From the NCBI GenBank assembly GCA_964270895.1, contig OZ185444.1: a DNA stretch of 64,000 nt. One strand, 5' to 3'. The notes under the pieces were generated by a model. It made no database searches, was not told the origin of the DNA, and saw nothing but the letters and a program-made list of their open reading frames with translations. Positions 1-64,000 of the stretch are shown in pieces. Numbering within the stretch: the stretch's first letter is position 1; each line of letters begins with the position of its first letter. The DNA comes from Podarcis filfolensis. Lineage: Eukaryota. The position numbers and the translations under genes were made by a program.

Positions 1-86
1 ATTGGAAGCTGCCCCTTGGTTTCCTAACATTTTGGAAGTCGAAGGGACTTCCGGAACAGATTGCGTTCAACTTCCGAGGTATGACT

Positions 87-87
<1 letters not shown>
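1..87. mobile_element. Right end of a Tc1/mariner-type MITE (cut by window edge)
   Basis: Ends CCGAGGTATGACTG (74-87) followed by TA; this terminus resembles the TIR of the complete MITE at 54421-54646 (CCGAGGTACCACTG-TA). Confidence 0.6.

Positions 88-128
<41 letters not shown>
88..128. repeat. (TAT)n microsatellite
   Basis: Perfect trinucleotide run; explains the poly-Ile ORF 2..208. Confidence 0.98.
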
Positions 129-130
<2 letters not shown>

Positions 131-2719
131 CCCTTGGAGGTTTTTTTAAACCTCTTTGAGGTTTTTAACAATCAAGCAGTATATAAATTTTATGAAATAA
201 ATAAATAGAAGCTCCCCACACATTTCTGAACCCTAATTTTTCAGAATTCTAATACATTCTGGGAGCCACAAAACATACCAGAGGCTCCCCTCATCAGACA
301 GTATCCTTCACATCCCACAAGTTGAAGGTGACAAGAATAGCAAGGCAGAACAGAGCTGGCTTGCTCATCCAACCGGGACCCTGTTAACGCTAATGTGCAC
401 ACCTGTGGAGGGCTAAGTAGACAAGCTTGCATGAAATGTTGGAGGTTATACTATGCAATACATGGCACTGCTTAGAAGTTGTGAATGCCTGGATTTGAAA
501 CCAGTAGAACTGAACATAAGAAACAGATAATGTCAGCAAATTTCAAAGAAGCAGGGAAGATGCCCATCCCTGTGCCAAGATCCTGCGGGAAAGGACTTAA
601 TTCCATCCAGGTTGTCCTTTATTTTTCTTGCTTTGACTAAGAAACCTGCACAGATTGAAAAATAAGACCTTGGGTGGCCATATGAACCCTAAATACTTTG
701 AGTCCCATGGGATTTTCTAAGCTGATGTTAGAGGCACTAGATGTTGATGGTATAAATGAAATAATTTCACCACATTGAGGAAGACAGGCTAAGTATATTT
801 TCTAGTGTATTCCTATGAGGCTCTTAACAGTCTCAAGAGACTATCTCTCCATTTCTCTAGTCCTATGAATAAGCCATGTTGCCTTCAGAATCTCTTCTTG
901 CTCCTTTTTGACAGTAACCTTTCAATTGTTTGCCTCTAGAGTGACCCAGAATGGTCAATGCCACAGGGAAGAAAAAAGAAAAAGAAAACTGAACTTCATG
1001 CCGGCTTGCAGCCTTCATTAATAAAGGAATGGTCCTCTTTTTATTTAGTGCTATTAAAGCTAGCGTTAATCTTTATCAACCATCCAGCTTCCTGAGGAAA
1101 TCAGATTTAACTCACTCATTGCTATTTACTTTGTCTATTTCAGGGGGAGATTAATGGGTATGACATTTATCCTGATCGTTAAACTCTTTAATGAGCTTCA
1201 CGTCCGAACACACCAGCTGGAACTGGCATTCTGTAAGAGGACTCTGTTGACAGGATTTCTCCCCACCAATTCCTCTCACCATTGATATCATTTGAAGCAC
1301 TGAATGAAGTGGAAACACCCAAATCTCCACCTGCTGAGAGCTTTAAGATGTTATTTTGGAGTTCATTGGTAATGCTAATGTTCTGTCTTAAATTAAAGTT
1401 GAATTGTTTTGAAGCAATCCAGGAAGCCGTTGCTGGACCACTTTCAAAGCTTATAAAGTGACTGAAGTCAGCCAGCCAGGATATTAATATTTGAAGGCAA
1501 ACAGACTTTGCTAACCCAACAAAGGCACAAGTTGTCACACAAACAAGGCAGTGAAACGGCAGAAACCAGCTAAAGTCAGTTTCCTTCAGGGGAGTTTGAC
1601 ATGTATACAGATGTGCTGACATGAAGCCACTTTGCTGACCAATGGAAAGCCTCAAGACATTCAATTTTATTGAAATTAGTAAAGCTCTCTCTGCAGTCTC
1701 ATTAATTTAGGAATGGGCAAGAGTGACGTAGATAATCTGCTTCAAAACTGACTTTGAGGATGACCACATGGAGAGGCTTATCTTATAAATAAAACTATTA
1801 CAACTGCAAATATTTCAAAGAAGTATGACAGACAATTGCCTATTACAGTGTTTCTCTAGCAGTGCAAGCCTCTATTCCCATTAAGTTAAGGGAGGTTACT
1901 CCTAAGAAACTGAAGTATAGGCTTGCCATATCCAGGAACTAGGAAAATACATGACCACCAAAGCTAGAGGGCTGTAGGATGCAAAGAAAAAATGACTTCT
2001 ATTTTGGTATTTGACTCTATTGCAACTTTCTGTATTATACGAGTCTGCAATATGTTCTTTACATGTTCCCCCAAATTTCAGCCTGGAAGGAACAAATCTC
2101 ATCCAAAACTATGGTGGAGGGCCTGAATCCATACTGCACATCATGGGAAGAACAGCATCATCCATACTTCATGGATCATGGAGGTGTGGCAAGTGAATGG
2201 ATGCTGGACAAAATCACCAAAAACATATGAGATCTTGAGGCAAATTAGTGGGATGAATGAACTAAAGAACTGATGAAGTACAGGCGTTGTTGGAGATGGG
2301 TGACCAGAAGAAAGAACATTTCTTCTCATGCTTGTCAAGTAAGGGAAACTGAAATGCAATCCTGATTTTGAGTGTCAACCCTATTTGTTTTGCATACTAA
2401 GCGGAACGAAACTTCTGCAGGATCTCAAGAACATCCAACAGCTAAATTAGTTCTGTAGTTTCAGGAAATGCTTACCTTTGTTTCCATTCCATTGGACAGC
2501 CCACCATCCTCACCTGTCAACATCACTTTCAAGTGGCAATTGGCATGTTTGGGACAGCTGGCATTTGCCTTGGCAGAGAGGTATGTAAGTGTCTCAGACT
2601 TCTAAACACGTCCACAATTTAGATGTTGGTTTTCCCAAGCGCAAATTTGTCCAAGAGGGAGGGAATGTGACTTAGATATATTCTGAGTAGAGATGTGTGA
2701 AGCCTCTCCTTTTATTTCC

Positions 2720-3133
2720 TTTTTTATATGTAATTTTTATTAATTTTCCATTTAGGCAATCACATCATTATTTACCTCTCTGGCTCTTTAGAGCCCATCC
2801 ACTTCCTTCCCTCCCACCTCATGGCTTTCAAAATTAACCTTTATATCATTGCATTTTGTGCTTTTTCCTATTCTAGTTACATTCCTTACAAAATACCTTA
2901 AAATTTAAATATAGAAAGGGAGAAAATTTCTCATTACAAGTCTTCAGACAACCCTGCTAGTGGTGTTAATTGCTTACAGTAATCTTTCAAATATCGTATA
3001 AATTTATTCCAGTCCTTTTGGAATACTTGATCATGCTGGTTCTGGATTTTTCCTGTCGGTTTCGCCAATTCCTCAAAGTCCATCATTTTCATCTGCCACT
3101 CTTCTTTCGTTGGTACTTCTTGTTGTTTCCATG
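2720..3133 (-). mobile_element. 5'-truncated L1 LINE (ORF2 C-terminus plus 3' UTR)
   Basis: Minus strand reads AWKQQEVPTKEEWQMKMMDFEELAKPTGKIQNQHDQVFQKDWNKFIRYLKDYCKQL..., homologous to the L1 ORF2 tails at 31782 and 59464. T-rich tail at the left; probable 17-bp TSD 2703-2719/3134-3150 (15/17 match). Confidence 0.85.
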
Positions 3134-3617
3134 CCTCCCATTTTATTTCCCTCCCATTTTATTTCCCATGTATGCCTCCCATTTTATTTCCCTATTTCCT
3201 TTCACCTCCAGTATTTTTGCATTGCATTTTCAGACCACTGATCCCACAAGAAGTGATGTCTGCAATGCTGATCCATAACACAGAAACATTACAGCATGCA
3301 TATCATGTTGTGCATTCAACAACACAGCTAAGCAGCACAGAGCAGATGTGTGCAAATGCATAATTGCATCCGTCAAACTGATAATGAATGCATGGCTCCA
3401 CATCTGCCCTATTTGGACACAACAGTCGTATGCCACTCTAATCTCGGAGCGGTGTGAGATTCCAGGGGTTCCAGACGTTTATTGAGGGTTTGTGTTTCCT
3501 TATGGAAATGAGGTAGAGCAAAGATTGTGATGTCTCTGCAGAGATTGTGAGGTTTATTTACTCATATATTCAACCTGAGCCTGCAATGGAGGAATTCACA
3601 GCATTAACACCCCAAAA

Positions 3618-3873
3618 GAAGAAGAAGAAGAGAATCGTTTGGATTTGATATCCCACGTTTCACTCCCTTTAAGGAGTCTCAAAGCGGCTAACATTCTCCT
3701 TTCCCTTCCTCGCCCACAACAAACACTCTGTGAGGTGAGTGGGGCTGAGAGGCTTCAAAGAAGTGTGACTGGCCCTAGGTCACCCAGCAGCTGCGTGTGG
3801 AGGAGCGGAGACACGAACCCGGCTCCCCAGATTATGAGACTACCGCTCTTAACCACTACACTATACTGGCTCT
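3618..3873 (-). mobile_element. tRNA-derived CORE/MIR-like SINE with L2-like tail
   Basis: Reverse complement closely matches the copy at 20548-20790; tRNA-like A/B boxes; (TTC)n tail. Confidence 0.9.
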
Positions 3874-4333
3874 TTTTTCAAAAGGGTCTTTTTTCTCCCA
3901 TAGTCACAGCCTTGGATTCAAACAGAGATCTTGCTTTCCCAGCCTGCCACTTTTGTGTCCAGCTTCTAGCTCACCTGACTCCTAGCTCTGAACTCTGGTT
4001 TTATTCCTTCTCACTGTGAGCTGAGGGAGGGTCCATACCCATTTGTGTCTCCCACAGAGCCCCTTTCTTTGATTAGCTTTTAACACTTGCTGGATCCAGG
4101 GGTTAGAAGTCTGCCAACTAGCTTAACACCTCAAGCCTTGATTAAATTCTAACACTTGCAGGATCCAGGAATTATAGACATCTGGCACCCACAAACTCAT
4201 AACAAAAAAAGAAACTGGAAGCACACAATAACTGATATTATGGTGATGCCCCTTATGCAGAGTACTCAGTTGCTAGAGCATGGGATGCTTAATCCCAGTG
4301 TTGTGTGTCTGAGCCCTATGTTGGGCAAAAGAC

Positions 4334-4403
4334 TCCTCCACTGCAAGGGGTTGGACTAGATGACCCTCATGATCCCTTCCAACTCTACAAATCTGTGATT
4401 CTA
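4334..4403 (+). mobile_element. CR1 LINE 3' end
   Basis: GGTTGGACTAGATGACC...CCCTTCCAACTCTAC...TGATTCTA: typical CR1 3' terminal motif with ATTCT(A/G)TG-like tail. Confidence 0.8.
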
Positions 4404-5300
4404 AGATATGCTGATCCCCCATTCCCTTGTTTGTTGAGGCAGAATCTTCTTCCTGTTCGTTCTTATCAAAGCCCTGGGCGTCATTCTCATATTTATTTGA
4501 TCTCACCTTAAGAGAGCATAGATGAAAAATAAATAATAACTTGGAGCTGACTAATTGGTATGCCAGATTCTCACAGTCTTTTGGGATTCTCATTGAAAAG
4601 ATAAATTTCTTGAAGCCACCTGGAAGGCCTTTTATATGGAGTTTTGCCATCTGTGGATTTCATATCTTTCTTCTGATGAAGGGGTGGGTGAAATCTACTG
4701 CATGAGCTTTCTCAGTGGCGAATAATCTCAGCTGGGTTTTCTTAAAGTAACCCAAGATGAAATATCAACTCAGATTGTTAAAATATGCTAAAACATCTGT
4801 CAAAAGCAGCTGATAATGTTCCTTCCATTTTGTTTCTATTATCTTTTCTATTAACAGGCAGTAAAACTGACAGACTGGATTTTTGTTGTTAGCCAACAAA
4901 TGAATGCCTCTGAGTGCAGAAAGTATTTATGAAGTATTTAGTGCTGATAAACGAGCCTTCACCATTCTCCATCATGTAATTGCATTGAGATGCAAGAGTT
5001 CTCCTTTCTTGCTTAGCTGGTTTGATCTTTTGCCATCAAAACGGAGGAAGGGAATGGTGGCTGACATGGGACAAAAACATGCAGAGAGCGCCAGACCAAC
5101 CCGGGAGTGTGTGGTGAAGCCACAGCACAGCAGGAAATGGTAGGGGTTTCAGTCGAAAGCATAATGATTTTTTATGTAATTAAAACAATCTGAATCAATA
5201 ACTAAATAAAAAAAAAGCAACTGGGGAAAAATGCAACTCTGGAAACAGTTAAGTATAAACTGATGGTTGGAAAAACAGGTTCTTTTCTCTTTTTTTACAG

Positions 5301-5940
5301 CAGTAATTCTTTAATTCTTTCAACTCAGATTCTATGATACAAAAACTATCCCAGGCCAGCCTTTATCTAAGATATAATGTGATTGTTTAATGGGGAAGGA
5401 AAAGTGGATTTTGATGTCTGGTATTGGTAAAAAAAAGGGACACGGGTGGCGCTGTGGGTTAAAACCACAGAGCCTAGGACTTGCTGATCAGAAGGTTGGT
5501 GGTTCGAATCCCCGCGATGGGGTGAGCTCCCGTTGCTCAGTCCCTGCTCCTGCCAACCTAGCAGTTCGAAAGCACGTCAAAGTGCAAGTAGATAAATAGG
5601 TACTGCTCCGGCGGGAGGGTAAACGGCGTTTTGGTGCGCTGCTCTGGTTCACCAGAAGCGGCTTAGTCATGCTGGCCACATGACCTGGAAGCTGTCTGTG
5701 GACAAACGCCGACTCCCTCGGCCCATAGAGCGAGATGAGCGCCGCTACCCCAGAGTCGGTCACGACTGGACCTTTACCTTTACCTATTGGTAAAAAGGTA
5801 TTGGTTGCAAAAGAGGAGAGCCAGTGTGATGTTGGGGGTCAGAGCAATCTTCTCTAGCCTGGTGCCCCCCAGATGGTGTGGGACTCCAGCTCCCATCAGC
5901 CTCAGCCAGCATGGCCAGTGGCCAAGGATGATGGGAGCTG
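5301..5940 (+). repeat. Local duplication, copy A (interrupted by the Sauria SINE)
   Basis: 5301-5433 plus 5797-5940 aligns with 8048-8330; about 12 mismatches in the central ~125 bp. Confidence 0.85.
5437..5784 (+). mobile_element. Sauria SINE, near full length
   Basis: GGGACACGGGTGGCGCTGTGGG head, B box GGTTCGAATCCC, (ACCTTT)n tail; 12-bp TSD TATTGGTAAAAA at 5422-5433 and 5785-5796. Confidence 0.95.
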
Positions 5941-6100
5941 TAGTTCCAACAACATCCAGAGGGCCCCAGATTGCGGGAGAAAGCATTGGAGGAGCATGCA
6001 GGTGCTGCTGGATGACAACTCTGATCAGCCCTAGCATGCATGGCCAAGTGATGAGCAGTTCAGCAACATCTGAAGGCCCAAAGATGCCCCTAAATCTGAA

Positions 6101-6301
6101 TTAAAGTGTTGGACCAGGGAGGCCCAGATTCAAGTCCTCACTCAGGCACAATGCTCACTGGGTGGAGTGGACTAGTCACTCTTTTGCAGTCTAACATACA
6201 GTATTTCACTGAGCTCATATGAGAATAAAATAGGGCAGTGGTTGGTAAAGAACCAATACTGCCCAAAACGCTTGGAAGGAGAGGAAACAAATGTAATAAA
6301 T
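6101..6301 (+). mobile_element. Old CORE/MIR-like SINE
   Basis: TTAAAGTGTTGGAC...CCCAGATTCAAGTCC (B-box-like)...GAGAATAAAATAGGG...AAATGTAATAAAT; degenerate. Confidence 0.6.
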
Positions 6302-6910
6302 TGTTGCTGTTGTTTGAAAGAAATACGATAGTTCTAAGGCTGCTTTTAGTCTTAGACGTAAGCTCTTCACCTAATATTAAAGCCAGTTTTCACTTCCTCT
6401 GCCTCACTGACATTTAGGCATATATATAACTGAATGGGTAAACAAAAATGGCGAGGTGACATGTGGTGCTCTATTTTTAAACACAAGCATCTGTGCATGC
6501 ATCATGCTCATAAGAAATGTACAACTGTGGAAAAGTTTCACACACATATTTTGCTCCTACCCTTTTGGTTTCATCTCCCACTTTTAACTATAAATATTTT
6601 GATTTTTAAAAATTTATTTTAAAAATAGGCACACAAGACAAAGTGAAATAATATTTCCCCCTCTTTTCCCGCTCCCTGTTCAGTCGCTGCCCACACTTTG
6701 TAATCTGTCCAATTAAGGAGATCCAGAATCGCCCATCCATGTTTATGATGTCTCCAAAAGTTGCACAGAAATAGAAAAGTGAAGTATAAATGTTCATTTC
6801 AAATACCAGGTGACACTGTGGTCCCATAACCCTTCTTAAAATGAGATGTCAATTTAATGTAATTTTGAAAATTCAACTCTTTTCTTCCTGTCAAACGCAA
6901 GTCAGTTGAA

Positions 6911-7103
6911 GGAAGCACTGTAGCTTAGTGGCAGAGCATCTTATATGCACCCCAAAGGTCCCAAATTCAAACACCAGCATCTCTGGAGGGGACTGAGAGA
7001 CCCTTATCTGAAGCCTAGGACAGCTGCTGCCAGTCATTGCAGACAATACTAAACTAGTTGGATCAGTGTTCAAATTCAGTATAAGGCAGTATTATATCTT
7101 CCT
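6911..7103 (+). mobile_element. Older tRNA-derived SINE (~200 bp squamate family)
   Basis: GTAGCTTAGTGGCAGAGCAT (A box)...AAGGTCCCAAATTCAAA (B box)...GCTGCCAGTCA...AGACAATACT...GTATAAGGCAG; related copies at 12677, 44984 and 48708. Confidence 0.75.
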
Positions 7104-8047
7104 ATGTAGCAGTCAAGCCTCATAGGATTTTTTTGGCTCATATCAGCCCCCACCCCAGGCTGATGTTCTGTTGTTACTTGATAATGTTGCTAGAGCTCTT
7201 TTTAAAATGGTTTTGTTTGACCTTAGCTTTTAGGGTGCTTTTCTTAATGTGGCTAAAGTTTCATACACTCTTTTTGTTTCCTAATTGTCATTAGCTTTCT
7301 AATATTTAATAAGTGATGGCAATACTCTATTTGGAATTCATTAGCTGCCTTGAAATTTTAGGAAAGAAGAGGCAGAATGTCTTAGGAATAAATAGATGTA
7401 AGGAAGCTTTGTTAATTAGGTAGCACTATATTAAATAATGCTGTGACCGCTGTCAGACTGTAGAAACTGCCTACGCTAATCAGAGAATCATGACACACCA
7501 AGGAATCCATCAAACCTGTGGGTGGGTAAATTAGTTTTCTTGGTGCCCACTCAGTGCTACAGATGGTGTGCTGTCCCCCCACTCCTCAATACCTGCTATG
7601 CTATAAACAGAGCCTTTCTCTAGTGATGATATATGAGAGACGTGAATTGAGTTCACCTCAAGGGATTGATTTGTAAAGGCCATTCCTTCTGCTTAGAAAG
7701 AAGAAGAAAGTTACCCTTAGCTTTAAGGCAGCAGTGGTGAGCCTTCAGCCTGCCGCCAATTCCTACCAGTCTCTGCCCACTCCTTGACCCCATTTCCTCT
7801 ACTGTTCATCAGCTTCTCCCTAATCAGTTGTGGGAGACTGAGAGCTGCTTTCTTCCTCCATGGGCAGACTGAGGCATTTCTATGCCTTTCTTTGTCCCAT
7901 ACTCAACGTGCAGCATGGGATCACAGCAATCTGCCCATGGAGGAACAGATTTGGAGTGAAGAAGCTGTGGCCTCCCAGATGTTGTTGGACTACCAACAGG
8001 CCCATTCAGCATCAAAGGTTTAGTACAGTGGTTTTTGTTTCTCACCG

Positions 8048-8330
8048 CAGTAATTTTTTAATTCTTTCAGCTCAGATTCTCTGTTGTTGTTGTTTACAAA
8101 AAGTATCCCAGATCAGACCTTATCTAAGCACTAGTGTGATTGTTTCATGGATAAAGAAAAGTGGATTTTGATGTTTGGTATTGGTAGAAAGGTATTGATT
8201 GCAAAACAGGAGAACCAGTGTGATGTAGGGTGTCAGAGCAATCTTCCCTAGCCTGGTGCCCTGGGTGGGGTGGGCATCCAGCTCCCATCAGCCCTAGTCA
8301 GCATAGAGAATAGTCAAGGATGATTGGAGG
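8048..8330 (+). repeat. Local duplication, copy B (no SINE)
   Basis: Same unique sequence joined at the same point to a degenerate palindromic MITE as in copy A. Confidence 0.85.
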
Positions 8331-9929
8331 TCCCCCATATCCCCCATGCATGATTTAAAATTTAAGAGAAGTAAGAATCTGCATTAGGACCACCATGGTG
8401 AAATAGGTGCATCCCCTTGTGTTCATATCTATATTCTTTAGAATAATTGTTTTACCTGAATTATAGATATGTGCAAGTACAATCATAAGAGCCAGGAAAA
8501 GAACATTGTCCTGGACGTTGTTGGGCATCTTTAGCGTAACATCGAAACAACAACATAATAAAAAATAATGTAACAATGTTCTGGAAAATGTGAATTAGTT
8601 TATCCCAATTTTACGTCGGGTAGATGAGATATTCCTTTGTAGAAGACAGAGCTCCCTTTGAATTGTGTGGATTGTTGTTAGGAGGGGTGTACATGTATGA
8701 TAGTCACCTTTTTCGAGTGTGTTAGCTGAATTAATGGACAAAGTTTCACTATCCTCCTACTGAGTGTATATTAGGCAGGTGTTTAGACATCAAGTAACAC
8801 ATAGTGGTCTCCTTTCACTCAGGCTAAATTGCAGTGGCACTGAGCCAGGAGGAGTAAGGAAGAGAACTACCTGAGCCCTGGCCACCCTGCAGAGAAGCTC
8901 GAAGTCAAGCAGGATCAGAACACTGCCTCAATAGTGTGATGCATACAGTTGGTGTACAATGCTTGACCACAGAGACAATCAAGCAGGGATGGACCCTGCC
9001 TTGCCAGAGTTGCTTGGCTGTTTCCCTCACAGAGCTATTTATCAATCACATACTACAGGTGTTGCTGGAACAACCCAAGCTACCGTCCAGGTAGCCACTT
9101 GGCAGGTTGCATTATAGGGCATTTCATCACCCTAATTGCTAAAAAACTCCATGCACATTGTGATTAATTTTCCATGACTATAGGGTCCCCAACGGTTGGG
9201 TCTTGGAATATCACTGCATAGAACAAGGGAAGAGAATTTAAAACAGAGACAAAATGGTGATTGTTTTCTGAGCTATGAATTTTAGAAACATCCAGAACAT
9301 GTTTTTCAATCAATCCCAATCTTACTCTTTTGAACTGCATTTTACTTTGAACGCACAGGATTAAAAAGAGGGGGAAAGTGATTTGTTTTTCAGTATAACA
9401 AAATCCATGAGCCAAGTGTTTACAGATTTATTTGAGTCTCCCAATGAGTATGAATGTGTGTTGGAGGAATAAAGTACTTCTTTAAATCAGGATTTGACTA
9501 TCTTATAAAATGCATTATGCACTTTTCTTTAGATGAGGATACTTTTTTAAAAAAAGAAAAATGGTTAAGTGTTCTGTCTGAGTTCACTTTGACTTCAGAA
9601 TGAGTCACATGTATCCTGTGCAATTAATGCAAATTTAATGGATTGATCAACTAAATCTAATCAATTAAGATTTATTAACCCTACTACATACCTACAGCTC
9701 AATACATGTAGCCTGTTCAGAGCTGCCACTGAATGGGGATGATAGACACAATCCTGATTCCCTGATCATCACAGACCTTTTCAGACATGCAACAGTAGGA
9801 CTTTACATATGGTTCTTTACATATGTCCTGTTCAATGGGACATGGGGTAAGTGTTGCAAAATTGGCAGTCCTACAACCAATGCAAGAAAAGGGCTTATTT
9901 AGGTGTTTGCCAGGTGAATAGATCTATAG

Positions 9930-10065
9930 CAGGCTTCCTCAACCTCAGCCCTCCAGATGTTTTGAGACTACAGTTCCCATCATTCCTGACCATTGGTCCT
10001 GCTGGCTAGGGATCATGGGAGTTGTAGTCCAAAAACATCTGGAGGGCCAAGGTTGAGGAAGCCTG
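9930..10065. mobile_element. 136-bp palindromic hAT MITE
   Basis: TIR CAGGCTTCCTCAACCT...AGGTTGAGGAAGCCTG; 8-bp TSD ATCTATAG/ATCTACAG. Confidence 0.92.
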
Positions 10066-10448
10066 ATCTACAGTATCCAAGCTTCGTGGCTCATGCCACA
10101 AAGGCAGACATAAAAACTCCACACCCCAACCATGAAAACTTGGAGTAGCAAACCAGTGGCCCTCCAAATATTGCTGGACTTCATCTCCCATCTCGCCTGA
10201 CCATCAGCCATGCTTCATCACATTGATGGGAGTTCAAGAACAACTGGGAGCGGCACAGATCCCCCTTTTCTAACCTGGGTGAAGACACTTGTATATTCGG
10301 TTCTACTGACATATATCCAGGGCTACAAAGGGGGAAAGAATGGGGAAAAGGAAGCGCAGTGAACGTAACGCTTCCATCATGTCTGCCAGCCCATATTCAG
10401 CCTGTAGAATGGAGGACAATAAGGAATATGATTTAAGGGAGCGTTAAG

Positions 10449-10678
10449 AAGTAGTGATGGCTACCAACTTGGATGGCTTTAAAAGAGTGTGATGCAAATT
10501 CATGGAGGGCAAGGCTGTGTTCTACCTCCAGGCAGTATTCCCCAGAATGCCAGCTGCTGCCAATCACAAGTGGGGAGAATTTTGATGTTCTCTGGTCCTG
10601 CTCGTGGGTCTCCCATTGGCCACTTTGGGGACAGGATGGTGGACTGGCCAAACCCAACAGACTCTTCTTACGTTCTTA
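10449..10678 (+). mobile_element. CR1 LINE 3' UTR fragment
   Basis: GTAGTGATGGCTACCAACTTGGATGGCTTTAAAAGAG...AAATTCATGGAGG...CTCTTCTTACGTTCTTA. Confidence 0.7.
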
Positions 10679-12356
10679 TTGGTATGCAGTGATGCTACTG
10701 AAATAGTATTTTCAAGGCAGATGAGGCATTGAACTGGCAGGGTTTTGGACATTCAATTTTGATTTGTAGATATTATACCCCCTGGGTTGTTGTTTTTTTA
10801 CTGCTTGTTTTCTTCTTATGAGTACTGGAATTCTAAGTAGGAAGGGTTGGTTGTGGGATAGTTCTTCTAAATTCTAGTCACATGGACATTCAAATCACTG
10901 GACATAGCAACATATTTACAATGTGCAATACAACTTTCAGGTTTAAGGCAGTTTAGTTTTTCATTTGAAAAAAAATCAGATGTTGGTTTGACAAAGCAAA
11001 AGTTGTGAGTGTTTCTTGGTGAAGAGTGATAGAGAACTCATTTTCTGTAAGTACAGTTCAGTATGGGCTTTTTGGAACTGAGTATTTGTTTGCGGTTTGC
11101 TTACTGTAACATCTTAATAGCCTTAATATTGAAATCAGGGAGCATAAGGGTCTGGAATTAGCCATTTACATTCTGAGTGGTTGCTACCACAGTCGCTGGA
11201 ATTAAATTATTTATGCAAAGGAAGACTGCTTTTCTCTTCTTTTTAGTGCACTGACTGGCTATTCAGTGGAAATGGGGGAAAGTAGGGGATCTTTTTCCCT
11301 TTCAAAACTGAGCCTCCTTTTCAAGGTTGCATTGAAAAAAAATGTCAAGAAAAACATAATGAGGATGAAGAGAAATCTGTGTATTGCACCTCCCATTGAC
11401 TTCTGAAAGAGTATCTGTGTTGTGTAACAATGGAAGATTCCGCTAGCACGATAAGTTTCACCTTTAGTGAAGCCATTAACACTTCCTGTCGTCTTTTAGT
11501 GCTGCTTCCCTCAAGGGGCTAAACCAGGCTTAGGGCACAGTGCTTTCCTGGTAATGGAAATCTGCTTCTAAACGGAAGCAAAGTTCAGATAAAAGAAAAA
11601 AATCCCTTGTAGCGAATCCATCTGTTTACAATAGAAATAAAAGTGAAAACCACAAAAGAAGAAGGAAGAAGTAGTAAATGAATGGATTCTAGTCTCATTA
11701 AGAGGGGAAAAAAACAGTAAGCACAAAGGCTGTATTCCATTACAAATGTCATGAGACATCGAAAAAAAAACGTTCTTAATGGATAATGATGACTGTGAAA
11801 ATAGGAGTTTCTCTACTATATATTTCATGTCTTCTGTTCCACCCATGAAAGAAGATAAAATGGCATTGCTGGGTATCCATTCTGATAGCAACACAGAATT
11901 ATTTTAATTGCACTGCTCTTTGGTTGTTTCCCTCTCAGTGCAAACAACGGTGTGTGTTTTGGATTGATGTTGGAGTGGGGGGAAAGAGTTAAAGTTCCTA
12001 TCACACTGGACCACACCATGATCCCAATCCAGATTGGGATCCCCCATAACTGCTCTTTTAAAACATCTATCACCCAGTTGTTAATTATGGAAATAAACAG
12101 TACATCTGCATTCACATTTACTGCCAAGTTTAGCAATGGATTATTAAATAATTACTGCCACATATGAGCAGGTGCCACCATTATGTTTCTGTAATATACA
12201 GCTGTCAGAGCATATGCAGATAGACTTTACAGTGAGAATACTTTTCTCCCCTACATTTCTCTTAAAAGGTGAACTTTTTCTCATTGTTTAATAAGCTGCA
12301 TATAGAGCTAAGAGAACTGCAAGCGTCTGGCTGGGAACAGGCTTTAGGGTTTACCC

Positions 12357-12606
12357 TAGCCTTCCCAAACCTGGCACCCTCCAGATGTTTGGACTATAAT
12401 TCCCATCAGTCCCAGCCATCGGGGGGGGGATGTAGGGGTACACATACCCCTAAACATTGTGAATTTTGTGAATCTGGCCTCATTGAGGGGCAGTATTTAA
12501 ATATGAGTAGGAAAATGAGAGTATCCCTAAACATTAAAAAAATGGACTGGTCCCAGCTAGCATAGAGCTCTAGTCCAAAACATCTGAAGAGCACCAGGTT
12601 CAGGAA
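12357..12606. mobile_element. Degenerate palindromic MITE containing a fragment of a second DNA-transposon MITE (about 12421-12540)
   Basis: The outer halves CCCTCCAGATGTTTGGACTA... and ...TAGTCCAAAACATCTG are complementary; the inner piece carries repeated ACCCCTAAACATT motifs. Confidence 0.6.
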
Positions 12607-12676
12607 CAAACAATGGCTTACACAACCTGGTGCAAAAATCCCAACTGAATCAATGGGTGGATATGTAAATTGGAGA

Positions 12677-12836
12677 GGGGCCCTAGCTCAGAACATCTGC
12701 TTTGCATGCAAAGGGTCCTAGGTACAATTCTTACCATCTCCTAGTAGGACTGGGAGAGGTTCTTTACTTAATTGCTGGAAAATTGCCAGTCAGTGTGGAT
12801 AATATGGATCTAGATGGACCAATAGCTCGACTTGGG
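12677..12836 (+). mobile_element. Older tRNA-derived SINE, degenerate
   Basis: GGGGCCCTAGCTCAG...CATCTGCTTTGCATGCAAAGGGTCC...GCCAGTCAGTGTGGATAAT...TAGATGGACCAAT. Confidence 0.7.
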
Positions 12837-14493
12837 ACTTAGCTACATTAGTCAAGAAACAGCGTTTTGAATGCGTTATAAACATGCAACACTAGATGGT
12901 GCCGGGGTGTGTGTGTGAATTCTAAGTGATTTTCCATAGTGTTTTTCCCCTTTTGTTTTCCCCCCGTGTATAGATCCACCCTGGGTGTAAGTTAACTTCC
13001 TTTGGTCCTATGAAATGATCATTGCACTATACATGCTACCATACATCAGGATTATACAGATGACCAAGCAATCCATGTAAGAGAGGTTAACCCAGGACAG
13101 CTTGATCATTGACTCATTGTGCAGATAAAATGCGGCTATGCAGAAACGAGTGGGTTTTGTGCTAAGGATTTAACTAGAATTGCCATTAATTCCCCCGCCC
13201 CCATGGTATTCACAGCAATGGATTATAAACCTCTCACACTGGTAAGAAATTGCCAAGACAATTAGTCTTATTGCCTTCAAGATGTGGGTGACAATTGTCC
13301 ATTCATTTTGTGATTACAAAATGTGCAAGGATATATTGGTTGAGGAGGCATTCATTGCTTCTGTTTCTGCTAATCATGATGGCAACCTGAAGTATTCAGA
13401 AATGATTTCAAACTGATTATTTGTTAATATTTTCAGCAGCAAAAATGTAGCGGAGGAAATCTCTGTGTTTGGGATTACAGCTCTCTTCAGTTATGAAAAT
13501 AAAGAGGATAGAAAGAAAAATAAAGATTAACCTTTGCATGGGTTAATGCCTTCATAAAGCTTTGCATTTTCATTCTAATGTTCATTCAACTCATTTGACC
13601 GCAGAATGCTCATTCAGCTATGTTTTCCTTTACCTAACCTACTGTTACATCACGGGCAGAGAAACACTTTGGTCCTGAACAACAAAGAGTGCTTTTGAAC
13701 AAGTGATACAGATAAACCCTCCTGCAAGACTCAGATAAATATATTACAAATTTGCAGCTTATACAATTTGAAACACACATACATAGGTCATTGCTGCTTC
13801 TTGTTATGGAAGCCATTAGATCTATCCTATTTTACTCATGCAGTAAAATATATCTTCAGCTTTCAGATAAATAAATTTAAACTATCTGCCTTGCTCAATT
13901 TATGTTCTGTTTCAGTATTAAATGGTGTGCAGTGATACCTTTTATCATCAGCAAGGTCTTAATAATGGCCTTTGGCATTAAATACATAAGACTGAATAGC
14001 CAAGAATGCTTTATTTAATTTGGCCATATTTAAAACATCACTTTAGTGTTTGCTACTGTACTAGAAGAACTCTACAGGAACATAGGAAGTACCAAATGAA
14101 AACTTTTGCCCTACCTCAAAATTTTCTGTTGTTCCAGGTGGAAATTTGGTAGCCAAATTTTACTCGGGAATTGCTTCTCCTCTGCCACAAGAATAACCAA
14201 TGTCATACCTTCCAGATGTTGTTGGCCTCCAACTCTTATAATCTCTTATTATTGGCCATGCTGGCTGGAGCTGATGGGAGTTGGAATCAACAACATCTGG
14301 AAGGTACCACATTGGCTACCCCTCTTTTGTAAGCTAGACTTGCTTTGGCAGTGATTGAAAAGTTAATGAAATATCAGTTATTGTGTTGCTCTTTTATAAT
14401 TGAACCTTATTAAAATAAAATAGTTCAAAGATAAAATTTAAAATTTCTTCCTGCATGAGACGTCTTCTTCTCTACACCTAATCACTTTTGTAT

Positions 14494-14529
14494 AACAACA
14501 ACAACAACAACAATAATAATAATAATAAT
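14494..14529. repeat. Compound (AAC)n(AAT)n microsatellite
   Basis: Direct reading; explains the poly-Asn and poly-Leu ORFs. Confidence 0.97.
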
Positions 14530-15537
14530 ATATTTTTTAAAAATGCGACAGCTAGCCTTAGAATTAGTCTTGGGCAACCAGGAAATGGCAGGTTTCCATA
14601 CACTTTCAAACTGGCCTGGTTTGAAAAGATAGAAATCATGGTAGCACAAAATGTGTTTGGTTCTTTCTGAGAAGCTTGAATTTTCTTGTTCAAGTCTGAA
14701 ATAGGTCCAGTGGGCCTCTGAAAAGATCTGTTTTCAAGAAGGAGCAGATCTCAGTAATAAGCACCTACACAACCCCTAGAGTTTGGAAAGACCCATGTCT
14801 CAAACCCTAGAGAGCCACAACAAGTCAGTATAAACCAGGGATGCAGATACTATGACCGTCAGTATGGACTCCCTCAGCTCCAGCCTGCATTGCCAATGCT
14901 CAGGGTTGGTAGGAGTTGAAGTGCAACAACAGGCGGAGGACCACAGTCTCACCAGCCCTCATGAAGATGACACTGAAGTAGATGGACCAATGATCTGATT
15001 CAGTATAGGGTGTCTTTCAACAACTGATTCCACACACAGAAACAGACACATTTCTATGCAATGAATGAAAACAAAGCAAGGGGGAAATACTGTATCATAC
15101 CCAGAAGAATGGATGCTTCTACCATAAGCTGCGTTGGGAATGCTAGGAATTACAACAAAGCTTTGAATTCTGACTGTGGCAAGAGAGAAGCTGTACAAAT
15201 TGAGCAATTACTTGATAACATCAGTGGAGCCAGGAGTTGCAAAAAGCACATCACGAAAGATAAAGCTCAATCTTACCATTTTGTTATGAGGCCCCTTTGA
15301 TATTTTCTGCTGCTGGAGAAGCTTTGTCTCCCCACAGCCCCCTTCTTCAAAAAGCACTTAGTATGTCAGTAAAATGTTTGGACAATGAGCTGCCAGAAAG
15401 TGGAGTGCTGCACACACTTATTTATATACCGTGCTGATTAGTATGCTTTGAACACGGTTTGCCACTGCTGGATTTTATTGCAGAGCTGTTGACAGAACAT
15501 GTTGCCCTGATCAGATAGTGGGAAGAACTCTAATGGG

Positions 15538-15563
15538 ACACACACACACACACACACACACAC
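15538..15563. repeat. (AC)n microsatellite
   Basis: Direct reading. Confidence 0.97.
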
Positions 15564-16575
15564 GAGAGAGATTATATATTTTCTCCCAAAAGGAATAACC
15601 TATTTCAAAACTGCTCTATTTAAAGGATCATGAACCACCAATTGCTTTACAATGTCTTTTATTTGACAAGAATTAGAAATTAGTGTGGCACAGAATTTTC
15701 ATGAGCCAAGTTTAGATTGTCTTGGTGAATGCTGTCATTTGAAGTGGAGGCATATTCATAAAAAAACTATCCTTCAGCCTTCCATTCTTTGCACATTTAT
15801 TGCATCTGTCTGAGCCCATCACTTATTCAATCTACTGCTGGTTGAACAGTGAGAGAGAATGAAAAGCCAATGGATAGTCCCTTGCATGGGATACAAGCCC
15901 TAGTGTGTATCTCATTGAAAAGAAGGAACAATATCTGCATTTAGAGGCACTTTGGGATACTTGCAGTGGCCATTGTGAAACTGATGTGAGAGCGCATCAT
16001 TCAGGCTGCTTCAACAATGAGAAACTACCTGCCCTTCTTCCCCCATGATGCCAGCTGTGAACAGTTTTGCATCCTTTCTTACAGTGCCTTGAACAATTTT
16101 CCTCAAAGAGGAACATGCTTTAACAGAAAAAGTTCACAAAATGTGCTCTGCATTTGGTATTAGCCCTAGCTTTCATTTATTTTGACAGTTTATGTTTCCC
16201 CTCTTAATCAGAAGCTCTCAAGTCACACAACAAGGGAACACTGAAATGTTTCGTGCCATATTTTGTGCTAGCTGCAGTTTCCTAGCCCTGCATAGAGTAG
16301 AAAATTATCAAGAGTATCAAAACAGTTAAATGCCTAACTACTGCCAGGCTATCCCTGCCCAACAATGGTCTTGGCTAGAGAACCAGCCAGAGGTGGGAAA
16401 AGGCACTCTGTTCCACTTCCAGAAACCAATTATAAGGTGGAATCAAGGAGCATTTCCATATTATATACCTGCCTGAGCTTATCAGGATCCAGTTTCAATT
16501 TATTAGCCCCAGCCCTAGTCCATTGCAGCAGACAGAAACAAGTCCAGAACCTACATAGCATGACCTGACCCTCTC

Positions 16576-16614
<39 letters not shown>

Positions 16615-16750
16615 AATTTGTATACCACCCTTCATTTGAATATTCCAGGGCAGTTGACAACAGAAAAATACAAAATGAGAATACACAATAAAACAAAAAC
16701 AAACCAATTACTTTCCTCCCACAAACACATTTAAAAAGCTATAGAATGTT
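16576..16750 (-). mobile_element. L2 LINE 3' end with (AAT)n tail (left part, split by the 16751-17719 insert)
   Basis: (TAT)n then AAATTTGTATACCACCCTTC...CCAGGGCAGTTGAC; colinear with the uninterrupted L2 end at 63634-63829. Confidence 0.85.
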
Positions 16751-17719
16751 AAAGCCTATTCTCCTCCCAGGAGGGGAGGGGTTGTGATTGGGAGATGATT
16801 CCCGCATCATGCAGGGGGCGCTCCGCCCCCTGCTTCAACTCCAGGGCTGGCGCCACGCCCCTCCCCAGTTGGGCACCCAATAGGGAAGCTCGACGGGATG
16901 TGGCTTGCTGCTCAAACGCAGCCGCGCCAACGATCCCCACCATTGCACACACATTTATCTAAAGAGAGTGGAGGGTGGGTGACTCGAAGAAAATGTGTGT
17001 GCAATGGTGGGGATCGCTGGCCACACCTTGTCGGGGAAGGCGATGGCCACACCTTGCCACCCGAAACACCAACAACACATTCCAATGCCTAACCACCACC
17101 CAAGCCAAAAGGCTCGACGCCAATACCCTCACAGCTGCAACCAATCCCTAAGACTATTGGATATGTTAGCCAGCCATATGTTGTTTCCGCGATCTGAAAG
17201 ATGAACACCGTCATCCCGGAATAGGGTCTGGTCGCCAATCTGGATATCATCATGAGATATAACTAGGCCATTCATAAAACGCACTTTGCGCGCTACCGCG
17301 CGATTCAAGAGTTTCCTGGATTTCTCGGTGGTTAGGCATTGGAATGTGTTGTTGGTGTTTTGGGTGGCAAGGTGTGGCCATCGCCTTCCCCGACAATTTT
17401 GGGTATTCCGCTAAAGGAATCCGGCGGTCGTGGATCCTGTCCGATGCCCGTGTGGCGGGGGGCCATGGCACGACCCTCGGTGACATCAGGAGAGATCCTA
17501 TAGTTGTATTAGCATCAACAGGCTCCCCCTACTGGTGGTTAACCCCTCCTCAGACTCACCCCTCTACGAGTGGGTGGAGTCTAATGTTCCGTGGTCCAAT
17601 GCCTAAGCCAATACCTTCTCACATGCTGTAATCAATAAAGTTGTGGCCTTTTCCTTACCCATTAACCTTACATTCTGTGTCCACGTGTCTTTATTCCCCA
17701 AGCGGGGATCGGGTCCTCG
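16751..17719. mobile_element. Rearranged Ngaro/DIRS-like (tyrosine-recombinase retrotransposon) derivative
   Basis: CpG-rich insert in L2 with no TSD; contains an SGNH-hydrolase C-terminal fragment, nested inverted repeats, and AATAAAG at 17634-17640 near the right end. Confidence 0.65.
17129..17326 (-). pseudogene. C-terminal 65 aa of an SGNH/GDSL esterase domain (transposon-borne, 5'-truncated)
   Basis: Open frame without a start codon: EKSRKLLNRAVARKVRFMNGLVISHDDIQIGDQTLFRDDGVHLSDRGNNIWLANISNSLRDWLQL*. DGVHLS is the catalytic DxxH block followed by the usual terminal helix. Confidence 0.8.
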
Positions 17720-18199
17720 AATCACAATCAGTCAAACTCCTGGTTAAAGAGAAATGTTTTTGCTTGGTGCCTAAAGATATGTAATGCTGGTGCCAGGTAA
17801 ACTTCCCTGGGAAGAACATTCCGCAAATGGGGAGCCACTGCAGCAAAGGCCCATTCTCGTGTGGCCACCCTTTGGCACGCTTGTGGAGGAGGCCCACAAA
17901 GAAGGACCTCAGATGGTGATCACAGGATCTAGATCAGTTCTTATGGGGAGAGGTGGTCCTTGAGGTATTGCAGTCCTGAGCCATTTGGGGTTTTATAGGT
18001 CAACGCCAACACTTTGAATGGGGCCCAGAAACTAATTGACAGTCAGTGCAGTTGGGCCAGGCTTGGTGCAATATGCTCAAACTGTCTTGTCCCAGTCAGC
18101 CACCTGACCACCAAATTCTGAAAGAGCAGAGTTTACTGCATTGTCTTCAGAGGCAACCCTATGTATAATGCATTGCAGTAATCTAACCTAGAGGTTGCC
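17720..18199 (-). mobile_element. L2 LINE ORF2 3' region (continuation of 16576-16750)
   Basis: CCTGGTTAAAGAGAAATGTTTT...GGGGAGCCACTGCAG...GCATTGCAGTAATCTAACCTAGAGG, typical of the L2 reverse strand. Confidence 0.85.
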
Positions 18200-18481
18200 T
18201 GTTATATCCCGCTGAGGCAGAGAAGGGCTCACAGGAGTCCAGATACTCAGGTTTCCAAAGCAAGCTGTCCACACTACTAGGTTGATTAGGTCATAGTGGT
18301 TTATTTAAAGGAAAAGCAAACTGACAACAATAGGTCTGAAGGCTCCCTCCTTGCTTCCAGCACACTGTGGGACAGACACCACAGCAAGGAGATGGCTTGT
18401 CCGCGCCTGAGCACTGGAGCAAATGCTTTTTATACAGTGGAGCAGCCCACAGGTGGCCATGATCTCCACCATGCCCAAGGT
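18200..18481 (-). mobile_element. Putative LTR fragment (R/U5 side)
   Basis: Minus strand has TATAAAAAGC (18425-18434), AATAAA (18300-18305) and ends ...TAACA at 18200. The other end and a TSD were not found. Confidence 0.35.
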
Positions 18482-18493
18482 TTCATGCAGGTA

Positions 18494-18844
18494 AAGGTAA
18501 AGGTACCCCTGATCATTAGGTCCAGTTGCGGATGACTCTGGGGTTGCGGCGCTCATCTCGCTTTATTGGCTGAGGGAGCCGGCGTACAGCTTCCGGGTCA
18601 TGTGGCCAGCATGACTAAGCCGCTTCTGGCGAACCAAAGCAGTGCACGGAAATGCCATTTACCTTCCTGCCAGAGTGGTACCTATTTATCTACTTGTACT
18701 TTGACGTGCTTTCGAACTGCTAGCTTGACAGGAGCAGGGACCGAGCAACGGGAGCTGACCCCGTTGCGGGGATTCAAACTGCCGACCTTCTGATCGGCAA
18801 GCCCTAGGCTCTGTGGTTCAAACCACAGCGCCACCTGCGTCCCT
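18494..18844 (-). mobile_element. Sauria SINE, full length
   Basis: Reverse complement of the Sauria head/B box/(ACCTTT)n tail; TSD TTCATGCAGGTA (18482-18493) / TTCCTGCAGGTA (18846-18857). Confidence 0.95.
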
Positions 18845-19301
18845 CTTCCTGCAGGTAGCTATTGCTCTAATTAGGTCTGGAGCCTAGTTTCCCACACCCA
18901 TGGATGTGGGTAGCTCCCTTCCTTGAGCAGGTCAATGCTTTCCAAGTGTGTTGCATGAAAGCTTAGCACTACAGCTGCCACCCATTGTGATGTTATCTTG
19001 AGTATTCAGCTGGTGCTAGCAAAGCTCCTGGAACAACTCACCTATGATTCAATACAGTCGCCAGAGCATAGACAATCGTAGTTAGGCTGTCCCTGTACAG
19101 ATAGGGATACAGCTGGGCTGCCAGCTGAAGCTGATGGAAGGCACTCTGCACCACTGAGGCCACGTTGCAGTAATCTAACCTAGAAGTTAAATATATATAA
19201 ATAGAATAAAGCATTAGAAATAGTCATCCAAATTAGCAGTCTTATTGCTTCCAGAGGAGATCCAGCTTTAACTTTCTTCTTAGATGTGACTCTCAGTAGG
19301 T

Positions 19302-19437
19302 CAGGCATAGGCAAACTCAGCCCTCCAGATGTTTTGGGACTACAATTCCCATCATCCCTGACCACTGGTCCTGTTAGCTAGGGATCATGGGAGTTGTAGT
19401 CCCAAAACATCTGGAGGGCCAAGTTTGCCTATGCCTT
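19302..19437. mobile_element. 136-bp palindromic hAT MITE
   Basis: TIR (C)AGGCATAGGCAAACT...AGTTTGCCTATGCCT; TSD CAGTAGGT/CACTAGGT. Confidence 0.92.
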
Positions 19438-20352
19438 CACTAGGTGGTCCAACCTATTTAACAGGATTATTTTGAGGATAAAATGGAGGCTGGAGAACTA
19501 AGTACCAAGACAATAGAACTTCTGAGCATCTATGCATAGGATTTCACAACTGAGAGCTAATTATTTCTTTACATGGTTCCATCATGGGGCTAGTGGTGAG
19601 GAAGAAAATACTTCCTTCTTTCCCCACAGTAACTATTAATCCTTCCATTCCCCAACCAGCACCACTAAATCCTGTAAAATCACAGGATTTAGGAGAAACT
19701 ATCTTTAGCAATTTAATGTATTGAATGGCTTTCACTTCTAAAAGTAAAAGAAGACTGTGTGATAGAAATTGGGTCAGTGAACTGGGAGATTTTGAGGTGG
19801 GGAGTAAGAGTGAGACGAGGCTCATTACAGAGAGCAAACAGAACATTTGGTGTCTATACATTTTGGCTCTGCTGCCACAAAAATAGACATATTTTTCATT
19901 TTTATTTCTACAGCTTCTTCAACACTTGCTAGTTGGCACTTGAGAGATCTTAGGGAAAAAAGAAACAACACACGTCCTGCGCTCACACGGCTTCTATAAA
20001 ACAATAAAATCATATAAATGCATCACACCACATTTAAAAGAAAGAAAGAAGGGAAGAGACATTAAAAGGAACAAGAGCACCTGGAGAATAAACAGGTTTT
20101 AGGCTTCATGTGAGAAGGAAAGAATGAAGATGGCTATCTAGCTTGAGGGTGTTCCCACCACCTTGTTGGTTCTTCTGTAAACCAAGGTATAATCCCCTGT
20201 TGACTTAAAGAATTCCCCCTAAATATCAGAGGCAACCTGGGATTTCTAGCCAAATTCATACTTTGTATTAATATACCAAATACGTGTCAGCTGAGAATGG
20301 CACATGCATATTTAAATGGCACTTATCTTCTTTAAACATTAATAACACCCAC

Positions 20353-20517
20353 AGCAACCTGAATAGCTTTAAAAGACAGATTCATGGGAGGATTAGGCTA
20401 TAGGTGGCTACCAGCCCCAATGGCTGCATCCTAACTCTTGTTAGGATTCACAAGTTGGAAGAGTACAGTTGTGTCCAGATCCTGCTTGTGAGCTTTCCAT
20501 AGACATCTGGTTAACAA
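20353..20517 (+). mobile_element. CR1 3' UTR fragment
   Basis: AACCTGAATAGCTTTAAAAGACAGATTCATGG...TCCTGCTTGTGAGCTTTCCATAGACATCTGGTT; similar to 10449-10678. Confidence 0.6.
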
Positions 20518-20547
20518 GAGGGTGGCATTACCCAGGCCAAACCTATT

Positions 20548-20790
20548 GAGAGCCAGTGTGGTGTAGTGGTTAAGAGCGATAGACTCTTAATCTGGGGAAC
20601 TGGGTTCGCGTCCCCGCTCCTCCACATGCAGCTGCTGGGTGACCTTGGGCCAGTCACACTTCTCTGAAGTCTCTCAGCCCCACTCACCTCACAGAGTGTT
20701 TGTTGTGGGGGAGGAAGGGAAAGGAGAATGTTAGCCGCTTTGAGACTCCTTCGGGTAGTGATAAAGCGGGATATCAAATCCAAACTCTTC
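20548..20790 (+). mobile_element. tRNA-derived CORE/MIR-like SINE with L2-like tail, full length and young
   Basis: A box TGGTGTAGTGG, B box GGTTCGCGTCC, CORE-like GGGTGACCTTGGGCCAGTCAC. The tail CCGCTTTGAGAC...AAAGCGGGATATCAAAT resembles the L2 3' end seen at 63660-63700 (minus strand). Confidence 0.92.
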
Positions 20791-20809
20791 ATTAGCCTAA
20801 TGCCTGTAG

Positions 20810-20829
20810 GATGATGATGATGATGATGA
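20810..20829. repeat. (GAT)n microsatellite
   Basis: Direct reading. Confidence 0.9.
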
Positions 20830-23800
20830 GCATTCATTCATTAGCATTAGCACTGAAGAATGGGCACTGGTGAACTGCTGCTGCTGCTGCTGAGCTTGGG
20901 TCTAGCCTGTCAACAAAACATACTGCTCCTGTTCTTACAGGGGCTACTTCCATACAGTGGCTAATGCAGCTGAGCTACAGAGATCAAAACAAGATATATT
21001 GGAAGGGTGTGGGAGCGTGGGGAGAAAGGCTTTTGTTAGGAAATGCAATGTATATTCCATTTTGTGAAAAGGAGAACTGAGCGTGTATTTCCAGTAAGTA
21101 CAGCTATTGATTATTGTTACAGGAGAAAAATGACCAGTCACGAAGGCTTTCTATTGAATGTACTCTACTGAAAACATTGACAGAGTACCTTTGACCGTTT
21201 GAAATATCTCGTGCATATGCCCCATTGTTGCTGCTTGATGCTATTTACCCGACTGGAAAGTCAAGTGTCTCTGGACTGAGACATACACAAATAAATAGAA
21301 GCCATCCAGTGGGAGAAATTGCCCGTCATCCTTCCATGTGATTATTTTTTTATTATGTTTTTACAAGACAATGAAACCGGTGCACCTAATTAACATCCAT
21401 CTTGTCCGTGTTCTAATATCATTTCTAAAAAGGCCCTAAACCTTCTTCCAGATGTAGAGTAAATGCATTACCTTCTGGAAAGGGATTATAGCTAGGAATG
21501 GCCATATGCCAGTTTACCAGATGCAGACTTACAGGCAGGATGAAATAAACAAGAAACGGGTTCAGAAAACACGAGGGCAGACATACATGGCATGACAGAG
21601 ATAATGGGATCTGATGGATAGCAAGGGAAGATTAATTCACCATACGATAGTAGAATTCCAGATGTTCAAAGGGAGTACATAATCAGAAGTGAGGAAAATG
21701 AGTGATCCTTTCCAAGACACCGGAACCATGAACAACGCATGGATATCGTTTTATATCCTTTACAGACTCACCTTTGAAAAAGGCTGCCAAATCATTCCAA
21801 TTTATTAAGTGTCTTCAGGCTTATAAACAGGCCCTTCTTAAACACTGCGATTCCTGAGACAGCATTACACCATCATGTTATGTCTGGTTACACAGTCTTC
21901 CATGAAGAACCTATAAATTGCTTCAAAGCTTAATCCAGTGTTGAGAAACTTCCTTACGTCTCTTGAGTTCTTGTTAAATTCCCTAGCGTCGGCTACAATT
22001 CATTTCGGCTCAGAGATACATTGGAAGTTTTGTGCAAGAGCTATGACAGCAAAGAAGAAAAAAGAGGTCAATAGGGCAAGTGAGTATCTTCTCCAGCACA
22101 CCCTTAAAGAAGGCTTAAGAAACCATAATTGTGGTGGGGAAAGTTACAATTATTCAAATATAACAATATAGAGGATCTGCATACAACTGAAGAAAATAAG
22201 CTGAATCAAAATATAGTTCAAGAAGGGAAGTTCCCTAAGGTGGGAATGTACTCCTTCCTCCCCAAAAATGCTGGGAGCTGTATTTTGTTAATGTTGCTGG
22301 GAATCATAGCTCTCAGTTCCCAGGATTTTTTTTTTTTGGGGGGGGCAAGAATGTGCTTTAAATGTATGGTATGTACACCACCATAGGCTTTTAAATTGTG
22401 TAGAAGATTAGCTCGCACTCCGAGTTTTCTCCTTGCTTCTGGAGATGTCGAGTTTGCCATCACTGTTTTTCTTGCAGCAAGAGGCAATAAGATTTGCATT
22501 TACTAAAGAAGCTACGCACCTGTGTATGTAGACCAAATTTTTAACACGATGTTTTTACAAAAGGTAAATATCTGGTAAATCTCAAACCAGACTGCTTTGT
22601 TAACATTACAGAAACCAGTTGTACCAGATTACTCATTCCTACCACACAAATAAAATTAAAATCTCCTACCTATTTCTGGTAAGCCTATCTGATAATTAAC
22701 CACCAAAATCCAGGTGGGCATCTGGCTGCTGAAAAGTGACGTTTCATACATATTAGAGCATTTGGAGTATATTAAGAATGTTTTCTTTTCAAAAAATAGA
22801 AAGAAAGCTTTAAAATCAGTACATTCAGCTGTGTTAATCTAATTTTTTCCCTAAAATAACAAGTCTTTGTTCTAAATCCCCTGTTTTACATATTATTTGC
22901 AATTCTGGAACCCAGACCTTGTTTCTCTTCTAGATTCATAGAGTTTTTAACTCCTATATATTTCTGTGTTTTGAATATCATGATATGTCCACAACCCCGC
23001 CCTCATTCCTGGGTGCTTTGGTGAAGGTTAGTACCTCCTGTAAATGGCACCTTGGTCCCACAGGGCATTCCATGGGACGTGGCAGCAGTGTGTTTAGCAT
23101 GGGCATCTGCAAAGGGACACCTGTTGTATCGATGATTGCCCTACAAGTGAGTAATGCATGAAAATGGTTTTAGTCACAATATTTTTGGCAACAGCTCTGT
23201 CTTTATTTGCTTTCTGCTCCAGCAATTATAATGATATACTAAAAATAATTGTTGGCTTTCCTGCTGGCTTGTTCTGAATGACAGAGCAAATAAACAAAGC
23301 AAGCAGTGAAGACAATAGTGACCTCAGAATTTCGTTGGCACATTTTAATCATATTGAAATTGCTGTAATGTATCTGTTTTTAAAAGCCCAATATGAAAGC
23401 AGGATACTCCAAGTAAAATGGGAGGTATTGACCGGGTCTTTGGTCAACACTAATATCACCAGTTCTCTAATCAGATTGCTCCTACTGATGACTCCATCAA
23501 ACATTGTAATTGCCTTAACAGGGTCAAGAGGTTCCAGAATCCATTTTATAAGTGCATTATGATGATATTAGCATCCTTCTGTGTGCCCAGGTCCTCCACT
23601 TATTCAATCCACCACTCAGGAGCAGTGGATATTTACTGCTGCAGACATTTAGGAGCTATGTGAACAAGATTCACAGGCCTATTTGTGATACAACAGAAAG
23701 TAAATTGAGCACAATCACTCACAGTAGATGACATATAAATCTGTTGGCCAAAACAAATATATATATATGATGAGCCTTTTTAATGAGTATTATATAATGG

Positions 23801-25117
23801 ACTTGGTGACTTGCACATTTAAACAACTTGTCATGTGAATACAACACATGCATAAGAGTTTATTATTTGCATCTTTGGCTGGACAACAAACTGACCAAAA
23901 TAAAAAAGTCAATTTCAACCTTTGTTTGGTATTCGTGAACTTTTTAGATTGAGCTTCCACTATACCGTATAAACTACACTATACTGCTGCATATTACGAT
24001 AATCTATTCAACACATCTGTGTAGACTGGGTAAAACTGCATATGATTTTGATTTAGCAAGGAAAATACTGTATGGAATAATGAGAAGACTCTAGATTAGT
24101 AATAACTTGTCTTCTCATTACACAAGTCTTCTTTTATATTGTAGAGTGAGAAGGTGCATTGGCAGTAAATCAACAAATGGGTCAGGTGGAAAATCCAGTC
24201 TACTCTGAAGGCCATTAGAATTTAGCTCAGGAATTCCCTGTGGAATTGAATGGTTGCTCTAAATCAGAGATTGCAGGATAGGGATGTCAGGTGATCCCTG
24301 TCTCAGAATAAGATGATAATTACAATCCTCCCATGTACCTCTACCCTACACATTTATACAGACTTACTGAGCACTACACTCTGCTTCTTGCCTTACCCCA
24401 ATGGATAATTGTGTCAATGCTTTGCCTGAAACTGAAGAGCCAGTAGCCTATTTCGAAGTAACACAATTTGAGTTGGGAGCAAAATTCACTGATTAGCTCC
24501 ATCCTGATGTTACACATACCAGCTTGCCCAATGCCTTGATGGGGAAAGTTAGTGTGCACGGTATCTGGGGTAGGGATAGTCAATGCTGCACCGCTCTCTG
24601 CTCACATGAGCGTTACCTTTAAATGGTATTGACCATGTTGTGCGATGTGACTACATTATTGTAATTTTTATCATTGAGCACCAGCTGCACAGAAGTTCTG
24701 GGCTGGCTCATTCTTCAGTGTGCTAGAACGCTTTTCTGCTGGGCATGTTGAAGGACTGCTTCAGTTGCAGTTGTTGATTGGCCAGAGCTGACATTAATGC
24801 TACATTTTAAGTATAGAAAGGCTGTAGTTGATGGGAAACCTGTCCAGTCAGTCAAATGCCAGATGTTTATATAAATCATTTGGTACTTTCTCACTGTGAT
24901 CGCTGTGTGTTCAGCATCTATCATAAATTCTTGTTTTCTATTTGCATTGTACTTCTGTGCATACATTGAGGTCCATTTTGCATGAACACATTTTTTGGTA
25001 TAACAGAATGGATAAACAATCCGCCTCCATTGATCAATGATCTATGAAAACTGATCCATGGCAACCCTTTCACACAACCATGTCCTTGAGTTATAACTTC
25101 AGGTAATCACTTTAAAT

Positions 25118-25253
25118 CAGGCTTCCTCAACCTCGGCCCTCCAGATGTTTTGAGACTACAATTTGCAGCATCCCTGACCACTGGTCCTGCTAGCTAAGGA
25201 TCATGGGAGTTGTAGGCTAAAAACATCTGGAGGGCCTAGGTTGAGGAAGCCTG
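25118..25253. mobile_element. 136-bp palindromic hAT MITE
   Basis: TIR CAGGCTTCCTCAACCT...AGGTTGAGGAAGCCTG; perfect 8-bp TSD CTTTAAAT (25110-25117, 25254-25261). Confidence 0.95.
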
Positions 25254-25962
25254 CTTTAAATAATGTTGATGAGAACTGGCCTTGAACTACATAAGTTCTC
25301 TAGACTAATATTACTTCATTATCCATATCAAGCCTCATCTCCCCCCTTTACAATAAATTAGTGTTAATAGATGGGAAAGATATAATCCAAAGATAACGGA
25401 ATTAATATGGTTAAGCCTCAAAAGATGAGAGTTTCATGTCGGGCTATGACAGTGTCAGAGGATGTGGGACAGCTTAATAATATTTGATATCCAGAGGCTC
25501 CTAAGGAATGAGAAACTATGTTATGATCTTTGTGATGTCAGATTTCCTGTTTAATTTGCATGCTTCTGTGTCTTGTCAGTCAGTTGAATGTAAGACTGAA
25601 AACTTCAAGAATTGTTTACATGTTAAGAAGTCATTGTTAGCTAGTAGCAAGGTTTCTGAATATAGTTAAACCTAATTAAGACAATTCGAAAATGCCTACT
25701 GGGAGCTATAAGCGCCACTGTTATAATCTTACAACAACAATTATTTAGGAGGTCAAAACTTATGACACAAAGCAGGCTGCTGAAGTAAATTGGGAGAGAA
25801 TTGAGGCATGGGAAGCCAACAGGAAGAACCTGGGCATCACAGCACTATCCCCTCTTGTGTTTCTCTGCAACTGGTATTAGGGGCACTCTGTATCTGACAA
25901 TGGAGATAACATATATGTATAACATCATGACTAGAGGCTATTGGCTGCCTTAGCTATCCTCC

Positions 25963-26595
25963 TGTCAGTTTCTGGATTCAGACGTAGGTCAGCAATAAAT
26001 CAAAAGATCATCTGAGACCAGTGAAGTTAACTCTTTATTTAAGCAACTCTTTATTCAAACAACCACAGTTTAGGCCTAGTGGTCTCAGCAAATCTTTCTA
26101 GGAGGTCTTGCCCAGATAAAGCAGTTGTGAGGACTAAAGGCCCCCACCTTCCCAGTGCCTACCAGGGCTCCTCCTCCTGAGGACCTTTTCCATGCAGCCT
26201 CAGGCTGCGTCTGCATTCAACCACCTTGTGTACTGCCTGTTTTCATTCTTCTGCTAGTTCTAGGAGATGGGGGAGAGCTGGTCACAGCTGGAGGGGGAGA
26301 ATCCCTGGCTTTTTCAGCAGCTTGTCTTTCTTTCTCTTGGCCCCACTCCTTTCCAGCTCCCGCTTCTGCCTTGGAGTCTAAACTGTTCTCTGTCTCAGCC
26401 TCTTCCTGTTCACTAAATCCTGTTACCTCTTCTGCTTCCGACACCTTCTCCTCCCAGGCCACTCCTCCTTCTCCCTCTTGCCACTCATCCCATCCTCGTC
26501 ATCCCACCCCCAATCTCCTGGCTCCAAGCCTTGTTTCCTTGGGGGTTCCCCCTGATGTCTCCTACCACTCCTCTGCATACAGCCAGTCTATGACA
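25963..26595 (-). mobile_element. Solo LTR (probably Gypsy/Ty3), 633 bp
   Basis: TGTCA...TGACA termini; 5-bp TSD CCTCC/CCTCT; AATAAAGAGTTAAC on the minus strand; homologous to 31474-32856. Confidence 0.85.
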
Positions 26596-27001
26596 CCTCT
26601 ATGAATTTGTTATTCCCCTTTTAAAGACATCAGAGCAGGTGGCCATCACTACATCTTGTACGAAATGTCATAGTTTCATGATGTCTGGTGTGAAGTACTT
26701 TCTTTTACCTCTTCTGAATCTCAAGCAACTTAAAGAATAATTGCTAGTCCATTGACTGGATAGTTGGAACTGATGAGAAAAATTAGTGAGTGAAAAAATC
26801 TTCATGGAATTGTGGATTTGGAAATTATGCTGCAAATCATATAATACAAAACCCCTACCTTAATTCACTGACATGGATTGAAACAACCACCAGGTGCTTT
26901 AGATCTGACTGTGTTGAGCTTGTCCCACACAGTGAGGTGACCATAAATTATATGATTATGAAGACATGATACATATGCACACTTATTTTCAGGCAACACC
27001 A

Positions 27002-27112
27002 AATGTTACAACTGGAGGCAGATTGTGATGAATGGACAACAGCATGGCAGATGGGATTCAACATTAATAACTGCAAAGCAGCAAATTTTGGAAGAAAGAT
27101 AATTTTATCTAT
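27002..27112 (+). mobile_element. CR1 RT fragment
   Basis: Reads ...EWTTAWQMGFNINNCKAANFGRK, matching the CR1 W..KWQMxFNxxKCKVMHxG motif. Confidence 0.65.
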
Positions 27113-27212
27113 GAATATCAGTGAAAATGCCAAGGGTTGTTTTCAGCAAAGCTGTACTCAGAGTAGACCCACTGAAATGAATGAACCAAAGTTAAGAATG
27201 TTTATTAACATC

Positions 27213-27888
27213 TTTTTTCTTAAATTTTATATTGATTTTACATATACAAATATACACACATCATATAATCAGAATATTAAAAAAGAAGGAAATGAAAAAG
27301 AAATGAAAAAAGTCTCAAAAAACAAGCATTTTCAAATACAATTCTTCGTAGAGAGTGCAAGCCGTCTTTTTGCAACTTCTGGCTTGACTCCTTGATTCCT
27401 AACATGACTTCCCGCTACCCATGAACGTTACTTGAGCATTCCTTTTCCTAAATATCTGTATTCAGTTGGTAAGAGAAACATTCCGGCTGCCAGTGGGATT
27501 TATCTACGCTAAACCAAGTGATGGTCTGGGAACCTCCATTTTTTCATATGTTTTATAAAAACATCCCATTCTCTCCTTATTCTCTCCTTTGAATGATTTC
27601 TTATTGAGTCTGTAAGTTTAGCCAATTCTCGGTATTCACTTAGTTTTAACAGCCATTCTTCCTTTGTTGGTATTTTATTACTTTTCCAGTGTTTCACTAT
27701 CACAATCATGGCGGCCGTGATTGGGTATAGAAAAACTCTTCTGTTATCTTTTGGGATGTCCGTTGTGAAAATTGTTAATAAAAATAATTTGGGGTTTTTT
27801 TTAAGAATGTGTATCTAATCATTTTTTAAATTTCTTCATAAATCATGTCCCAGAATTTATATATATACATATGTAAATAATAATAAAA
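27213..27888 (-). mobile_element. 5'-truncated L1 LINE
   Basis: Minus strand FWDMIYEEI*KMIRYTFLKK..PQIILL...AAMIVIVKHWKSNKIPTKEEWLLKL...; perfect 19-bp TSD AAGAATGTTTATTAACATC (27194-27212, 27889-27907); ~33-bp AT-rich filler at the 5' junction. Confidence 0.92.
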
Positions 27889-28524
27889 AAGAATGTTTAT
27901 TAACATCAATGGGTCTTCTCTGAGTAGGTGTAGAAGTGACTCCAACTCATTGCTCTCTGAAGATAAAAGAAAAGAAAAGAAAAGAAAAAAAGCCCTGTTC
28001 AGATGACTAAAGTGATGGGTATAGGACTGGAATTGCCCTTCTTGGCTGTACCCCCACCCTTCTGGTTATTTTGCACAGAGCTGGGGATTGAAATGAAGAA
28101 TCACAACCCTCCTCTCCCCCCATGTGTTGGTTATCCCAAGATTAGCCGTATGATGAATGGCGGAGAATTTTTGGGTTGCTTAGTGGAAAGTGTATACAGT
28201 TGCAAAAATCAAAGTGCATCAAAGTGCATACAGTTGCAAAAATAACATGAAAATGCATTATATTCAGGGAAATTGCTTGTAAACATGTGGCCACTAGAAA
28301 AGATTACATGCAAAAATGCAGGTATTATGAGTAATGCACACAAAAAATGCTGAAGATTTTTTCGTGAGGATATTTTCTGCAGACTGATCCAGAAAAGTGG
28401 TGAATTTAAAGTTGGAAAAAAATGAGAAGCCAAGAGGAACCAAAAATGGACAGATTTGTCTATCCCTCGCTGCTTGCACAGATTAGTCCATCTGCCAGTG
28501 TTAATGAATTAAAAGGAGAAGTGT

Positions 28525-28810
28525 CAGAAATAAGGCCAGTACTGCAGTACAATATTGTTATCTGAGTCTGTGGTGTGATGGCATTTAGAATAATGTGTGT
28601 AATTCGGGCTGCTGTTCTTTAAAAAGAAATGGCAGGCTGATGGAAAAGATGCAGGACAAGGTGACTAATATAGTTAAGTGAAGTGGATCAATTTTCATAT
28701 GAATAAATACTTAAATAGTTATGGCTATGTAGTCTGAGGGAGATTTTATGGAGCGTTACAAGATTATAAATAGAGAGAATAAATTAAAAATATTTTTTCA
28801 GTCTCTCAAC
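28525..28810 (+). mobile_element. Degenerate CR1 ORF2 C-terminal fragment
   Basis: Remnants of IRPVLQY...MEKMQDKVT...GDFMERYKIIN (CR1 VRPxLEY...LEKVQxRAT...GDxIExYKI). Confidence 0.6.
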
Positions 28811-30469
28811 CTTCAAGAAATTGTGATCACCCCATACCCATCAACTTCCTGTTTCCCCCCGTGAGAGCACGGCAGCCATTTTGGGTGCCCTATTCTTGTG
28901 ATTTCAGGGTGAGATCTTGTCCCCCCCATGTGTTTTTTTTGGGGTATGTGGTGATGTTGCATACAGCCCCAAAACACACACTTTTTGGAGCTGTGCCCAG
29001 AAAAAAATCTTTTTTCTGTGTCCACAATCTTTCATTTTGGGGCGCTGTGTCTGAAAAAAAACCACTTTTCCCTGGTCTGCAGTTTCACACAGGTCACATG
29101 ACTTGTGCAGGATTATGAACCTGGAAAATAGTGTCCTGGATTGGGGCCGTGTCACATTGACCTTTTGGTATAAAAGGTCATTAGAGATTAAGGCCTTTTG
29201 TGCATTACACATCGAAAGCAGCATCACACCACTTTAAATTATCATGGCTTCCCCCAGAATCTTAGGAACTCTTGTTTGTAAAGGATGCCAAGTGTTTTTA
29301 GGAGACATTTTATTTGTCTCACAGAGGAATTACCAGAGTTCGCTAGGAAGAGGAATTGACTGTTAAATCACTTGGGGAATAGTACTTCTGTGTGGGGGAT
29401 AGGAAGCTTAACAAACGACAGTACCCAGGATTCTTTGAGAGAAGCCATGACTGCTTTGCTTTCAATGTATAGTGCTGATAGGGCCTAAGAATCCAAATTG
29501 GGAAGCACTTGAGTGCTTAAATGCCCCTTGCAATTGGAATCAAGTGTGGACAAAGATAGTAGTAGCTCTGTCCGCCCCACATTACCATTTTCACTGCCCT
29601 CTACAAGCTGCTAGGAATTGTCCACAGTAGAGTCTGCTCTACTTGAATAGGCTTCCTATATAATTTAGAACTGCAAAAGAGTAGGACAGGCTCCTTAATA
29701 CAGATGTCACCCTTCCAGTTTATGGAGGGTGGCAGTAACAGTGACCAGATAGTGGACTTAGCATGCCCATTCACACCCTTGCTCATCACCTGAATGATAT
29801 TGAGAGTGCCTAAAGAGAGCTTTGGATACCCCCCTCTGATATACAGCAGCAATTTGGTTCCTTCTGTTCCCATTCACAGTTATGTGCTGATCTTCTGGAG
29901 TTTGCTTTAAGAAAATTCTGCACATAACGTGACTTAGATTTGAAACTATTCACAGACTTTCTTTCATCAAATGCCAAAAACGGAACTAGCATGCTGGTTT
30001 TCTAAACTGGCATGACATAATGATTCTGAAGTGTGTTACCGAAAGGTTATTAATAAGAACCATAAACGGAGTCGCTGGACAAGTCTACTCATTATTGTGT
30101 GTGTAGAAACTATTTTGAGAAGAAACTTTATAACTGCTTTGTGGAAAACAGTCATGGAAAACTAGACAAATAGGGATGGGCAGGTTCAGTAGTCATTTCC
30201 TTCCTTCTCGGAGTACTAGCCTGTGAAAACAAAACACATATAAAACGTGTGGTGTTGTTTTTTTTAAAAAATGTTGAATACAGAGCTGTCATATTTAAAC
30301 CGCAGAATCTTAGTGTTAGTCCAGTCTCACTCCCACCCTAAATTGAGGTAATTCACTGCCATAGCACCTCTAATAGATGGTGGCAGAACTGGGCACAGCA
30401 CACTGAAGCAAAATAGAGTGGCACCATGACTTCTAGAGACCTGGGCATTAAATGCCTGTTGTAGTAGTC

Positions 30470-30790
30470 TGGAATTGCATTGGCCTATTTGGATGCTGCA
30501 CCACACTGCTGACTCACATTTAGTTTTGGTCTACTAAACCCCCAAGATCATTTTGACAAACCTACTGTCATCCTGTATTTGTCCATCTGATTTGTCCATC
30601 TCTGCTGAAATTCATTTTGTTAGTTTTGGCCCAGCTCTCCATCCTGTCAAGATCATCTTGAACTCTGTTTCTGTCTATTATCTACTTCATCCAGTCTGGT
30701 GCCACTTGCTAATTCGATTAGCATTCTTCCACACCTTCGTCTTAGCAGCTTTTAATGATATTAAACACCAGACCTGGCACAGAACTCTGC
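30470..30790 (-). mobile_element. Degenerate CR1 RT fragment
   Basis: Minus strand gives LIELASGTRLDEV..., a decayed LIKFADDTKLGG motif, followed by MxFNxDK remnants. Confidence 0.6.
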
Positions 30791-30844
30791 AGCACCTCAT
30801 ATATGGGAGAGTTGCAGTGAAACCTAACAATACTAGTTTAGTAT

Positions 30845-31381
30845 GTTGTTGTTGTTTAGTCATTTAGTCGTGTCCGACTCTTCACGACCCCATGGACCAG
30901 AGCACGCCAGGCACTCCTGTCTTCCACTGCCTCCCGCAGTTTGGTCAAACTCATGCCGGTAGCTTCGAGAACACTGTCCAACCATCTCATCCTCTGTCAT
31001 CCCCTTCTCCTTGTGTCCTCCATCTTTCCCAACATCTTTCCCAGCATCAGGGTCTTTTCCAGGGAGTCTTCTCTTCTCATGATGTGGACAAAGTATTGGA
31101 GCCTTAGCTTCAAGATCTGTCCTTCCAGTGAGTACTCAGGGCTGATTTCCTTAAGAATGGATAGGTTTGATCTTCTTGCAGTCCATGGGACTCTCAAGAG
31201 TCTCCTCCAGCACCATAATTCAAAAGCATCAATTCTTCGGCGATCAGCCTTCTTGATGGTCCAGCTCTCACTTCCATACATCACTACTGGGAAAACCATA
31301 GCTTTAACTATATGGACCTTTGTTGGCAAGGTGATGTCTCTGCTTTTTAAGATGCTGTCTAGGTTTGTCATTGCTTTTCTC
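30845..31381 (-). mobile_element. BovB (RTE) LINE 3' fragment
   Basis: ORF 30997..31386 (KAMVFPVVMYGSESWTIKKADRRRIDAFELWCWRRLLRVPWTARRSN) is the BovB ORF C-terminus; (AAC)n tail; TSD ATACTAGT(T)TAGTAT at 30830-30844 / 31387-31400. Confidence 0.95.
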
Positions 31382-31473
31382 TTCATATACTAGTTAGTAT
31401 ATGAAGTAGTTACGGGCCACAGAGTTCTGTTGCCATGTCCCCTCTTCTCCTGAGAGGGAGGAAGTCAGGTTTG

Positions 31474-32856
31474 TGTCATGTTGGACACAGAGGAATGGTG
31501 TGAGGAACCAAAGGAAGAAGGTTCAGAACCTGTGGAGTGGTGGTGGTGGGATGATGATGAGTGGTCTGAGGGAGAAGACTGGGAAGAGGAGGTGTCAGAA
31601 GCTGAAGGGATAACAAGGCTTGGTGAGCTGGGAGAGAGAAGTCCAGAATCAGAAGCTGAAGCTGGCAAGTTGGAAGAGAGAGGTCAAGAGGCAGAGAGGA
31701 GTCAGGCTAGTGAAAGGTCGTGGGTGTCTTTCCCTCCTGCTGTGACAAGCTTCCCCACCATCTCCCAGAACCAGAAGAGGCATGCCAAGGATTAAGACTT
31801 TATGGGAGATGATCTATAATGAAATGAAAAAGGTATTTAAATATCCCTTTCTGAAGAAACCAGAGGCCTTTCTCCTGGGCATGGTCGGCCAATTGGTGGC
31901 AAAGAAGGATAGAACTTTCTTTATGTATGCCACAACAGCAGCAAGAATACTTATTGCAAAGTACTGGAAGACACAAGATCTACCCACCCGGGAAGAATGG
32001 CAGATGAAGGTGATGGACTACATGGAACTGGCGGAAATGACGGGCAGAATCCGAGACCAGGGAGAAGAGTTGGTGGAGGAAGATTGGAAGAAATTTAAAG
32101 ACTATTTACAGAAACATTGCAAAATTAATGAATGTTAGAAGGATGTTGGAATGATGTTATGTGGCTTTAGCAGAAATGTTATAAAGGATTTGGGAAAAAC
32201 TGACTGTTAATTGGTGAAAGGAGGGAAAGTAAAGATATATTATATTAAGATAAATTACAGGACAAAAATTTGAAAAGGTGGAAAGGATTTGCTGAAACAG
32301 ATAATCGAACTAGAATACAAAAAAGGGAGGTGTGAGGAGGTTAAGGAAATAAGCTAATGAAAGATAAGTTATGGGAAGATGCGCTGTATTCTTCTTTTTT
32401 TTTGCTTTTTTAATGGATTTTATTTTTTCGTGTTTTTTCTTTCTTTTTCTCATTCTTGTTTTTTCTTTATTGTGATGTGTTGTATTGTTTCTGTTAAAAG
32501 GGTGTTTTTTTTTGTTTTTTCTTTCTGTAACCTTTAAAACTTTAATAAATATTAATTAAAAAAAAAACAGAACCAGAAGAGGCATGAAGAGGGCAGAGAA
32601 GAGACTGGCTACACACAGTCCCAGTCTCTGATTGCTTGGGAAAAGCCCAGGAGAGGAGGAGATATAGACAGCTGTTGGGGAGGTGGGGTCCTTTAGTCTT
32701 GGAAACTGATTTCATGGAGTAAGGCCCACAGAGAGTGAGCTGTGGTGCTCATTAGGCCTGACACTCAGCCAAGTCTGTGGAGATAGTGGTTTTGGTAATA
32801 AAGAGTTAACTCAAAAATTGAACTGTGTGATTTGCTGACCAGCACACTCTGTGACA
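31474..32856 (+). mobile_element. Solo LTR (probably Gypsy/Ty3), ~581 bp after removing the nested L1
   Basis: TGTCA...TGACA termini; perfect 5-bp TSD GTTTG (31469-31473, 32857-32861); AATAAAGAGTTAAC near the 3' end. Confidence 0.9.
31785..32567 (+). mobile_element. 5'-truncated L1 nested in the solo LTR
   Basis: ORF2 C-terminus (ORF 31782..32138), 3' UTR, AATAAA and poly(A); perfect 19-bp TSD CAGAACCAGAAGAGGCATG (31766-31784, 32568-32586). Confidence 0.95.
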
Positions 32857-33660
32857 GTTTGTTTCCTGTTAGCTTTCTGATATGCAGCTCCACTTCTAGG
32901 TGCTCCACCTTTCACTGAAGCTCTGGAGATGCAACAGTGCTTGCTTCCTTTCACAGGGATGTTCTGCCTCTAGATCTCCTGCCTCAAGCAAAGAATCATA
33001 GAATCATAGAACTGAATCATAAAATCACAGGGGTTGATTTAGTTATCCCACAACTTCCCCTCCAACTCTGTGATTTTAAAATAGGAAAATAATAGTTGCC
33101 ACATTCAGGATTCATCTGCAAAAACACGCTGTTGTTGTTAAACCCCCACATTAAAGCCTCTGCCTGCAGATTGTCATATACTGAATGTGCAGATACATGG
33201 ATTTTATGACCAGCTTCATGATTAATGACTAGAATCAATGGACAGATGGTCTAAACAGTCTACTGACAGTGAAAATCAATCACTTTATACTACAAAACAC
33301 AAATATTTCTTTCTCAGTTTCATTCAGCATATTGTTCTAAGCTGTCCCTTTCTTATTCTTTGGTGGGGAAAATAAATCTTTATAAGTTATTTTCCTTTAT
33401 AAGTTACTTCCCCTTCTATGCCAGTTGAACTACTTTGGTTTGAAGAGGACCTGTGGAGAAAAATCCCCTGCTGTTAAGCGGGCTTCTCACCTTGGAAAAG
33501 GGGGTAGAAGGTCATCAGTGGTCAAATGGATGTATTGGAGATTTTGTCAGGAGTCCATCGCATGCTGTGGCTTTCTTCTTTGGGAACGAAGATCTGTGTG
33601 GAAATGGAAAATGCAATGACTTTAGTAATGGATATTGTTGCTTCCTGGTTCTCTCTCCTC

Positions 33661-33777
33661 TTAGACACAGATCTATTTCATTAGTCAATGATTTGACATC
33701 ATTGACTAATTGACTAAACATCATTGACTAAACAATATTAGACACAGATCTATTTCATTAGTCAATGATTTGACATC
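33661..33777. repeat. 40-bp direct duplication with a 37-bp templated spacer
   Basis: 33661-33700 is identical to 33738-33777. Confidence 0.95.
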
Positions 33778-33894
33778 TAAACTTAAGTCAACTGTCTATT
33801 TTATTTTGTTTTATTTTAATGTTGAGTTGCTACAATAGATTGTGTCCAGCATAGTTCTCAATCAACATCAAATATCAAAATGCAGCATTGCATA

Positions 33895-33946
33895 GAAGAA
33901 GAAGAAGAAGAAGAAGAAGAAGATGATGAAGAAGAAGAAGAAGAAG

Positions 33947-33976
<30 letters not shown>
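33895..33976. repeat. (GAA)n microsatellite with a GAT interruption
   Basis: Direct reading; abuts a short L2-type tail. Confidence 0.98.
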
Positions 33977-33977
<1 letters not shown>

Positions 33978-34009
33978 TATTATTATTTATACCCCATCCA
34001 TCTGGCTTT

Positions 34010-34072
34010 AAAACTTCTCTAAACAATGACAGGTAAACATTAAAAACTTCTCTAAACAATGACAGGTAAACA
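34010..34072. repeat. Tandem duplication (30-bp unit, period 33) within an L2 3' remnant
   Basis: AAAACTTCTCTAAACAATGACAGGTAAACA occurs twice; similar wording is in the L2 at 49115-49135. Confidence 0.85.
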
Positions 34073-34198
34073 AACACATTCATTTTTTTAATAAAATAAA
34101 TCCACAATTTTCAATAATCAAAGCATAAAATAAATACTGCAACATCACAATGAAACAATACAATTCACAATAGCAGCACACAATTTTGTATGTGTACT

Positions 34199-34535
34199 AA
34201 GAATCATAGAGTTGGAGGAGATCTCAAAGGCCATCAAAGGCCAACCTGTGGATGATGCAGATAATCTCCTATGTGGGCATTCAGCCTCCATGTAAAAACC
34301 CAACTCCACCATCATCTGAGGCAGTCTGTTCCACTGCTGAAAAGCTCATAATGTCAGGAAGTTCTTCCTGATGTGTAACACAAACCCCTTTCCTGCAATT
34401 AGAAACCATGGGCTCAGGTCCCACCCCTGAAAGCAAAAGAACAAATATGCTCCACCATCTATGTGACAGCCCTCCAGATATTTGAGGATAGCTTTCATAT
34501 TGCCTCTTCATTGTTTCCACTCCAGGCTAAACATA
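34199..34535 (-). mobile_element. CR1 LINE 3' region
   Basis: AGAATCATAGAGTTGGA tail, then GGCAGTCTGTTCCACTG...TCAGGAAGTTCTTCCTGATG...CAGCCCTCCAGATATTTGA. Confidence 0.8.
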
Positions 34536-35957
34536 TACAACGATGACAATTACACTTAGAACTGGAATTAGAACATTATATGCAGCACAGCAAACAACCT
34601 AATAACTGCACCAGTAGCAGATGATGGAGTTGGGGGCGGCACTTAGCTGGGAGGAGTAAGGTGGCAGGGACATTGGCGTTGTGCAGACACACTGACAGGA
34701 ATGCCATATTGGCTCCACCAATGCCTTTGCACAGCATGGACCTTCCTACTGCCTTGCTTTCCTTCCTATAAGCAGCAGTGATGCTGTCGGATAAGCATTG
34801 CCACCCGACTCTACTGTCTGCTACTGAACTCCATGGCATTCTGGTGTCCAGCATGGCTCTCATTATCCCTCAAAAGCATGGGTAAATAAAAGCACCTTTA
34901 GCTGGTGTCAAAAGGTTACCAATGATTGAGATGAGAGGGAGTTCCACAGTTGTCATGGCAGGGTAGGAAGCACATCCAAAGAAATCCAGGATCCATTTGT
35001 TTCTTTATGAAACAAAAAGTGAGTATTTTTTTCTCCCTAGTAAGATGACAGACTAGGCACTTAGCAAACGTGGTACAGCAATATGCCATGGAACTCATGC
35101 ATATTGCATGAGGCATTAACTTTATGTAAATTTACCTAAAGTATCGTGTTCTTTTGGGAGGTTTTACATACATTTCTGTCTTTTTTTAAAAAAAAACAAC
35201 CCTCCACTTTTAAAATAATTGTTTCAAATGTCTTTAATATAATTCCAAATAATGATGATTGGTAAAATCTAAATTTATTTTACATTAGGAATCTTAATTT
35301 AAAATGCAAGCTACAACACCTGCATTCAGAAGTATTTTCTAATCAAATGCTAGTAATAACCAGGCAATAGGAAACTTTTTTTTTAAAGAAGATGATTAAA
35401 TCCTTTTTATAATTCCGCACACTAGATAGATACAACATATGAAAACAGCAAAGCTATGCAGGGCATGGAATGGAAGCTTCTTTTTGCCTATTTAATTCTG
35501 CTGATTACATTCATTGTCATCAAACAACCATAAATCATTTCCTAGTATTCAAACAATTGTCACAAAGAGGTCCCTGTCAACTCAGTGAATTTGTTTTGCA
35601 TGATATAAAAGAAAACAGGAGAACTTGGCCAGAATGAATGGGCTGTATGAAGGATTGTTGTGAAGTTTGATTATGTGCTTCCCATTAAAGTAACAATGAA
35701 AACCCCATATCAGATGTTTTAAAACTGCATTTGTGGATGGGGATATGCCATCATGTGTGCTGACAGCCTCAAATACCCCTGCCTTTCCTACAGGGAAGGT
35801 TTCGGGGGGGATTGCAAGCCTTTTTGGCCAAACATGGTTTCAATTCTCACAACTGGGCACCCTGATCACAGGGAGAATTGTAACCACGTCCTCTTTAGTG
35901 ATACAATGTAATAATGCCTGAACAGGGCTAAAGTCTTATACAGAAGTCCTAACCATG

Positions 35958-36296
35958 AGAGTCCCATGGACTGCAAGAAGATCAAACCTAGCCATTCTTA
36001 AGGAAATCAGCCCCGAGTGCTCACTGGAAGGACAGATTGTGAAGCTGAGGCTCCAGTACTTCGGCCACCTCATGAGAAGAGAAGACTCCCTGGAAAAGTC
36101 CCTTATGCTGGGAAAGATGGAGGGCACAAGGAGAAGGGGACGGCAGAGGACGAGATGGTTGGACAGTGTTCTCGAAGCTACCAGCATGAGTTTGACCAAA
36201 CTGCGGGAGGTAGTGGAAGACAGAAGTGCCTGGCGTGCTCTGGTCCATGGGGTCACGAAGAGTCGGACACGACTAAACGACTAAACAACAACAACA
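35958..36296 (+). mobile_element. BovB (RTE) LINE 3' fragment
   Basis: RVPWTARRSNL...GRQRTRWLDSV...WRALVHGVTKSRTRLND*; (AAC)n tail; 7-bp TSD AACCATG (35951-35957, 36297-36303). Confidence 0.95.
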
Positions 36297-38309
36297 AACC
36301 ATGTTTACTCCTACAGAATTCAATGAGGCTTACTCCCATGAAAATGGAGTTAGAATTGCTGCTGAGTACACTATTACATGAGTGTAATACTTTGATCTGC
36401 CCTCTTGAGGGCTGACCAAGCATGACATGGGAGATCCCTCAGAAGGAAATAATGCAAAAGATTACCAATTGCTTTTTTAACCTGGTAAAATTTTGAAAGA
36501 GTTTGCAGTGCTCCAGGGGATGAGGATTGTGACCTGATTTGGGAGTGGGACAGGGAAAGCCTGCTGTTTTTAGAAAATAATCCTTTCATCTACCTAAAAG
36601 TACACTTGCAAAATTTGCACTTATATTTTACAACCAAATGACTGCTTTTAGAAGTGAGCAGTTTAGTCACTGTATAATAGGCAGGACATTTTGACTGGTT
36701 TAAGGCCACCGAGACTTTGACTAAACGTACCTTTAGTCAAAGTCTCCCCAGCCCCACTTCACAGGGATTTACACTAAAGAAGCCAGGCATGTGTGGTAGC
36801 ACTATAACTAATAAAATATGTCTAAGTGGCAGATTGAATCGTATGGAAACGGGGAAATCTTCACATATCACATTTGTTCAATTTGACAGTGATTTCTTGT
36901 GTTTTCTCCATGTCCCTCTTACAGGTTTCCACTGTGGATTCTGAGGTACATTTTACTGCTGGATTTCCTGTTTAAATTTAAATGCCACATTGCAAGTCAG
37001 TATTGGGGAAGTATCGTCATTTTAATACCATAGAAGAGCACACATGCAATGGATGAAAACAAGCTGGCTGTTTTTCTTCTTCTTCTTCTTTCTCAAATCT
37101 GTTTCGCACCCTTTTCAGAGATAATCAGAAACAGAAGATTTTGAATAGTTTCCTTGTAATACATTTGGTATCTTGTTAGCTGTTTGTTCTGGGAATGTAG
37201 AAAGATTGCTATTCAAACTATCTTAATTGGAATGCAGTCCATTCAAGTTTGCGTAGCAATATTTCATTTGTTTGGGGAACCACATCACCATCCTCTAACT
37301 ACTCAGATACACCACTTTTTCCAAGTTAAAGTTCCTTTTTCACCTCCTTCCATTCACTTGTAAAATGCTCCTGACATTAGAATCAGAAACTGTGTCTGTA
37401 GGTAGCAACTGCTCTTCAGTCATTCCAGGAGATCAAGACCACTTCTTCTGGGCACCATTATCCAATAATTAAGCTTCCTGAGGTTGGTGTCTAGCCTGGA
37501 CTTATTGAAAGGGCACTAAATACTTGCTGCCTCAGGTCGGTCTTCAATCCATGATGTATTAGTTAACAGTTTGCCACAGGTCTCAGCTTGCTTTTTCCTC
37601 AGCGGCTCTTAGTATTTCTCCATTGTTTTCAGTAGCTGCCTACATGTATGGATTCTTGTCCTGCACTATGAACTGCTTATATGGATATTTTCTCCTTTGG
37701 TCATTGCATAAACCAGGAGTCACCAATCTTTTCAGGCCCACGGGCATATTTGAAAACCCGAGAAACTGTTGTCGGCACTACCCACAAGCTATTACCAAGC
37801 ATGTGGCTACTATAGAGTGCTTCTTTTAAATATAATTTCAGCAGGTGTTGGGGCTGAGGCTGGGGTTACAGAGAGAGGCGGGGGAAGGACCCTGCTGGTA
37901 CCACGGAAGGTCTCTGTTGGTATCTGTGTGCATTGTCAAACTTCTGATAAATCATGACAGGGTGAATACCTAGATGCCAGTTATGAGTTCAAACTTGACT
38001 ATATTCCATGGTTGACAAGATCTTTAAGTCTGAAAGGGCAATTAGGAGAAGAACCATATCCTTCATGATGGTCCACCACCACCAATAAGCAGGGGATCAG
38101 GGCACCACCCCTAGCCAAACCTTGCCACTGTTGCCCTCTGAACCTTGTGTTTGAACTTAGGCTTTTCATGTTGGCCTGAACTGTGATGTCCCCACTCTGT
38201 GTTGCCTGGACAATGAAGAGAGAGTGCTGTCTCTTTCAGTAATCCAGTTTAGTAATCCAGTTGACACTGAATTACAGGCTTAACTTTCTTAATTCAGTGC
38301 TGTGAAGCA

Positions 38310-38432
38310 TCCTGGTGAAACCCCCAGATGTTGCTGGACTTCATTTCTTACAATCCCTAACCATTGGCCATGCTGGCTGGGACAAATGGGAACTGGAGTC
38401 CAGCAACTTCTGGAGGGCCACTGGTTTTCCTC
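38310..38432. mobile_element. Degenerate palindromic hAT-type MITE
   Basis: CCCCAGATGTTGCTGGACT...AACCATTGGCCATGCTGGCTGGGAC...AGTCCAGCAACTTCTGGAGGG; same family as 9930 and 25118. More decayed copies lie near 10140-10260, 14195-14330, 43250-43385 and 47810-47935. Confidence 0.65.
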
Positions 38433-40169
38433 CACCAATCTACAGTACACTCAGAAACCTATTATCGTTACATTAGGCATTTAGTATTTTCCCTGCCGGT
38501 AGTTCTGCAGGACAGGAAGGAAGCAACAAAAATCAATCTTTCACACTGCCTTTTCTTAACTTCCAAGAAATCTGCTTAACTCTACCTTTGTCAATATATG
38601 TTCAGTAGAGCTTCAAATTGCAATTGGTCAGCAACAGATAAAAGACTGATCTATAGGAAAACTGGTGAGCAGATATAATTTACTGGGATATAATTCAGCA
38701 GCCAACTTCAATGAGGAAAAGACTGAGCACTTAGGTTGTTAATGAACCTCAATAACTCCCCCCCCCCCCATTTTTTTACTGGGTCTGAAGACAATAGTTC
38801 TTGTGAAAAGGGAGTTTGATTAGTACCGATTAGGAAAAAGGGAGAAGGGCTTCAAGAATAAAGAACAGAACGCTATTTGTTGAAAATGAAACAGATCGTT
38901 TGACCAATACAGTCTTTCAAATATTGTAGTCTATGAACTAAAATACATGAAATTATTGTTTTCATTATTTTCTTGCACTGAAACCATAACATATTTAGTA
39001 GATCAATTTGCTTTTAAATGTTTCCTTTCAGATTATTGCTTATTTTAAATGCAAAAACTAATAAGATTTTCTCTTGAAAAGGACATGATTGAGTATTTAG
39101 CAAAAATCTTCCTGATGACTTAGCTCTTTTGAATTCTCTCTCTCTCTTCCCATACTGGCCAGCTTTAGCAGAATCTAATTAGAGCTGCTTGCTATTAATT
39201 CAAATTAAGCTTAGTCTTGATTTCATTCTCCTCCAGAAAATTTCCTTTTCTGGATTTTTTACCACCCCCCCTCTAAAAATTCAATAATTATTGGTTCCAT
39301 GAATAAACATGAATAAATTGGAGCACATTGCCCTTTTGAATGCACCAATGTCTAATTCAGTTCTGCTTCAAATGTTGTTCTTTTAAATAATTTAGTCAGT
39401 AGTTTGCAGAGTTAGTGGGATTTATTCATAAGATCTAAGCTTTGCGACCACTATTGCTAAAATATGTGGGGTACTTGGGTTTGGGACTGTTTATGTCCAT
39501 GTGGAATTGTATCTAAATGCAAACCAGTTCATTGTCTATTACTGAAAAGCAATTAAACGGAAGATAAACAAGTTGATTCCCTTTACGCCAAAACAAACAA
39601 ACACAATACCCCATTTCGTTTGAAATCCTTTTTTCCCCACCAATGCTCAGAATATCAGGACAGGATAATGTTAGTTTTTCCTCCCTGGTTCTTCAGTTTT
39701 CAAGGAAAAAAGAGAGGAAGACATTTGCTTAATAAGTTCATTCCTAAATTTTGAAGCCCGTTAGCACACCAATGTTTCACCAATGTTTCAAGTGGGCCTT
39801 GAGCCTGAAAGTACTGGGTGGACAGTTAAACCGTCAGCCAGTTCTAAGGTCTGCCATGGAAGTATTAGCTAGGCTTGCAGCAATGAAGCCTCTTAACAGT
39901 GATAGGTCACAGAAGAAAATATATTTCTGTCTGAACTCTATAGATAGAGGCTTCTAGGTCAGGCCTGCTCACTGGTCTGAGTCTTTTGCTGCTGTTTCCT
40001 GTAAAATGCTGTCACCTTCTAATTTATCCCCACTCTCATTTTGTCTTGCTTGCTTCTTCTTGTCTTGCTTGATAGATCTTATTCTGACTGCTGTTCTGTT
40101 GAAGACTGGTAGCCACAAGATGTAAATATAATTTAAGATGATGCGGACCTCACAAGCAAATCATTAATA

Positions 40170-40171
<2 letters not shown>

Positions 40172-40205
<34 letters not shown>
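40172..40205. repeat. (GT)n microsatellite
   Basis: Direct reading. Confidence 0.98.
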
Positions 40206-40207
<2 letters not shown>

Positions 40208-40254
40208 AGACAGCCATTAAATGTCCCAAATAAGTACAACATCACAACACCAGA

Positions 40255-40335
40255 GCTTTACACAGAGTAGACCCACTGAAATAAATTGAGCTTAGTCATA
40301 TTCATTAATTTTAATGGGTCTACTCAGAGTAAAAC
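40255..40335. mobile_element. Short palindromic MITE-like element
   Basis: Arms GAGTAGACCCA (40265-40275) / TGGGTCTACTC (40315-40325); the same family hosts the L1 at 27213. Confidence 0.6.
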
Positions 40336-43107
40336 TTAGTGGAATGCTCCCCAAGAACTTGAAATAGCCATTTTATCAAATAAAAAACTAGGGATATTTG
40401 TATAGCAACTTTGAAACCTTTTGATCTGAAAGTTGACAAAAATATCTTGATCTATGAAGAAACCAGCATATGCACAGCTGGGCAGCTGGCTATCTGACTT
40501 GTAGCCAACATTTGATTCTTACTGTTGGTATCTGTTAGTAAATGGGAGTGGGGGAGCCTGTAAGCCCTTATGTCTGCATCCAGTGGGAATCAGATGATCT
40601 GCATGACAGGATTTGAGCCCCAAATAAAATTAATCGCCACAAAGGTACATTGTACTAGAGCTTGGCAATGCCAAGTCCAGTGAAGAACGCAGAGGCACTT
40701 CAACCTAGCAGCTCATCGCATGGTGGAAACATTGCTGTGCATGTATTGTATTACTTGATATTGCAATGGTGGTTGTGGTAGGTTTACATGATTAAAAACA
40801 AAACAAAATCGAGAGCACTTTGTTAAAAGCTGAGGATGATGCTTGCACTCAACAAATCAGCCACTGCTGATTTAGCCAAATCATTTTGAAAAGACGGCTT
40901 TAAACTTATGTCATAGCATTCTTCTACTAGTCATTTAATCATACTTCATGTGCGTAGCATATTTTAAAAGTTACTATAGCAGTGAACCCCTAAGTCTTCC
41001 CCACAGACCACTAAAGCATCAGAGGAGAAATTCCATGCGACAATCTTAATAGGCATAATATCCCATAATTCTTACATTATAGTCAAATGTTTAGAGATAT
41101 CCATCTTGATGTGGCCAAGGAGCTGTGGAAAACAATAGTACCACTAATATACGATGCTTGATGTGCTATTCATACATCAGAAAACCCACTTTAACTCGAA
41201 CCACCTTGATTTATTTCCCTTGAATTATTTGAAAAAATCTTTAAGGGAAACAATGATTGGATTTATTGATTGGACATGTAAATGTGAAAGGACACTTGCT
41301 TTTACAAAAATAGCATCTTGCTAATCAGGGAATTCTGGGGTGAAACACCAAGAATATATATATGCATGCATGCTAAAGCTGGATATGAAAACTTACTTAT
41401 TTAAAAATACTGCCAGACAGGAAGATTCAAGGGTAATTGCTATAACTGACTACCATGCTATTCAGAAACAAGATAAAACTAGCTATCTAAAAGAGATACT
41501 TAGTGCAGTCTTTCAGCCATTGTGGAAGTCAGACCTTTGGCTGACCCTGTGCACCAACTCATACTCTAATCACTGAGAAGAGCACTACCCTTTGCTGCAA
41601 TATCTATTCCCAGCATTCCCTTGGAAGAGGGATTTCTAAAGTAAATCAATTCGTCCACTGTTTGGTTAGATTAATTAAGGAGCTTGTGGCTTGGTAGAAA
41701 CACTCATCTAGTGACAGATCAGCTGTTTCTTCTGCCCTTTCTCCCTTTTTCCAAATTCCAGAGGCAACAGCAAGAGTCTTATCCCAACCCTATAGACTAG
41801 GCTCTTATTTGCAACAATGGCCAGGCATTTTCATATGCCTTACATAAAATAAGTTGCCTTCTTTTCTCTTTCTTCCTTTTAAATCAGAGATTTTCAGTAT
41901 CATTTATAACGACACCTGTTAAATAATTGCTAAAATTAAAAATGGATTCAGGTTAGCAGAGGCCCCATTTTTATCAAAGGAGATTCTGGATCTCCTAGTA
42001 TAGCATAATGTTGATGTAAAAGAAATATAAATGATGTACATTAATCATGCAAATAGCTCTGAGCTTCATTAAATAAACATTGTGGCTAGAGATGCAAGTA
42101 ATATTTTAATGTAGCTCCTGCCTTTTTTTCTCAGAAGTCACTACAATTTTCCTTGTTGTTTTTCACCCTCCTGTCTCTTATACTTCAGTTGCCAAATATC
42201 CAAAGGGACTTCAGCACAGCACTTTTCTTGACACAACTGAGATTAATCATTATGTGCAAAGCCTATTGCAAAAGGGTCTTGCACTCCAGAGATAAAAACA
42301 TGAAGAACGCCTTCTCCAGAACCTCTTTATGTCCTACTTAACCTCTTCCAAGAGGTTCCCTGAAAGTCAAACAATGGCCCCCCTCCAGCCCTTACAGGAA
42401 GTTAATTCATCATCGTTTTGATCATTATTAAAAGCCTGCTGCTCATCTACCTTGTCCATTTTCCCCTGCGTTTTAGATTTCATCACTCTCTAAATTCTTG
42501 GAATTATATCAGTGTTATATATAAATGTTTAACCTACCCCAGGGAAGGAGAGCTCTCCAAGTATTCAGGGAATCTATTTCCATTGACTACCTGGAAATAT
42601 AGTCCTTGCCCAATGAGTAGGTAGGGCTGGTCCCTAGATATTTTGCTGCCTCACTCACCCCAAGTCAAGATGCCTGACTTAAAAAAACAAAAACCAAGCA
42701 CTGAGAGCACACTGGAGCTGCAGTGAACAGCAGTGCAAACACACCCTTAGTTACAGCTAATGGTTAGGGTGGAGACAGCTAAATGAAATTCAGATAACAT
42801 GCTAAGCCAAATTATGGTTTAGCTCACTGTGGTGCAGCAGCAAAAAGACAGGGGAAGAGCAAAGCAGCTGTGATCTCTCTCAGAGCCCACATGCTCACAT
42901 GTTTATGCTAAACTATGGTTTGGATTAGCTTGATGTTCATGCCAGGTCACTGTCAAGACCACCAGAGGTTCAGACAAGGTATGGCATAATATACTATTAA
43001 ATCATACCCATCAGCAGCTCATTCCAAAACATCTCACATCTATATGGACTGAAAAGGTGATGTTCAAAAGCAAGTTAAATCCTTTTCTTTTTTTTAGCAG
43101 TGATGGG

Positions 43108-43255
43108 CAGGGCTCTTTTCAGGGGGAACTCACCAGAACTCACACCTCTCAGGTGAGTCCCAGCACCTCTCAGGTGGGCGTCTTTGCTGTTCTAAGAGAA
43201 AGAGGGAGGCATTCATAGTGAATTCCTGCACCTCTTTTTATAGAAAAATAGCATG
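43108..43255. mobile_element. hAT-type MITE
   Basis: CAGGGCTCTTTTC...AAAAATAGCATG imperfect termini; internal GCACCTCT repeats. Confidence 0.5.
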
Positions 43256-44554
43256 AGGGGAACCTGTGGCCCTCCACATATTGCTGGACTCCACCTTCCA
43301 TCATTCTGTAACCGCTGAGGTCTGCTGCCTAGGGATGATAGGAGTTGGAGTACAACAACTTTTGAAGAGCCACAGGTTTGCCATCCCTATTTTATAGCAA
43401 AAAGGAATATAATGAAAGTTGGCAAACTGCTTATCAGCAGGAAAAACAACAACTGTTCACACACGCTTGGTTGTTATTGTACTCCATGTTGCTCAGCATT
43501 CATGGGGATAAATGACCTAACCATCTTCTAATCAGGGAAGTCGCATGTTTCTGATAATGTACTGTAATCTGCACTTCAGAAAACTTGATTTGAAACACAG
43601 TGTTGCAATTTTGCAAAGAAATTATTCGGCAATGCAGGAAATAATCACTTTAGCATAACCAGCAGATGTTTCTCCTCTCAGTTGTACTGTACAACAGAAG
43701 ATGCAATAAAATAAAATAAAATTGAGGAACAAATGAATTTTCCTTTTGGTCATACTCTTAATCATAATCAATAAAATATTGGAACAATAGTAATACAGCT
43801 CTTCCCCTTGGAGATTTGAGCTGTTAATATCAATACAACAGTCCTGTGAGTTTATCCCAGAATATGTTCCTGGAAACATTTATAAAAAAAATACAGCTTC
43901 AATCAAGACAGTAATGGTATAAACAGGGCAAAGGAAATAGCAGCATTGCAACAGATGCTATTGATTAGATGCCTTAGGGAATATTCCACTTATTTATTTT
44001 AGGTCTAGTCAATGTAAATCAAAAGGCTGTGATGTTGTCAGTGAATACATATCACGAGCAATGTAATCCACTGTGACAGAGCTTACACTTTACTGACACT
44101 GCAGATCATGGCTTGGACATGGAGAAGTCATCTGTAGCAAACTCGGGCATTATAAACAGGGGGAGAACAACCCGATTTCAACCTCTGATTCATTGTGAAC
44201 TATGATACCATTTAAGCTGAAAACATAAGCTGATAGGGTTGCCTTTGGCTTACTGACTAACACATTTGAACTTGGTCCTCAATCATATTTGTGTGTGTGT
44301 TGGGAACTTAGCAGCTCATGTTATATCTGTACAGTAAATCTGCCAGTGCGGTGGTAAATCCTAGAAACAGCAGTGGACACCTAGAAAATACAAGGAACAG
44401 GTTTAAATATGGTTGGCTATCTTTCCAGAAACTGTTGACAACCTGTGACATAAAACTAAATAAAAGCTAGAGAATGATCAAGAATGGGAAGCAGATTCAG
44501 GAGGCTAATGAATGGGCACATCTGCAAGTGAGCTTTCAATGTTTCCATTGTATA

Positions 44555-44898
44555 AAGGTAAAGGGACCCCTGACCATTAGGTCCAGTTGCGGACAACTCT
44601 GGGGTTGCGGCACTCATCTCGCTTTACTGGCCAAGGGAGCTGGTGTATAGCTTATGGGTCATGTGGCCAGCATGACTAAGCCACTTCTGGCAAACCAGAG
44701 CAGCACACGGAAACACTGTTTACCTTCCCACCGGAGCGGTACCTATTTATCTACTTGCACTGGTGTGCTTTCAAACTGCTAGGTTGGCAGGAGCAGGGAC
44801 CGAACAACAGGAGCTCACCCCATTGCGGGGATTCAAACCACTGACCTGATGATCGGCAAGCCCTAGGCTCTGTGGTTTAGACCACAGCACCACCCGTG
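44555..44898 (-). mobile_element. Sauria SINE, full length
   Basis: Reverse complement of the Sauria consensus features; TSD TTTCCATTGTATA (44542-44554) / TTTCCATTCTATA (44899-44911). Confidence 0.95.
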
Positions 44899-44983
44899 TT
44901 TCCATTCTATACTATAGTGCTAAACCCCAAACTATCCACAGAATGGGGAATCCAGAGAATGATATCACCCCCTGAGTGGGAAA

Positions 44984-45128
44984 GGCTAGAGCTCAGTGGT
45001 AGTACACATACATGTGGAAGCCCCCAGGATCAATAGCAGGAGTGCTGGGGAAGACCCCTGTCCAGTAATGCTGCTGTCAATCACTGTAAACAATACCAAA
45101 CTAGAAGGGCCCATATATGGGGCAATTT
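44984..45128 (+). mobile_element. Older tRNA-derived SINE, very degenerate
   Basis: AGCTCAGTGGTAG head...GCTGCTGTCAATCACTGTAAACAATAC...CTAGAAGGGCC. Confidence 0.5.
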
Positions 45129-45217
45129 TATTGTTTGCAACCATTGAATTGTTTGCATCTCGGTCTGTACTATCTACCAGTTGTTTAGTGGTGCAGGTGC
45201 TCTTGAAGACATGAAGC

Positions 45218-45220
<3 letters not shown>

Positions 45221-45259
<39 letters not shown>

Positions 45260-45264
45260 TCTCT
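45221..45264. repeat. (CT)n microsatellite
   Basis: Direct reading; explains the RERERE and SLSLSL ORFs. Confidence 0.98.
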
Positions 45265-48200
45265 GATACACTTCCTAAATGGCATCCTGGTGAGCTGGAT
45301 CCCAGAGTTGTCCTCACTGTTTGCAGTGGAAGACCACTGCAGTGCAAAACACATGTACAATGTGATAGTTAGGAACTGATTGTCCTGACAGAGTTCCTAA
45401 GATTTTCTACCTGCCCAAGAAAACAGCCACTGATATATGGATGAGGCCAAGAGCATTATTATATTGGTAATTGTCCTCCCAGTTAAACAAACTCGATACC
45501 TTCTATATCAAATGCAGTAAGGATGTTGAATTCTGTAATTATGGATACATGCATTTCCAAGCCAAAGTCTCTTGTGTTGAAATTCCTAGTTCAGCCATAC
45601 CTAATAATGAAATGTATTATCAGCCAGTAATGTGTCTGCGTAGTCTTTGCTTCTCTGATTGGCAGCATTCAAATGGACAGGCTGCCAAAGGCAGGAACCA
45701 GCCAGTCTTGGTGCATGCTAAGAAGCTACTTACTTTACAGTGAAATCCTGGGTAAATAGGGACAGGATTGCACTCTTAACCCCTTACTTAAATGAGGTTG
45801 CAATTCTCATTTTAGTAAGAGGTTACATAAAATGAAGTTGCAATTTTATGATATTTGGGATGTTTGAATCAAAGCTGGAAGCTGCTGTTGAGCTGAAGGT
45901 GGTTACTTTAAAGTTGTTAGTAAGTGACACGAAATTCACCTTGTTTGCTGAAACTGATCAAAAGTGAGGGATCCCATTTTTAAAAATTATTGCTGGGGTA
46001 CATTTGTATATTACTGCTGGCACAAAGCAGGAGCAGTCATGCTTCCTTTCCTACGTTGTATTTAGCTCAACAAAGAGTTCTTGAACTCGAAAGCCTGCAC
46101 TTTGTTATATTGCAGTAATGTTGTTACACAACTGTTGTCTTTCTTTTGATTTTTTCCCTAATGGACTAGCATGGCTACATGCACCGTAGAAAGAAGAAGG
46201 GGAATACAACATGCAGAACACTGCAGATAATGGATTCCTGATGACTTGAGACAGAGAAAATTCATTGTGAAGCATATATATGAAGGGCAGGGCATGTTAA
46301 ATGTAAATGTGACCTTTCCTTTGAAAAGCAAAGCAGCCCTTATTATGTTCCCTCCCTTTGAATGGGAAGGGCAGTACTGAATATCCTGCATGTACCTGGA
46401 CAAAAACAGAATAAAATAACTGTTTAATTTGCAAACTCAAACAAACCAAGGAAGACTTTTGTCAAGAGTTATCTGATGTTGGTTGCAATTCCAAACCAAG
46501 CAGGGAGAAGTGTGTGTCTCACTTGTTTTTATTTTTTTAAAAATGTAGACCTTTGAACCACATTACTTGCCTGCAGTATTGCCATAATGTTTTCATTTTG
46601 CCAGCTCTGAGGTAGATTTTGGGTAGTGATAACAAGACAGAAATGTCAGAATAAATACAATAAAAATCAGATGTTAGTGTGGTCATGAACATATATAGCA
46701 GTTCTTACAAACTCTAACTTGGGAGTGGAGCTGTTTTCCCTCTAAGTTAAGTGGAGATGTTTCCTGCCTTGAGGGCTGTATTCTGGGCAGCCCTCTGGGA
46801 GGTACATACAACTGATGTTTGGAGCCAAAGACAAAGGTGGGAAGAGCAATGAATGTGATTTTTTTTTTACCTTCATACAATAGGTGAATTTCTGTAGGCA
46901 CTTTACATGCACTAAACTGATGCATTAGAATGTGGATAAAAAGACTTTTGCTTGTTCCTTATAAAAAAAGCAACATCGCTTCAAAACACTGTAGAATGTA
47001 TTCATATATTCTTCAATCACATAATTTTTCCTCTTCACTGAAAGCTACATTTAATTGACAGTGAGCAATAAATCATGTGGAACATGGAGACCCAGTGTGC
47101 CACCACCTGGTGACAGAAATATACATTTTGGCTGAAGGTCGGAATCTGTAGAAAAACATTGTTTCCAGATCTTCAGTTGGTGTGCCTCCATGTATTTAAT
47201 GAAATTACTCTGATTTATAGCAGTAAGGATCTGGCTCAGCAATGGCATGAAAAGTCATTAGCTTACAAATCAAATTCAGAACATCCCAATGCTTTTAAAA
47301 AATGCCCCGCGTTCTTTTGCAACCCTGGGGGGGGGGGTCTGAAGATTTTTGAGCCTGCATACAAAGTAGGGAAACATGCAAGAAGGAAAAACAATGTACA
47401 AATGCCTCTGATTCATACAGAGAGCCTCCATGGCTAGATCAGCCACATGGTAGGATGTGGGAAGAACTCCAGCGAGACTGTGCACATTTCTGCATTAAAG
47501 ATGAACCTATTTTTGAACTGAGTTGCATCTGGACTGGCTCCACAAAACTGAATTATGTTCTTACTGGCTAGGCATTAAACCATAACCTACAATTTACATG
47601 TTCAGTGCCTAGGAGTTCTGTTTCCTTTGGTGAAGCAGTTTATTTTGCTACCACTATCACTCGCTTTTAGGAATTATCTTAAGCTGTTAAGCTTTTTGGA
47701 GACAGATATGTCCAAGACTGTCCCCTAAGGGATCACATCTGGGGCTTGAATCCCAGATTTGAAATCCTATAAATGACCCTTAGGGCTCTCTGGAATCCAT
47801 AAAGTATGCAGAGGGAATCTGTGGCCATCCCAAAGTTGTTGGACTGCAACTCCCATCAACCCTGACCATTGACCACATTGGCTGCGACTGATGGGAATTG
47901 ATGCCTGACATCTTGATGGCCACTGGTTTACCATCTTTGCTATAAATGTAGTGTGTAGATAGGTTAATGATGATTGCAGTTTAAATACACTCAGAGGCAT
48001 TCCAGTGTTGTGCTACATATCCAGCCTTTCTTTTTCTCATGTACGTTTCTTTTGAACTAATAGCCGTGATGGTTTCCAAAAACAACTGTGTTACAGAGTC
48101 CAGAGAAACCTATAAAGATTCTCTTGCAGCTGCTGAAGAATTGTTAGTCCTGTAGAGAACAATAGGTGGGGTATTTGGAATGTCGATAGGCTTTTTCCTG

Positions 48201-48707
48201 CTGTGTTTTTTTTTGTTTTAATTTCTCAGCTGTAAACTATTGATTTTAGAGAACTTTAAAAATGGAAATATATCAGAGCAAGCATTAAAATCAGATTTAA
48301 CTGTCTTGTGTTTAGTTTTTGTTTATAGACACAAAATGAGGCCACAGAAACGAGACAATTGCGTTGCTCTAGATATTGTGAAGGTCTAGAAGTATATAGT
48401 GAATGTTTACTAGTGAGGTTATTGTGGAAGGCTTAAAAAAAACCCAATTCTAGGGAACTGTTTCAACTAATGAACAATATTGGGCTGGTTTGATCTATGT
48501 GAGTTTATAACTGTCGTACCTGTACATTGCAGGTAGTGTTTTGTTACATGATCGTTGTATGTGTTGTCAAAGAGGATGGTGCCTTACTACTGAGCTCTCC
48601 TGAGCACTGTATTTTGGCAGTAAAATGCACTTTATTTAATTTACTTCTTGAAATTGTATCCTGCCTTTATTCTAATGAACTCAAGAAGTTCATTAGTACC
48701 ATAGCTT

Positions 48708-48895
48708 GGGGCCATAGTTTTTCTGCCATAGCTTGGTAGTAGAGTATCTGCCTTGCAATCAGAAAGTCTCAAGTTCAATCCCCCGGTGTCTCTAGCAAGA
48801 GTTGGAAGAGACTCCTGCCTGAAATCTTTGCAGTCCATGTAGACAGCACTGAGCTAGATGGGCCAAGGATCTGACTTGCTATAAAGAAGTTTCCT
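48708..48895 (+). mobile_element. Older tRNA-derived SINE
   Basis: CCATAGCTTGGTAGTAGAGTATCTGCC...AAGTTCAATCCCC...GACTCCTGCCTGAAA...GAGCTAGATGGGCC. Confidence 0.7.
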
Positions 48896-48978
48896 TGGTT
48901 CCTATTGATATTTCACAAAGAAGGAGGATGGAAGTGGACGCATCTTCTTCTGTATTTTTTTTTGGGGGGGTAGAAATT

Positions 48979-49023
<45 letters not shown>

Positions 49024-49377
49024 TTATTTATACTCTGCCCATCTGGCTGGGTTTCCCCAGCCACTCTGGGCAGCTCCCAACAGAATATTAAAAGCACAAT
49101 AAAACATCAAACATTAAAAACTTCCCTAAACAGGGCTGCCTTCAGATGTCTTCTAAAAGTCAGGTAGTTGTTTATTTCCTTGACATCTGATGGGAGGGCG
49201 TTCCACAGGGCAGGTGCCACTACTGAGAAGACCCTCTGCCTGGTTCCCTGTAACCTCACTTCTCTCAGTGAGGGAACCGCCAGAAGGCCCTGGGAGCTGG
49301 ACCTGAGTGTTCAGGCTGAACGATGGGGGTGAAGATGCTCCTTCAGGTATACTGGGCCAAGGCTGTTTAGGGCTTTA
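48979..49377 (-). mobile_element. L2 LINE 3' fragment with an (GTT)n tail [(AAC)n on the + strand, 48979-49021]
   Basis: TTTATTTATACTCTGCCCATCTGGCTGGG...GGGAGGGCGTTCCACAGGGCAGGTGCCACTACTGAGAAG; L2 reverse strand. Confidence 0.88.
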
Positions 49378-52300
49378 ATATATCTTCCGTCTCTATTATT
49401 GTATACAGCATAGGTGTCTTTCACACACTTACATAGAAGCCTTGAATATGGAATACAAGAAAACGATAGCCACGGCCATTTCTTCACATGATCACAAAAC
49501 TAGGAAATGCCACAGCACTACAAATCAGGGTAAAATAACTATGTGTTACTCTCCTCCCCCAACACGAGGCTGCTACTGAAAATGGAAACCAGGTGTTGAG
49601 CTGTGCATATAATTCTATTTGTCTCAATTCCTGCCATTGTTCTGATAGTGCTGCATGTAATGGCATAAGCTGACCTACATAATAGAGAAGGGTGGAGGAA
49701 TTCAATGTGATCTGCCATGTTGTAGTAGCATTTTTTGCAGAGTTCTGCAACCCGAGCTCAGCCATGGCCTCGAATTTATTTTTCTTCTATGATGTAGAAT
49801 CTATGCCTATTTGTGTGAGCTTCTGAAAGTAATCAAGAGACAAAGATCATTTTATTACACTGAGAATGAATACTTCCCTTCTAGGGCTTTAATCACAATG
49901 AACTACTTTTCCGCAGTGAAGGAAGCCTCCGATATTTCAGCTTATTTGTTGAACGAGAGAACTTGTACAGAATTAAAGAACGTAGAATGAACAGTTTCTT
50001 TGCATAAATAAAGACTCTGACTGTAGAATTTATCCTGACTCTCCAGTGTATATGATTTCCTGGAAACGCATGCATAACTTTTGTTAGCAAAATATACCCT
50101 AAAGGAAATCACTACATGCAATATTATGTTAGCAAATGGGAGGAAAGTAGGACGCAACATTTATCTGTAAAACTCAACAGTATAACTCTATTTAGATATT
50201 TCAGTTGGGACAATATAAGCCTTAAGCATGAGCAATATTTGTCTCTTCCCCCACAATGTATGCATTAAATGGCACAGGCTTGATCTGCTTCCTGTGACCA
50301 CTCTCTCTAGTCACAGCTTCCTCTAAGTGTCTATGAATTCATGTTCCTTCTTAGGAGTGAAGGAGAAATTTGATTCTGCTTTCACTTTAATGACAAAATT
50401 ATCTAACTTGCACTTCTCAGACCAAAATATGCATATATATTTTGGGGGGAGGGCATTAAAATGCAAATATTTGTGAATATAGCATTTAAAATACTTTATA
50501 TTGAGGGAAATCACCAGCAAGAAAACTGTTTATTAGTCAAAACTCCATCCAAAAATGTATTTATCTGGAGAAAATTGCACTAAAATGCTGAAAAAGTTTC
50601 ATGAGAATTTGTGCTGTGGAAATGTGGAGAACTGAATTTAAGATTGGAAACAGAGAAAGCAAAATTGACAAATTTGTCTATCTCTATTCTTTCTCCAACT
50701 TCCCCCCGTCTTGATCCTCTTTGTGCTATTATATGCCATTCACTTGCATTAGCTGGTTGTTCACTGAGAACCCAAAGTTTTCTTCTCAGCAGTGTAACTT
50801 TGTAGCATATACCCCACCAAAACCCCCCACTTTCTATACTTGTATTTGTGGGTCCGCTTTGTCAGTTTGTTTCTCCAACTCTCTTTGACTTTAGTTTTTC
50901 CTTTGCATTTTAGCATATCTATAAAATGCTTGCAAGGCTTCCCAGTTTTATACTATTAGTGAATTTAGTAAGTGTATTGTCCACACTTTCATTCAAGTCA
51001 ATGAGATATTTAGACAACACCAGAACTAAGCATCATTCTTGCGGACTCTCCTAGGATGCCTTCCCCCACCCCAAATTAATCTGGTTTAATGAATTATTAA
51101 CCTTTCACTATGAGTTTTCAACCAAGCACGTATCCATTTGATTTTGTAATAATTTATTCCAATGCTAAATCTGCAAAAGTTAAGGAACTATTTATAGTAT
51201 ATATAAAAATCTTATCTGCATGTATCTTTATTTTTTTAAGAGGGGAAGAAGAACATGGCACACTCCATGAAATCTCAAATTATATATTTGCAAAGTTTAA
51301 AATAATAGTAATAAACAAAATCTGAACAGTTCCTTTTCTTTTATTATGCTTCCTGTAATACTGGGGTAGACTGAAGGGCAAAAAACAAAGCCTCACATTT
51401 ATAATGTATTGTAAACAAACCAGTGTACCCATGGCAACATTTAGTCTAACTCTGAGCTTTTTCAACACCTACGATGGCATTTATGTTTTCCTTATTATTC
51501 ATATTTTCACAAGTTGTAATAGCAATAATGACCTTTGGGTCACATATTTCCTGTAAATTATGACCGAACCAGAACCTCATTTCCTCTGCATACTGTAGCT
51601 GTTAACTGCTATGCAATGCCTTCCTGGGCCTTCAGTTTTGCATAATGCCTAGTTAATCATTTTGAAAGAAACATATTTTCTTCTTCCTTTTTTTGTAATA
51701 TATTTTAGGGCTAGAGCTGAGGAATACTTATGAGTCAGACGAGTGCAAAATAAATGTTAGAACTTTTAAACTTTTGATTAGACTGCCAATGTAAAACATT
51801 TGCACTGGTCTGTAGATGTTCTGTGCCTGAAGTTCCCCTGTTACAAATTGGAATTACGGACGTTTGTTAGGAAGAAAAGATGACACACCCCACTGCAAAC
51901 AGGTGATTGCCTCTTTCAAAAACACCCTGAATGAAATCCAATGGTGTTTGTCCACCACTGGAACAAATGTCATTGGTGGAACAGATTCCTCCTCCCTCCA
52001 CAGTCCTCTACATACCCCCAAATCTTCTCCAGAGGGTTGGGGCCCCTTCTGAAGCAGATTTGGATTGGAGGAGGTTCCACTGTGCAGATGGAACTCCAAT
52101 TGTACTACATTGGGGGTGCTCCACCTTTACTCTTAGGGGGTTCGGTGCCCATTGTTCCAGCCAAACACCAAACAGTACCTTATACGCACAGAATTACACA
52201 TAGAAGAGCTGGGCCAGTGCAGCATAATTTTAGTGCTGTTTCTTGTTTTGGATCTTTCTCTTTCTTGGTTTAGAGAAGAGAGAATTCCAAAAGAAACATC

Positions 52301-53521
52301 ACATCCAGCAAGTTAGAAATGACATTTCTGTTGATACAAATGCACCATAAACAAAGAATCATTGATTCAATTTTAAACCACACCGTAAGCTAGTTTTCCC
52401 TTTCTAAAATGGAACTAATCATGCCTAGCTGAAGATCGGCAGCATGATCCTTTACATGTCTACTCAAAAGTAAGTCCAAGGGATTTAGTTGAATTAAAAA
52501 GCACGGGCATACGAGGAGTACTATACAGACAATGAAGATAGTGGCAACCTGAAGATAGAAACAAATTGTTGGACACAACATGTGGGTTGAACTATGGGAC
52601 ATTTTCTTTAAAACTTCACTGAAGCTCTCCCGAAGGGTGTTCCTCCCCAGAAAAAGCTCAACAACTTTGGTCATTCTAAAGGGTAGATCATTGCCAGTGT
52701 TTTTATAGTGGGAATAGATCACAATCTCTTGAAAGTTGGACATCCCTGCCCTAAGGCTAGGTGCCTGACACAGGTTAGCCTCAAAAATGATCCCTATCTT
52801 GCCCCCACATGTAATCACAAGCCTGCCCATCATCTTGAAAGGCGCTTAAGGGAATCATCTAGCTGAACTTAAGTGTTCACCTCTCAAGCATTCCTGCCTC
52901 ACAAGAGGAAAAAGTCAAATTGGCAAAATCAACCATTTAACAAAGCAAACCTGATCTAACTGCCCCCCAAGCCTCCACACAGCGTGGAGTAGATGAAAAA
53001 ACCAACGTAAGAACAGCCCTGTTAGAAAAGACTAGTTCATCCTATGATTCCCCTATTGATGGGGGCTTTTAAACAGATATTCCTAGATAAACGTTAAGGA
53101 GCCATATGGGATAGTACAGTCACGCTAAATGTTATTGTGATTGATATGCTGTGTGTTATATCTGCTGTTCTTTTATATTTACATATTGTTGTTGTTGGTG
53201 CTGTTTTACTGTACATGCCCTTGGGCACATTTAATTCAGAATGAAAGTTTATAGATCATAAATAAATAAGCAGAACCTCATTATTTCTGAATATTAATAA
53301 GCCTATTTTGCCAGATTCTGAGTTTTAGGCACTGTGGAGAGTATGTCAAAACACAGCTATACAACATGTGAATAATTAACTCCAGCAGCAATGCAGCAAT
53401 ATACGACTCTGGAAAGAATTGTATGACAACCACTTACGCTCTGAGAAGTACAATGTGATCGTGTTAGCTTCTTGCTTGGAGGTAGACTGTTGCATTTTTC
53501 TTTTTTAAATCCTTAATATAG

Positions 53522-53619
53522 CTTCACCATTCCCATCTTTTGAAAGAAGGTCCATCGGCTGGTGCAGCCTCCTCTTCCTCCTCTGGGGCCACAGACGTAC
53601 CAGTCACAAATCAGCAAAG
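53522..53619 (+). other. Orphan exon candidate (98 nt, unverified)
   Basis: Pyrimidine tract plus AG acceptor and AAG/GTAACA donor; open frame LHHSHLLKEGPSAGAASSSSSGATDVPVTNQQ. I do not recognise the peptide. Confidence 0.25.
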
Positions 53620-54420
53620 GTAACAAATCAGCAATCAGTGCAGATCTCTGAGCAGAGGTGCTAGATGCTGAAAGATTCTCACTGCTGTCAGCAACTGCAC
53701 TGCAGCATTCTGGCAACTGTTCCATTAAATCTCCTATAAGAAGATTGCAAAAGCATGCCACACTACTGAATTGCTGCTACCCAGTTCTATGTGACCAGCC
53801 GGAGTTCACATAGCACATAGCAGTTTATTTCAGGGCACTAGGAAGAAGGCTCTAATTGTGCCAGTGAGGAGCTATAATCCTTCTGTTCAACTATCCAAAC
53901 CATAATTGTTGCACTCTCTTTGTTATCATTGTTCATTTTTGTATCCAATTTCTTTCAGTATTCTTTCTGACTTACAGAACCAATGAAGCAGCATGAAGAC
54001 CAGATCCATGCTACATTTTTGAAGGAGCTGGTTTAATTGAAATGGTGGATGTTTAGAGGCTCACACATACTACGTTTTAGGTATACAGCAGTGGTGGGAA
54101 ACCTCTGGTCCATGGACCTCAGTAGGCTTAGCATGGGTCCTGATTTGGTCCATGAGTCTCATTTCCACAAAACACACTTTCCTGCCCCACACATGACACA
54201 GCTGCCAATGAACAACTGAGAGCCTTAAAGAGGACTACTGTTTGGTGAGCAGGGCTTGCTGTCACCATGGATCAGCTGATAGGTGGTGAAAGCAGGGTTT
54301 GGAGTCAGTGTCAATCAGCTGATCAAGACTGACCAACCCTGTAGGAAGCAGCTGCACTATGGGGTTCACAACTTGGAGCTCTGGAATGCAGCCAAGCCCT
54401 ACTGACAGCAAACACTATTA

Positions 54421-54646
54421 CAGTGGTACCTCGGGATACAGACACTTCAGGTTACAGACTCCACTAACCCACAAATAGTACCTTGGGTTAAGAACTTTGC
54501 TTCAGGATGAGAACAGAAATTGTGTTCTGGCGGAGCGGCGGCAGCAGGAGGCCCCATTAGCTAAAGTGGTACCTCAGGTTAAGAACAGTTTCAGGTTAAG
54601 AACGGACCTCCAGAACGAATTAAGTTCTTAACCCGAGGTACCACTG
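54421..54646. mobile_element. 226-bp Tc1/mariner (Tigger-like) MITE
   Basis: Perfect 15-bp TIR CAGTGGTACCTCGGG...CCCGAGGTACCACTG flanked by TA on both sides; internal TIR-like GGTTAAGAAC repeats. Confidence 0.95.
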
Positions 54647-54652
54647 TATTAT

Positions 54653-54998
54653 CGGGACACTGGTGGCGCTGTGGGTTAAACCACAAAGCCTGGGACTTGC
54701 CGATCAGAAGGTTGGCGGTTCGAATCCCCGCGACGGGGTGAGCTCCCATTGCTCGGTCCCTGATCCTGCCAACCTAGCAGTTCAAAAGCACGTCAAAGTG
54801 CAAGTAGATAAATAGGTACCGCTCTGGCCGGAAGGTAAACGGCGTTTCTGTGCACTGTTCTGGTTCTCCAGAAGTGGCTTAGTCATGCTGGCCACATGAC
54901 CTGGAAGCTGTATGCCAGCTCCCTTGGACAATAAAGCGAGATGAGCACCATAACCCCAGAGTCGGCCACGACTGGACCTAATGGTCAGGGTTCCCTTT
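54653..54998 (+). mobile_element. Sauria SINE, full length
   Basis: Head, B box and tail present; TSD ACCACTGTATTAT (54640-54652, 54999-55011). Confidence 0.95.
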
Positions 54999-55190
54999 AC
55001 CACTGTATTATGTTTGGATAATTGGGCTACTTTGAATGCGATCATTTCAAGATGAGTAACAATAAGACAATTACCATCTTGTTTGAAGTCTGCATCATTC
55101 ACTGATGTCCAGTTATCTCTTTTATATTCAGTCCTTCCCATTTTCTTTTATATACAAAATGCTAGGTGACAGGTGTTTGTAGTCTAGTCC

Positions 55191-55621
55191 CAGGGCCAGA
55201 TTTAGGTTTGATGAGGCCCTAAGCTACTGAAGGTAATGGGGCCTTTTATATGTCCAGCTGTCCTTTGTCAACAACAAATTGTCGCTGTCTTTGTTGTTGA
55301 ATATATGTTATATGGTAATTTATGGACCTAATAGGTATCTAAAGCCATTTGCACATAACAAAATATGTATTTTATCAAAGTAATTGTTGAACTGAAATAC
55401 AATTTTAGGGAGCAGGCTAGCAGGCAGGGCCCATTATTTACATCATAGGAGCCTACACAACACCAAACACTGTTGCTGTATGTAGGTTTTATTTTATTTG
55501 TTTTTTATCTTATATTTTGGAAATGTACATCAGGTTTTTTTCCTTTAATTTTTTGGGGGGCCCCCAAGAGAGTGGGGCCCTAACCTATAGCTTGTTTAGC
55601 TTATACGTAAATCCAGCACTG
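55191..55621. mobile_element. 431-bp non-autonomous hAT element
   Basis: TIR CAGGGCCAGATTTA...TAAATCCAGCACTG; 8-bp TSD TCTAGTCC/TTTAGTCC. Confidence 0.85.
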
Positions 55622-55984
55622 TTTAGTCCTAATTTGTTTCAAGTAAAAGGTTGGGTTTGACGTTCACATCCTTAAAATGGATATCAGACTGGAGTCTTAT
55701 CAGATATCTGTGTGCACTGAATGAACATCGTCTAATCCTTTAAAGGTTTATGATGCTCCAATCTCTGTGAGACACTGCAGAACTAATTATTTTTATAGTT
55801 TAGTTCCTATTTGGCAAATAATGTGCATTTGAACGCCAATTTGAAAATATAATTATCAAACAGGAAATGATGAGAAATAAGATTAACCAAACATACAGAC
55901 AATAAACCCCTCATAGATACATAAAACTTGAGTGTAGTCAGACATGCACTCTAAAATTTAAGAAGGCTGATATCAAAAAGTGGA

Positions 55985-56447
55985 AGGTGAGATCCCATAG
56001 TCAGAGATCCTCAAAGAGAAGGGAGTCCAAGATGGGCTGGAGTTTCTTAAAGGTGAAATACTGAAGGCATAAATGCAGACAATTCCACAGAAAGAAAAGT
56101 GTGAAGCATCTGAAGAAACCAGTGGGCTGCATAAGGAGCTTGCAGGTGAGCTGAGATTTTAGAAGGAAGAAATAGAAGAAAGGGGAAATCACAAATGAAG
56201 AGCATACACGAGTAGCCAACAGTTGCACCAAGAAGGGCAGGTAAGGCAAAGCTCAGAATGAGCTCAGACTTGCAAGAGAGGCTAAAAATAATTTTAAAAG
56301 GGTTTATTTGGCTATGTTCAAAGTAAGAGACAGAACAATCAAGGAGTAGGTGCTCTGTGTGGAGAAGACAGAGAAATGCTTTTGGGTGACAGAAAGAAGG
56401 CAGAATTGCTCAACTTTACCTCTGTCTTCACCCAAAAGGAAAACAGT
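55985..56447 (+). mobile_element. CR1 ORF2 internal fragment (endonuclease-RT linker)
   Basis: ILKEKGVQDGLEFLKGEILKA...GEITNEEHTRVANSC...KAQNELRLAREAKNN...KAELLN, with stops and frameshifts. Confidence 0.85.
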
Positions 56448-57839
56448 GGGCTAAATACAGCAAATCTGAATTGTTTTTCACCACACTAATTTACATATTA
56501 TATAAAATATTATAAAGAATATTATGACTGAATAATGCTTCAAATGTTGCTTTCAAATAATAATAACAACAATACTTTCAAATGTGTGAGGGGAGCAGCA
56601 GAAACACTTAAGCCATCCGCTCTCCCAGTCTTTGTGTGTTCAATGCAATATGTGCAAATATCCTATCTACATAAAAAAATGTATGTACGTAGGGAAGCCT
56701 GGATCATGCATTGGATTAATGCACGTGCAATGAATGTCTGAAGGTTGGGAGTAATGACTGTGTGCATGACCCCACTTTCCAGTTCAGAAAGGGCATCAGC
56801 TCCAGGTGGCCAAGATCTTTTGGCTCCCCAATATATATATTTTTTTTTGTGGGGGCAGCCTACCATGTTCTCTACCATCAGGGGACAGAAGAGGCCAAGC
56901 GTGACTTCAGTGACTGGCTCCTCCTCCTGGTGTGGAAGGCTACCAAGTGTGAGAGAGAAGAAGCCACCTGCCACTGTGTTTGGCTGTGTCCCCTGACTCT
57001 TCCTGAAATGTCAAGTGATGTTGCACACTGAGCATGTGACGTCACACACACAACGCCCCTCGATCTTCGCTGCAAGTTGGAGCCTCAGCACTGCATTATG
57101 AATGGGTCCTGCAGCTCTTGGCAATACAAGGGGAAAATGTGGGAATTTAAATGCTTTGGTACTTGGATGACCGTAATCTAATATGAGCCTTGTTTCTAAA
57201 CAAAGCTCTGGTGTTACAAATTGATCCTGATTCAATGCCAAATTCTCCATGCTGAATGACCTTTACAGATTTGTTGACATGGTTCACTTTATTCAGCCAA
57301 AAACATAAGCAAACCCCAAAACAATTAGGTAGGATGAAGCTATCTTATACCCATGATGTCAATGACTGATGAGCAATAAACAATGAATAATTTGCAAAGC
57401 ACACCTACTATCACTGGAAAAGAAGTTCATTCCTAGGATTCCCAGCTATTTGGACACAAGGGAGCAGTTTTCTTTCTAAATGGAAACTTAATCGTTTTGG
57501 CCCTGGGCAGGAAAGCAAAACCTGTTCACTGAGGGACAGAGAACGTGTAGCTATTTCTAGTTTTAAAGTGGGGGTGGATATAGGATCCTCTCTTTCTTCA
57601 AAGTTATCACCTGTGGACCCTTTTCTGAGCATCAGTACACTTACATCTATATGGGATGATTTAAATCTTTAAATACTGAAAATGAGCTGCATGTTTCTGA
57701 GAAGCTCAATTCAGTTGGAAATCTGCATGTGCCCTAAGACTATGTGTGGAATTTTGCTCTGCTCCGAACAATGTGTACAAGTGCCTTTGTGATAATGGAA
57801 GAGAAAGAGCCTCCTCATGTTCAAATCAGTGTTGATAAC

Positions 57840-58020
57840 AGACCCTCCAAGTGTTCCTATTTTCCAGGGATGTCCCTGATTTAGAGAAGCCTCCCCAGTT
57901 TCTGATTTGATCCTGGAATGTCCCACTTTTCTTTAGGATGTCCCTATTTTCATTGGAGAAATGTTGGAGGGTATGGAATTATCCGACCCCCGAGCTGCCT
58001 GAAGGCAATCCTGTATGGGA
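57840..58020. mobile_element. DNA-transposon MITE fragment
   Basis: Repeated GGATGTCCC/GAATGTCCC subterminal motifs; related sequence near 62920-62990. Confidence 0.45.
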
Positions 58021-58111
58021 AAGGACTTTTATTTTTATTTTTAAAAATGTTTAATGTTTTATTATATTTTTATATATGTTGGAAGCTGGCACTGATCACG
58101 ATGTCCCATGC

Positions 58112-58256
58112 ACCAGAAGCGGTTTAAGTTATGCTGACCACATGACCTGGAAAACTGTCTGCAGACAAATGCCAGCTCCCTCAGCCTGAAAGCGGAGATG
58201 ACTGCCACATCCCATAGTTAAATTTGACTGGACTTAACAATCAAGGGGTCCTTTAT
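58112..58256 (+). mobile_element. Older Sauria SINE, 3' half
   Basis: CCAGAAGCGG...ATGCTGACCACATGACCTGGAA...GAGATG...GACTGGACT...GGGGTCCTTTA. Confidence 0.7.
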
Positions 58257-59466
58257 ACATGCAGAGGATCCATGAGGATGTGGCTGCTGACTTGGGTCAG
58301 AAATATCAAAGAAATATTAAGCTGGCCCTGTATATTGTTTGGATCATGATATGAAATACAAAATCATCTGAGGAAGAGACAAAGCTCTGGGATAGAGCAT
58401 GCAATAGTTTCTGTGCCTCAATACCCAGTTATAATTATCATGTAGCAGATTATGTGAAATGCCTCTGTCTGAGACCTCCGAGAACCACTGCCAGTCGGAG
58501 TAGACATATAGTCTGATCTCATGTTGGGAAGCTTCCTATGTTGTTAAGTTCTTTTTTATTATTATTAGCATGTAGGTGGTGCCAAAGACAACTTCCCTAT
58601 GGTGGGTGATCCTATTCCTGTCCATAATGCATATAAATTTCTGCCTCATGGCTCTCTGGGATCATGCTGTGAATCTCCACTTTACATTCCTTGCAGCTTC
58701 TGCATGGAGATTCATAGGCTGATGGTGGAAGTCTACATAGTAAGTACTTCTATATATGACAGCATTTGTGGGATATCAGTCTTCATGCAGAGCAAGGAGG
58801 GGCATTTGTGATGGTTTCCCCATACTTAGCACACGCTCCAGCCCCAAGTCTTTGCAGGAGAAAAGGTATTGTTTGTTCAGAAGTCCATTCCAGCTAATAT
58901 CTCAGCATGTTGTGCTATAATATAACTTGGCTGGATTCAGTAAGTGGAAGTGCTTTTTAATTTAAACTGTAGACAAAGTCAGTATCCCTGTAAACCTTCA
59001 GTCTGGAACAATTTGGAAAGTTTCCTTTGATTTCCTTCCCCGACTTTATTTTTATATATATAAAAACACTGTCTTAATACAGTAACAGTAAAGGAGCTGG
59101 ACCTAGTCAAAAGACTTTGTAAGTAATCCAATTTTGAAACTAGGTGGTGTGATTGAACGATCAAAGCTCTAATAATAGGCTTTTTTCTTATGAAAGGCCA
59201 GAAACTGGGACCATGCCCATCTGTAGTTCATATCAAAGACTGTAAATAATCGGGGAGTGTAAATAATAGTTAAAAATGTTTCACAAGATTTCCCATTGCT
59301 CTTACATGGATGACCTGCAGTCAAAATTGCACACAGCTTCAGAGTGAGATGCTGACGGTTGAAGTTAAAGCAGATTATTGGTCAGGTGGAAGATCATCAT
59401 AAAACAAACATTCTAAAAATGATAAAATAAGATGTCTCAGGAAAGATTCAAAGAAAAGTTCACATG

Positions 59467-60201
59467 ACCCCAGTCAAGCTTGCAAAAATCTATCGTACGC
59501 CCAATAATAAATGCTGGAAATGTAAGGAAACTGAAGGTACTTTCTACCACCTTTGGTGGACGTGCCCAAGGATTAAGGTCTTCTGGGAAATGATCTACAA
59601 TGAAATTAAGAAGGTCCTTAAGTGTACCTTTCATAAGAAACCAGAGGCCTTTCTCCTGGGCATGGTAGGCCAATTGGTGTCAAGGAAAGATAGGACGTTC
59701 TTTATGTATGCTACAACAGCAGCAAGAGTTCTTTTAGCAAAGTATTGGAAGACACAAGAACTACCCATGCTGGAAGAGTGGCAGACGAAGGTGATAGACT
59801 ATATGGGACTAGCCGAGATGACTGGCAGAATCCGCGACCAAGGAAAAGAGATGGTGGAAGAAGATTGGAAGAAATTTAAAGTTTATCTTAAGAACTGTTG
59901 TAAAATCAATGAGTGCTAAAATGTCATGGGTAATGTAAAACAGAATTGCAGTGACAAATAATTGGGTAAGAGAAAAAGGATTAAAGAAAGTGAATTATAA
60001 GTAATTGAAATTAGGGGTTGCTGGAAAAGTTTAAAACAGGGATGCAGAAAAGGGAGGTATGGGGAAGTCGTTGAAACAAGGTTTAAGGAAAAGAGGTTAT
60101 GAAATTATACGTGTTTATATGTTTGTTTGTTTATGTATTGTCAGTTGTATTGTGTTTTAATATATGTTGGAAAATTAATAAAAATTTATATATATATATA
60201 A
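59467..60201 (+). mobile_element. 5'-truncated L1 LINE with an intact ORF2 C-terminus
   Basis: CWKC-x7-H-x4-C zinc knuckle (CWKCKETEGTFYHLWWTC) in ORF 59464..59919; 17-bp TSD AAAGAAAAGTTCACATG (59450-59466, 60202-60218). The ORF's ATG comes from the TSD. Confidence 0.95.
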
Positions 60202-60281
60202 AAAGAAAAGTTCACATGTTGCCTTATTCACCAACATATGTGCTGGTGGAGTTCATTTCATTTCTTTTGTATGAAGCCTTT

Positions 60282-60347
<66 letters not shown>
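60282..60347. repeat. Compound (AC)n(AG)n microsatellite
   Basis: Direct reading. Confidence 0.98.
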
Positions 60348-60350
<3 letters not shown>

Positions 60351-60512
60351 ATACTCAAAGTGGCAAACAGCAAAGAAACAGGGATGCATTTCAAACAAAC
60401 ACTACAAAAGCAGTTTCATAATAACACAGCAAAACAATAATGTAGTAACAATTTCATAATAGTGTAGAAAAACAAAAATACAGTAACATACAAAAAACCC
60501 CCACATTTCAAT

Positions 60513-60972
60513 GTTGTTGTTTAGTCGTTTAGTCGTGTCCAACTCTTCGTGACCCCATGGACCAGAGCACGCCAGGCACTTCTGTCTTCCACTGCCTCCC
60601 TCAGTTTGGTCAGACTCATGTTTGTAGCTTCGAGAACACTGTCCAACCATCTCATCCTCTGTCATCCCCTTCTCCTTGTGCCCTCCATCTTTCCCAACAT
60701 CAGGGTCTTTTCCAGGGAGTCTTCTCTTCTCATGATGTGGCCAAAGAATTGGAATCTCAGGTTCAGGATCTTTCCTTCCAATGAGCACTCAAGGCTGATT
60801 TCCTTCAGAATGGAGAGGTTTGATCTTCTTGCAGTCCATGGGACTCTCAAGAGTCTCCTCCAGCACCATAATTCAAAAGCATCAATTCTTTGGTGACCAG
60901 TCTTCTTTATGGTCCTGCTCTCACTTCCATACATCACTACTGGCAAAACCATAGCTTTAACTATACGGACCT
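60513..60972 (-). mobile_element. BovB (RTE) LINE 3' fragment
   Basis: VRIVKAMVLPVVMYGSES...IDAFELWCWRRLLRVPWTARRSN; (AAC)n tail; short TSD TTTCAAT (60506-60512, 60973-60979). Confidence 0.95.
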
Positions 60973-61512
60973 TTTCAATACTGCACATATAACACATTTC
61001 CATGCGGCACATATAACAAGATTACCTAAACTTCATGCAGGATCCAATAGCAAAAATAACAAGGAAGCTTCACAGTTTCACCTTAGTCCTAGAAACACCA
61101 CTCTCATTATGTTGCTCACCAAGAGTTTAGTTGCTATTCTGCTCTGGTAATGATTTAGACCCTACATATCTGTGCAAGATGCCAGGCATGGGAAAAGTAG
61201 TAGGAAAATATTTTTGTGTGTGAAGAAAACTTGATCCCTCATAAGCAGGTGAATGTAGACTGCTGAAAATGGAGACTAATAATTAGTAGTCTGGATTTAT
61301 GTGAATACATAAATGACATTTGGAAAATTGGGGTATGACATCAAAATGATTTATTGCCTCACAGAACCAGTAGCATCCATAATGCCCCCAACTGTATGTC
61401 AGATTACTTAGAACCTCTCATTTGGTCAAAAAGACAAAGTACCAACCCTCAGAAAAACATTCTGTCAATGCCAGTCAACACGCGCACACACACAATGAAA
61501 CACATGCACAAG

Positions 61513-61706
61513 TAGGGTTGCCATACGTCCAGAATTTCCCAGACATAGCCAGAATATGGAAATCTGAAGAAGTGTCTGGCGGAAATTACTGTAATGTATA
61601 CGGCTATTTCCTTAAAATAGCTCAAAAAGTCTTAATTTATTTTGCAAACAACAGCTTTGCCCAACTTTGTGTCTGGATTTTCACCTTTTGAAATATGGCA
61701 ACCCTG
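61513..61706. mobile_element. hAT (Blackjack/Tip100-like) MITE
   Basis: TIR AGGGTTGCCATA...TATGGCAACCCT; partial flank repeat GCACAA. Confidence 0.7.
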
Positions 61707-63284
61707 GCACAACCCTTCCAAGGGTCCCTGCTCTGAAATCTTCAAGTCCTGTCAGAGTAGTCCCATTTACTTGAGCAGCATTGATCCACAGAAAACATGA
61801 ACTAAGCAATTGTTTAGTGAGCATGTGGGCGTTTGAAAAGGGCTGCGTTGACTTTCTGTGAAGCACAGGGTTTCAAACCAGGCTTTCTGAGCATGATGTC
61901 ATATTGAACTGCTAAACTATGACATACAGCACAATGTCAAGATATGCTGCAGTTATATAATCTCCCTCTTCTTGCCTTTTGTCAAAGCACCCGGAGATTC
62001 AATAACATTAAAAATCTGCACCACACGAATAAATTGCAATATGCTTTGCTTGAATGATTTATCAAATAACTATTCAGATATTGCTTGTTGACTTTGGCCA
62101 TATACTATCTGTCACAGATAAAATGTCTGCATTATGGCTGGGTATAATCACTTCATTGGTTTGTAAATCTGGGAAGTCTCACAAACCCATGGGATGCCTC
62201 TAGGTTGTTAAATTTTTGATCTCTCCACTGAGCTTAAAATTGTGTCCAATCACCTGTAGGCAGACAGCTTTGTTTTGACTAACTATCTGAAGAGGGGTTT
62301 TTTTATTCCTTGTTTACTCTGACTGCTCCCTGGTATAAATTTCACTCTAGACACAGCATTTTCAAACATCTGCTTCTTGCTGGTCATGCCAGTTTGAGGA
62401 TATTCTAATCCCTTATGCTGAAGATGCGTCAATTTGGCTCGAGGTGAATTTTGTAGGATGGCAAAGTCTAAAAAGACTGCTGCTTCCTCTAGTCTGCCAT
62501 TATGCATTCCTTCTTGATAAAACACTGCTGTGTGTATATCTGAGGGGGAAAGAGGGTTGCGAGTGACATTTGAGCCTTCTGAACATTTACATCTTCCCTA
62601 TGTATTAGTACATTTATTTTTAAATGGTGTTTAAGAACCCGTGTCTATGAACAGATTGCTGAGCTACAGATGGCATGTTTCTTAAAATAATGCTTGGTTT
62701 TTCAAAGGTACTAAAACCTGATTTCTATTTCATGCAAGCACATGAGTACAATAAGGTATTTTCAGTTCTATATTGGTGCTAAATAAAGTCTATGCAGTTC
62801 CGTAGGAGAAATTAAATCTGTGTACTGGAGAACGTTGTTGGGGCTGGGAGCAAAATGTGCTCTCAACCTTTGAAACTGGGAGTGCTTTGCATATACATAT
62901 TGCATGCCCTTCAACTGTTCCAATTTGAGTGGGACATCCCAGAATTACTGGCTTCTGATTGGATCCTGGAATGCCCCGGAGTTTTTTTGTCCAGCACTGT
63001 GGTGCGAGTCAGCTGACTTGCCCCAGAGTACCAGTCCAAAATACGCTAATTTGGGGGCTAAATGCTCTTGCACAAATCAACTGGCTCACACAAGAGCACA
63101 GGACAGAAAAATGAGCATCCCGATTTTGATCAGCGGTATATTGGAGGGTGTGGTATCTGACTAGGCCAAGGGTGGGGGAACTTTTTTCAACTTGTGGAGG
63201 ATCTTCTGAAGGGGCTGATGTGAAAGTAAGGGGTGGGGCCATATGAAATTGGGAACTGCTAAATATGTAATAGGATGAAATCCA

Positions 63285-63450
63285 GATTGGAGGGCGTTGA
63301 GGAAGTCTTTTAGCAATGGGAATAAGAAGAAAAAAATCTTATTTTATTTTGTGTGTTTTTATTGTTGTTAAGTTTTTATGTTGTGTCAAATGTAATGTTT
63401 TTCTTTTGTGTTTTTGTCTATGTGTTATAAGAGAAAACTAATAATTTTTT
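63285..63450 (+). mobile_element. Probable L1 3' UTR tail remnant
   Basis: Purine-rich GGAGGG..GAGGAAG block followed by a T-rich tract, like the UTR ends at 32320-32560 and 60050-60190. Confidence 0.4.
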
Positions 63451-63633
63451 GGGGGGCGGAAGTAATGGGTGGGACAATAGGCAATAGTGGGTGGAGCGTA
63501 CACATGTGCACACACACACACTTCATCTGGGCAAGAAAGAATAAAAACATTTAAGAAGGATATAGAGCAGGACTGGTGAGAGGTGTGTCTTAGGGAGTCC
63601 TGAGATTCAGATAGAGAAGCCTAAATGGCCACA

Positions 63634-63829
63634 TTTGATTATTTTTATTTTATTTCTTGAATTTATATACTGCCCTTTACCTGGAGGTCTCAAGGCGGTC
63701 CACAGAACAAAATTAAAATATAAAAACACAAAATATATAATAAAAATAAAAACAACCCAATAACCTTCCCTCCCCCAAACCCCCCACATCTTAAAAGAGC
63801 ATAGGATGTCAATCAAATCAGCCAAAGCC
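63634..63829 (-). mobile_element. L2 LINE 3' end
   Basis: TTTATATACTGCCCTTTACCTGGAGGTCTCAAGGCGGTCCAC...ATAGGATGTCAATCAAATCAGCCAAAG. Confidence 0.85.
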
Positions 63830-64000
63830 CCAGCTTCATCATTTAGCTGCTTTGGGCAGCTGCTGGGACCACCACTGATGTCTGCCTTGGTCTGCCTCTC
63901 TCTATTGTTGTTGTTTTTTAATCCAGTGTCCAGCGCTCTGAATAAGCCCCACACCTGCCATTTTAATTTCTCATAGTGCTCTGAAATTTAGGAATTTACA

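Follow-up and report, generated by a model that had tools for sequence, protein, structure and literature searches.

Ngaro-like elements of Xenopus are described with an SGNH hydrolase ORF that follows the tyrosine recombinase (YR) ORF and precedes the B1-A2-B2 repeats, and DIRS-like elements from that genus with a methyltransferase (PMC9210276). Decayed Ngaro copies are reported as common in Xenopus, the degenerate ones often having lost their split repeats (PMC9210276). Experimental replication data exist for DIRS-1, not for Ngaro. The single-stranded cDNA of DIRS-1 is reported to self-anneal and its circle-junction template to be indispensable, with deletion of this template abolishing retrotransposition; the reverse transcriptase (RT) acts in trans, and integration is thought to use short sequences common with the target (PMC7192593). 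TOC1 of Chlamydomonas, a non-autonomous element of the DIRS order, is a precedent for mobilisation in trans (PMC9940879).

The window analysed here, a stretch of 64,000 nucleotides from Podarcis filfolensis, contained an insert of 969 bases (16751–17719) within the 3' end of an L2-like LINE, which had lost zero bases. The left flank ended with ...ATAGAATGTT at 16750 and the LINE resumed with AATCACAATCAGTCAAA at 17720; an uninterrupted LINE copy at 63801–63826 read ATAGGATGTC directly followed by AATCAAATCAGCCAAA. In local alignments, both flanks were collinear with the copy at 63638–63826 and overlapped in AA only (16751–16752, 17720–17721 and 63811–63812). This single site-spanning LINE copy in the window, used as the empty-site model, runs about 16–26 bases beyond the junction and is 79% identical to the left flank (106/134 aligned bases). 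The junctions and collinear flanks bore out two claims of an earlier sequence-only reading, namely a clean split of the L2-like LINE at 16750/17720 and insertion without a conventional TSD beyond AA, the only bases shared by the junctions and the empty site. Judged against one diverged empty-site model, integration left no true TSD and at most a short shared AA core. The AA dinucleotide is a candidate recombinase crossover core, or a chance match, and the two-base overlap is weak evidence for integration by a recombinase. The ORF2-like frame of the LINE ended at 17728, so that the insert sits just behind its stop. Two host LINE frames had no match in Pfam, and the label L2 is our assumption from ORF2 C-terminal motifs. 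The ends of the insert read AAAGCC...CCTCG. The features of the locus were as follows.

16576–16750, minus strand: 3' end of the presumed L2-like host LINE with its (TAA)n tail (16576–16613), the left flank; aligns to 63638–63810
16751–16752 and 17720–17721, plus strand: AA common to both junctions and the empty site; putative role in integration
16751–16925, plus strand: left terminal segment, 64% GC, strongly folded (fold z −4.1 on plus, −2.1 on minus)
16926–17021, no strand assigned: hairpin with arms 16926–16956 and 16991–17021 (31 nt, 30/31) and a 34-nt loop; from self-alignment, with sub-threshold miRNA look-alikes only in Rfam
17015–17056, plus strand: direct duplication, 17018–17030 equal to 17044–17056 (13 nt exact; 15/16 extended); from self-alignment
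17028–17097, minus strand: inverted copy of a 70-bp segment, with one difference (17063)
17098–17128, minus strand: 31 nt after the SGNH stop, with a small stem-loop; from sequence and fold
17129–17326, minus strand: last 65 codons and stop of an SGNH hydrolase ORF, block V only; 97% to XP_077774336.1
17327–17396, plus strand: the 70-bp segment in right-arm orientation; from self-alignment
17397–17719, plus strand: right arm, 3' untranslated region; pairs with the SGNH end only in plus orientation
17595–17636, plus strand: complementary to the end of SGNH and to what follows its stop; pairs with 17081–17092 and 17119–17145 (minus) and covers the first three AATAAA bases
17634–17639, plus strand: AATAAA, putative poly(A) signal located 80 nt before the right end; from sequence
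17720–18196, minus strand: continuation of the presumed L2-like host LINE; no Pfam match
63638–63826, minus strand: uninterrupted LINE 3' end, the empty-site model; from alignment

The insert contained 47 CpG (observed/expected 0.665), compared with ratios of 0.054 in the left kilobase, 0.145 in the right kilobase and 0.22 in the whole window, and among sliding 969-nt windows the one overlapping the insert most was highest. The sequence-only reading had called the insert CpG-richer than its surroundings and hence young; the first claim was confirmed by these ratios and the second is supported by them. Since a nearby SINE-like element at 18490–18850 even reached 0.715, high CpG is taken as a marker of youth and of nothing rarer. 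Youth was also indicated by the single difference in 70 positions between the inverted copies and by 63/65 residues shared with the closest relative. A second copy of the insert was not found within the 64-kb window.

The same LINE carried another insert of about 965 bp (18200–19164), which starts with TGTT and had no relative in the window outside a nested SINE. It was flanked by a 24-bp duplication (18173–18196 and 19165–19188, 23/24), too long for an LTR-type TSD. The nested CpG-rich SINE-like element (18492–18851), which presumably resembles Sauria SINE, was 85–88% identical to copies at 54654–55001, 44553–44894 and 5433–5773. Open frames at 30860–31393, 35922–36415 and 60402–60896, and at 31746–32138 and 59431–59919, looked like ORF2 C-termini, which we take to be of RTE/Bov-B and L1 type. 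No long host ORF was evident among the window frames of at least 120 aa.

The minus-strand frame at 17129–17326 encoded 65 aa with D39-G-V-H42, in agreement with the earlier report of a frame ending in a DxxH block. The frame stays open to 17410 (93 aa), and homology to relatives ends at 17326. The peptide shows the D-x-x-H followed by a helix that marks an SGNH domain; the D and H of block V were invariant in a 15-sequence alignment and aligned with block V of 4C1B. Blocks I–III (Ser, Gly, Asn) were absent from the fragment and present in relatives (G-H-S, G-E-N-D). With block V only and no catalytic Ser, the fragment is predicted from its sequence to be incapable of enzyme activity. Searched alone, the 65 aa matched 0 Pfam families at E≤10 and no PDB chain, 4C1B included; in an ESM Atlas feature search, 29/30 matches had no common family, and a GDSL cluster at rank 26 (0.91) was a lead only. 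The short length of the peptide explains these misses. The SGNH-model search that had been proposed thus gave no direct Pfam match, an outcome that the earlier reading had formally named as refuting it; the identity as SGNH block V is supported through the relatives of the peptide, which matched Lipase_GDSL_2.

Six of 24 protein-search candidates were 74–97% identical to the peptide, all of them Podarcis gene models, with the C-terminus of Podarcis muralis XP_077774336.1 at 97%. Four of the six matched Lipase_GDSL_2 (one above the gathering score) and two matched Phage_integrase (below it). In the alignment of relatives, recombinase sequence runs straight into SGNH block I. An exhaustive protein search returned 122 relatives; one of its top-10 matches, an unrelated RTX-repeat protein, was dropped before YR sequence was counted and the block II look-alike (see below) was scored. 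The 20 that were looked up included 15 squamates, one Xenopus and one abalone. Pfam found Lipase_GDSL_2 in 38/56 longer relatives, and no PHD, RT or endonuclease family among the matches listed for these 56. YR sequence lay upstream of SGNH in 9/123 other relatives, the 97% match among them, a count that leaves out the query's source and comes from a set in which only 45/124 relatives were at least 250 aa long. Whether a protein shows a YR-SGNH fusion probably depends on the gene model, because the YR and SGNH of Ngaro are separate, overlapping frames. A search for long RT-YR-SGNH fusions gave 11 matches (10 new), with integrase present and RT/RNase H in 0/11 proteins scanned (nine matches from this search and two earlier ones); RT is the domain by which the clade is defined. 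In a rough tree, the peptide was sister to XP_077774336.1 (98/92); with 23 named rows, 66 columns and a bootstrap that had not converged, the tree supports this pairing only.

Block I of the relatives usually read G-H-S or G-S-S rather than G-D-S, which may explain the weak Pfam scores, and the catalytic Ser, Asn, Asp and His were mostly retained. Four gene models joined the SGNH domain to host-type domains, namely lipase M (Podarcis raffonei), VGLL4 (Erythrolamprus), an EF-hand and a CIR N-terminus; these are either exonised Ngaro pieces or annotation artefacts.

YR directly upstream of SGNH in close relatives, together with the layout of Xenopus Ngaro, points to a YR-SGNH source element, probably a lacertid retrotransposon of Ngaro layout. 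The Ngaro-type origin proposed from the sequence therefore stands on its relatives, since it is in them, and not within the window, that a YR ORF lies immediately upstream of SGNH. The source resembles the amphibian elements DIRS-53_XT and DIRS-54_XT, in which the SGNH ORF comes directly after YR and just before the 3' repeats (PMC9210276), and the Xenopus laevis YR+SGNH protein OCT97462.1 was among the matches of the peptide. Unlike these elements as described there, the insert lacks gag, RT/RNase H, YR, A1/A2 (236 bp) and B1/B2 (152 bp), its SGNH piece is inverted between 70-bp copies, and its host is a lacertid. Much closer are four Podarcis muralis models (XP_077774336.1, XP_077792013.1, XP_077781463.1 and XP_077779000.1), which are 78–97% identical over all 65 residues, share the same C-terminus and retain SGNH blocks I–III and part or all of YR, as unannotated models and not curated elements. 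A more distant member of the SGNH superfamily is the ZfL2-1 ORF1p esterase 4C1B, the best solved match of the 15-sequence family profile (E 6e-12), which matched other SGNH enzymes weakly. That esterase lies in a LINE ORF1 upstream of ORF2 (PMC3905857) and is too distant to be matched by the peptide alone.

The internal anatomy of the insert did not fit the simple deletion that had been proposed, an internally deleted element keeping both ends: the SGNH piece was turned around and enclosed by a 70-bp inverted duplication, and the A1/A2 and B1/B2 pairs were both missing. The 70-bp copies (17028–17097 and 17327–17396) were 69/70 identical, differing at a CpG (17063) by a CpG-type transition, and homology to the SGNH relatives stopped exactly at the edge of the right copy. 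Past the 70 bp, the two copies run into different sequence, so that only one of them continues as in the parent and the other leads into a rearrangement. Exact inverted arms reached 35 nt in the tile containing the insert but did not exceed 19 nt in any of the remaining 65 (66 tiles in all), and the whole insert folded as a single strand at a z of about −20. The direct duplication links the hairpin to the inverted block via TGGC and TTG microhomologies, and the hairpin itself is probably a fold-back product; as a miRNA precursor it was rejected, its eight Rfam look-alikes all being far below gathering. The left terminal segment would be the A-type repeat at the 5' end of the element, and the right arm its B-type end. 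The minus strand has an AATAAA of its own at 17690–17695. An 8-mer of the hairpin arms (16931–16938, 17009–17016) recurs beside the right terminus (17704–17711). The duplex of hairpin arm 1 with the 3' end was equalled by 15/1000 shuffles, and this pairing is a possible candidate for a priming site. A plus frame at about 16985–17062, covering hairpin arm 2 and the inverted 70 bp, resembled SGNH block II (W-x-G...R-G-x-R-W) but was rejected as borderline: its score of 1.0 bit fell between the 95th and 99th percentiles for 300 shuffles and short of the 95th percentile for real window segments. Were it real, SGNH coding sequence may be the pairing partner or the origin of the post-stop region.

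The orientation of the SGNH piece was indicated by a long-range helix. Its last codons, the stop and the following bases (17119–17145, minus) were complementary to 17607–17636 (plus), with 25 Watson-Crick and two G.U among 27 pairs and small bulges. The opposite strand assignment turns the two G.U pairs into mismatches, an asymmetry of two positions. The part of the helix outside the duplication was predicted at −49.0 kcal/mol, a value reached by 1/2000 shuffles and 1/2514 window controls, which are optimistic controls as the region was picked after the repeat had been seen; the opposite-strand counterpart reached −27.5 kcal/mol. A second stretch of 12 bp (17081–17092 with 17595–17606) extends the helix beyond the small stem-loop. 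Since the helix forms only with both partners on one RNA, we strongly infer that the SGNH block is inverted relative to the right arm. This fits a parental RNA in the order SGNH, 31 nt, 70 bp and then 17397–17719, ending 80 nt after AATAAA. We are highly confident in the combination of a YR-SGNH origin with an inversion of the SGNH block, which the favoured reading below shares with its two nearest alternatives. The evidence on the left end was mixed. The left 175 nt fold better on the plus strand (strand difference reached by 8/500 shuffles), and this modelled folding favours a plus-oriented 5' end; the duplex of whole segments, equalled by 5/300 shuffles for left (minus) with right (plus) vs 21/300 for left (plus), leaned against it.

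Split direct repeats of the type A1...B1-A2-B2 were absent from the insert, where the longest internal direct match was 13 nt. Searched on both strands, the insert held no internal copy of its left or right end (best 10/15, 15/25 and 21/40) and no B-A junction, the template in cis from which ends would be regenerated. The ends were not DIRS1-like either: the inverted repeats were internal, the best complement of the end 15-mer was 10/15, and the ends were not TTT. Four non-coding frames of the insert matched no Pfam family. In tblastn with 132 retrieved proteins, the left and right segments gave 17 and 12 matches (E<0.05), reversed controls 7 and 17, and five shuffled sets 11–21; as the matches did not exceed the controls, the insert holds no further coding remnant.

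We tentatively favour the reading that the insert is a defective lacertid copy of Ngaro layout, whose pieces were shuffled by template switches while it was being reverse-transcribed and which a recombinase acting in trans afterwards integrated at AA. Reverse transcriptases often switch templates. The plus-strand path would start by copying the left end and would first fold back on itself (31 nt; 16987–17021). A second switch, through TGGC microhomology, would lead onto an opposite-sense template near the 3' region, of which 9 nt would be copied before a third switch slipped back via TTG. Then 299 nt would be copied antisense, from the post-stop region into the SGNH ORF, until a fourth switch at 17326/17327 returned to a sense-giving template, which would be followed as far as the right end. 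The path would thereby drop gag, RT/RNase H, YR and the greater part of SGNH, leaving one A-like and one B-like end. Integration with precise ends into the old L2-like LINE would have been carried out by a recombinase supplied in trans at the shared AA. As an internal B-A junction is lacking, the copy, by analogy with DIRS-1, most likely cannot regenerate its ends, and the insert is most likely a dead, immobile one-off. The most suitable label is that of a damaged copy descended from an element of known kind, not that of a structurally valid Ngaro or a non-autonomous family.

It is possible, though rather unlikely, that a full-length Ngaro inserted first and that host replication or break repair later deleted its interior and wrote the inverted pieces, again leaving a dead one-off. 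All templated pieces adjoin the two deletion breakpoints, with microhomologies of 3–4 bases, and such microhomologies at breakpoint-adjacent templates are a general signature of microhomology-mediated template-switching repair; the missing B-A junction would also be accounted for if the left end had been joined to the last B copy in a single jump. However, a young copy leaves little time for a rare event with four switches. Damage at birth is preferred to later repair in view of the copy's youth and of templates that all belong to the element itself. The two are not separated by sequence alone, and host replication repair could yield the same anatomy.

That the rearranged 969-bp unit was amplified in trans by an autonomous Ngaro, as a mobile non-autonomous family, appears improbable. 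Both ends look precise and CpG is high. TOC1 (PMC9940879), SIRE as A2+B2 of VIPER (PMC6681497) and solo AB repeats (PMC8547959) offer precedents, and the DIRS-1 RT works in trans (PMC7192593). None of these short DIRS-order units, however, is described there with the architecture of the insert. The insert does resemble the solo AB repeats of Cafeteria Ngaro (PMC8547959) and SIRE (PMC6681497), short non-coding units that have an A-type end and a B-type end; as described there, those are free of ORF remnants and are put down to recombination between repeats, whereas the insert has an inverted SGNH block and fold-backs. TOC1 is multi-copy and keeps split direct repeats, unlike the insert, which was present once in the 64-kb window and has none. 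Against mobility stand the lack of both split repeats and a circle-junction template in either orientation, and two weak negatives, namely no second copy in 64 kb and 0 matches (one candidate) among proteins of 51–163 aa searched for the 93-aa junction-spanning frame. A YR motif was not found in the supplements of PMC6681497 (12/13), and passages of PMC3783388 and PMC4350176 gave nothing further on ends or targets. We give even less credence to a mobile non-autonomous Ngaro derivative of about 1 kb that spread without split direct repeats, its fold-back inverted repeats (the 70-bp pair and the 31-bp hairpin) priming or closing the cDNA. If true, the ends would have changed in nature from a Ngaro-type to a DIRS-like logic, and one could learn from this which cis-signals the replication of Ngaro really requires.

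Very improbably, the element lies on the minus strand, with SGNH and 17128–16751 as its natural 3' region and the right arm inverted, or its parent was naturally inverted-repeated. SGNH, the post-stop sequence and the left part are contiguous on the minus strand, that strand carries AATAAA at 17690–17695, and the left (minus)/right (plus) duplex was the rarer one among shuffles (5/300 vs 21/300). But this path crosses two microhomology junctions and a near-perfect hairpin and shows no direct repeats after the stop in that orientation; the SGNH-end helix requires the right arm on the plus strand, and the left end folds better there.

It is hardly credible that the esterase came from another class, be it an L2, CR1 or RTEX ORF1, a Penelope-like element or an LTR element. 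These classes do carry SGNH esterases (PMC3905857, PMC5408684), Penelope-like insertions are reported with inverted structures, often inverted 5'-truncated copies (PMC8557442), the host is an L2, and among solved structures the family profile matches an L2 ORF1 esterase best. However, the closest relatives are YR-linked, and the peptide alone misses 4C1B. An origin as a CR1/L2 ORF1 product, with ORF2 after it and a coiled coil or PHD upstream, was rejected: the relatives carry YR upstream, and what comes after the stop is non-coding rather than an ORF2, given tblastn matches no more numerous than in controls. The insert showed neither the tandem repeat (pLTR) of Penelope-like elements, nor a hammerhead at E≤1, nor a tail. 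A Gypsy/ERV LTR was rejected as well, since the ends AAAGCC...CCTCG are not TG...CA, AA alone is shared, and the insert lacks an LTR pair and a 4–6-bp TSD. Scarcely conceivable, finally, is an assembly or read fold-back artefact: chimeric long reads can yield near-perfect inverted repeats, but here a CpG-type transition distinguishes the two copies, microhomology is present at the junctions, and the LINE is joined without imprecision on both sides.

In the literature searched, no paper naming Ngaro together with Podarcis was found, and a broader search showed nothing on lacertid Ngaro derivatives among the matches listed. Lacertid YR-SGNH elements thus appear little described, and the parent family may already be catalogued, for instance in Repbase or Dfam. 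As a dead copy the insert matters little, since decayed Ngaro copies are reported as common in Xenopus (PMC9210276). It would nonetheless document template switching in four steps within an order for which experimental tests of replication are limited to DIRS-1. The pairing of the SGNH-ORF end with sequence overlapping the right-arm poly(A) signal is a probable cis-element of the parent. With considerable doubt, we suggest that this helix may mask the poly(A) signal in the first B copy, letting transcription reach A2-B2. Reading through the first B copy is a problem for every split-repeat element.
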